From assembly GCA_951406725.2 (NCBI GenBank), contig OX597818.1, positions 58,404,001 to 58,468,000 of the forward strand: a stretch of DNA of 64,000 nt, written 5' to 3'. The notes under the pieces were generated by a model that was given only the letters and a program-made list of their open reading frames with translations, did not search any database and was not told the DNA's origin. A program made the position numbers and the translations under genes. Source of the stretch: Octopus vulgaris. Its lineage: Eukaryota. Shown here one piece after another: positions 1-64,000 of the stretch; the first letter of the stretch is position 1; the number at the start of each line of letters is the position of its first letter.

Positions 1-61
1 ATTATTACACAATGTAACAAATTTTAGTTTCTCTCTTTGCTTAGTAAGTGTTATTTCCTAT

Positions 62-452
62 GTGGAGGCGCAATGGCCCAGTGGTTAGGGCAGCGGACTC
101 GCGGTCATAGGATCGCGGTTTCGATTCCCAGACCGGGCGTTGTGAGTGTTTATTGAGCGAAAACACCTAAAGCTCCACGAGGCTCCGGCAGGGGATGGTG
201 GTGATCCCTGCTGTACTCTTTCACCAGAACTTTCTCTCACTCTTACTTCCTGTTTCTGTTGTACCTGTATTTCAAAGGGCCGGCCTTGCCACTCTCTGTG
301 TCACGCTGAATATCCCCGAGAACTACGTTAAGGGTACACGTGTCTGTGGAATGCTCAGCCACTTACGCGTTAATTTCATGAGCAGGCTGTTCCGTTGATT
401 CGGATCAACCGAAACCCTCATCGTCGTAACCGACGGAGTGCTTCCAAATCCA
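62..452 (+). mobile_element. tRNA-derived SINE, family A, full length (tail type 1)
   Basis: Head has A-box TGGCCCAGTGG and B-box GTTTCGATTCC. Near-identical copies at 38285 and 47740. Flanked by 9-bp direct repeat ATTTCCTAT (53-61 / 453-461). Confidence 0.85.
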
Positions 453-1104
453 ATTTCCTATATACTTCTATCTAGAAATCAAAGGAAGTGAATACTATTC
501 TCATCAAATTTTGGTCTTGTGACCTTGACACCAATCTCTAGAAACTCTACCATTTTCCATTAAAATTCAGACAGACTCAGTACTGAGTTGCTGAAGCAGA
601 AATGTCTATATAGCAAATATTCTGTTAAATATCATACATTTGCTTGACATTAACCACTTGAGCTTGTCCGTTGGTGGCTGACGACTTGAGTATCTCTGAT
701 CATGAAAGGGAGTAGTGGGGGTGCATCGTAGCCATGAGCTGAGGAGGATTCTTTGGAGTTTGAATGAATTTAACAAAGGCGAAGCTTGATGGAAAAATTA
801 ACCATTTTTCATACATTTTAGGGGTAAAAAGTAGAAAATATCAATTCTCACTCAAGAACTCATATTGTGTAACGGGGTGGGGTTATCTGTAATCCATATA
901 TGATGATGACATTCAGTAACTAAAATGACAGACATAAAGGCACACGTATACACGAGACCCACAAATGGTCTGAGTGTGTATGTATGTATGTATGCATGCA
1001 CGTATGTATGTATGTATATATACATATATGTATGTATGCATATATGTATGTATGTATATATGTATGTATGCATATATATATGTATGCATATAAGTATGCA
1101 TATA

Positions 1105-1146
<42 letters not shown>

Positions 1147-1209
1147 CCTACGTACTTATATATATAAAATAAGTCTAGGTGGTATACAAGTGAGTATATA
1201 TTTATAAAA

Positions 1210-1344
1210 AAGAAGTTTGAGAATGCCACTATATAAGATAAATTATAATTTTCTTAGAAAGATTGGATTTTTCAAGAAGAACCGAAACATGTAAAATTTC
1301 TAAGAAAATTAAAATTTATCTTATATAGTGGCGTTCTCAAACTT

Positions 1345-1347
<3 letters not shown>
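1210..1347. repeat. Fold-back element: ~51-bp inverted arms with a 36-bp spacer (probable truncated Penelope-like end)
   Basis: 1210-1260 is the reverse complement of 1297-1347 with about 2 mismatches. The spacer contains CCGAAACATGTA. (TA)n follows directly, and TA-rich sequence lies upstream. Confidence 0.75.
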
Positions 1348-1380
<33 letters not shown>

Positions 1381-1384
<4 letters not shown>

Positions 1385-2210
1385 GAGGCCGTCCAGTAGT
1401 GACTGCGGAAAACCATTGCTGATCTTCAGGAATATTGTGCACTCTGGGACTAACTGATATTTGGCACTTGCGGCTCCGTTGGTGGCTAATGAGCCATGTT
1501 TTTGACAATCTTACAAGACTGAAAACATTGCAGACCAAGCTTTCCCCATTCACTATACAGGCCGTGCGCCGTCGCGCAGCTCGCTTAAGTTCTTCATGTA
1601 GGATAGGTGTTCTCTCAAAAGTGTCGACACCCTCCTTAATCTGCTTCCTTCATCTATGGCGATGACAGGCATTGCTGTCCCAGTCAGTCTCCTGTATATT
1701 ACAGCCATTTAATGAGGAATTGACAGTGTCTATAAATCGCAGCCTTGGTTTCTACCGAGGTCTGTTTCCATTCACATGTTCCCCCTATAACATCTGCTCA
1801 GGGATCCTGCGATCCTTCATTCTAATAGGTGTCCAGTCCAAAGTAACCGGTGCTTTTGCAACATCGCCTAAATACTCAAGATATCAGCTGTTCTCAGGAC
1901 CCGTGTATCTGGAGTTTTTAAGGCCCAGCCAACATTCAGAACGTGTATGAGAATCTCTGATCAAAGCGTTCAAGAACGCTTTTTAAAAGGTCCCTGTCTC
2001 ACATGAGTAAAGGAGCGAAGTCAGTACAGATGCACAGTATACAATAATTTTTTTTTATGCATTTCTGGGACAAGACTCGAGACTGAAGAGACCGGAAGGA
2101 ATCAGTTACTCTCTGCAGTCTAAAAGATATTTCATCATCCAGGGAGAAAGAAAAGCTAAGGGTGCTGTTCAGCTAGATAAACATGTCTACCACTTTCAGA
2201 GTGTTTACTT
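1381..2210 (-). pseudogene. Degraded RTE-clade LINE, 3' part of the RT ORF
   Basis: Minus-strand frames give VNGNRPR-KPRLRFIDTVNSSL-GCNIQETDWDSNACHRHR-RKQIKEGVDTFE, SVLTSLLYSCET and a decayed C2H2 finger (LVCNVFSLVRLSKTWLISHQRS), typical of RTE/BovB C-termini. Stops and frameshifts present. Confidence 0.75.
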
Positions 2211-2417
2211 CAACCAAGATAGCTCGTTCGACATATGGATTTCCCGGTGCAGGCTGGAACATTACAACAGTCTTGTCTTCGGGCCGACCAAAGCCTTGTG
2301 ATTGGATTTGGTAGACGGAAACTGAAAGAAGCCCGCCGCAAAAATATTTTTAAAAAAAGGTGAAATTTTGGGAAAAATCGTAAATTCTGTTGGACAAATG
2401 TAGGAGCTTTTGCCATT

Positions 2418-2770
2418 TACTTATTACTTGTTTCCGTCATTGGATTGCGCCCATGCTAGGGCACCGCCTTAAATGGTTATTAGGGGAACAAATCGACCTC
2501 AGTAGTTATTTTTTTTAAAGTGAAGTCCTTATTCTTTCGGTTACTTTTGCCGAACCACTAAGTCACGAGGCGTAAACAAAACAACGCCGACTGTCCATCG
2601 GGGCATGGGTAGGAAACGTAGACACAAAAGGACGCATGCACATACGCACGCATGCACATTCACACACACACACATACACACCATATACACATGTGCACAA
2701 CGGGCATCCGTACAGTTTCCCTCTAAGAATTTTACTTACAAAGCATTTGTCAGCCTGGAGATTTAGTAGA
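2418..2770 (-). mobile_element. Diverged SINE family B fragment (a + strand head fragment also lies at ~2235-2338)
   Basis: Similar to family B consensus (ccatgctagggcaccgcc, ttttgccgaaccactaag; gggccgaccaaagccttgtg...gaaagaagcccg). Confidence 0.6.
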
Positions 2771-2899
2771 GAACGCATCGATGTTTGGTGAAATGTTTAA
2801 AATCATAAAAATAAGCAACGAAAATTTGGGTCATGATAATTAACTAACTTAATCCGATATAAATAAAATAACATTATGATATATAATAATTTTTTTAAT

Positions 2900-3190
2900 A
2901 TTTATGTGCCCTTTTCAAGCCTAGCCAGGCTCATGGGCCCGGTTTCCCGGTTTCTGTGCCGTATGTATTCTCCCCAGCTGGACGGTTTCTGTGCCGTATG
3001 TATTCTCTCCAGCTGGACGGGACGCCAGTCCATCGCGGCGTTACTCCAGAAACAGGAAGAAAGAGTGAGAGAAAATTGGCACGGAGCCCCGTGGAACTTT
3101 AGATGTTTTCGCTCTGGTCTGGGAATCGAGAAACCGCGATCCTTCGACCGCGTGTCCGCTGCCCTAACCACTGGGCCATTGCGCCTCCAT
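2900..3190 (-). mobile_element. SINE family A with alternative tail (type 2), internally deleted
   Basis: Same tRNA-like head as 62-452. The tail gatggactggcgtcccgtccagctgg...gaaaccgggcccatgagcctggctaggcttgaaaaggg is partly shared with 51739-52015. Confidence 0.8.
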
Positions 3191-3656
3191 ATACACAATC
3201 ATACCAATAAGAAATATTTCGCCTCTGGTTATATTTAATATATTCATGATATATAATATGTTAACTTTGAATTTGGATAATGCAATTCAGCTGTCCTTTC
3301 TGTAGCCAAGTCCATTTATGGCCTAAACTGCTTAAAACATTTCCAGCATTTTAATTGTTGGAAATATTGTAATCTCCATGGCAACCCCAGGTACTATTAT
3401 GATTTTGAAATCGAAAGAGACGTTATTCCTTCCAACGTCTGCAGCCGGTTTTCGTGGAAACAAAGCTAAGTAATTTGCAGCAGAGGAAATTCAATATTAA
3501 TTTTATTTTCACGATTAAACATCGTACATCATACTTATTGCGTTACTATAGTAACAGACACGTAAGAGAGGATACATAGTTTCGACTTTTGACTGAATTC
3601 AACACTGTCAGGTAAAGATATGTGGGATGATTACGTAAAAGAATAACATTTATCTA

Positions 3657-3880
3657 TACTCTTTTACTTGTTTCAGTCATTTGACTGTGGCCATGCTGGA
3701 GCACCGCCTTCTACTCGAGCAAATCGACCCCATGACTTATTCTTTGTAAACCTAGTACTTATTCTATCGGTCTCTTTTGCCGAACCACTACGTTACGGGG
3801 GACGTAAACACACCAGCATCAGTTGTCAAGCAATGTTGGGGGTAGAAACACAGACACACAAACAAATACACACACGTACA

Positions 3881-3924
<44 letters not shown>

Positions 3925-4093
3925 TATATACGACGGGCTTCTTTCAGTTTCCGTTTACAAATCCACTCACAAGGCTCTGGTTAGCCAGAGGCTATAGTAG
4001 AAGACACTTGCCGAAGGTGCCACTCAGTGTGACTTTACTCGGAACGATTTGGCTGGTAAGCAAGCTACTTACCACACAGCCACTCCTACGCCT
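3657..4093 (-). mobile_element. tRNA-derived SINE family B (internal (CA)/(TA) microsatellite)
   Basis: Head with TGGCTGTGTGG A-box, CORE-like ggcaagtgtctt segment, tail ...gactgaaacaagtaaaagag. About 10 copies in the window. Confidence 0.85.
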
Positions 4094-4672
4094 ATCTCAA
4101 ATATACCGATATTATTATTATAAGAGCAACAGAAGAGATGATTTACATAGTAAAGTTTTGAGTCTATGTAAGTTGGTATGTTTTGCTTTGTAATGCTAAG
4201 ATCAACGTCCTTTGTGGAAACATTGACTTAATCATTTGCCGTCGATTAAATTAGTTTAGCTCGCATTCTGCAAACCAATGATGAATGTTGATACATTATT
4301 GACAATTTAATTCAAGCGTCATAAATAAAGTATTCCTTGAATCTATGTTTCATCTATACAGTTCTATGTATGGTTATTAATAATCAGATATCGAACGTTT
4401 AAATTTAATAATGTCCGTAAATTCATTTCTTAAATGGAGTCTAATTCATAAGTGCTGACAGTCTTATATAGTTGTCTCCAAATTTTATTTCTGCACCTTA
4501 ATTATCTGTCCGACGATAAGTCCACCATTTTGATTTCATATTAATAGCATAAAAAAATAAGAATGAAATCAAGGACTAACGTGAAATCCCAAGCTTATGT
4601 TGATGTCTAAATACTTTTTCTTTGACAGTGTAAAAATCATATGATTTTTCCCGAATATCCATGCAATAAAGA

Positions 4673-5250
4673 GTGGCGAGCTGGCAGAAACGTTAGCACG
4701 CCGAGTGAAATGCTTAGCCGTATTTCGTCTGCCGTTACGTTCTGAGTTCAAATTCCGCAGAGGTGGACTGTGCCTTTCATCCTTTCAGGGTCGATAAATT
4801 CAGTACCAGTTACGCACTGGGGTCGATGTAATCGACTTAATCCATTTGTCTGCCCTTGTCTGTCCTCTGTGTTTAGTCCCTTGTTGGTAGTAAAGAAATA
4901 GGTATTGCGTCTGCTGTTACGTTCTGAGTTCAAATTCCGCCGAGGTCGTCTTTGCCTTTCATCCTTTTGGGGTCGATAAATTAAGTACCAGTTACGCACT
5001 GGGGTCGATATAATCAACATAATCCGTTTGTCTGTCCTTGTTTGTCCTCTTTGTTTTTAGACCCTTTCGGTAGTAAAGAAATAGGTATTTCATCTGCCTT
5101 TACGTTCTGGGTTCAAATTCCGCCGAGGTCGACATTGCACTATATCCTTTCGGGGTCGATAATTAAGTACCAGTTGCGTACTGGGATCGATCTAAACAGC
5201 TGGGACCTTCTCCAAAGATTTCTGGCCTTGTTCTTAGCGTAGAGAAGTAT
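4673..5250 (+). mobile_element. SINE family C, tandem trimer
   Basis: One head (ggcgagctggcagaaacgttagcacgcc) followed by three ~180-bp units with gagttcaaattccgccgaggtcgactttgcctttcatcctttcggggtcgataaa (Nin/Deu-domain-like). Confidence 0.85.
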
Positions 5251-5271
5251 ATTCATGCTATGAATATAATA

Positions 5272-5835
5272 TTGGGTTGTCCAAAAATTACGTGCTGATT
5301 TTTAAAGGAAAGAAAAAGGTCAATAAATACTTGCCATTACCTTTTTAATCGACCAAATACGAACCATTTTGTTGCACAATGCGTCTCCATCTTTCCTTTA
5401 ACTTGTAAATAGCCCTTCCCAGAATTGAGGTGGTTTCATCGCAAAGAATTAATCAAGGTATTTTTTACGTCATTCAAAGAATTGAAATATTTACCATTAA
5501 GACTATTCTGCACAGACGTGGATAAGTGGAAATCCAAAGGAGCAATATCTGGTGAATATGGAGGGTGGCGGAACACATCCCAATGGAGCTGCAGCAATTT
5601 TTGTCTGGTTCTCAAAGCATCAAGTGCCGAAAATGAACTTTCTTATCTTCCATTTTAAAGGGTTACAAAATCAACACAGGTTATAGGAACATAAACCTCC
5701 TTCCACGAAAAGATAGCTTGAACTGCGCTCTAATTGGAGGTGTAGTCAAATCCTATTTTATGGACGCAACAATGTTCTAAAATAAGTATCAATGTAAGCT
5801 ACTATAAATCGGCATGAACTTTCCAGACAACCTAA
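5272..5835 (-). mobile_element. Internally deleted mariner transposon
   Basis: Imperfect ~30-bp TIRs (ttgggttgtccaaaaattacgtgctgattt / aaatcggcatgaactttccagacaacctaa) flanked by TA. Minus strand encodes WDVFRHPPYSPDIAPLDFHL, the mariner YSPDLAPxD motif. Confidence 0.85.
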
Positions 5836-6931
5836 TATTTGCTCAGATAACTTGAATACTGGTGCTAAAACAATTGTTACCGTTTTCTGGCAAAATTGTT
5901 CCTTTGCGTCGATTTCCTCTTCTTTTTATATTATCCTTCTCTCATAAAAATGTTAAAATGAAATTATACTATCTTCTATTGCTAAACAACGTATATGGGC
6001 CATGCGTATTGTGTACAATTGAATATTATCAGGAAAAAATAGTATCTCGTGATATGAATTATAGAATTTCGAATATAGTTGACATATGTTATAGCTTACG
6101 AATAGAAAGAGTTAGCTTTGCAAATTCAATCAGTTTCGAAATATATTTCTGTTGCCCAATATTCGTAAAAGGTTTAGAAAACTGAAAGCCAAGTATACTT
6201 CACTTATATGATATAACGAATCTCAAATTTCATATCAGAATTCAATAAGCATAACAACATATTTTACTTCACTCGCTTCGAGTTCCTCTTCATACATATA
6301 TATACATATACACACATCTGCATATACATACATACATACATACATTTATATCAGTGAGATTGTTCGCGTGTGTGTATGTCTATGATTACATAATCGTGTA
6401 TATTTTTATTCTTTTTCAGAATGGAGTTACAACTAGAATATTATATTTCTTCAAGGCAGCTAGTGTATGCGAACCATTAAAAAAAATGTCTTAAATCAAA
6501 ATTGAAATGTAATCAATCTCTGCTCTGACATAAATGACTTCTGAAGACATTAATTAAATTACTGAAAAGTTATGCAATATGCATAATATTCACTCTTATT
6601 TTCTCTTCGTCTCTACTTTATTTGCATTGCAAATTTTTATAATGCTTTTCATTCAAATGCTACACGTCAATCATGCAACCCCGACTTCGTATAGTCACGG
6701 TGGAAAACATGCACGGATCTTTCATAAAAAGATAAATACACGTTCATATATTTATGTGTATTTGTGTGTGTATATGTATGTGTATGTATACGTACATACT
6801 GGCAGCCATGTATATATATTTATATATATTTGTATATATACACAAACACACTCACACACGTTCACGCACACACGCATATATATATACAAATATATACACA
6901 CACACATATATATATATATATACATTTGTGT

Positions 6932-6972
<41 letters not shown>

Positions 6973-7030
6973 TATATATATAATTATGTGTGTGTGTGTG
7001 TGTGCGTGAGCGTGTGTGTATGTATGAAAG

Positions 7031-7075
<45 letters not shown>

Positions 7076-8203
7076 TTGCTAGTTTGTACATATACATTTA
7101 CACAACTATACACATACACACAGGTACGCATAAATATATGAGCGTGTATTTATCTATTTTATATATATACGTGACCTTTGTAGTTCGCTTGAAGCATTGT
7201 GTATAGTTTGTATAGAAGAAAAAGGAGAAAAAAGACATGGCCGACCTCACACACTTCTCATGAGGAATTCCGGAAGGAACATTGGGAGACCACTGCTAAA
7301 ACGCCCCTCCCGCCAAAAGAATAATAATAAAGAAAAGGCGTTGGAAAAGCGATTATAGCAGCGACTTATCCAAGAAAATCTGAAGCAAGAATATTATTCC
7401 GAAATATCATATCAGACAATGGATGACTAAATTACAACAGCTATATGTATCTAGGACTACACAGGCACAAGATCACATAATTTTGTATGGAAGATATAAC
7501 TGATTAGAACAACTCCTGTATTTGACTTGTTCTTATTTTATCCAGGAGGATGTGGATGATGTGGACTTAAATCCCAACAGTGGATTCTGCTCATCATTGT
7601 CATTTCCATCATCATCATCATCATCTGCAGCAGCAGCATCCTCTTTCTCCTCCTCTTCCTCTCAGTAACAATTCAATGAACTGGATTTATTTTGGGGACC
7701 CAAATAATATCAAATGAGGTTAGCCAAGCATTTTCCTTTGCATTTTCCAAGCCAATAACATGTTATGATACAGAGTCTTAGAGTAGCTGTCCACCGAAGT
7801 TCCATATAATATGGGAATGAAAAAGGAAAAGAAGGAAAATACAATGTTACTAAAACAAAGACACATTCACAAGTAGACAAACAAATGGTTTGATTAGGGT
7901 ATAATCAATTTGGCGAGGAAACTAAAGAGAAAATATTACGACGATGACCACCACAGATCTACAATGGAAGAATTCACCACGTGTAGTTGAGGGTAAAAGA
8001 AATCGTTGAACGACAGTAAGTACGTCCAAAATTTATAAAGCAGTGACATACATACATACATAGATACTTGTAGCACACATGTATATACGTGCAGAGTGAA
8101 AATAAATCACACTATTTAATGTGACGGACTACACTGCAAAAAAATCAAAAATTTCATTTCTGTTTACAAACTTTCTCCGTGTCTATACGCACAAATACTT
8201 TTA

Positions 8204-8317
8204 TGTATACACACGCAATATTTAAGAAAAAAAGGAATATACACAAAAAAGAACGAAACATGTGTATATACACACGCAATATTTAAGAACAAGGAATATA
8301 CACAAAAAAGAACGAAT
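8204..8317 (+). repeat. Two ~57-bp tandem units in the putative LINE 5' UTR
   Basis: tacacacgcaatatttaagaa..aaggaatatacacaaaaaagaacgaa occurs twice just upstream of ORF1. Confidence 0.7.
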
Positions 8318-8380
8318 CAAAAACAAATATTTTATATTTTACTTTTATAGTATTGTTGTTTACATTCTCTGTCTCTACGG

Positions 8381-9610
8381 ATGACCAGAACCAACAGAAT
8401 CGCCATGGTGAAATCCATAGCGGCGTGCGATAAGACTGGTCGCTGCTCTAAAATAGAACACTGCCCAGAAAATCACACCTGCCACATCTGTACGGAACCC
8501 GAAAATACGTTCCGTAATCGCTGGGTCGAATGTGGGACATGTCTCATCTCTGTCTGCCTCCAATGTGCCACGGACTTTCAGAAGATCCCAGGCCAAAAAA
8601 AGAGCCATCATAATGCTATGATGGATAGACTCTGGAAGATGGTTCAGCTTAAATCTTGGACTTTTCAGTGTCAGGCCTGCGTGCCTCCACAACCGACGAT
8701 TGTGTCTCCCCCTGCCACTCCCGTGGAGGAGGCGGAACAGCAACAGCAGCAACAACAAAATCAACCACAACCAGAGCAGCAGCAACAACAACAGCAACAA
8801 CAACAGCAGCAGCAACAACTAGAGCAGCAGCAGCAGCAACAACAAAATCAACCACAACCAGAGCAGCAGCAACAACAAAATCAACCACAACCAGAGCAGC
8901 AGCAACAACAACATCAACAACAACAACAGCAACAACAAAATCAACCACAACCAGAGCAACAGCAGCAACAACAACAACACCAATTGACCAGTGCGGTTCT
9001 TGCAGAACTGCAACAATCGATCTGTGCTTTAAAAGGGGAAGTAGCAGGAATAAAAGCAACCATTCAGGTTGGACTCCACAATGAGGGGTCTTATCGGAAT
9101 GCTCTGCTAAAGAACCTCCCTGTACCTGTACCTCTTGTCGCATTTAAGACCGCGGATTCTGCCACCCATGAAGTCATTGCCATTGGGGTGCCAGAAGACA
9201 TGGCTGATCTTCAGGCTTTTGCTGCCAACTCAGCCAAAGACCTAGGCTGCGTTCCCCCAACGGGTGCTATCCGCCTTGGACGACCTGGCCCAAAACCTAG
9301 GCTCATCAAGTTGTCTTTTACGGACCCCACTGAGGCAACCTCTTACCATCTGGCCTCAGTTAAAGCTGGGCGGGAAAATCGGACCACCTTCCGAACACGC
9401 CCAGGCTTACCATCCGATGTACGCCCAAAGCTACGTGTAGTGGCTTCCCTGAATAGGAACTCAGCTCTACAGGAAAGCTTCAGTCTTCGGGAAGATGGAC
9501 AAATCTGGAGATTTGTCAAGACTGCTGAAACGTGGAAGAGAGATACCAGCTGGTCTGAGTGCTCTCTACCCACAATAACTAAAAAAACTACAGCAACTCA
9601 GGGGAACTAA
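8381..9610 (+). CDS. LINE ORF1 protein: PHD-like Zn finger, polyQ tract, coiled coil, RRM/CTD-like region (409 aa)
   Basis: CHIC...WVECGTC...CLQC...FQCQAC. Heptads in LAELQQSICALKGEVAGIKATI. AIRLGRPGPKPRLIKLSF is typical of CR1/L2 ORF1. Confidence 0.85.
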   Translation: MTRTNRIAMVKSIAACDKTGRCSKIEHCPENHTCHICTEPENTFRNRWVECGTCLISVCLQCATDFQKIPGQKKSHHNAMMDRLWKMVQLKSWTFQCQACVPPQPTIVSPPATPVEEAEQQQQQQQNQPQPEQQQQQQQQQQQQQQLEQQQQQQQNQPQPEQQQQQNQPQPEQQQQQHQQQQQQQQNQPQPEQQQQQQQHQLTSAVLAELQQSICALKGEVAGIKATIQVGLHNEGSYRNALLKNLPVPVPLVAFKTADSATHEVIAIGVPEDMADLQAFAANSAKDLGCVPPTGAIRLGRPGPKPRLIKLSFTDPTEATSYHLASVKAGRENRTTFRTRPGLPSDVRPKLRVVASLNRNSALQESFSLREDGQIWRFVKTAETWKRDTSWSECSLPTITKKTTATQGN

Positions 9611-9666
9611 GCCAGAACAACCTGCCATCCTCTACACACCATCATAAACTGCGAGCAGGGTACAAA

Positions 9667-12432
9667 TTGTTGTCCTTAAATGCTCGCAGTTTATGCAACA
9701 AAATACATTTGTTCAACGCCTACGTCAGAAGTGTTGACCCTGACTTCATCACTGTCACGGAAACATGGGCGCATTCCTTACTCTGTGATGGGGTTTTCAA
9801 CATTACGGGGTACAACCTCTTCCGTAAGGACCGCACTAACCGCCGTGGTGGTGGTGTGATGGTCTACGTTCGTTCAAATTTTTTGGTAATTCCTTGTGCC
9901 GATTTGAACGAATCACAAGAAGAAGTTTTTTTCTGTGACGTGCGTATGACCATGTCAACACTCCTGCTTGGCGTTGTTTATCGTCCCCCAAGTTACCATC
10001 GGGACACACAGCTTTGCAATGTCCTCCGAGCTGCTGCCAGGAAAACAGCCACTTATGTGTTTATTGCAGGCGATTTCAATCATCCTGAGATCGATTGGGA
10101 GACCTTCCATTGGCCACAGAGTGCAAACGATTTTGTTGAGCTTGTGCTGGACTCAAACTGGTCACAAGTAGTCACCTCTCCAACAAGAGGCGACAACACC
10201 TTGGACCTGCTCTTCACCACAACTCCTGAAGCGGTTATCAATTGCACTACGGAGGAACCTCTAGGTGACTCTGATCATGCTATGATCATCGCCAATCTGG
10301 CTCTTGCGAGCAACAAATACCTGAACCATCTCCAATCTGCTTCCTTCGATTGGAAGAGAGCAGATTGGAACCTGTACCACACTGAACTACAGCACCCAAA
10401 CTGGCGTGAATTCTACAACTCTGGAGATGTGAATACTATACTCCAGAGTATCCTGGACTCAATATGGGCAGCATGTTCAGCATCATTGCCACGTAAACAA
10501 AAAAAGAAGAACCGCCCCAAAAGGGCAATTTGGGAAACTTCAGCGGTCCGACTTACCAGGAGGGAACGTCGGACTGCTGAACGGGAATACAGGTTGCATA
10601 AATCAGACACCAACAGGAAGAAGCGGAATAAATCCTCCAACCATCTCAAGCAAGTGACAAAAAAAGCAGTGCTTGAATTTGAACAGTGCATAGCAGCCAA
10701 TCCTGACAGCAAGGTTTTCTGGAAATATGTGCACTCAAAGCAGAGACCTCACTCTCCAGTGGGCCCTCTTCGCAACCCTCACACAAACCAGATCACTGAC
10801 GACCCCAAGGAATGCGCAGAACTCATTGCCGAGTGCTATGCAAACATATTCACTGTTGAAAGTCAAAATGTACCATCTTCACCATCACTAACAGCAAACT
10901 CCATAACAACTATGGAATTTACACCTGCAATGCTGCGACGTCACCTTCAAAATAAGCGCAACTATGCCTCCCCTGGTCTCGATGGAGTTACATACCTGCT
11001 TCTCAAACGTGGCAGGCACTTCCTTTTACACCAGCTTTCTATTTTCTTCCAGTACTGTCTCAACAATGGTGCTACTCCGGAGCAGTGGAAAACTGCCAGT
11101 GTCATTCCTCTGTTCAAAAAGGGCGACCGCACATCACCTGTCAACTATCGCCCAGTCAGTCTCACTAGCTGTATTGCAAAACTGATGGAATCGTGTGTCA
11201 GAGAAACACTCTGGAACTTCTGGAGCTCTCACAGTCTCATCCGACCCTCACAATATGGATTTGTCCCTAACTCCAGCTGCAGTGACCAGCTTGTCGAGTT
11301 CCTTGAGGACATTACTCAGATTACTGACAGTGGCTCATGGGTGGATGTTGTCTACCTTGACTTTGCTAAGGCTTTCAACTCTGTGCCACACAAAAGGCTT
11401 ATGGTGAAACTCTCTGCAATGGGTGTGGGGGATGACCTTTTTAACTGGTTGAAATCCTTCATCCTCAGCCGAAAGGAGGTAGTCACAGTTCTAGGACAGC
11501 ACTCTACACCATATGAGATGTCATCGGGTGTACCACAGGGATCTGTCCTTGGCCCCCTCTTGTTTGTGGCATACATTAACGACATAGATGCCAATTTAAA
11601 GAATGCCACAGTATTGAAATATGCAGACGACATCAAGCTGTACCTTGAAATCAAGAGGACAGATCCTGATGTCTACAACTCTTTCCTGCAATCAGACCTA
11701 GACACAATGCAGCAATGGATCACAGACTGGCAACTGAAACTGGCTGTGGACAAGTGTACCACCATGCATTTTGGGAGAAAAAACCCTGCGTTCACATACT
11801 CCCTCCACAACACTGATATCAAGAAATCCTCTTGCGAGCGTGACCTAGGCATCACTGTCAGCAGTGATTTGCGTTGGTCAAAGCATATCTCTAAGATTGT
11901 CAGGAAGGCCGAGGGTGTCTTGGCATCACTCAGCAGGTCTTTTGTTAGCCGCTCTCCAGCCATCTATTTAAAACTGTATACAGCTATGGTACGACCACAC
12001 TTGGAATTCGCATCATCAGTTTGGAACCCCTATCTTGCACAGAACATTGACCTCCTGGAATCTGTCCAGAGACGTGCAACCAAACGCATACCCTCCATCA
12101 GACACCTACCATATTCTGAGCGCCTTGTTTCCCTGGGCATGGATTCACTGAAGCTCCGGCGTTTGGCGACGGACTTGGTAAACACCCACAAAGTTATCAA
12201 CCACCTCACCAACAACAACACTGAACACCTTTTTGATCTCCATGTGTCTAACACACGTGGACATGCCTACAAAGTCAGAAAACAATACAGCTCCCATGAC
12301 TTTCGGAAACATTTTTTCACGCTCAGAGTTGCTGAAGCATGGAATAAACTGCCTGCGTCAGTTGTTGACTGCCATGACACTGCATCTTTTAAGGCCCTCA
12401 TGCTTTCCGAAATCCGCCGAAACTTCACCTGA
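9667..12432 (+). CDS. LINE ORF2: APE endonuclease + reverse transcriptase (frame open from 9583; TTG at 9667 is only the track's start)
   Basis: EN motifs LNARS, VTETW, YRPP, GDFN, TLDL, SDH. RT motifs NYRPVSLTS, QYGF, YLDFAKAF, GVPQGSVLGP, YADD. CR1-type C-terminus HFFTLRVAEAWNKLP. Confidence 0.95.
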   Translation: MLSLNARSLCNKIHLFNAYVRSVDPDFITVTETWAHSLLCDGVFNITGYNLFRKDRTNRRGGGVMVYVRSNFLVIPCADLNESQEEVFFCDVRMTMSTLLLGVVYRPPSYHRDTQLCNVLRAAARKTATYVFIAGDFNHPEIDWETFHWPQSANDFVELVLDSNWSQVVTSPTRGDNTLDLLFTTTPEAVINCTTEEPLGDSDHAMIIANLALASNKYLNHLQSASFDWKRADWNLYHTELQHPNWREFYNSGDVNTILQSILDSIWAACSASLPRKQKKKNRPKRAIWETSAVRLTRRERRTAEREYRLHKSDTNRKKRNKSSNHLKQVTKKAVLEFEQCIAANPDSKVFWKYVHSKQRPHSPVGPLRNPHTNQITDDPKECAELIAECYANIFTVESQNVPSSPSLTANSITTMEFTPAMLRRHLQNKRNYASPGLDGVTYLLLKRGRHFLLHQLSIFFQYCLNNGATPEQWKTASVIPLFKKGDRTSPVNYRPVSLTSCIAKLMESCVRETLWNFWSSHSLIRPSQYGFVPNSSCSDQLVEFLEDITQITDSGSWVDVVYLDFAKAFNSVPHKRLMVKLSAMGVGDDLFNWLKSFILSRKEVVTVLGQHSTPYEMSSGVPQGSVLGPLLFVAYINDIDANLKNATVLKYADDIKLYLEIKRTDPDVYNSFLQSDLDTMQQWITDWQLKLAVDKCTTMHFGRKNPAFTYSLHNTDIKKSSCERDLGITVSSDLRWSKHISKIVRKAEGVLASLSRSFVSRSPAIYLKLYTAMVRPHLEFASSVWNPYLAQNIDLLESVQRRATKRIPSIRHLPYSERLVSLGMDSLKLRRLATDLVNTHKVINHLTNNNTEHLFDLHVSNTRGHAYKVRKQYSSHDFRKHFFTLRVAEAWNKLPASVVDCHDTASFKALMLSEIRRNFT

Positions 12433-12481
12433 TTATATATACACTTTAGATGAGTTGTAGTGCACCTGAGCACTGTACACA

Positions 12482-12513
<32 letters not shown>

Positions 12514-12577
12514 AGCCCATTGTCTGTATTATAGTGAATTGTTGTACCATTCAAAACTATATATATATATATACATA

Positions 12578-12995
12578 TACTCTTTTACTCTTTTACTTGT
12601 TTCAGTCATTTGACTGCGGCCATGCTGGAGCACCGCCTTTAGTCGAGTAAATCGACCCCGGAACTTATTCTTTGTAAGCCCAGTACTTATTCTATCGGTC
12701 CCTTTTGCCGAACCGCTATGTGACGGGGACGTAAACACACCAGCATCGGTTGTCAAGCAATGCTGGGGGGACAAACACAGACACACAAACATATACACAC
12801 ACACTTATATATATATATATATACATATATAGGATAGGCTTCTTCCAGTTTCCTTCTACCAAATCCACTCACAATGCATTGGTCGGCCCGGGGCTATAGC
12901 CGAAGACACTTGCCCAAGATGCCACACAGTGGGACTGAACCCGGATCCATGTGGTTGGTTAGCAAGCTACTTACCACACAGCCACTCCTGCACCT
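12578..12995 (-). mobile_element. SINE family B
   Basis: Full head-to-tail match to the other family B copies. Confidence 0.85.
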
Positions 12996-13009
12996 ATATA
13001 TATATATAT

Positions 13010-13044
<35 letters not shown>

Positions 13045-14449
13045 CATACATACATACATACATATACAGATGTATACATATATACATATTTTATAGATAT
13101 GTGTGTTTGTGTTTATTGATATTTAACAGAAACAATTGTGTGATTCAATTATTGAGAGTTTCGTGTGTTAGCACTCGTCAAAATGTGCTACAGTGTGGAT
13201 AATTTCACATTCAATATTACATGAAAAACCTATATGATAACGCCAGAACGAGAAGCCTTGCTAATTAACTGTTTGTTTGAGATCATTCACTAAGAATGAT
13301 TTATTCATTTTGTTCAAAATCGTTAAATATATTTATTGAACACATGAATTTAACTAGGATCTACAACACCAAGAAGGGGAAGATTTGTGGAAATGTATAG
13401 AAGAAATACATACAAAAATTCTCTTTCCAGTAATCGTCAATACAAACCAGATTTTCTTGTTATAAGCTCAGTAAGTATTTATCCCTTTCTTGTGTCTGTA
13501 AAAAACGAAAAGGTTTCTCCGGAGACGGATTTCAGAACTACAGAGTTCTGCAGCAGACTAAATATACTATCGGGAGTAATTTTGTGTGATGATTTTTTTT
13601 CCCGAAAAATCATAAGTGCAACTTTTTTCCAACCATTTAATTATTGTGCATACACCATCGCATCGCGTAAACATACTTTCGGTTCTGCCATGGCTTCAAC
13701 GAAAAGCCAAACCCTTCTTTATCAGATGCTACGTAACAGTCAAAGTTAACAGGATAGAATACAAGAAAACCGAACAGCAAAACGATGATTATAATGACAG
13801 CATAACGAGATGCAAGAGCGAAAAAGTGAAACGTTTAAAACTTTTTTGGGGGAAATCTTTTTAAGATATCATTCATTTAAGACGAGTCTCCGTTAGGAAA
13901 AGATCACAGGCATGTGAGTCGATTCTAACTTGGCTTAACGAAATCTCTGGCGATTAAATGCAGCTGCGTAAAGCCCCTTCAAATTGGTAAATTAAACCTT
14001 CTTTATTATGACTTCCTATTAACTGCAGAGCCTGCTTTTGCAGATACTGAACAAGGAAAGAAAATGTTTCACTGTGGATTGGGTGAATGGAGAAAAAATA
14101 TTCGTTGTTCTATGGAGAATTTTCAGTTATGCAGATTAGCTTTATGCAGGAATTCAGATAAATAGATTGCGCACAAAAGAAGATAAGGAAAATTATTATA
14201 GAAACACTGGAAAAATTACAAACATATTGAAGAGAACTCTCGGGTACCAAATAATCCAATCAAACAGAAACTAAATTCTGTCAGTGAAGGAAAATGCACT
14301 TCGGTATCAGAAGAACGTGGTCGAAAAAAACTAGGAAAAATATGACTGAATGCAAGTAGATGTATGACTAAAAGCCCATATAGAAGCATTTCTCACAGTG
14401 GTCTGAATCTTTCTGTGCTACAAATACTTAAGCCTAAATAAACATGGTG

Positions 14450-14700
14450 TCATTCGGAGTAGAATCCATTACACTACGTGGTCTGAGGTCAGCTTGTAAG
14501 CAATACAATACCACTTGCTCAACAACTTAAGACCACTCGACATAGATATGCTAGCCATTACTGAGACCAAAATTACTGGGACGCACGCTCTCAAACACGT
14601 TTTTGACAACTAAAATATATATTGATCTCGTGGTCTGTTGGGGTCGTGTGGGGAAGTAGAAGTGTTTTTCCGGAAAGAATTGGGTTTAGAGCTATAGAGC
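14450..14700 (+). pseudogene. Degraded LINE endonuclease N-terminus (L1/Tx1-like)
   Basis: Reads LRGLRSACKQY..HLLNNLRPLDIDMLAITETK across a frameshift, then ..SVFPER. Matches the APE N-terminal NxRGL...D...(I)xET pattern. Confidence 0.45.
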
Positions 14701-15410
14701 TACTGATCACATATCATTCTGATATCAAATTTCTGGTGTTTTCAAATACTTTTCTCTTCGCCGTAAATTATGTTCCATTGCTTCGTATGATGTTCAACAG
14801 AGCATTAAATCGTCATCCTATTGATATGCAACGCTGCCGTGTAACTGAGTAATTACAAGTACTATCAACTCACTTGTCCTAATGCAATCTCTATGAAGTA
14901 TACGTACTTAAACGTATGAGAAATATTCATGCGATTGCTACATAACTATGAATATGTACCTGCAGATACACATACTGTGGGTCAATCTTTGTCGCGATAT
15001 TAAGAAACAATGATATCGGTAAAGAATTGTTTCCATCTTTTGTGCTCATAGCTGCATATAATCAAGTGATTCTATACATGATGGTTATGACACAATAGAT
15101 ATATCATTTAATTTTTCTCTGAAAGTATAAAAGTGCATATGTTTTATGGATATACATACATGTGCGTTTAAATAGAGACTGAGTGAGTCTCCCACGCACA
15201 ACTGTTTACGCTCCACTTATATTTGAATGTGTAGTGTAACATGTGTTACATGTATAAAATAAATCATATTATATTGATAGAGCAAAATTATTAATGACAC
15301 CAATAAAAATATTATAAGCAATATGTACGAATAATAAAGAGACGATTATGACCAGTAAACACATAGATATACATACATGTATACATAAATATATATACGT
15401 ATATACATAC

Positions 15411-15493
<83 letters not shown>

Positions 15494-17848
15494 TGCATAT
15501 GTTTATCTATATACGTGTATGTACATATATTTAGTTATAAACATATGCATAATACACATATATATCCAGACTTATATAAATGCACATACATAAGCTCACA
15601 CATACACACTGTGGAAAATAAATACGTACTCACCGATGATTGTAGCATATATGAATATTTCTTTATGGGTAGCATAATTTTATTCCCTGCAAATAAAATT
15701 ATATCAATTCATTATATGTATATTGCTGCATAAGCTCTTTAATAAGAATTTTATACGCTATATTTCCTTTTAAATAAATCGATTTCAACTTTTCTTCCAT
15801 AAAATATTGCTTTTCATTTTTCTCATTTAGTCTTGATATTAAAGGAAAAAAACTTACTTTCCATGAAAATATTGCTGTTTTCTTCACGAAACTCATCCTC
15901 CCCACCCGCCGACCTCCTTTCCTTTGCAAACTTATGAAATCGTTGTTTGTTTAATTTTGTTTTTGTTTCGTTTTATATTTCCCGTCGCCTGTTCGTTAAC
16001 ACACTTCAGATATAATCTCATGTATGGAGTTATAGAAATGCTTTTGACGTTTAAAAGCTATGTTAATCCATTATATGTGTTTCAATAAATGTACGTCATA
16101 CTCAACATGAAACAAATTCTCAAAAAAATGTCGACATATTCAAATATTGTTTAGCATTTTTCTTCTCAATTGACTCACCACATGGAAAAAAAAAGACACG
16201 ATTTCATATCGCAACATGGATGTTTTCAGTAATAATTTGTCGATGTACACACATGAGTGATTGCAAATTAACTTGAAATATAAACGATACCCATGCGTAA
16301 AATTAGATAAATTAAAGGTCAACTACGAGACTCAAATAAAAATAAAAGGAATAATCGTCGAAACAAAAATCGTATGGCTGCACAAATAACGAACTATAAA
16401 AAAAACGTTTATATCAATTTCTTTTTTTCCTTGAAAATCGTGCATTAATTTCTGCCCTTTTTGTTGACTTTTATGAAATAGCAAATATTTCAAAGGCATC
16501 GAATTTTAATTAATCTGTTGCTTTTTTCTTCGATTATTCACGCTATTTTTTGTGGCGTTTTTAACAATTTATGTAACTGCGTATATTTCCCCTAATAATG
16601 ACATCGCAAAATATAATTATTACACCGTTATATATACCATTTAGTATTTTTCGATAGCACAATGAAATACTGAATAATGTCGTCCATCGCAACAAATTGT
16701 AACGGCTTTATCTATCACTCATTATACTGCATCAGTTCGTTTCTAGTTTAAAAGCATTGCAATTGAATTCAAATCACTTTATAATATGTTTCAATATCTG
16801 ATGTTAACATCTCTGCTTTTGATGAGAAAACAATTGATTGTTACAGTATTGATTTTAACAATGCACAGTTTATATTAATACGCAGTTGTTAGCGGATTGC
16901 AAAAGTGCTTTTAAAATAGTAATCTCATTAGAATTATAATTTTGCTAAGAAGATACATATTTACCCCGAGCGTTGTATGTTAGATTAATATCATCGCCAA
17001 GTTCGGTACTGTGATATTCTTTGTATTTTGTTAATCGATATACCCGATTATCTACTTTATTAAGAAAGCATAAAACTCCCAGAGGCCTGGAAGTTATTTA
17101 TATATAATTTACAAAGTGATTTGCGTTTTAAAAATGATATAATCTCTCAGCAAGTAATAACTGCATCCACACACAGTGCTCTTTGCAACAGGAACGTAAT
17201 TCTGTAGCCTGAGTATCAGAGGCAATAAATATGTCCAACTCAATAATATTTAGTTTGTGTTAGCAACAGAAGAGTACCGTAGAGCTATTATTATTACTTG
17301 TAACAAAAGGCAAGTTGAAGACGGAAGATTCGGAAAATACTTGATGTTGTATGCTTTAAGAAATTCGTCCGGAACATTTCCAGTTATTTACCATTCTCTC
17401 TGCGCTAGACCAGACAGGTGGATTCCTTTCACGTATATGCTCTCCATATATACAATACACCACTATACAGCAGTATTATTCAGTAGTAATTTTTATATTA
17501 GAAATTATTCATTGCATTTATAGGGATGTCCCTCAAGCATCTTTACCATGTCGGATCATAATTTCCACACAATGGAAACTCCATTTTAGGACTCAACAAT
17601 AAAGCTTGTATTTCTTTACGGATTGAATACTTAAAACGGGATGAAGGCACACCACTACTGGAATAAAGACTAATGTCTCTGCTTGCACTATTTTAAAATA
17701 ATACATATTGATAATCTTTGTAATTAGTCCTGAAGAATGTCGAAAAATTTAGAAATTCTGTAACTGCGAGTACTTTCAACTGATTCCGAACTAGTGACTA
17801 TTCGATAATAATATCACAAATAAAAAGCTAATTTCAGTTGAAAAAGTA

Positions 17849-18387
17849 CCTATTTTTTTACTACCCACAAGGGGCTAAACATAGAGAGGACAAACAAGGA
17901 CAGATAAAGGGATTAATTCGATTACATTGGCCCCAGTGCGAAACTGGTACTTTATTTATCGACCCCGAAAGGATGAAAGGCAAAGTCGACCTCGGCGGAA
18001 TTTGAACTCAGAACATAACGACAGACGAAATACGGCTACGCATTTCGCTTGGCGTGCTAACGTTTCTGCCAGCTCGCCGCCTTTCAGTTGAAAAAGTATA
18101 ACCGACTGTCTGTCTTGTTCCATTACCAGAAAAACTGCTTTCTCAAATTCATATATATTTCTTTACTGCCCAGAAGGGGCAAAACATAGAGAGAACAAAC
18201 AAGGACAGATAAAGGGATTAATTCGATTACATCGGCCCTAGTGCGAAACTGGTTCTTTATTTATCGACCCCGAAAGGATGAAAGGCAAAGTCGACCTCGG
18301 CGGAATTTGAACTCAGAACGTAACGACAGACGAAATACGGCTACGCATTTCGCCTGGCGTGCTAACGTTCCTGCCAGCTCGCCGCCT
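17849..18387 (-). mobile_element. Two SINE family C copies produced by tandem duplication
   Basis: Copy 1 (17849-18082) is flanked by 17-bp TSD tttcagttgaaaaagta. Copy 2 (18155-18387) is followed by the same ~70-bp flank. Confidence 0.85.
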
Positions 18388-19858
18388 TTCAGTTGAAAAA
18401 GTATAACCGACTGTCTGTCGTGTTCCATTACCAGAAAAAAACTGCTTTCTCAAATTCATATAGTTTTCTCTCTCCACATAAAGTATATTTCACTCAATAT
18501 TTTCTTATTTAAAGAGCCTCATCAGTATTCTGTATTTAATTCATATAATATCAAAGTATTCACCCAGATTTCAGAAGCTGAAACCTATTCTTTATAGTAA
18601 ATGACAGACAAGCATAAAATGATGATGCAGACAATTTATGGTGCGTGTCATATACCACAGAATTTTTCTTTGTTCGCTTTCGTTATCTATGTAACATTAT
18701 TCCGAAATATAATTCAGGATGATTTACTAAAACGTCGCTATCATTTGGAGAGAAAGATTGTACTAGCCATCGATAGAAAATGCTTATGGTTTATAGATCG
18801 ATTTCCTATAGCAACATTCAATAATTACCTGATAGCCATTGACATCGATGTTAAACGTTATTGAATAAACACAGAGCAGCTGAAAACTATGTTCTACTTT
18901 ACTTACAATCGATACACAGGAGTTCATAATCAATCAAATAATGAATCTAATTCTGTCTAACCTCATGAAACCAATGATGGAAAATATTAATTTACTATAG
19001 ACCTAACACATTCGTTCTATTTACTTTTATATGTCTCTATTAATCTTCTCTAGGAAAGAAGTGGTGTTAGCTGTAAGGGGAAAAACTTGTTAAAATAATA
19101 CGCTTTCTATCAATTTGCATTGGAATTATGAAAAAAAAAACTAATACCGAAAATTTCAGACACTAATAACTCAATGGAAATATTTAAAGAATTAGGACAC
19201 AATTATTGATGAATCATTGTCATCTAATATTGCTAAATTGCAATTATAAAATGCAGCTATAATGACCTTAATAGATTTAGAATATATTTTTTTTGTTTTT
19301 AATTCCTGCTTCTACTTATTGTGGTAGGTCAAGTCCTATGTAGAAGATGATAAACAAAACATTTCTCTATAAGCATAAGCTGATTAATAATCAATTCTGT
19401 AATGAATAATTCAAGGAATTTATTTAGTGTAATGTCTTACTAAAAATATTTGCGTTTATCTTACAATCAAAAGCATCACTGCTTGACCTTACGAGGATAC
19501 GTCCATTCTATTGAGTGTTCACACAAACATTTAGAGGGAAAATGTATATACATACATACATAAACACACATACATACATATATATGAATATATGGACGGA
19601 GACAGGGGAGGAGAGAGAGCGAAGTGGAGAGAGAGGCATATGTCTGGAAAGTGTGAATCACTGCAAAATTTGACGTAGCATGTGCATGTATATGTTTGTC
19701 CGTGTGTGCATGTATATATATATATATATATATACATGCACTGAGACAAAAAGAGAACACTTTCGAAATCCTCTCCACATTGTTATCCAGGTTGGAAGAG
19801 GAAATTTCGAAGATGCAGCAAATTACATAATATCTTCCAAACCATTGTAACTCTTCTA

Positions 19859-20104
19859 GCCCGTCGAATATATGTATATATATGCGTGTGTGTGTTTGTG
19901 TGTCTGTGTTTGTCCCCCTAGCATTGCTTGACAACCGATGCTGGAGTGTTTATGTCCCCGTTACTTAGCGGTTCGGCAAAAGAGACCGATAGAATAAGTA
20001 CTGGGCTTACAAAAGAATAAGTCTCGGGGTCAAGCTGCTCGATTAAAGGCGGTGCTCCAGCATGGCCGCAGTCAAATGACTGAAACAAGTAAAAGAGTAA
20101 AAGA

Positions 20105-20105
<1 letters not shown>
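19859..20105 (+). mobile_element. 5'-truncated SINE family B
   Basis: gcccgtcg...tgactgaaacaagtaaaagagtaaaagag followed by (TA)n. Confidence 0.8.
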
Positions 20106-20168
<63 letters not shown>

Positions 20169-21697
20169 AGTGTGCTCTATATAGATAAAAAACAATAAAA
20201 GTGTCTAAAATGCAAATAATGTCGACTGCAATATAATTCCTTTAGTCTGTCAAGCCGATGCATAATTATTGAAAGGTGGAAAATATTTTTTTAAAAATCA
20301 TATGATTAGGCACATAACGTTCGGTCTTTAGATTTATAGACATATCTTTTAAAATATAAAGCCTTAGATTTTACACTTTTACTCTCTTACTTGTAATTTC
20401 GAAGATGCAGCAAATTACATAATATCTTCCAAACCATTGTAACTTTTCTAGCTACAATGGTTTGGAAGATGAGTATAATAGAAATCTGTTCTCAATTTTA
20501 AAATTTTATCTCCTGTATTGGAAAAGAGGTAAAATTTATTCACAAAGTATAAACAAAATTTTTAGAAGAAAAACAGAGCTGAGAAAACAAAAGCCATAAA
20601 ATGCTAGTTTTTTTTTTCCTTTCCATGCTTAATAAAACGACACTGGAAAAGATGAACATTAATGGAGTGGAGAGAGGAACGAATTTACCTGACACTCTAT
20701 TATGTCTTCTGTTTCGTAATGTCTTTTATTATATAGTTTCCTTGGCTGCCGTGGTTTACCAATTTTCAATAGAAGATTATATTGCTTCCATTAACAGCCA
20801 GATTTTGCCTTATTTCAGTAATCATCTGTAAGGCTGTAAGGTGTCACTTTCGTTACTTCACCACTCACGTTGTCTCAGTTATGTGTGACAGTTCTATAAG
20901 CTAGACTAACACAATGTCAATGTGAGACATACTATTGGACACGCACGAAATTAATCTACCAGCCCCATGCCTGCCTATAGATTCATTTCCATTGAAGTAT
21001 TTCATAATTACTTATCTTAAACAGATGCGTGTGAAGCATGCAGCCCCCGCTCCGAATACTCAGGCTATAAAATTTATTTATATTGTCTAATCAGTTAACC
21101 ACATTCAAACCATAATATTCTAATGGCAAATAAGTGTAACCAGAAAAGCAGAGAGAACATTTAAGTGAAATCCGAATAAACTTTACTAATAAATTTGGGA
21201 TTCGAGCAACTCGTGTTCAGATCTGCTTGAATAAACGTATATTTATGAACTACATTCAATATGGCGGCTTTCTTTTTATTTCGGGTACGAAAATGATCAC
21301 ACGCTAACAGAAATATGGATACACGCACAGGCTGATATAAAGGACTCACAGACACACGCGAATATGATTGAGGGAAACCCGGTTTTCGAAAACACTCTGA
21401 TCATGAAGAAATCTTACTTTACGTCCTATCTTTCTGATATTCATTTCATACAGTAGTACCTCGGTTTACGAATGCCTCTGATCACGAATAAATCTGTCGC
21501 TGCTTCACCAAATAAATCCAAATACATTGCATTCAAGCCAACGTTAGAAAACAGTACGAGACATGGAAACGCACGTACAGACATACACATATAGTCTCCA
21601 TATAGAACATGGTGTCAGGCGGACAAACGAATTAATCTGGTATCTAAGTGCATATACATGTATGTAATCGTGCGTATATATAAGTATTCGCATGTTA

Positions 21698-22120
21698 TAC
21701 TCTTTGCACTCTCTTTTACTTGTTTCAGTCATTTGACTGTGGCCATGCAGGAGCACCGCCTTTAATCGAGCAACTCGACCCCGGGACTTATTTTTTTTTT
21801 GTAATCCCAGTACTTATTCTATCGGTCTCTTTTGCAGAACCGCTAAGTAACGGGGGCATAAACACACCAGCATCGGTTGTCAAGCAATGCTAGGTGGACA
21901 AACACAGACACACAAACAAACACACATACATATATATATATATATATACATATATACGACAGGCTTCTTTCAGTTTCCGTCTACCAAATCCACTCACAAG
22001 GCATTGGTCGGCCCGAGGCTATAATAGAAGACACTCGCCCAAGATGCCACGCAGTGGGACTGAACCCGGAACCATGTGGTTGGTTAGCAAGCTACTTACC
22101 ACACAGCCACTCCTGCGCCT
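21698..22120 (-). mobile_element. SINE family B
   Basis: Full-length match to the family. Confidence 0.85.
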
Positions 22121-23081
22121 ACATGTATTTGAAATTGTATTCTAATCTTGGTATATTTCCACTGATGAAGGCGAAGTATTTTATAACTCGTCAGAATTCA
22201 TCGTGCATGTGTGTGTGAATGTGTGAATGTGTGTGTGTTTGTGTGTGTGAATGATTAACAGAGACAAGAGATTTAAATGGGGCATATGTTCCTGTGTACG
22301 TATTTAAGTGGCGTGAGTGTGCGTGTTTCTTTATATATGTTTCTATTCAATACAAATGATTTAAACAATTTGCGTTGACTGCGCCACTCATTTTGCAATA
22401 TATTTCGTGTTACCGCAGAAGTCTCTGTTTGATTTACTGCAATGTGGCAAATGCCAAACTCTAATTTATGATATCTATAACCTAATACTCTCCCCAGTGA
22501 AGTAATCTCCAGCTTGTTGCTTTTCTTATTAACTATATCTAATGTGATTCGTATAAACGTTACAGTGGAAATTTAAATTACGTCCCTCAGATGAACGCGC
22601 GTCATAAAACCCTTGTCTTTTGCTCTATGTAATGTCTACTGTCTAGTTATTTTGCTGCCGTTCTATGCGATACCATTTCCTTGCATCAATAGTCTTCAAT
22701 TTTTATGGGTAATTGTGTAGAATGTGGATATGTCGAGAAATGGTATCTTCGTATTTAGTTCTGAATTGTGGTGCGTTGACTGGAGCATTGTAATTGACAC
22801 TTTTGAAGCAATTTTGTCTTGAGACAGTCAAAGACTGTCGTAATTTTATGGCCAATTTAACGGCTAGAATTGTAAAGAATAGACCATCCAACGTGAGATA
22901 TCTAATTTATCGAACACACTTGTCGTTAGTAGTTTATTCCCGTGTGTATATGATTAGAGTGTGATAAAATAATTGTTGTAAGGTTGATGCTGAAATTTAT
23001 AGATTACCTGTTTAATACCAAAGGCAAGCATCTCATAGCGATTGCTTAATATCAGTGTCAGTGAAGTCATGCACACTGAAA

Positions 23082-23560
<479 letters not shown>

Positions 23561-23937
23561 TATAGAGTCACTTAAATATTCCGTAGGCGGTTTTGTAGCA
23601 ATGCTGCGGGTGATTCTTAAAACAATCTGTTCAAATTATCTTTCCTATATCACTGTCGCTACTAAGTCTATAAAAAAGACAATTCCTTTTTTTTTTTTTG
23701 TAAAGATAATTCAGTATCTGATTCGTGTATTAGAGATACTTATTGCAGTGAATTTTATCTCATTTGAATAATTTAAAACGGTTTTCTGTACATTTCTACG
23801 TAACACCTTCATGTAAATATCAAAAGCGTTCGCTTCGTTAACAGTTTCGGGATATGTGACTTTCTTATGGATGTTAGGAAAAACAAACGGAGCAAATGTG
23901 ACATTAATGTAGTCACGGTGCCGTAGTCACGTATTTC

Positions 23938-24371
23938 AGATCTTTTCGGTTTGGCCGGCAGTTTTTTAAAATAATTTCCACGTGACTAAACACTTTTAAA
24001 CTTCGTATTCTGGTAGAATGTGTTTATAAAACATCTTTATCTCTTGGCTTTATTGAGAAAATGTTATAGTTTGTAAGGTATTTGTTGTCTTTTTTCTTTA
24101 ATTTCTGCAATTTCAACCAAACATTGACGTCTATTGAGGTGAAAACATTCTGTGCCGTATGAATATGTCACTCGTTTAGGAAACAGATTGGGTTTATTTA
24201 CATATCTGAAGAAAAAATGATACCCTTCCCCCACCCCTAACCTTAACCCTAACTCTAACCCTAACCTTAAAACAGATTGAAATGCAATAGATCGATACTA
24301 GGGTCATAATTATGGGTGACGATTTCATATGACAACGCTAGAAAAAACTGCCGGTCAAACCGAAAAGATCC
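23938..24371. mobile_element. MITE with ~30-bp TIRs, 8-bp TSD and internal telomere-like (CCCTAA)n; Merlin-like or hAT
   Basis: TIRs agatcttttcggtttggccggcagtttttt / aaaaaactgccggtcaaaccgaaaagatcc. TSD CGTATTTC at 23930-23937 and 24372-24379. Confidence 0.88.
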
Positions 24372-24650
24372 CGTATTTCTACAATGTTATGAACCATCAG
24401 CTACAGGCATGTAATCTCTAATCCACAAACCATTAGCACTGCTGTTCGTAAATGTAAACAAGAACTAAATTCATTGGTTTTGCACACGTCGGAAATTGAT
24501 TACAGTTTAGATCTGTGGTCATACGTGTTTAAGACATGTATACTCTTGCAAATTTCTCGGGAGACAAATTATTCTTTTAGACACTGTATGCAGAATGATA
24601 CTTATATCACGAGGCATGAAGACGTTGAAACACCATTTCAAGACATAGTT

Positions 24651-24863
24651 CTCTTTTACTTTTTTACTTATTTCAGTCATTTGATTGCGGCCATGCTGGA
24701 GCACCACCTTTAGTCGAGCAAATCAACACCAGGACTTATTCTTTGCAAGCCTAGTACTGATTCTATCGGTCTCTTTTGCCGAACAGCTAAGTTAAGGGGA
24801 TGTAAACACACCAGCATCAGTTGTCAAGCGATGTTGGGCGGACAAACATATACACACACACAA

Positions 24864-24930
<67 letters not shown>

Positions 24931-25093
24931 TATAGATATATATATATATGACGGGCTTCTTTCAGTTTCCGCCTACCACATCCACTCACAAGGCTTTGGT
25001 CGACTCGAGGCTATAGTAAAAGACACTTGGGGCTGAACCCGGAACCATGTGATTGGCAAGCAAGCTACTTACCACACAGCCTCTCCTGCGCCT
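24651..25093 (-). mobile_element. SINE family B (small deletion near head)
   Basis: Match to family. Confidence 0.82.
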
Positions 25094-27383
25094 AGTTCGT
25101 TACAGATATAGTACATTCATAGTTCGATTTTTCTCACAGAGATTGTAATGAGAGCGAAAACACTTCAATCTTTGTGTAGACATAAACAGCGCACTAAATA
25201 TAAACATAAACAGACTTAATTTAATCAGCGAGCTTCACAAAGGTTTTCCCACGAAGCGATTATATTATTTGTTGTTAACATTAAAGACCTGCTGCTGTAA
25301 TTGAGCTTCAAAAGACGAATTCTGTTTGTCGTTGATGAAGCAGGAGTACATGCATTAAGAGTATGATAACTCCATTCATAGCTCAGCTCCAATTGTCTTC
25401 ACAGGCATTATCTATTAGGAGAAATTGTTGACTCAGGCAGTTGGTCGCAGCAAAAGATTCGCTCTGTTTCTGTATACAGGAACGTGTTTCGTATAAATGT
25501 ACACAGTTTTATTTTAATCATTACAGCGTAGGGTGTCTTTAATTGATTAGTTGAAATAAAATTTAGTTATTTTGTGCAAGTAATTTCGATTACATTATTT
25601 AAATAATGGCTATAAAACTTTATAAATTAGTTAATCTAATGTTACTATTAATCATGCTGTTCGTTTTAAATATTAGCATTTGTATTTATTTAATCGTCCT
25701 AATCATTTAGTTTTGTTAATTCGTTTTTCATGGAGATGAAGTGATAATGGTGAAAGATACGAAGATGATTAGATAATTGTTGGTGATGTTGATAATGATT
25801 ATGAAAAGGAGTATGGTGGGGGTGATAATGGGTTCCTACTGTTGGTGGTGGTGATGGGGTTCGCGATGATGATGACTGTGATGAGAAACAAGTATTGATA
25901 ATTAATAAAAACGAAATGAAGATAAAGTATGATATAATAATTTTGTGATGGACATTTGAATTTGCAAATATGAATGAATTTTTTCGATATTAAATTGCAT
26001 TTGTATTATAAATTTCATCACACTTATTTGATTAATAATTTGTCTTTGAATGTGAATGTAAGCGTGATCATTATTTAAAATGTTCATGGCGGATTTAACA
26101 AATTATTGCGTAAGTGGAATGTGAGAAGATAGCATTACGTGTGGTTTCGGTGATGTTTAATTTCCAAGGCGTTTTGTCTTACAAAAATGAGTCAATCGAT
26201 ATATGTCTTTTCAAAAATGTCACTAATATTATGTAATCTTTAATTTAAAATGCACACACGCACATTCAACTCACTTGGCAATATTGAAACTCACAGCTTA
26301 AAGAAAGATACGACCAAGAACGATGCAACACCAAAGAACAATCCGACCCAAAAGTGTGCGTTAAATAATTTAATGATTATAATCAAAATGAATTCCTACA
26401 TTAACAGTACGGTAAATAATTAGAAGGAAACTATTGTACATATAATTAATAAAGTAGAAATTGAACCCGTAGCACGAAGAGATGACATACATAGGCAGAT
26501 GGCACACGCAGGTTTCCCTAATCTATTCTTATCAGAAACTGCCTCTCTCTAGCACTAACAAATACAGGATTTCTTTCAGTTCGCCACATTTACCCGGTTG
26601 AAATTACTGCAGAATTACTGCGTCTCAGTATATGTAAGCCCCTGTTATTCTCAATAGACAAATATTGATTGACAAATCGCCACATTTGATTGACAATCGC
26701 CTCATTTACCCGGTGGAGATTGCTGCAGAATAGGTAAGCGTTCCAGTAACTGTAGGGCACTGCAATTCTCAATAGATAAACATTGATTGACAAATCAATA
26801 TTGACAGTATTGACAATCTATATTGATTGACGAAGCAAAACTTTTATTGCCCTAGTGGTAAACAGCTACGAGTATTTGATATGTTCTCAGATAGCTAGGT
26901 TTCAATGCAGATATTCGTTGTATCAAGAGCTGCAGACCAGTCATAATTAGAAGCTGTATGTATGCGATCCATCCAAACAGTCAAACAGTTATTACCGTCC
27001 CAAAGATAATTTTATATGTATTCATAAATTAAGTAGTTACAAAATATAACTTCAGAAAAACTGTACGTACATAGATAGAAATAGTCTCCCAGATACAAAC
27101 ATAGGTGCGTATAAAATTATGCTCAATCGTAAAACTATTGCATGGGAATATCACTTGAACAAAGTGCATATCTAGAATATACACCACTCAGTTACTGTCT
27201 TTGTGAAAGTAAATCTTAATAATATTGCCCGAAAATGTCATATCTCAGAATCTTGGAAGATTTCAAATAAAGAAGATACATGTTACAAACATATACAGTA
27301 TCACGGGAAGTCTTACACGAGGCATATTGAAAGCAGCTGGTAAAATATAGACTATTTATCACAATCAATTTTCTCATACATAC

Positions 27384-27439
<56 letters not shown>

Positions 27440-27478
27440 ATATCTGTGTGTGTCTGTGTGTCTGTGTGTCTGTGTGTG

Positions 27479-27528
<50 letters not shown>

Positions 27529-28436
27529 AAGACAGAGAGAGGATGTGTGAGAGAGAGATCAAATATGTCATAAATAACAGTAACAAACGAAATATACACT
27601 GCCGGAAGTTCTTGTTGAAAAACAACAGCAGTAATTCTATTCAGCTGAATACACGTCATTGATTGGTTGAAATTACCGAAATACGACGACATTAACAAGA
27701 AATAACTTCCAATTTTCTCAACAACGCTAAAAGTAAAATATGTTTTATATGACACATTCTACAAGTATACGAAGTTTGAAACTGTTTTAGTTACAAAAGA
27801 TTATTTTTTAAATCTGTCGGTCAAAAGGTAAGGATCCCTGGTCTTGTTTCAATATTTGAAAACATTATTATATAAACGATTCTAGTTTTAAAATGTTGAG
27901 TTACGGTGTTAACTGACTGCTATTTCTAGGAGAGCGAATTCTTCTTCTTTAGGTTGACACATCGGTTATATACGTCCAGTGGGTGACTCGCTAACGATTC
28001 TGCCTACTCACCGCCTTAATAGTGTATGTTATAATTCAGCATTTTATACACTGTATATAAAGTAAATAAATAAACATAATTAATAAAACCAAATGAGGTT
28101 AACAAAGCGGGATGTAATTTTGTGTTGAATATTTGAATTAGCACATGTGACTGAATTTTCTCGATATTTAATAGCAGTTGTACTGTGAATTTCAAAGTTA
28201 TTGAATGAATAATTTATCTTCGTATGTGCATGTAAGCGTAGTCATTATTTAAAATGTTTATGCACGATTTCACAATTCTTGCGCAAGCGGATACTGAGGA
28301 GATACAATTACGGATGATTTGCGAGTTGTTTAATGGTCAGGACATTTGCATTTACATGGAAAAAGTCCATTCGAAATATGACCGATCTTATTTAATCAGT
28401 AATTTAATTAAAAAATAATAATAAAACACTTCTGTA

Positions 28437-28838
28437 CCTCTCTTTACTCTTTATTCTTTTACTTGTTTCAGTCATTTGATTGCGGCCATGCTGGAGCACC
28501 GCCTTTAGTCGAGCAACTCGACCCCGGGACTTATTCTTTGTAAGCCCAGTACTTATTCTATCGGTCTCTTTTGCCGAACCGCTAAGTGACGGCGACGTAA
28601 ACACACCAGCATCGGTTGTCAAGCAATGCTAGGGGGAACAAACATACACGCACATACATATATATCCATATATACGACGGGCTTCTTTCAGTTTCCGTCT
28701 ACCAAATCCACTCACAAGGCTTTGGTCGACCCGAGGCTATAGTAGAAGGCACTTGCCCAAGGTGCCACGCAGTGGGACTGAACCCGGAACCATGTGGTAG
28801 GTAAACAAGCTACTTACCACACAGCCACTCCTGCGCCT
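28437..28838 (-). mobile_element. SINE family B
   Basis: Full-length match. Confidence 0.85.
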
Positions 28839-28946
28839 AGTAAATTAATGAACTACTTATACAATATATTTTGTAGTCATCGTAGAACGATTGTGGATAA
28901 ATAGCAAAAGTAAGTATGTGTGGGAATGATGGAAAGATTGCTTCTA

Positions 28947-29297
28947 GAATATTGTAGAGCGATACTAGACAGTGAGTATTTATATGAAAGGTTAAAGGAC
29001 TGGGGAAAGGTAGAAATGCCAGATAGATGGGGTGAAGAAATGGAAGTTGTATTGTCGGAAGAGCAAGTGAAAGAACTTAAAAATGAACTTGGTGATGTTT
29101 ACGTGCAGATTAGGGGAAGATTAGTACAGAAAAAGAGAGATGAACTCCGGAAAATATACAGGTTGGATTTCGGGGATTTTGTGGGTTTTGCAGTGAAATA
29201 GGAAAAAGCACAAGTTAAATTTTTTTTTTAATGTTTTGTGTCCCCAATGTGTTGTAATGTCCCCTTTGTGTAAAACCGTATGGTGAATAAAGAAATT
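28947..29297 (+). mobile_element. 5'-truncated retroposed insertion with 15-bp TSD and an open frame of unknown product
   Basis: TSD GAAAGATTGCTTCTA at 28932-28946 and 29298-29312. Frame is open from the 5' junction to TAG at 29199-29201. Ends with gtgaataaagaaatt. Confidence 0.8.
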
Positions 29298-30899
29298 GAA
29301 AGATTGCTTCTAAACCGAAACTGGTTCTGACTGCACGAAATATGTCTCTCTACTTAAATGTCTCTCAACTAAATTTGGTTGGTGATTATCCCGAAGCCAA
29401 CGGTCATCGAATCTTATAAATATTAGCAAATTTGTTGTTAAAGCCGTTGTTTTTGAGAGTCATGTGAGTGATTTCATCATGAAATCACATGATCATCGCT
29501 CTTTCTCTTGTAACCTCACTTTGTATTACTAGGATAATATTAACCTCTCTACAATATGTTGGGTTACGTGAGAATCGATTAATATTTGAAGTCTTTTGCT
29601 TGGCCTTGTAGACAGGTACGTAATGATTTTACATTCCTTTTTTGTGATATCGACGTGGGTTAATATAAACCTAAAGTGTTTCGTTTCACCCAAATACACT
29701 CTACGACTGAAAAAGCCTGCCACACTTTCCACGGTTATTGATTTAGATATAGGGGAGTTACTGAGACAGTAATGGGGTCTCCATATAGCTAATGTAATTG
29801 CTTTTCTTTCTGTTAGTTACGATTAAAGTTCCTCTATCAAACTGTAAAATGTAGGATAAATCCCCGCACCAGTATCCTTTTTTATTCTCTATCATTAATG
29901 TTCAATTTGCTTTTGGAAATTTAACACATTTCGTGGCATTAATAAACGATTGTAAATGTCGTTTAACCGTAGCACACATTAACTAATATCAAGTATCGTT
30001 CCAGTGAAGAAAAATGAAGTATATTAAATGGCTCTGAATGGAACAACTTTGACAATAATTTTGCTCAAATCCGTCTTGAACTGAAGAAGAACAGCAACAA
30101 CAACGGTAAATCGACAATTTTCCGTAGAAATACAAATATACCTTGATTCTGTATCATTTTCTAAAAGTGCACGACATACTATGACAAGCGTATGTTATCC
30201 GGGTAATTTGCGAGACACCAACAAATAATTTTGGTGCCACAGGCAACATCTTATATGGTTGTAATAATACCGCTGGAAACCCGATGTATTTTTCCTTTCT
30301 TCCTTATTTTGTTAAAGTATACACAATATGAAACAAAAAATATAATAACATGGATTATGTGTGCAATTGAGCATCGTTGTCTATTTTTATGACCATTTCT
30401 AGTTTTGAATTATATCTTAGATTTGTAAAGAAATTGTTGGCAATATGTGTCTGTATAGTCGGTAGGTAGTTAAATACTAAATGAAAACTATTTTCATAGA
30501 CATTCGTAATTGATAGACGCCGATAAAATAAAACATTATATAATTGTACTTTACTAGGAGTGCAGGAAGATTAGTAGGTGAGAATTTTCGTATCACCCGA
30601 CAAACAGTAAACGAATTATGATTTCTGTTTTTTTTTTTTATATTGAGAGACATAAACAAAAGTATCACTAAATTATGTATTTTGTGTCAGGAATATTGCA
30701 AGCTATGATGATTTAAATGTTCTTATCAGCCGCAGATATAGAGATTGATCGATTTATAAACCGAGATAAGATTTTACTTTCAAATATAATCACGTTACAT
30801 TTCATGACAAATAGTATCGGTATATTCAGGGTAGGGGATCTGGCTAAATTTGACAATTTTTTTATGTCCCCTTCTTCGGGAAGGGTATGATGTTTTGAT

Positions 30900-31990
30900 A
30901 ACCACTACACACTGTTGCAGTGCATGAAGGTGAGAGATGTAGCTGAAGGAAAGGTTGGCAGACATGGAGGACTGGGAATTACCTGATCATTGGAGAAATG
31001 TGTTACCTGTGCCAGGAATATATTGACATCATGAAGGTATTTCAATACTGTGTGAACAGTGTGAACTCTGTAAGGGCTGTAAGATGTGCCTTGGACAACT
31101 GCAATGGAGTTCACGATTTTGTGGCCTAAAAGAAGAGTCGCGGCAATTGTTCTGTCGGCTACCACATGCCTCTATACATCCAACAACTACAGGACAAGTT
31201 GATGGGAAATCCGAGCAAGTGGATCTTGGTTTTAGCGAGAGAAACTGATGTTGGAGTCGCAATCCTGATACTGTCTTTCAATGAGAATCTACGCTACCAC
31301 GGGTTCAAGTGCTGCAAGAGACTATTTCTGAAGGATAAGATTAAAGGGAGATGCTTGACAAACTACAGAAGCTCATGGACAAGCTGAGGCATGTGTTAGA
31401 GCAGGGGGTTACTTGGGTCCTTTTAAATGAAAAGAAGTTCTTATAGGGCCAGGTGCACAACACCCTGAACAACAGATGGATTGCTTACATGGATTGTAAT
31501 CCATTGATACGTCTATATTAATCCAAAACAAAAAAAAAAAATTCGCCGAAACAGTGGTGGTCATTGCCGGATGTCTCTAGTAACGATGGCGTCATACCAC
31601 ACCGAATTTTCGAACAGGGCTATGTGAAAAAGCTGAAGATTGGTCAAATATTCACTGGAGACGGTAGCACCAGGATTCAGATCTTTGTCATATCTCAGGA
31701 AAGAGTAAGAAATGCTTGTCGGAATTTCTAAGACATCAACAGCCCCAGTAATCTTACAGGTTACGATATGTATGGCACCGCTTAGAAATACATAATTCGT
31801 TCTGTCTGTAACACAGTGGTCGTGCCGGTGGCTACAATCGAGGGAGTTTCCAAAGATCTTCTCAGGGAAATTGTGATGAATGTATGCATGCGTCACGGAC
31901 GCGTGCTGTGTCCGTGATAGAAGTTGAGGGTAGCTATGTGGAGTAAGCGGCTGTCCGTTAAACATAATCCAATTGACATGTTTTGTATTT
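30900..31990 (-). pseudogene. Possible highly degraded L1/Tx1-type ORF1 remnant
   Basis: GC-richer island. Minus-strand peptides [30 protein letters not shown] and KIHLLGFPIN loosely resemble RRM-type ORF1. Weak. Confidence 0.3.
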
Positions 31991-32045
31991 CTGAAAAAAA
32001 GTTTTAATTTTAAAATGTGACATTGCAAACTCTCGAATTTAGCTC

Positions 32046-32244
<199 letters not shown>

Positions 32245-32269
32245 TATACATATATGTGTGTGTGTGTGT

Positions 32270-32627
32270 GTGGAGGCCGAGCGGGCTTGCGGTCATACGA
32301 TTGCAGTTTCGATTCCCCGACTCGGCTTTGTGCGTGTTTATTGATCGAAAACACCTGAAGCTCCACGAAGCGCCACAAAGCTCTGTTAGGGGATGGTGGC
32401 GAGCCATTCTTTCACCACAACTTTCTTTTATTCTTCCTTCCGCTTTCTGTATTTCAAAGGGCCACAATTGCCACATTCTGTGTCACGCTGAATCGCCCCG
32501 AGAACTACGTTAAGGGTACATGTGTCTGTGGAGTGCTCAACCAACTTGCACATTAATTTGACGACCAAGCTGCTTATTTGATCGGATCGACTGGAATCCT
32601 CAACGTCGTAACCGGCAGAGTGCCACG
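32270..32627 (+). mobile_element. Diverged SINE family A
   Basis: aaaacacctgaagctccacga...gagaactacgttaagggtaca...gtcgtaaccggcagagtgc. Confidence 0.8.
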
Positions 32628-32649
32628 ATATATATATATATATATATAT

Positions 32650-32987
32650 ATACATTCATCTATCCACACACAAATGCAGACACACACATACATACACACA
32701 CACACACATATATATATATGTATATATATACATTCATCCATCCATCCACACACAAATGCAGACGCACACATTCACACACACACACACACACAGATATATA
32801 TATGTATATATATATATACATACATTCATCCACACACAAATGCAAACACACACACACATACACACACACAGATATATATACATTCATCCATCCACACACA
32901 AATGCAGACACACACATTCATACACACACACACAGATATATATATATGTATGTATATATACATACATTCATCCACACACAAATGCAG

Positions 32988-33033
<46 letters not shown>

Positions 33034-33091
33034 GTATATACATACGTTCATCCACACAAATGCCGACACACACACGCACACACACATATAC

Positions 33092-33150
<59 letters not shown>
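32650..33150 (+). repeat. Minisatellite (~7 units of cattcatccacacacaaatgcagacacacac + microsatellite spacer)
   Basis: Core repeated at roughly 32653, 32731, 32823, 32881, 32964 and 33045. Confidence 0.85.
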
Positions 33151-33158
<8 letters not shown>

Positions 33159-33866
33159 TCTGTATGTATGTATATGTATAGAAGCTATTGCCATCTCAAC
33201 ATGCGTGTTTATGTAAGGCGATTGGAATCTACATGACGACAGAAACATCGAGGTCCGGATAGAAATACAGAGACGTGAATGGAATTAATGTTAAAATGAT
33301 ATTTTACCACAGGTTTTTGTTCCTAACAGCTGCTTGTGAAATGCAGGAACCTCGCTAGGTGAATTATAATAGCTCTGTTTTCGCTAGGAAAAGTGTTAAG
33401 TAGCTGTACAAGACTCAAATACGACAAGCAAACAAAGAAAATATATTTTCAGGTTATTATTTACTGTTAGTGCAGCGGCTTGACGAGATAGTTGGCTTTG
33501 TTCTGGTGTCATGCTTCCTTACAAATACGATAAGCTCATTGGAAAAGCTCTTGGTTTACAGCTAATTAGACAAATCAGTTGAGATGACAACTAAGCATAT
33601 AATACAGGTTTGTCATTACACGTGAATCATTCACTGCGTGGCTTTAATATCTTGGCCCTGTGCAGCTGAAGAAACATATTACGATTAAGCTTATACAGCG
33701 GTTGTCTTTTTTGGGGCGGCGAATAGATATTGTTCATGTAGTGCTTAACAGAAGCTAACCCAACCCAAATTCTAACATGTAGCATACCATGAACAGCCAC
33801 TTACAGGAAATGACAACGTATCATTTCAATTTTCAACTATGATTCATAAACATCTGTGTCTGTGTG

Positions 33867-33911
<45 letters not shown>

Positions 33912-33912
33912 T

Positions 33913-34376
33913 TCTCTTTCTCTTTTACTTGTTTCAGTCATTTGACTGCGGCCATGCTGGAGCACCGCCTTTAGTAAAGCAAATCGACTTTCTAAGCCCA
34001 GTACTTATTCTATCGGTCCCTTTTGCCCAACCGCTAAGTTACGGGGACGTAAATACACCAGCATTGGTTGTCAAGCGATGTTGGGGTGGGGTGCAAAAAC
34101 AGACACACAAAGATATACACACACATACCTATATATATATATATATACATACATACGACGGGCTTCTTTCAGTTTCCGTCTACCAAATCCACTCACAAGG
34201 CTTTGGTCGGCCCGAGGCTATACTAGAAGACATTCGCCCAAGATGCCACGCAGTGGGACTGAACCCGGAACCATGTGGTTCGTATATATATATATATACA
34301 TATATAGTCGCAGGAGTGGCTGTGTGTGGTAAGTAGCTTGCTTACCAACCACATGGTTCCGGGTTCAGTCGGAACC
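33913..34376 (-). mobile_element. SINE family B with inverted head segment (34308-34370 on +)
   Basis: Body on minus strand up to 34280. The head gcaggagtggctgtgtgtggtaagtagc...gggttcagtc is on the plus strand. Confidence 0.8.
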
Positions 34377-34485
34377 ATATATATATATATATATAAAGAT
34401 ATTGTCAACAGCAACATCAGCAGCAGCTTAGCATTTCAGCATGCCGGTGTTTCCTCTAGTACCATTCATTATACATACATATATA

Positions 34486-35340
34486 CAGGGGTTGGACAAA
34501 ATAATACAAACACCTTAAAATTTCAAACGAATCTATTTTAATATGGGGTAGGACAGCCTTTGGCAGAAATTACAGCTTCAATTCTACGACATATGGACTC
34601 GTATAAGGTTTGAATGTTTGTCCATTCTTCAGTTAAATCGGTCTCCCGTTCTTGTAGTGATGATGGTGGAGGGATCGAATCCTGACTTGTTTTTCTAAAC
34701 GCATCATAAATGCTTAATAATATTGAGACCCGGGAAATGTAGTGTCCAGATGAGATGTTTAACTTCACTAGAATGTTCCTCGTGTCATTCAGTAGCAACT
34801 TTAGCTGTGTGAATTGGTGCATTACCATTCTGGAAAATTGAGCTTCCCTCCGGAAACAGTTACGCAACCATAGGATGAATTTGATCAGATAAAATGCTTA
34901 AATGGTCTTGGTTATTAATTCTGCCATGACGGGAAACCATTGGGCCGGCAGGTTTCCAAGATATATCCCTGCAGATCCTCCTCCATGTTTAACACACACA
35001 CACATATATATAGCCGAGTCACTCCCCACCAAGGACAAATTTCTTAATATATTGGAGAGGGGTTAACTAACCGAGGAAGGTAATTGTCCTAAGGCGTAGT
35101 TGTCGTTGGGGGGAATTATCCTATGGAAGCGGGTAACTGTCCTAGCGGGGTAATTGCCCTGATGATTATTTTGGCTGTCTCTACACGTATACCCGGCTGG
35201 TGGTCGGAAATAATGTAAATATGACTCGTCCGAGAAAATAATATTTTTCCACTGTTCTAGGGAAAATTCTGTAGGTTTGCAACGTTTGGTTTTGAAAGTA
35301 GTGGTTTTCTGATTGCAGCCCTCCCGTGAAATCCGGCTTT
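34486..35340 (-). pseudogene. Tc1-family transposase remnant with one terminal repeat
   Basis: TA|CAGGGGTTGGACAAAATAAT end. Peptides QWKNIIFSDES, FQNGNAPIHTAK and QTLYESICRRIEAVISAKGCPTPY* (DD34E Tc1 motifs). Interrupted at ~34995-35165. Confidence 0.85.
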
Positions 35341-35686
35341 GTACAGCTCGCGCTATGTTGACCATATTTAAGAACAGAAAACTAACTTTCCAAGAACAGG
35401 TATCTTAAATAGATGAAAATGATTTCTTGGTTTCTAGTTCTGAGACTTCTCTGAATCCATCTGGACAGTCATCTACGTATCGTTGCTGTCTTAGCCATAT
35501 GTGCATGAAAAGATGTATCATTTTTCATATCTATACTCCTGTTATAGAGTAATTCTAATCGTGGAAAGGAAGTCCCATATATTCCAGTGTATCTTGATTA
35601 CAGTACATTTATTTCACTGTGTAATTACGTGTGTCTTTGTGTGTGAATGTGTGCGCCAGTGTAGTAACTCTGACGTTTATATTCGA

Positions 35687-36053
35687 CTAGCAGTTTCGCC
35701 CGGCGTTGCTCGGGTTTGTAAGGGAAATAACTATAAAGCATTTTTAGTGAGTTATAGCCAAAAAATAGCAAAAAAATGATGGTAAATTTTTTTTGAGAGT
35801 TAAAAAGGTCGAGTTGCGTCCCCTAGACAGTCTGTGGTTTGTGTTTCTGATTCTCGACCCCATGTCGAATTTATCGATTTTTTCAGAACTGGGGGAACAA
35901 AATTTTCGCTGCGTTAGTTTTGAATTATGACATTGGGCTATGTGTGTGTCAAGTTTCATCCGAATCGGTTGAAAGCCGTGGTCAGGGTGAGGGTACAAGC
36001 TAACAGACACACAGACACACACACAGACAAACTGCCGTTTATATATAGAGAGA
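35687..36053 (-). mobile_element. Non-autonomous Helitron
   Basis: Minus strand reads A|TCTCTCTATATATAAACGG ... hairpin CCCGAGCAACGCCGGG, 8 nt, then CTAG|T. No TSD, AT target. Confidence 0.8.
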
Positions 36054-36289
36054 TGAGAAGTTCTTCTTTTCCATACTCAAGTTTAATATAAAGATATTGT
36101 TTGCTTTATGCCCGGTGGTTTAGCGCTGATTACGCCTACGCTCTCTCACGCATATACCCATGCACAATAACGTCCATACATAAATTGTATACAACCATGC
36201 ATGCATAGATAAATTAATACGTACACATACACACATGTATAAAACTACAAATGATGATTTAACATGTCCTAATATATTGGAGAGAGGTT

Positions 36290-36707
36290 GGATCTTTTCG
36301 GTTTGAACGGCAGTTTTTAACTTAATTTCTAGGTAACTAAGACATTTTAAACTTCGTGTACTGGTAGAATGTGTTTATAAAACATCTTTTTCTCTTGGCT
36401 TTATTGAGAAAATTCTATAGTTTGTAAGATATTTGTTGCTGTTTTTCTTCCATTTCTGCAATTTCAATCAATCAGTGATGTCTATTGAGTTAAAAAGCTT
36501 TCCGTGCCGTATGAATATGTCCCTCGTTTAAGAAACAGATTGGGTTTATTTGCATTTGTGAAGAAGAAAAAATACCCTTTCCCCCACCCCTACCCCTAAC
36601 CCTAAAACAAATTGAAATGCAATAGATCGATTCTAGGGTCATAATTATGGGTGACAATTTCATATGACACCGCTAGAAAAAAACTGCTGTTCAAACCGAA
36701 ATGATCC
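36290..36707. mobile_element. Second copy of the 8-bp-TSD telomere-repeat MITE
   Basis: TIRs ggatcttttcggtttgaacggcagttttt / aaaaaactgctgttcaaaccgaaatgatcc. TSD GAGAGGTT (36282-36289) / GAGAGGTC (36708-36715). Confidence 0.88.
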
Positions 36708-36909
36708 GAGAGGTCAACTAATCGGGGATGGGAATTGTCCTAGAGGTTAGTTGTCGTCGGGGAAAATTATCCTATGGAGGCGGGTAACTGTCCTAGCGGG
36801 GTAATTTGCCTGATACAATATAACTATGCACGCTTCGTTATACATTCACGGGTTCTAATACACCTACAGCTATACATAAATTAGTAATATATACAACTAT
36901 GCATGCTCT

Positions 36910-37180
36910 AGTTCTATATTTAAGAGATGAGGTATTATTTACATTATTTACATTGTTGAGGGATATTTGTCCTCATCTTGTTTATTGTTAATATAACGTT
37001 TCGGCTGATATACCCTCCAGCCTTCCTCAGGTGTCTTGGGAAAATTTCGAACCTGGGTTCTCATTCCTAAGGTATTTGTCGATGTTATTATTCTAGGTAC
37101 TGCCTGGAATCGAACTCGGCGTAGTGGTTAAGATCGCGGGCTACTAACCCCAAGATTCCCAGATCGATTCCAAGCAGTGA

Positions 37181-37229
<49 letters not shown>

Positions 37230-37403
37230 TATTAACAATAACAATAGCAACAACAACAACATCGTAAAATACCTTAGAAATGAGAACCAAGGTTCGATAT
37301 TCCCCCAAGACACCTGATGTTGGCTGGGGAGTATATCAGCCGAAATGATGTCTTAACAACAAACAAGATGAGGACAAATATTCGTCAAATGTAAATAATG
37401 TAC
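36910..37403 (+). mobile_element. Fold-back tRNA-headed element (family E) with hammerhead-like tail
   Basis: Inverted arm 36910-37117 plus direct copy 37118-37403. Head has A-box GGCGTAGTGG and B-box-like GATCGATTCC, then (AAT)n and a tail with CTGA.GA...GAAAC. Confidence 0.8.
36988..37035 (-). ncRNA. Minimal (Penelope-type) hammerhead ribozyme motif
   Basis: Minus strand reads gacac CUGAGGA a GGCUG gagggtatat CAGCC GAA ACGU U. Core and stem II are intact; stem I 3' strand is decayed. Confidence 0.6.
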
Positions 37404-37552
37404 ATGCATACTCCGTTATATATTCACGGATTGTAATACAGCTACACCTATGCATAAATTAATACATATATACAACCTTGCACCCTCCGTTTTACATTCA
37501 CGGGTTCTAATACACCTACACAAATACTCAGACAATATGTATTTTCTACGTA

Positions 37553-37790
37553 AGGCGGCGAGATGGCAGACGCGTTAGCGCGCAGGGCGAAATGCTAAGC
37601 GGTATTTCGCCTGTCGTTACGCTGTGATGTGAGTTCAAATTCCGCCGAGGTCGACTTTGCCTTTCATCCTTTCGGGGTCGATTAAATAAAGTACCAATTT
37701 CGCACTGGGGTCGATGTAATCGACTTAATCCCTTTGTCTGTCCTTGTTTGTCCCCTATATGTTTAGCTCCTTGTGGGTAGTAAAGAAATA
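37553..37790 (+). mobile_element. SINE family C monomer
   Basis: Flanking 15-bp repeat aatatgtattttcta (37534-37548 / 37791-37805). Confidence 0.85.
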
Positions 37791-37902
37791 AATATGTATT
37801 TTCTATGGAACTCTGCTCACAGTGAAAAAGAAAGAAAATATTCCTTGGAGAAACGCTTGTACGCCAAACGATGGAGGACGCATATCAAATAGTGAAATAC
37901 AT

Positions 37903-38152
37903 ATTTTTTACTACCCACAAGGGGTTAAACACAGAGTGGACAAACAAGGACAGACAAACGGTTTAAGTCGATTACAACGATCCCAGTGTGTAACTGGTAC
38001 TAAATTTATCGACCCCGAAAGGATGAAAGGCAAAGCCGACCTATCCATTTATGTATCTATCTCAGCAGAATTTGAACTCACAACGTAACGGCAGACGAAA
38101 TACGGCTGCGTATTTCGCCCGGCGTGCTAACGTTTCTGCCAGCTCGCCGCCT
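37903..38152 (-). mobile_element. SINE family C monomer
   Basis: Flanking ~22-bp repeat cgcatatcaaatagt(g/a)aaatac. Confidence 0.85.
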
Positions 38153-38284
38153 TCCGCATATCAAATAGTAAAATACAACGGAGGAAGTTATCACGAATTG
38201 TAAATGCACAATTCTTTCAGAGAAAATAAACCCACTCACCTTATGGGAGTTATATAAGTGCGTGTGGGTGTATACAACATCAGA

Positions 38285-38640
38285 GTGGAGGCGCAATGGC
38301 TCAGCGGTTAGGGCAGCGGACTCGTGGTCATAGGATCGCGGTTTCGATTCTCAGACCGGGCGTTGTGAGTGTTTATTGAGCGAAATCACCTAAAGCTCCA
38401 CGAGGCTCCAGCAGGGGATGGTGGTGATCCCTGCTGTACTCTTTCACTACAACTCTCTCTCACTCTTACTTCCTGTTTCTGTTGTACCTGTATTTCAAAG
38501 GGCCAGCCTTGTCACTCTCTGTGTCACGCTGAATATCCCCGAGAACTACGTTAAGGGTACACGAAATTTCACGAGCAGGCTGTTCCATTGATTCGGATCA
38601 ACCGGAACCCTCGTCGTCGTAACCGACGGAGTGCTTCCAC
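38285..38640 (+). mobile_element. SINE family A (tail type 1)
   Basis: Near-identical to 62-452 apart from a ~30-bp deletion. TSD-like acaaca(t/g)caga. Confidence 0.85.
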
Positions 38641-39279
38641 ACAACAGCAGAATACTTGTTGCCACTGTAGAATTTTGTTCTTCAAAGTTTATGTACATAG
38701 AAAAAAAACTTCCTTTCAGGGAAAGCAATGTAGTTCATGGAAGGTATTTTTCACCTGATAATAAACAATTTTACCGCTGTGTTTTCTTTGTGAATTATTT
38801 CATTTTCAAATTAATAACTACTTAATTTCAATATATTTTGAAATCAAAATATTTTTTTGTTATCCTATGCATTCGAAGACAAGATTTAATTTGCCTATTC
38901 AAAAAAGCTTCTTTATTCATTTCCGACTTAAAATTGAATATAAACGCGTCTAGCTTCACTGTAGTTTGAAAGGATGTAGAGTTGTGCGATTTGACATTTC
39001 ATTAGACAAAGTCTGAAGTAAAACCAAAAAAAAAAAAAAAAATCTATGGTTGCGAAACAAACACAGACACTAACGCATGCGCAAACGACGATATTCACTA
39101 TCTTTCCCTCAGCGTCTCTCTTTCTCTTTCTCTCTCTCACACGCATCTATTTACGCATGTATCTATGCATATATGTAAATACGTTGGTATCAATTACAGA
39201 AAATACATGAATGTGTTATATTTTATTATTATATGCTAAGCATTCAGTGCCAATTCGACTGCAGCTACTAATATGTGTG

Positions 39280-39650
<371 letters not shown>

Positions 39651-40391
39651 CGTGTATGACGTGAGTGTGACAAAGAGAGAAATGGAGAGACAGAGAGATA
39701 GTGAGATAGATAGATAGAGAAAGAGAGAGAGAGAGAGGGGAATAGAGAGAGAGAGTTCTTTTTCAAGAATCGATAAACAAAATTATTGAACAGTGTGTCG
39801 AATTGTACAGAATGAATAGAAGCTATCACATTTTAATTTAAAAAATTTTTTTTATAATTTGATCAATGGCTGCATTATTACAAAGCACAATTATTCAATA
39901 TTTTTTGTGCATTTCAATCGGCGAGACATGTTGGGACTGGGTGCCCTCGGCGATTCAGCTATTCACAATACATTGTATTAAGTTTCAGACAATCTTTAAA
40001 TGATTTATTTTGTTAAACAAAAATGTTTTCTGTTTTTCCCTTGGAATAGAAATAAAGTAAAGATATAATATATCTACATGATTTAATGCTTAGGTCGGTA
40101 TTTATTCAACGTGGAGCTTAACATCCATTATACGTTATAATCCATATTTCCATTCCTTGTATAGACGATCGAATAGATATAAGAAATGTAAACACTATTA
40201 GATATAAATATGAACAATGGAACAGTATTACTTATAACTGGATTATCAAATATTTATTCATATACTAATGCAATTTTTAAACAATGCTCTCGTAGATATA
40301 GGTTCCTTTAGAAAAATGTCAATATAATTGCATGGGAGTAGGAGTAACTTAATGCAGAACAAACACAGTAACGATTATTTAAAAAGCATAA

Positions 40392-40578
40392 GCGGTATTT
40401 CGTCTGATGCTACGTTCTGAGTTCAAATTCCGCCGAGGTCGAATTTGCCTTTCATGCTTTCACAGCTGATAAATTAAGTACCAGTTACACACTGGGGTCA
40501 ATATACTCGACTTAATCCGTGTGTCTGTCCTTATTTGTCCCCTCTGTGTTTAGCCCCTTGTGGCTACTAAAGAAATAG
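40392..40578 (+). mobile_element. 5'-truncated SINE family C
   Basis: 15-bp TSD ttatttaaaaagcat (40375-40389 / 40580-40594). Confidence 0.82.
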
Positions 40579-40928
40579 GTTATTTAAAAAGCATCTTTAC
40601 ATGTTCTGCTTGTTTTTAAACATGTCAGTTATTTATAGTTCGCTGATATGCGATGCCACGGGAAGGCTCATGGCTCAGTGTTTAGTTTGGTGTTTTCCAA
40701 CGTAACGTGTAGGAAAATTGGTGTTTGGTAAGCGTTAGCGTGGTTTGTGAAACTTTTTGCACATTCTTGTCGACCCTAAGCCTATCTTCAACATTGAAAT
40801 GAAAGCAAAAATCGCCACGGAATATTTATACTTAAAGCATGGGAATCGATGTAGCTGCGACCAAACACCATACCGAGTGAGGTATCTGCATTTGTTAGGC
40901 GTTTGCTTCTCTGTTTCCCTATCAATTG

Positions 40929-41475
<547 letters not shown>

Positions 41476-41699
41476 AGTGACAAGCGTTTGTAAAGCAGCA
41501 GGGGTATCCACTCACCATTGAGTCGAGGTATCCATCAGCCAGGTAATTGAATTGAAGATCGTATTTCTATATTTAAAATAAATATGTTGATGGGTACACA
41601 TTTTTTCCAAAAAGGTGGAAACCGGAAATTTTGTTATTAAAAAGTGGGGCACCGGAAAAAAGTTAGTGAAACACTGGGTTAGATCGTCAGACTAATGAT

Positions 41700-41990
41700 C
41701 AAAGGGAGTGATTTCTAGACCGGGCTGTGTGTAATGTTATTCCGTAAGGCATTTCATTTAACTTTTTTCCAGTTTACACACTTCTAGAATTGATTTGCGT
41801 CACCACTGTTGCCAAACTATATCAGCTTTTGCCATTCCCTTGGACATCATTGGTCGCATGGAGAGGGGTGGTTGTTATGGATCGTCGACTGCTTGTTTTC
41901 CATAAACTACCTTGCCCTGATTTGTGTACCTCGAAGGGGTACTTTCCATGTGCAATCCCATTGTCATTCATGGCCAAATGGGGTCGTTAT
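41700..41990 (+). mobile_element. Old SINE family D
   Basis: gccaaactatatcagcttttgccattcccttgga...cgactgcttgttttccataaactaccttgccc...gtgcaatcccat. Related to the reverse complement of 57830-58055. Confidence 0.55.
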
Positions 41991-42073
41991 CTCTTATATA
42001 ATGCCACACATTGTTTTCACACGCATACGTATAGATATGCAGCTCAAACAAATACAAGAACAGACTCCTCAGT

Positions 42074-42115
<42 letters not shown>

Positions 42116-42395
42116 GTGTGTGTATGTGTGTTTGTGTATGCATATATATATATATATAAATTAAATTAGAGATAAAACCACTATTAGGCAAATCAAACAA
42201 TGAATAACATAACCCAAAGCATAAAAATAATTAATATAATATACAAAATATATAAAATATGAAATTAAAAAATTTAAATTATTTTAAATTTAAAATTTAA
42301 ATTACTAATTTATATTTATAATTATATTTAAATTTTTTTTATATAAAAATATATAACTATTAAAAAGTATTAAATAGTTTAATATAAGATAAAAG

Positions 42396-42457
<62 letters not shown>

Positions 42458-42796
42458 GTGTGTGTGTCTGTGTGTGTGTCTGTGTGGCTATATAAATATA
42501 TGTATATATACACATACATATATCGTAAAATAAGAAATAGAAAATATTTGGTACAATATCATGTATTTGAAAAAAAGAAATGAATATAATAATTTTCCCA
42601 CTTTAAAAATTATATGTTTGCAACTTCACAAAATTGCATAGCATCCTTGCTCAGAATCCGTGCAAGTCTACTCCGTAACGATCCTGTTTTAGAATATATA
42701 CTGCCGTAGCTAATCTGTTAAGTGTTCTGCATTTTTACTTTTGTAAACTTATAAACATATAATTATTAAAGTGAAAAAATATCACAAAGCTATTCC

Positions 42797-42890
<94 letters not shown>

Positions 42891-42899
42891 ATATATATA

Positions 42900-43455
42900 T
42901 AAATTAACAATTGAGGATAAAATCTTTAAAAGAAATTATCAGTAGTCAGCGTGAAAAACCTCGTAAGAGAAAAATCCGTAAATTCTTCCTCTTTGAAAAT
43001 ATTCATTTATATTATATTGAGGGTACTACTATTCGTAGATACCAACACGCTAAGAGGGACCAATTTATATTTTTCACCGGAATAGTTCAATACTGAATTT
43101 TTATGCCGACTAGACAATTTGTGACCGAAATGCATTGCGAATAAGCCCGCCATTTTCATAGATATGTAAAGATAAACATTCGTACATGCTACGACGAATT
43201 CTACGGTTGGCTATCGAGCTTGTAATGTTATGTTTTTCTCTTATATTCCTTGAGTTTGTTGCACTGATGAACATGAAATGCATATTCTGCATTAAATGCG
43301 AAATCACATGTGATATGTAACTGAATTCTTTTTTAAAATGATGTGTTTTGAAGTTTTGCATTCGGTAAAATTTTGTTTATTTTTAGTAGTTTTGACCGCA
43401 TTGGTCCCTCTTAGCGTGTTGGTATCTACGAATAGTAGTACCCTCAATATAATAT
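42900..43455 (+). mobile_element. Non-autonomous Penelope-like element: inverted 3' arm plus direct copy, between (TA)n tracts
   Basis: Perfect ~56-bp inverted repeat (43009-43064 vs 43400-43455) enclosing a hammerhead motif. Confidence 0.7.
43258..43321 (+). ncRNA. Type I hammerhead ribozyme
   Basis: Stem I GUUGCA/UGUAAC, CUGAUGA, stem II (CAU..AAUGCA-uauuc-UGCAUU..AUG), GAA, palindromic stem III AUCACAUGUGAU, cleavage after AUA. The closing 10.1-11.1 pair is an A.C mismatch. Confidence 0.75.
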
Positions 43456-43686
43456 ATATATATATATATATATTAATTATTATATATATATATATATTTC
43501 TTTTTGTATTTGGTTTGCAAGATTCTTTATATGAGTTCTGTGTATTGAAGCATATTCTGTTGTGTCTGGGGAGAGTCATTTTGTCACCGGTAAAATTTCC
43601 ACTTATTTCTTATTTCTATTTTCCTAAAATTTTCGTTGCATCTTGCAACCTTTACAATAGTCTTGACTCTGTCCGTTATTTACCGT

Positions 43687-44188
43687 GCGTTACCTTTTGC
43701 TTGTTTGTGCGCATGTGTGAGAGTCAGTGTATGTGTGTGCTTATACATGCATGCATGTACGTATGTATGTGTGTATGTATGTTTGAATGTGCATGTATGT
43801 ATATGTGTGTGTTTGTATGCATATATATATGTATGTATATCTGTACATCTGTATGTACATATCCTGCATATTCATGTGCTTGCATGTCCGTGTTGTGTAT
43901 TTTACTATGCATGTGTGTGAGCATGTGTTTGTATATGTATGCACCATATGTATGCACCATATGTGTCCTTGTGTGGAGTAAAGTGTGTGTGTATATGGTC
44001 CCATGACCATATATACAATCACATACAGATGCACACATACATATATACATATGCCAACACAGACATATATACGTACATACACATGCAAACATACATACAC
44101 GCATACATACGTACATGCATGCATACATAGACACACGCACACACACTGACCCACACATGCGCACAAACAAACAAAATGTAACGCACAG
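43687..44188. repeat. Diverged inverted duplication, ~160-bp arms
   Basis: 43687-43845 (tgcgttaccttttgcttgtttgtgcgcatgtgtg...) matches the reverse complement of 44024-44187. Confidence 0.75.
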
Positions 44189-44192
44189 TATG

Positions 44193-44231
<39 letters not shown>

Positions 44232-44235
<4 letters not shown>

Positions 44236-44457
44236 GTGTGTGTATGTTTGTGTGTCGGTGTTTGTGCCCCCAACATCGCTTGACCCCCGATGCTGGTGTG
44301 TTTACTTCCCCATAACTTACCGGTTGGGCAAAAGACACCGATAGAATAAGTACTAGGCTTACAAAGAATAAGTCCTGGGGTCGATTTGTTCTACGAAAGG
44401 TGGTGCTCCAGCATGGCCACGGTCTAATAACTGAAACAAGTAACAGAGTAAAAGAGA
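44232..44457 (+). mobile_element. 3' half of SINE family B
   Basis: Match to family tail. Confidence 0.8.
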
Positions 44458-45076
44458 GTGTGTATATTTTTCTCTACCCTTCCGTATCATGATGCTCACC
44501 TCGTAAACTATTTGTTTTTACCGGGAATTATTGTTCAAGTAAAACGTATGTGTATGCGTATACCCACGTGTATTTGTGTTTGTGTCAGAGTTACAAGCCT
44601 TTGCGTAAATGGAGGAAGGTGTGTGAATATGGGAAGTGTAGGCGGGTGAGATTTCATACTTAACTTCATGCGTTATGTGTTTCAAAGTGTGATGTTTAGG
44701 GGTGCAATTACGTGTGTACATGCGTCCGAGTGCTGAAATTGTGAATGTAAGGAAAGAAGGAATCGACGAGAGTATATGCATGCGGAAACTATATTAGTGA
44801 TTTGAATGTGTGTGTGTGTGCGTGTGTGCTTGTTTGTCTGTGTAACTATGGAAGTGGTGGTGGGTGTGGAAACTTGGGGATGTGTGATTGCATAAATTCA
44901 GAAAGAGAAAAATGAATTTTTGTGTAATTGTTTTACAAATTGGTGCAAGCACTTATAAACTTCAATATTTACTATTTATCCATCTGTTTTCTGTTCCGAG
45001 GTGTGAAATTTTGAAAGGCGAGATAAAACTAAATACAGGATCTGCCCGATAAACTAGAAAATTCCCACTAATAACA

Positions 45077-45097
45077 ATGATAATGATGATGACGATA

Positions 45098-45129
<32 letters not shown>

Positions 45130-45226
45130 ATTGATGATGATAATGATGATGATGATGATAATGATGATGATGATGATGATAATGATGATGATGATGATAA
45201 TGATGTTGATAATAATGATGATGATA

Positions 45227-45283
<57 letters not shown>

Positions 45284-45301
45284 TTGATAATGATGATGAT
45301 A

Positions 45302-45336
<35 letters not shown>

Positions 45337-45400
45337 AATGATGATGATGATGATAATGATGTTGATGATGATAATGATGTTGATGATAATGATGATGATA

Positions 45401-45447
<47 letters not shown>

Positions 45448-45706
45448 AATGATGATGACGATGATAATGATGATGATGATAAGGATAATGATGATGATAA
45501 TGATAAGGGTGATGACAATGATGATGATGATAATGATGTTGATGATAATGATGATGATAATAATGATGATGATAATGATGATGATAATGATGATGATAAT
45601 GATGATGGCGGTGGTGGTGGTGATAATGATGATGATGATGCTAATGATGATAATAATGATAATAATGATAAGGCTGATGACAATGATGATGATGATAATG
45701 ATGATA

Positions 45707-45738
<32 letters not shown>

Positions 45739-45760
45739 GATGATGATGATAATGATAATG
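45077..45760. repeat. ~680-bp imperfect (GAT)n/(AAT)n trinucleotide array
   Basis: Direct reading. Confidence 0.95.
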
Positions 45761-46407
45761 TACAACTGTGAGAAAACGGCGTGAAGTGGGGGCCTGTTTA
45801 TATTATAGGTTTTCTTCAACAGAATACAGTCTCTTTCTGTATTCCTTTTTCCTTATTTTTCTGACAAAGTGATAATTAATCGTAGATCATAATCCTTTGG
45901 GATACTAATATAATTCTATTGATGTTGTGTAGGTGTTCATTACCGGAAGGTGTGATATATTTAGATTGTTTTAGTTCATCTTGCAATCAGTTTTCCATGG
46001 CGAATCTTAATTCGATTACATTGTGGAATTGATCTCTACACTAGGTTGCTTAGTGAGGTTCTCTTTGAGGGAATTCACCAACCGTTTCAGACACATTACA
46101 AGGTGCAAGCGAGGTTTTCTGCGTCTGAATATGCATTCGACGGCATTAAAAAGCTATTTAGTGCGGTGCTGCTAGGGAAATCGATATTGACACACCGTTC
46201 AAGAAGTCTGTCATACAAGACTATACTGTCTAAAATTCAAACATGACGATTTAGATCATATATATATATATACATATATATATATACTTCTTATATTATA
46301 TATATTGTATATTATGTTAATTATATATATTTTTTTGTTTTTTATGTTTTGGTTTATGTCCATTACTGTTTGATTTGTATAATAGTGGTTTTATCTCTAA
46401 ATTAATT

Positions 46408-46456
<49 letters not shown>

Positions 46457-47739
46457 CAGGGTAGTTACCATTAAGTAACATGGTAAGTAGTAGGCGTGTA
46501 TGTAAGTCTGGGAAGCAGATGTATTGGAAAGAAGGTGGAAGTTCATAGGAGGAAAGTATTGTTTTTAAGATCTGGATTGATACAAAGTGTTTTTCGGAAG
46601 ATTTTTTCCTGGATAGTACAGTCTTTTAAAGCTCACGGATGATTTGGAGACATGGATGTTTCGGATTTTAAAAATTTTCCAAATATTTTATATTGGATTT
46701 AATGCAGCTTAATCGTATAGAAATTAATTTGTTTATATTCTGTTATCATATTTCTTATTCCTTATATATTCCAGATGAGTTTCTTAACCATGGATTTGTC
46801 GCTTTCTGAACATTTTAAATATAATGGTAATCTTCTAATTTGAGAGAACCGCTGCTCACAAAAAAGCACAAATAACCATACAACCGCAAGTAAACAGATG
46901 TACAAACACATATACTTACATACGTACATACTTATATATATGATATACGCACACACACTTGTATATACGTATACTCACAAACAGATGCACAAGCACATAA
47001 ACGTATATACATGCATGCTTATATACATGATACACACACACGAATGTATATATGTATACATACAAACATATGCAAACACATACACATGTGTGTGCCTAGA
47101 GCTTATGTATATAAATATATCTTTTCAAATATACAAGTCTCCATAAAGTTTATCATGTACTTGTAAACCAAGTCCTCGCGATAAATACTATATTTATAGT
47201 ATTTAGAACTGTCTTCCGATTAAAGATCTAAGGTTTCCTAAATTGTTTGAAGTTGCTTTTTTCTTTAATTCCTGCACATTTAATTTATTTTCTGCTTCAA
47301 TAACTCTAGCGCCGTGAGTGTCATTTCTTTTGTGTTTCTTTTTTATATAAATATCACTAAATATGTAACATTTAAGGTTTCATTTTGCAGTTTTAGTTGA
47401 TTATTTCTTTTGTTTACTCGCCTGTACTCATGAACCGCATCTCAATATAAACAACAAATAAACAAGCTTATTTGTGGCGTACTTCAAAGGAATCATTTAA
47501 TTAATTTTTAAATAAACTTCAATCATCTGCCGTTGATGTTGTTTTGCTCTAGATTTTCTTTTAAGATTTTCCTATTCAAGTACGCAAAATATTTTTGTTT
47601 GTGTTGGTGTGTAAATTTAATTAAAAGCAAAAATACACGAATTAAACCAGTAGAAAAGAATGCCAGCCTGATTCGTTCTTACCACAATTATTTAGAAGCT
47701 ACATGACGTGTCACACCTGATATTTTGGCCCAAATAGAA

Positions 47740-48108
47740 GGGAAGCACTCCGTCGGTTACGGTTGATCCGAATCAACGGAACAGCCTGCTCGTGAAATTA
47801 ACGTGTAAGTGGCTGAGCACTCCACAGACACGTGTACCCTTAACGTAGTTCTCGGGGATATTCAGCGTGACACAGAGAGTGACAAGGCCGGCTCATTGAA
47901 ATACAAGTACAACAGAAACAAGAAGTAAGAGTCAGAGAAAGTTGTGGTGAAAGAGTACAGCAGGGATCACCACCATCCCCTGACTGAGCCTCGTGGAGCT
48001 TTAGGTGTTTTCGCTCAATAAACACTCACAACGCCCGGTCTGGGAATCGAAACCGCGATCCTATGACCGCAGGTTCGCTGCCCTAACCACTGGGCCATTG
48101 CGCCTCCA
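47740..48108 (-). mobile_element. SINE family A (tail type 1)
   Basis: Reverse-complement match. TSD-like tttt(g)gcccaaata on both sides. Confidence 0.85.
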
Positions 48109-49309
48109 CCTTTTGCCCAAATATTATCAATATAAATATTACCCACATGTATGTTGTTGAACATGTACTAAACGAAGGAGATCGTGTCTACTCCTCTTCC
48201 ACAAACCTTAAACATATTATGAAATTTCGTTTTCAATAGAATTAACTGGCGTATTCATTGTACGTAAGTTACGGGAAAATATGCTGCAAATATAAATCCC
48301 AAATATTTTGATTATCACATTTTGTCTCGAAAACGAGAAAGCGTTGTATACGGTGTTGCTAAAGTATCGCTCAGATTATAACGCATTTTCTTTTAGAATA
48401 TAATATTGCACTTTGCTTGTGTGGGCGATTACCCTCGAGAAATAGCATCTACTCTTGTTTCGTTTGTTGGAGATATATCCCACGTTGCCTCTTGTTTAGA
48501 AGCGGGGATAAGTAAGGTAGAGATTATATGTTATCTTATATGTGACCTCGATATTTACTGGCAAAATCGTTAGCACGCAGATCATGTTCTTACGTCAAAT
48601 ACCACCGAGGTCAAATTTGGCTTAGATCCTTTCGGGTGTGAATAAAACAATTACCAGCTTAGTAACTGGATCGATGTAATCGACTTGGACCTCACCTCAC
48701 ACGGCTTTCTAACCTTCTGCAAAAATTGGAAATCAATATTAACACTAGAAAAACACCGGAATACTTTAAATCTATGCTCAAATGCACACCATCTCGCCAT
48801 ATATAATTCACTGAATACATAGCGCCATTGCAGCAATTACAGCGGTTTTTGTCAGGAAGTGATATCCTCTTGAAGTGCTATGTTAAAGTGACTATAGTTA
48901 TCAGATGCAAGGCGAGAATTTTTCCTACTAGTGTTTAGTGTGATGACCAGATGCCCACTGGTCTTTTTCATACGTTTCAATGACCATTTCAATGACAGCA
49001 CTGTATGCGGCATCCTATTTGGCCTTCTGAGAATTATTGTATTTTTAAGACAGCATGTTCTTGTGCACAACGATGTTGTTAAACCTCCATTAACAGAACC
49101 AAATGCAGGTTCTTTCCGTTTTCCTTCACGCACGGATAAAATGTTCACTATAAATATTAATGGTCGTAAAAACACTATGTCAGTGATTAGACAAAAAAAG
49201 GCCTTTATAGAGAAAACCGTCCCTGTTCCCACTGCAGACGACACACGCACATCATTACGGACACGGCCAGCACAACGACCTTCCGATCCCATGACTACTA
49301 TTGGGATCG

Positions 49310-49722
49310 ATTAGGTACCGAGCAGGGATTCTGGATTATTTTTCCGTTTTAGTTTTTTACTTAACTTTTTAGAGCGGTCGAGTTCATTTTTAGTATTCTC
49401 GTTTGTGAGAACAATCGAGTTTATTTCAGATATACTGATTTTAAAAATCATCACCGGCTAATCGTGGAGAGGGCGTTGGTGTTGCCTTCGCGGAGGTTTG
49501 TCCAGGCGGTTTGTTGTTTATATAAACGTTCAAATGGTACTGCATGGGAGTGGGGCCATGCAGCCATTTCATTTTTCATTTTCAAATAAAATCTAATTTT
49601 CATCCCTTTTTATGTTTGGTATTTGGCCCCACTGTGATGTCTATGTATTGTCCCCTCTGTGTTATGGCCATAGTGCAAATATAAAGAAATATTGGCGGAG
49701 GTTTGCGCTCTCTGAGTGCTTT
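49310..49722 (+). mobile_element. Possible non-autonomous DNA element (Helentron/HINE-like 3' end)
   Basis: Ends ttggcggaggtttgcgctctctgagtgcttt, a terminal motif I recall from such elements. Boundaries uncertain. Confidence 0.35.
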
Positions 49723-50943
49723 TATTATTATTGTTATTATAATTATTATTAACAAACACAGTCACATACGTGTATGTATCTATATATAGATATATGTGTG
49801 TACAAATACATATATACATACATACATATATATATATACCTTCGAAACGTAGAGTAGATGAAACCATGGCGACTGAAGAAGGGGTTTTTTCCTTGTGTTA
49901 TTTGTCCTGTACTCTATTTTTTTGTTGTTTAAGAAAAATGTCCAGTTCCTTGGGTTTGTGTCTATGTTTTCGTTTCTCATTGTGTTCGACGTTTTTTGGT
50001 GTCATGTACTCATATATGCGTGTATATATACATGTAGAGGTAGGTACGCACATATATGTATATATATATATGCATATGTTTTATTTATTAATATATATAT
50101 ATATGCGCGCGTGTGTGTGTGTGTGTACTGCATAAGAGATCGAATCTGATGACTTTCTGGCTTTCTAGCAACATTTGTTTCTTTTGTTTTTTGGGGATTT
50201 TTTTCGAATGGATTTCTTATTTTTCTGAAGCGAGGAAACACTCCTATAGAGAGGATACACGATGTCTGTAGATATACAATGCTTGAAAAATACAAAATAA
50301 TAAGCAGAAATATGTATGTATGTATGCATGTATGTATGTATGCATGTATGTATGTATGTACGTACGTATGTATGAATTTATGCATGTATGTATTTACGTA
50401 TGTCCTGAAGTATATATCTATATATGCATATATATATATATATGCATATATATATATATGTATCTATGCATACATCTGTACACTTCTATCTCTCTACATA
50501 TATATATGAATGCATAATATATATATATACATGTGCTTGTATGTGAGTGTATATGTGTGTTTGTGTATGTGTATATACGTCTTTTTTTTGCTTTAATATT
50601 CCGTCTTAAGAAAGAAATTATATGTGAAGCCTGTCCAAGATGTTATTGTGTTTGCTTTTGTTCTTGTTTCTCGTTTTCTTTTTTCACTTGTCTACGCATG
50701 TGTTTATTGCTTGGCAACACTCCTACGTCGACTATGTAAGAAAGCTATGTATAAGATTCTTCAAAAATGCTCAAAACTAATAATGGAGTACTAATAATGC
50801 GAAAGATACGTAAATTCCATTGTAATCTTGGCATGATACCATGTCCATCTCCCATAACTGTATGGATATATACATACATACGTACACACACATGCGCACA
50901 CACATACATGTTATACACGCGCACACATTCAAAGCTGTATGTA

Positions 50944-50998
<55 letters not shown>

Positions 50999-51054
50999 AT
51001 CTATACATGTATACATAGATAGATACATATATATATATAGATATAGACTCATAC

Positions 51055-51088
<34 letters not shown>

Positions 51089-51100
51089 GCATATAGATAC

Positions 51101-51132
<32 letters not shown>

Positions 51133-51738
51133 TATATAGGCGCACACACATTCATAGAAACACACACACTTCTACCAGATAATAAAGGTGGCTAGGCGCA
51201 AGATACCAAGAAAAAGGAAAAAATTCAGTTGTCACAAACAGTGACTTAAGATGCATGGTAGAACCTACATTTCTAGAAATAAGTCAAATTCTCTTATAGC
51301 CACAGACGTAGCACAAGTCTATGGGAGTTAACCATCTCATATCGAAGGAGGGCACTGTAGCGGAAAGTAAATTTCGATCGAAATTAAGCTCATCAGTAGT
51401 TTATCTTAGTACTTCTCCATCGGTGATAGTTGAGTCAAAGCCAACCTTTCAGTATATAAATTTTACCGTAAGAATCAATGCCTGATTCACCAAGATGGTA
51501 GTGTGAAAATCATAAGAATTATACAGGTAGGTAAACGCAACTTACAACGGAAAAAGAAGACTCATTTTATCACTAATATTGACTGTCGGTGCATGGTAAC
51601 TCTTACATTGGGAGAAATGAGTCAAAGACATTTATGGCCTAGACATAGAACACGTCCTACTTACTGACAGGGGAGTAAACCGCCCCGTAGGTAGTTATGT
51701 ATTTATTTGGTTTAATATACTTATTGTATATAGTATTT

Positions 51739-52015
51739 ATGGAGGCGCAATGGCCCATTGGTTTGGGTAGCGGACTGGCGGTCAGAGGATCGCGGTTTCG
51801 TTTACCAGACCGGGCGTTGTGTGTGTTTATTGACCGAAAACACCTAAAGCTCCACGAGGCTCCGGCAGGGGGTGGTGGGCACCCCTGTTGTACTCTTTCG
51901 CTCCAATTTTCTCTCACTCTTTCTTCCTGTTTCTTGAGTAACGCTGCGATAGAATGGGAAACCGGGCCCATGAAGCTGGTTAGGCTTGAAAAGGGCGCAT
52001 AAATAAAAATAAATA
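51739..52015 (+). mobile_element. SINE family A with tail type 2
   Basis: Family A head and body, then gaaaccgggcccatgaagctggttaggcttgaaaagggcgca(taaa)n. Confidence 0.82.
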
Positions 52016-52661
52016 AAATATATCATTTATACTGTATGTGGGAAAAAATATCGTTAGAATATATTCTAATTAAATTACATGTTTTTCATGCTCCTTTTGT
52101 CCCATTTATGAGCTCAGTACAGTTTAATTATACCTTTATATGTCATGTGACACTAACACCTTCGACAATATATTCCTGGACCAAGACTCATGTCTTCATG
52201 GCCTTGTGGGTAAAGTTATCGGGAGATCAGCACTGGAGATCCTGAAGTAGAATTCAACTCTTCCCAGGTCCCTGCTAAACGATCCAAGTTAGCGAAATGG
52301 CAGAGACTTTACCGTGCCGGGCAGAATGATTAACCGCATGATACTAAGTTCAAATAATGCCAAGGTCGGCATTGCCGTTTAGAATTTCGGTTTGAAGAGA
52401 ATAATTACGAGTTAAGCCTTGTTTTCAGTGAAATCGCTGGAATAGTGCCAACCCTTGAAATTGGTCTACTCTGGGGAAGTATGTATGAGAGAAAACAGAG
52501 GCATGGATCGACAACTGTCATATATTGACACGTATTTGTAGGCCTATGTGTTTTTGCGTTTTGTGTACGAGCATGCACACACATATAGGTCTATACATGC
52601 GGGTTCATCACTCGCTCTCTCACCATATAAATATATATACGTATAAATATATATATATATA

Positions 52662-52872
52662 TATTTCTTTACTACCCACAAGGGGCTAAACACAGAAGGG
52701 ACAAACAAGGACAGACAAACGGATTCAGTCGATTACATCGACCCCAGTGCGTAACTGGTACTTAATTTATCGACCCTGAAAGGATGAAAGGTAAAGTCGA
52801 CCTCGGCGGAATTTGAACACAGAACTAATACAGCTACGCATTTCGCCCGGCGTGCTAACGTTTCTGCCAGCT
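52662..52872 (-). mobile_element. SINE family C
   Basis: Match to family. Confidence 0.82.
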
Positions 52873-53083
52873 CTATGAGTATGCGTTGTGTGTGTGTATG
52901 GGCGCAAGCCTGTATGTGTGAGTGTCTGAATGTATGTATATATAAGAGTAGCAATGGTTTAAATCCAGAAGCGGAGTTCGGTGGCACTGGACCACTAACT
53001 TCCTAGCACGTAGCTATCCATTGCCACATGCATATTTCACTTCCATTACCTCTCCGAGAATGAACTATATTGTTTCATAGAAA

Positions 53084-53084
<1 letters not shown>

Positions 53085-53172
<88 letters not shown>
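53085..53172. repeat. Perfect (ATCT)n
   Basis: Direct reading. Confidence 0.95.
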
Positions 53173-54357
53173 CTTTCTCTTCTCTCTGCGCAACAGTCTC
53201 CTATATGAGACACCTAATAGCAAGAGCTCACTGCAGTTAATGCACTTCTATATTCTTTTCTTACCCGACACAAGTTTCATGCATCTAAACGCATCTAGAT
53301 ACCATAAGCTAAAGCTGAATTCTTTCCTGAAACAAAGCAAAATACGTCCATTTTTAACAGCCAAATAATCAATTTCAAAACATATAATCATAAAAATATC
53401 ACATCCTGTCTTCCAAGTTTGAGCCTCACTTTACCTTCATACTGGATCTCCTCTTGTGATACTAAGAGTGGCAACCCCCCAACTGGCCTTTCAATACCGG
53501 AAACTACTTCCGCTCTAAACACTTCCTTGCAGGCTGTTCTCACAAAGACATGCTGTACGATATCAAGGGAAACGTCTCTCCACTATCTACCATTACCAAT
53601 ATCACAAATCCCAGCTTCGGACTCACAAATAGGCTGCCTCATCTTTTGCCCCGTGTTCCTCACAGCGGGCTGTTTCAGTACCGCCTTCACTGTGTCACAC
53701 AGGACAACCATCGTAAAGAAAAAAAGCAACATATCATTGCCTAAATTTGGCAAATAATAGTCTTATCCTTTTTCTAATTAAAAACTCGCAAGTTGTACGC
53801 TCCACTAAACGTCCAAACGTAATGCTGTAGATATTTCAACAAACTAGCGTACGACCGTCATAACACGATTCTTTTCTTCACAAACGCACGCAATAAACTA
53901 TGAGTAACAAATGCATTTTCAACAATTATGCGTAACATAACACAACATTATTATTGTTGCTATAGATAGTGACGTTATCATCCAACAAAATAATTACTGA
54001 CAATGGGAGTGGGAGATTTTTACACTGAGCGAAGTCTCTGTGGGTTCCTTTCATAAATAAAACACATTCACTCTTAAACAATGTGATTGCATTCAAAGTT
54101 TTACATACGAGCTAAGTTATATAGGTTGAGAAAAAAAGACATCATGGTGGGAGAAGGAAGTGGTTCGATTCTAGTCACATATCGTGACTTACACGAGGGA
54201 CTTGAGTTCTTAACCGTAAATATTAAAAGTACCACTTATAACATACATATAATGTATTGAGAGTATATATTTTAGTGTTCCTATGGAGAAACGGTTTGGA
54301 TATGTGTCTGTACATACGTGGACACATACATACTTACATACATGTGTGTGTCTATAA

Positions 54358-54405
54358 GTATATATATATATATATATATACATGTATATATACATGTATA
54401 TATAT

Positions 54406-54476
<71 letters not shown>

Positions 54477-54612
54477 TATATACATATATATATATATATG
54501 TATATACATATATGTATATATATATATGTATATATATTTATATATACATATATATATATATGTATATATATGTATATATAAATTTATATGTATATATAAA
54601 TTTATATGTATG
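54358..54612. repeat. Imperfect (TA)n microsatellite
   Basis: Direct reading. Confidence 0.9.
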
Positions 54613-54687
54613 AACATTTAATGTGGTTTTAGAGTCAAGTTTTGGCTGCTATTTCCAGCATGGTGATATCTCTTAGATACTCTAAAT

Positions 54688-54727
<40 letters not shown>

Positions 54728-55634
54728 CATACAGAGACATGCATAAATGGAATACATTATACTTTTCTACATGTGTGTATGTTTATATAGAATTGTGTAT
54801 ATATAAATGATGCTTTCATGCTTGCTCGTATGCATATGTGCCGTATCTCTTATCTATACGTTACATCTAAGAATACTGTCGAATGATATTCTTTTATATC
54901 AGTAAGTATAAGAACCAACGATAAATTGACTACAATTTCACTTAGCCTTCACACACGTTTCCGTTCTATTGCTTTCTGTTCACTTCTTATTATTTACAAT
55001 TACTTTTGTACATGAAGCTAATAATTGCAGAATTTCATTGCATGATCTATGGTGAAATGAGGTAAAAGAAAAATGAACGCTACTTACTATGCATTAATAT
55101 ATTTCTTTTTCCTGTGCCGGAATTAGATTTCGAAATTGTACATCTTAAAGGTTTAATTAACCTAAATGCCGCATTCGAAACGTGGACGGTGTAGCGATTC
55201 CCCATCGATAATAATTATAGAAAACGTGATCAAGTAAATGATTTCGATGAAATGGTAACTGGTGTTTTATATTTATTATTTAATCTTCATACCATATTTT
55301 TTTTTACCTTTTTGAAATTCATATATGCAAAAGTAGTGAATTAATATATTTCGGATTGATAGTGGTTATCATTTTTTTCTCTTTTCAGTAGGTTAAATTC
55401 TTTATTACTTTGCAATACATCATCATCAATAGAAATTCCAGAACATTGATCAATTTAATATCTACCTTTATTAAAATAATACGTTGCGCTGAATCACAGT
55501 AATAGATTCCGTTTACCGTAATTGAATTGATGAAATATATAGGCGTATTTCTTACGCAAATTCAAGAATATTCCAAAAAGAAACATTAACAGCTGAATAT
55601 ATATATATATGCACACATATTTATATATATATTT

Positions 55635-55705
<71 letters not shown>

Positions 55706-55719
55706 TATAGATATATTTA

Positions 55720-55780
<61 letters not shown>

Positions 55781-56372
55781 GCTCATTTTCTGCTTCTAAT
55801 CAATATGAGGACGTTGGATTAATCAAGTACAACAGATATGTAGGTTAAGAGTAATACTGAACTGGTTAATACAGTTGTTACTCATCAATGAAATAATTTT
55901 ACGTAAGCTGCTGGCAGTATGTGTTAATATTATAAAATATTGAAATCCTTGTCTGTTCTCGTTTTAAATGCATATGGTTCTTGTACGAAAATGAATTATG
56001 ATATCGAAAATCTTTAACTGTAATAATATACTTTTCTAGACACTGTATCCTCGACTTACATGCAGTCGTGGCATAGAAGTCGTAAAAGCATACAAGAAAT
56101 TGTCATATATAATAATTGAAATAAGTCTATATAAATATACAGAGACGAATATATCCAGCTGAAATAACTGGCAAAATATTGATTATAAATTATTGAAAAT
56201 TGTGATTTGAAACCCTTTTAACCGATACAAATTAAGTACAGAATACATTTAGTTGAATAAGAAAAATAAACAGAATCTGTACAATAATTGGGAGGTTAGT
56301 TAACAGGTCGTTGAATATGCTTTAAAATAATAACGTAAATTTAAGGTTTTATTAATATATGGTTGCTTATTT

Positions 56373-56454
<82 letters not shown>

Positions 56455-56550
56455 GAGACCCCAATAAGATTCGAAAATCGATTATGGTTATTCATCGTTT
56501 TTTCAGTCTGTTGAGAACTGGCTAAAGTTTGCCCTCTTTTCACTTTTATT

Positions 56551-56959
56551 TCTCTTTTACTTGTTTCAGTCATTTGACTGCGGCCATGCTGGACCATCGC
56601 CTTTTAGTCGACCAAATCGACCCCGGGACTTATTCTTTGTAAGCCCAGTACTTATTATATCGGTCTCTTTTGCCGAACCGCTAAGTGACGGGGACGTAAA
56701 CACACCAGCATGGGTTGTCAAGCAATGCTAGAGGGACAAAGACAGACACGCAAACATATACACACACATACATATATATATATATATACATATATACGAC
56801 AGGCTTCTTTCCGTTTCCACCTACCAAATCCACTCACAAGGCTTTGGTCGGCCCGGGGCTATAGCAGAAGACACTTGCCCAAGATGCCACGCAGTGGGAC
56901 TGAACCCGGAACCATGTGGTTGGTTAGAAAGCTACTTACCACACAGCCACTCCACACCT
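56551..56959 (-). mobile_element. SINE family B
   Basis: Full-length match. Confidence 0.85.
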
Positions 56960-57246
56960 TGATATTGTGTGGACTAATATTCCCGCTCACAGGCCGCTAG
57001 TATTTGTAGAGTGAATCTGTCACAGGGTAACTGCTTTATTTCTCTTGAGACTGCCAGAATGATGTGGACGCCTCTGATGAGAACCCAATAAGGTTCGAAA
57101 ATCGTTTAAGGTTCTTCGTTGCTTTTTGCAGTCTGTGGAGAAAGAGCTAAAATTTGCCTTGTCTATAATCATACCATATGTTACGCATATATATAAATAT
57201 ATGCAATATGTGTATGTACGCATTTATACATGTATATATGTATGTC

Positions 57247-57334
<88 letters not shown>

Positions 57335-57829
57335 TGACGTTTGTTGAGCACTCATTTCATCGTTCGACAATTTGGCCCACTTTGGCACTATCATGAAATT
57401 TTTGCCTCAGTTGCAAGTTCCACTGGAAACGAAATCATCCGGAAAATACCGTTGACATAATGATACACCTACGATAATTTCATTCTTTATGTAATTCGCA
57501 GTCATTATTTGATTTACATATTGGAGATTGGATTTAGAAATCTTTATCGCACCATCGCCAAAATTAATATTCGTTTAATCAGCGGAGTTTCAAAGATTAA
57601 TGGATGTAATCAATAGGAATATTTGAGAATTATGACGTTAATGAATGTGTCACACATAGGGAAATATCTGGAAAAATAAGGAACACCTTTGCACTTTAGA
57701 GTAAATCTGAAGAAGCTTAAGGTGTCGTTTACGTATGTCTCAGGTGAGTCATGTGTGATAGCGTACATTAGAACGAGTATAGGGTAAAGAGCCCCATCAG
57801 ACATGAATGACTAGGAGATTGAACATAGA

Positions 57830-58055
57830 ATGGTACCCTCTGAGGCACAAGTCCGGGAAAGGTTATTTATAGAAGCCCCGCAGTCACCTATGCATACTGG
57901 TCTCCCCTCTCCACGGCACTGATGTTATCCAAGGGAAAGGCAAAGACCGATACAGCTTGGCACCTGTGACGTCGCAATTCATTTCTACAACTGAGTGAAC
58001 CGGAGCAATGTGAAATAAAGTGACTAACTACAAGAAAACAACACACAGCCAGGAG
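57830..58055 (-). mobile_element. SINE family D fragment
   Basis: Reverse complement reads gccaagctgtatcggtctttgcctttcccttggataacatcagtgccgtggagagggg...cccggacttgtgcctcagagggta. Related to 41700-41990. Confidence 0.6.
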
Positions 58056-58596
58056 CAACATATATACGTATACATTTAATATATGGAAATTATTTGGGAA
58101 CCTCACCTGCTGTCTCCAGTCGAAGATGCCTAGAGTCTGGAATAAATTATATATGGAAAGCGCTTCAGTCTTCTTTGTGATAACATTTCCATTTAATGTT
58201 ATAAAATAAACAGAAAATTAAACACAAATTAAGTCCAATAAACAGAAGTTGTACAATAATTGGGAGGCTATTTAAAGGGCCCTTTAAATATATTTGCTTC
58301 ACTCAGTGACACCATACAGGTGGCATACTAAAATATTCAAAGGAATTACCTAGATAAGTTGAGGATATATGTTAAATATCAGTTGGCATTTGTTTTGCAT
58401 TTGTGACACAAACGATGGAAGTGATTCCTGCCTCAGCTACGAAAGTCTCTTCATGAAATACCTCAAATGACGACATGGTTGTATGATTCCCCTCGGTCAT
58501 TTGCAGCATTCCGTGCACTATTTCTCGCTTAATTGGTTCTTCTTAAACATCTGTCGCAAAAACGAATTAAGGGATTTCATGAGATCTCAGAATACT

Positions 58597-59197
58597 TATT
58601 TCTTTACTGCCCACAGGGAGCTACACAAAGAGGGGACAAACAAGGACAGCCAAGCGGATTAAGTCGATTATATCGGCCCCAGAGCGTAACTGGTACTTAT
58701 TTAATCGACCCCGAAAGGATGAAAGGCAAAGTCGACCTCGGCGGAATTTGAACTCAGAGCCTAGCGGCAGACGAAAAGATTATTTCTTTACTACCCACAA
58801 GGGGCTAGACACAGAGAGGACAAACAAGGACAGACAAACGGATTAGATCGATCATATCGACCCCAGTGCGTAACTGGTACTTATTTAATCGAACCCGAAA
58901 GTACGAAAGGCAAAGTCGACCTCGGCGGAATTTGAACTCAGAACCTAGCGGCAGACGAAATACCTATTTCTTTACTACCCACAAGAAACTAAACACAGAG
59001 AGGACACACAAGGACAGACAAACCTATTAAGTCGATTATATTGACCCCACTGCGTAACTGGCACTTATTTAATCGACCCCGAAAGGAGGAAAGGCAAAGT
59101 CGACCTCGGCGGAATTTGAACTCAGAACGTAAAGACAGACGAAATAACGCTAAGTATTTCGCCCGGCGTGCTAACGTTTCTACCAGCTCACCGCCTT
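58597..59197 (-). mobile_element. SINE family C, tandem trimer
   Basis: Three ~180-bp units with a single head at the 59197 end. Confidence 0.85.
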
Positions 59198-60135
59198 TAC
59201 GATGTTTAATACTTGTATATTAGTACATGTATCTGGAGATATATTGCACTGAACGGATCGAACTTGTAGTCCATAACTAGCAAGTTACATTGTCTAGAAT
59301 AATACATTATGCTTTCCCATGAATTAACGATAGTCAAATAGTACCAGAGGATCAAGTCAGTATAATGATTGGATTTCGCATGTATTGTATCCGTTTTACA
59401 TTAAAACTTATATTTTCCCCACGAAAATTTCAGGTGAATACAGGCATACAAAGAGTGTGTGTATAAGCATACATTTTTAAGCCTTACGAAAGCATTTCAA
59501 TAGTGTAAGTCCAAATCTGTGCGCAGTTAGTTGTCTTTCTTATGTGGATGCCCCCAGTCGATGAAGTAGGCTAGCCCAATATGTAGATATAGAGGGAGAA
59601 ACCTAGACGTCAGGAGTAGAGCTGTGTAGACTAGAACAGAGTAGAAGTGTAGTAGAGTGAATAGAGGTCATCCGAACGTGCGACATAACAGCATTTTACA
59701 GGTATTGATTTTCCGTAGAAATAATAGTGCAACACAGCCCCAAACAGAATTTAAAATCCAATCCAGTTTTCCCAATAGGTTGTTCAGAGATGGAAATGGA
59801 TTTATTAGCCACCAGAAAGACCACCATTCTCTGCAACAACCCTCTATAAAACCGGACTAAAATGCACTGAATACTAGGAAATGACCCCTTGGCCACAACG
59901 ATGAGGACAAATATTGCGCTTACTGAGTTAATTAAGTTCAATAATGTACCCGAAAAAATTTCATCTGGGGTGATTTTGATATATCTTTCGTTATATATTT
60001 CTTTTATATTCTTCCAAATATTCTGTTTTGAATATTCCTCATTTAAAATTTATGCGATACCATATCTGCGATTTCTATTGCATTGAATCAATAATATATT
60101 GGAATTTAACGACTACGTTTTGTAGATTATATACC

Positions 60136-60180
<45 letters not shown>

Positions 60181-61656
60181 CTATACGGTAATGGTTAGCA
60201 CTTAGAAAGCATATGCTTCAGCAATGAGTGTACCGTTCATCTCCCTGATCTAGTAAACCGACACCATTTTTGAATTTCGGGAAAATGAAAATAAGCCGAA
60301 ATTCTCGAACATGTCTGCGATTTCTATCGCATTGACTCAATAATATATTGGAATTTAACGACTACGTTTTGTATATTATTTACGTATGATATAATATGAT
60401 TACATACGTATGAAAATATGTGTATATATATATTCTCCTGCTCACAAGTATGGTCGCCACACCGTGTAAAATAAAACTGGTTCATTTTTTTGTGATGCAA
60501 ATTACCCCCTGTCTCTCACAATAAAACAACCTACTCTATTCTACACATGGATTAGCCTGTATTCTAAATACCTTTATTACCGGTTACTTTTTTTATGTTT
60601 TTACAAGCTATTAGAAAAATATTAGTTGGTATTCTTCCCTTCCCCGTTTAGAATTTCCTTCTTATACTCTCCTACAAGGAAGTGTATATTTTACGATGCA
60701 CTTATCTGCTTTAACACGAATATTTTTATATATCTATATACGTGAATGTATGTGAGAATCTGTGTCTACATGTGTGTGTTTAATGCGTGTTGTATGTGTG
60801 AGAGATTACAAAGAATAACTTGTTTGTGGGAAAAGTGTTTTTTTAGATTATGACATTTAGATAAAATGGTTTTTTATGATTTTTTTTCTCTTGCTCCTCA
60901 ATATCCGCAGATCATTCCTAAGTGAGCAAACCTTTGATCGAAATGATCTTTTTTTTGCCCTTCACTGTCATTTACATTGAACTATATTGGTCAAAATATC
61001 CTGGAGGTTTTCGCTTGCTCATTACAGCTGGAAGAAAATTTGGTTCCGTTTCTTTGAAATTCGTGCAATCACATAAATGCAACGTAATCTTTTTCCATTG
61101 ACTGATTTTCATATCTTCCACATTATAAGAGAATTGCTCACTTGTGTGTGTGTGTGTGTGTTTGTGTAGGCGCATGTGCACCGTTAATGCATTTGAATAT
61201 GTGCAAATAAATATGTGACCGGCGTGAATGTTTATGTATACGATTATTTCATTAGTGTTTTATTAAACAGTATATCTCTGGCTTGCGGTATATTGTGGAT
61301 TATTGCAGAGCTTGTCGTAAGATTAAAAGTGCACTATATTGGTGTAAATAGAAACCCGTTTTGTTACTGAAGAGGTTTTAAGATAAGAAATAATGGATAT
61401 TTTATGTGACAGATGTATGCAGTGGATTGATAGGGAAATTGCATTGTATGGTATCCGAATATAGATTATCTCTTAGATATTCTCATTTCACATGGCAGCC
61501 TTACATTTCATAAGCACTCCGGCAGCGTTCCTTGTGGGCAATTCAGTTTTATTTATGTATTTATTTACATTTTTCTTTTATCATTGTCAGCGTATCTGTC
61601 ACCTCGGAGAAAAATGGTGTGGGCAGCAATATCAGTAAATCTACCTCCCACAGTAA

Positions 61657-62254
61657 GGCGGTGAGCTGGCAGAATCTTTAGCACGCCGGGCGAAATGCCT
61701 AGCAGTATTTCATCTGCAGGTACGTTCTGAGTTCAAATCCCGCTTAGCTCAACTTTGCCTTTCATCCTTTCGGGGTCGATAAATTAAGCACCATTCATGC
61801 ACTGCGGTCGACGTAATCGACTTAATCCATTTGCCTGTACTTGTTTGTCCGCTCTGTGGTTAGCCCCTTGTGGGTAGTAAAGAAATAGTTATATCGTCTG
61901 CCGCTAGGTTCTGAGTTCAAATTCCGCCGAGGTCGACTTTGCCTTTCATACTTTCGGGGTCGATAAATAAAGCACCAGTTACGCACTTGAGTCTATGCAA
62001 TCGACTTAATCCGTTTGTCTGTCCTTGTTTGTCCCCTCTATGTTTAGCCCCTTGTGGGTAGTAAAGAAATAGTTATATCGTCTGCCGTTATGTTCTGAAT
62101 TCAAACTCCGGCAAGGTCAGCTTTTCTTTCATCCTTTCAGGGTCGATTAAATAAGTACCAGTTACGCACTGGGGTCAATGTAATCGAATTAATCCGTGTG
62201 TCTGTCCTTGTTTGTCCCCTCTGTGTTCAGCCCCTGGTGGGCAATAAAGAAATA
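61657..62254 (+). mobile_element. SINE family C, tandem trimer with a single TSD
   Basis: Three units. Flanking repeat agtaaatc(t/c)acctc at 61634-61647 and 62255-62268. Confidence 0.85.
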
Positions 62255-62336
62255 AGTAAATCCACCTCTGATCACAAATGATATAAATATTGATTTCCAA
62301 TTTTGGCTCAAGAGCACCATTTTGCATGGACGGGAG

Positions 62337-62508
62337 TAAATCGATTACATCGACCCCCCAATGCTCAGCTGGTATTTATTTTATCGACACCGAAATTATG
62401 AAAGGAAAAGTAGGCCTCGGCGGAATTTGAACTCAGAGCGTACAGACAGGCGAAATATTACGAAGCATTTCGGCTGACATGGTAACGATTCTGCCAACAC
62501 GTCGCCTT
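62337..62508 (-). mobile_element. Diverged SINE family C relative
   Basis: cctcggcggaatttgaactcag...aacgattctgcca. Confidence 0.7.
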
Positions 62509-62585
62509 AATTGTTATAAATATTAAAAGTGCAGATACGTATCCTGGTTTCGAATATGAAATACTATATTGGGAATGTACTTAAA

Positions 62586-62675
62586 ACAACGTTTCGACTG
62601 ATATACCCTCTAGCTTTCATCACGTGTCTTGCAGAACTTTCGAACATGGGGTCTCTTTCCTAATGTATTTTTCGA

Positions 62676-62720
<45 letters not shown>

Positions 62721-62813
62721 CATTGTCATGCGTCCATGGACATATGGCGTAAAGGTTAAGAGCACGTGGCTACTAACCCCAAGATTCTGAGTTCGATACC
62801 AGGCAGTGGCCTC

Positions 62814-62862
<49 letters not shown>

Positions 62863-63253
62863 TTGAAAAATACCTTAGAAATGAGAACACAGTTTCGAAA
62901 TTTCCCCCAAACACCTGATGAAGCCTGGAGATAATATCAGTCGAAAAGTTGTGCTAACAACAAACAAGATGAGAAGAAATAACCGTCAAATATAAATAAT
63001 GTGTGTCCCGGATGAACCAACTTCACGGCAGGAGGTGCAGATGAGGGCAGCTGCATCGAACTCTCCCATGCACCAAATGGCTGTTGCTAAAAAGCATTCG
63101 TGAAGTAAAATCATGGAGCAACACCAAATGGCAGTGCCCCAGCATGGCCACAGCTCGTGAGCTGAAACTAGATAAAATAAAATAAAATAAAATAAAATAA
63201 ATAAAATAAATGTAAATAATATACATAATTCCTCATCTCTTAAATATAGAACT
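62586..63253 (+). mobile_element. Second fold-back tRNA-headed family E element, interrupted by a LINE 3' end
   Basis: Inverted arm 62586-62720. Head tggcgtaaaggttaagagc...gagttcgatacc, then (AAT)n, CTGATGA(62915)...GAAA(62943), and the same terminus cctcatctcttaaatatagaact as the 36910 arm. Confidence 0.8.
63003..63207 (+). mobile_element. 5'-truncated LINE 3' end (CR1-group) with (TAAAA)n tail
   Basis: Encodes VPDEPTSRQEVQMRAAASNSPMHQMAVAKKHS* (63005-63103). 3' UTR resembles the SINE B tail. Imperfect ~15-bp flanking repeat aaat(a/g)taaataat(g/a)t. Confidence 0.65.
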
Positions 63254-63679
63254 ATATTGGGAAGGCTTTGAATGCATGGGGGTCGTAAAATAACTAAACT
63301 AAAGCCAGACACAGATAGAAAATACTAGAATATTCCTGTTGTTATGACAGTGATGAATAATCTTCGTGAATAAGTAACGAGTATATATAACGAGTATATA
63401 TTCTATTCTTGTCTGGATATTATATTATTAACCCTCCGTGAACACTTCATAAATAAAGACATTCTAACGTAACATATTTCTCTCTTTCTCCAAATATATC
63501 TAAGAAGAAAAAACTTCGGTAATAATACGCTAGAAATCAGAGTAGATGTGATAATGTAAATACGAAAACAATAGTTTGAATGGTGGTGAAGGTGCTTGGC
63601 TCAGTTGTTAGACTGTCGTGCACAAAATCATGAAGAAGTGAGTTCAAATTAGGGACCGAGTAGTGTGTTGTGTCCTCGA

Positions 63680-63942
63680 AGCATTTCGCGCGGCGTGCTC
63701 GCGTTTTTGCCAGCTCGCGGTCTAATAGTTGTATAAATTATTGTTTTGTACTCTAGACACAAGGCCTGAACATATTGGGGAGGAGGATAATCGATTAGAT
63801 CGACTCCAGTAAGCAACTGTACTTAATTTATCAACTCCAAATGGAGTCGACCTCGGCGGAATTTGAACCCAGAACGTAGCGGCAGACAAAATACTGTTAA
63901 GCATTTCGCCCTGGGTGCTAACGTCTCTGCCAGCTCGCTGCC
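63680..63942 (-). mobile_element. Diverged SINE family C-related copies
   Basis: gtcgacctcggcggaatttgaacc..., gcatttcgcc..gtgctaacgtctctgccagctcgc. Confidence 0.7.
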
Positions 63943-64000
63943 TAATAGTAGTCTATTTTATTGCCCAATATAATAAAATTCATGACATGGAATTCTGACG

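Follow-up and report, generated by a model that had tools for sequence, protein, structure and literature searches.

Non-LTR retrozymes of metazoans (Cervera and de la Pena 2020, PMC7229834; Li, Clavereau and Pollet 2026, bioRxiv 10.64898/2026.07.22.740005) are described, in the accessible text of both papers, as non-coding tandem units of low GC content with one type I hammerhead ribozyme per unit, in genomes that also harbor Penelope-like elements (PLEs). Animal retrozymes and PLEs may or may not need hammerhead cutting: reported activity is often low or absent, and 8 of 9 predicted Xenopus retrozyme dimers showed no in vitro cleavage (bioRxiv 10.64898/2026.07.22.740005, accessible part). 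Hammerheads in PLE pseudo-LTRs (pLTRs), on which Cervera and de la Pena (2014, PMC4209133) reported, are likewise type I, with a minimal stem III in a palindromic region, an extra base between positions 9 and 10.1 and a conserved G10.1-C11.1 pair; the available text offers a dimer model, a rolling-circle-like proposal and a scheme of cutting in multimers and silence in circles. The EN+ PLEs of Craig et al. (2021, PMC8557442) are characterized by partial tandems, inverted 5'-truncated copies, a tail of 30-40 bp at one end and (TA)n targets. Mismatches at the base of stem II occur naturally: axolotl HHR_Amex2 (~60 000 copies) has U·U there, and its monomer is 22% cleaved in 1 h and its dimer more (PMC7229834), while U10.1·U11.1 hammerheads are known from nature and U·U is reported as the best-tolerated mismatch at 10.1-11.1 (Perreault et al. 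2011, PMC3088659, accessible part).

The locus examined here lies in a 64-kb window, the whole stretch of Octopus vulgaris DNA that was analyzed (64 000 nt), from a host genome of 2.8 Gb. It carries parts of a 499-nt unit that, judged by its sequence, fits the definition of a metazoan non-LTR retrozyme: a non-coding tandem unit with 31% GC (retrozyme criterion <45-50%) and one type I hammerhead, in a genome that contains PLEs. Its size compares with RNAs of 170-400 nt in PMC7229834 and a range of 51-972 bp in bioRxiv 10.64898/2026.07.22.740005. Unlike the retrozymes in the accessible text of those papers, it occurs mostly as dispersed two-armed insertions in (TA)n and has a long stem II with an internal loop. 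With the pLTR hammerheads of PMC4209133 it shares the type I fold, the palindromic stem III region, the dimer model and the rolling-circle-like proposal; compared with the described part of that set, its monomer stem III is 4 bp long, and it lacks both the extra base and an adjoining ORF. Partial tandems, an inverted truncated copy, a one-end tail and (TA)n targets recall EN+ PLEs as presented in the available text of PMC8557442, but the unit has no ORF and its tail measures 112 nt. HHR_Amex2 offers a parallel in its stem II base mismatch in a natural hammerhead, which in axolotl is carried by a high-copy family that cuts better as a dimer; against it and the U10.1·U11.1 hammerheads, as far as their accessible descriptions reach, the mismatch here is A·C, has G-C relatives in the same genome and occurs in two families. 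Published work already covers this class of element, the dimer model and a stem II base mismatch. In open-access PMC and bioRxiv text (figures and bioRxiv supplements apart), we found no report of a fixed A·C at 10.1-11.1, of G-C relatives of such a pair in the same genome, of its presence in two families or of the 499-nt family, and the available portions of PMC9901934 and PMC2837043 give no figure for an A·C pair. We favor, with moderate confidence, the reading that the locus is a two-armed retrozyme insertion whose RNA likely retains cleavage, probably at a low level and chiefly in a predicted double hammerhead form. A Penelope-like reverse transcriptase (RT)/GIY-YIG protein would copy the element into (TA)n.

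The hammerhead motif

A type I descriptor run over both strands of the window gave a single match (Table 1), with CUGANGA, GAA, A15.1-U16.1 and H17 placed around three stems. Under the hammerhead numbering applied here, in which we take 43271 to be position 10.1 and 43299 to be 11.1, the standard G-C pair is absent and an A·C stands in its place. The original prediction had named the core letters, a stem I paired at six of six positions with one GU, the 12-nt palindrome and a cut after 43315; the sequence agrees on all of these, the cut itself being predicted. A nested minimal hammerhead using the GAAA at 43275-43278 was rejected by inspection, stem I being impossible beside its own cut site.

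Table 1. Coordinates of features in the 64-kb window.
Feature	Position	Strand	Description	Basis
Type I hammerhead motif	43258..43321	+	extended stem I to 43252-43328	sequence, descriptor, constrained fold, covariation
Stem I	43258-43263 with 43316-43321		6/6 pairs, one G-U	
Outer stem I	43252-43257 with 43323-43328		six further pairs beyond a bulged U	constrained fold
CUGAUGA core	43264-43270			
Stem II	43271..43299	+	A10.1 (43271) opposite C11.1 (43299); 3 pairs, 2x2 loop, 6 pairs, 5-nt loop	
GAA	43300-43302			
12-nt palindrome	43303..43314	+	predicted: 4-bp stem III in the monomer, 12-bp duplex in the double hammerhead	
Predicted cut site	3' of A43315			
Right arm	43062..43456	+	395 nt of the 499-nt unit; outer end E1; crosses the cut site	arm map (L001 1553-1947)
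Left inverted arm	42897..43064	-	168 nt; outer end E2	arm map (L001 1388-1555)
56-bp perfect inverted repeat, left copy	43009..43064		partner 43400-43455; unit stretch present in both arms	
(TA)n tract at E2 end	42800..42901			
(TA)n tract at E1 end	43447..43497			
U6 snRNA-like copy	42610-42716	-	degenerate	
LINE	8351-9610 and 9583-12432	+	two open frames	
Tandem arrays	4720-5195, 17851-18469, 58591-59146, 61706-62254		units of 182-305 bp	

Across 12 hand-picked hammerheads of the clan, whose kinship inflates the test, 11 of 20 named pairs changed on both sides (5 of 6 in stem I), a figure matched by 0 of 500 shuffles, and pairing was kept in 92.5% of alignment cells compared with 22-42% in slid controls. 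Stem III, invariant in these relatives, adds nothing to the test. Because the stems covary across relatives and both controls fall far lower, the motif goes beyond chance; the covariation and the descriptor match bear out the proposed type I hammerhead, which on these sequence grounds we regard as real. The conservation of 11 of 11 core letters across the clan is not used as evidence; the rows were picked by core pattern, so the count is circular. Rfam hammerhead models, among them the RF00163 proposed as a check, gave no match at E ≤ 5 over 40000-47000, nor at E ≤ 10 over 43180-43400, which leaves the window motif below the gathering threshold. This says little, since even a canonical G-C sister copy is barely detected (E 8.9, 13 bits on RF03152).

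Two-armed insertions in (TA)n

The unit measures 499 nt from cut to cut and occurs head to tail. A 24-mer ~90 nt past the cut site has 547 exact matches in the genome, and the first 100 of these (three matches left out) yielded arm maps at 68 loci. The 114 arms have their outer end at E1 (~142 nt after the cut site) in 53 cases, at E2 (~254 nt after it, a spacing of 112 nt) in 52 and elsewhere in 9. All 34 fully classified back-to-back pairs combine E1 with E2; the other 6 of the 40 pairs have one unclassified end, and none of the 40 is a same-end pair (E1+E1 or E2+E2). An overlapping second set of loci that takes in older subfamilies, and probably segmental duplicates, likewise gave E1+E2 in 36 of 36 classified pairs among 43. 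(TA)4 lies within 30 nt of the outer end in 103 of 105 classified ends. A circular or multimeric template is needed to account for the 23 of 90 arms that outrun a single unit and the 62 of 90 that run across the cut site; arms pass round the unit as many as 2.4 times, and no ORF interrupts successive units. Near-identical arm coordinates at L060, L070, L071 and L072 suggest one insertion spread by segmental duplication. A 22-nt motif between E1 and E2 (824 exact matches) is common to several families of the clan (L194-L223, L053, L095) that differ strongly in stem II length; in the circular fold, a conserved segment upstream of E1 offers this motif a pairing partner, and the motif may act in recognition. 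Contigs of four runs from other organisms, which are not RNA evidence, span the unit and its head-to-tail joint in A and G forms. Words of the unit also occur in runs that may be RNA, though contigs of this kind would not reveal circles.

At the window copy, the two arms meet at a 3-nt AAT microhomology and each is shorter than one unit; the tandem arrangement is seen at L013 and L171. The perfect ~56-bp inverted repeats and (TA)n tracts that had been pointed out are present, but the element is not bounded by a hairpin: the repeat is the overlap of two arms of one unit, and the left arm extends 112 nt outward beyond it. A miniature inverted-repeat element (MITE) with 56-bp terminal repeats and a chance hammerhead-like motif would explain why this copy appears bounded by perfect inverted repeats and TA, and why Rfam finds no hammerhead. 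However, the overlap differs at every insertion in the arm maps and is not terminal, no fixed terminal inverted repeats exist, copies form tandems and variable arms, and the stems covary. The arm maps rule this reading out, and we give it practically no credence.

Partial tandem and inverted copies, a one-sided tail and a microsatellite target together constitute the PLE-type insertion signature, and from this architecture we infer PLE-type mobilization. GIY-YIG matches in the genome (148 of 150 scored) include an intact 781-aa RT + GIY-YIG family. Among 16 of its loci, copies end in (TA)n at two sites ~35 nt apart (12 and 3), one locus having no motif match, and at one locus both ends lie on opposite strands; these ends match the 30-40 bp tail and inverted copy in the accessible part of PMC8557442. 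The outer end motif of the 781-aa element resembles E2. Tail similarity to this element, scored for four relatives, was equaled by 18, 9, 14 and 0 of 500 shuffles; 18/500 belongs to the window subfamily, and the 0/500 case was found post hoc. Because this similarity is weak and the two ends lie 112 nt apart in the unit vs ~35 nt in the 781-aa element, the mobilizer is read from the architecture, with no named partner. An intact coding Penelope-like family (L118-L133, e.g. L129 881-4584, 5467), with an upstream 479-aa frame, carries a minimal hammerhead-like motif with a U3-A8 core and, opposite G, C or U at 11.1 depending on the copy.

The motif had been assigned to the pLTR of a young PLE or to a retrozyme. 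The young age, the Penelope relationship and the retrozyme type hold up; the pLTR of a coding element does not, because the unit joins head to tail with itself and lacks any adjoining ORF common to the copies. If the unit were nonetheless the pLTR of an autonomous PLE, with the copies as its 5'-truncated ends, the insertion signature it has in common with the coding 781-aa element and the weak similarity at the E2 end would be accounted for, and retrozymes and pLTRs are related in Xenopus (bioRxiv 10.64898/2026.07.22.740005, available text). Yet arms circle the unit with no ORF in between, and 30 loci have nothing in common beyond the unit, neither flank nor ORF; the window insertion locus has no RT or endonuclease ORF. 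PLE protein matches occur at only 11 of 177 loci and at scattered positions (at L158, the one inspected, a TA tract and ~300 nt separate the match from the arm), and 0 of 30 GIY-YIG loci read (of 148 matches) carry the unit as their own tail. Thus, the search for linked PLE ORFs that had been recommended turned up none that continues the unit at these loci, and we consider the pLTR reading unlikely.

An A·C pair common to the entire young lineage

The mismatch belongs to the whole young lineage and is not damage to the window copy. A occupies the position of 43271 in all 43 copies from the best BLAST matches and in all 62 young copies, a set chosen by the downstream 24-mer typical of young subfamilies; the latter comprise 60 with A·C and the palindrome, one with A·C and a loop change and one with A-U. 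Genome-wide, the exact 22-nt context is found with A 149 times and with G never. These counts exclude the decay of a single copy and with it the single G>A change by which the original prediction had explained the mismatch. As for whether the consensus at 43271 is G, the young lineage has A, and G is ancestral only at the level of the lineage. A looser pattern has 235 matches, and the first 100 listed show 83 G and 17 A.

In the alignment, G-C goes together with a U·U fourth pair and a mostly non-palindromic AG center in subfamilies S1 and S2; S3 has A·C on an S1/S2-like background; and S4 and S5, the latter including the window copy, combine A·C with a U-A fourth pair and a perfect palindrome. 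Most older copies have AG, not AU, at the palindrome center, and older G-C subfamilies are 9-12% distant. In a tree built without the 10.1 column and with close outgroups, the family forms one clade (100/100) and the A·C members nest within the G-C members (95/95). A root inside the A·C group S3 came from a distant-outgroup tree with weak support and was discarded, as closer outgroups put G-C basal. Copies picked by pattern differ from the column majority by 0.8% in S4 vs 3.0% in each of S1 and S3, which places the latest bursts in the A·C lineage; the S5 value of 0.6% is biased by copy selection. These figures cover copies of at least 300 nt, after removal of 10 rows that were chimeric, duplicate or atypical.

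A second family lies at a distance of 26%. Its 69 matches have A at 10.1 in 46 cases, G in 22 and T in 1; all five of its A copies read have C at 11.1, and the A·C copies read keep a non-palindromic center. A single origin of all A·C rows is rejected (AU p = 0.0007), and the A·C rows of the second family fall into more than one clade in the best tree. The sister family has G-C and A-U at 10.1-11.1. One genome thus holds a dated natural series, with G-C basal, A·C derived and younger, A-U in the sister family and A·C again in the second family, so that natural sequences alone would suffice for setting cleavage rate against amplification.

Several further observations concern these families. The second retrozyme family (L224-L233, L204, L207) comprises G-C and A·C subfamilies and has mostly AUC as its cut triplet; in five of its matches A7 and A10.1 occur together, which might represent another origin. 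At L036 (100-1800), a sister-family tandem with an A-U pair adjoins an S3 insertion with only simple repeats between them, and L031 has one A·C copy and one G-C copy. Two other hammerhead repeats (L031 2300-3100, L055 900-2000) have the same stem III palindrome and no detectable similarity to the 499-nt unit.

An A opposite C in RNA could also be edited. ADAR prefers A·C mismatches, cephalopods edit RNA heavily, and in the predicted monomer fold this A sits in a long imperfect hairpin, so A-to-I editing might restore the pair as I·C and switch the ribozyme on. Copies made from edited RNA would carry G, yet no young copy does: G is found in 0 of 149 exact-context matches and 0 of 65 aligned segments, and rare variants have no A>G strand bias (23 A>G vs 31 T>C, p 0.78). 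Editing rescue in the transposing pool is accordingly very improbable in our judgment.

Predicted folds and possible cutting

The 64-nt motif alone folds no better than its shuffles (z -0.57), its lowest-energy fold is not a hammerhead, and the single-motif hammerhead accounts for 3% of the 77-nt ensemble and for 0.2% of the 171-nt one. Eight natural tandems were tried as dimers, four of which did not provide two complete motifs. For the natural dimers L013 and L171, unconstrained folding predicts as the lowest-energy structure a double hammerhead whose cores are both open and whose stem III spans 12 bp; its energy is 14 kcal/mol lower than that of two monomers. The G-C dimer L085 is also predicted to fold this way, and L052 nearly so. 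The proposal that the palindrome allows dimeric folding is therefore supported at the level of predicted structure. The circular monomer, by contrast, is predicted to fold well (z -3.1 against 40 shuffles), its core being tied up in other pairs. With cores open in the tandem and hidden in the circle, multimers would cut and circles would not, which fits the scheme in the accessible text of PMC4209133.

Under the reading we favor, a tandem transcript would fold as a double hammerhead, and a host ligase may close the released monomers into circles, a step that has been reported in other animal retrozymes. A PLE endonuclease would nick both strands within (TA)n, one 3' end priming at E2 and the other at E1, and each primed copy would run back round the template for a variable length, producing back-to-back arms. 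U·U being the best-tolerated mismatch reported, A·C is implied to be worse; loss of the basal pair may be tolerable thanks to the length of upper stem II, a stem I of 12 pairs and, in the dimer, a stem III of 12 bp. The U-A pair in stem II and the perfect palindrome of the youngest subfamilies would be later additions.

A substantial competing possibility, to which we assign clearly less weight, is that the A·C ribozyme is essentially dead and a PLE protein copies uncut tandem transcripts from arrays, cutting being dispensable. No arm stops at the cut site (0 ends at phases 497-3, ~1.7 expected, among the arms mapped at 68 loci) and most arms read across it, so linear cut RNA has left no genomic footprint, and uncut multimers account for the arms as well as circles do. 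In both the youngest lineage and a second family, a pair that is normally conserved is broken, and most predicted Xenopus dimers are inactive in the accessible data of bioRxiv 10.64898/2026.07.22.740005. An excess of arm ends at phases 14-18 (5 vs 1.5 expected, p 0.018), just outside stem I in a T run, was picked post hoc and is not counted. Against a dead ribozyme, the hammerhead changes fixed after the G-to-A step keep or add pairs (U-A in stem II, the perfect palindrome, outer stem I U-A to U-G) and spare the catalytic letters, and natural dimers are predicted to fold most favorably as the double hammerhead. The shortness of the branch makes both points weak, and with so few changes after the G-to-A step continued selection on the core cannot be shown.

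Still assuming that tandem RNA is cut, A10.1·C11.1 might be a repeatedly selected throttle. Two families would have independently broken the most conserved pair of stem II, and the window lineage would then have perfected its palindrome and spread further than its G-C relatives, because cutting confined to the double hammerhead form leaves the circular template intact for the Penelope enzyme. We regard this speculative idea as less likely than not, and the non-palindromic center of second-family A·C copies is a point it must explain. If true, living G-C and A·C sister subfamilies would let the relation of cleavage rate to retrozyme success be measured directly.

The window holds other repeats as well (Table 1). 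A U6 snRNA-like copy, at 44 bits equal to the Rfam gathering score and probably a pseudogene, lies ~180 bp left of the two-armed insertion. The 949-aa frame of the LINE has endonuclease and RT domains, and its 419-aa frame has a glutamine-rich stretch and no Pfam match. The four tandem arrays look related to one another and to a common short repeat of the genome.
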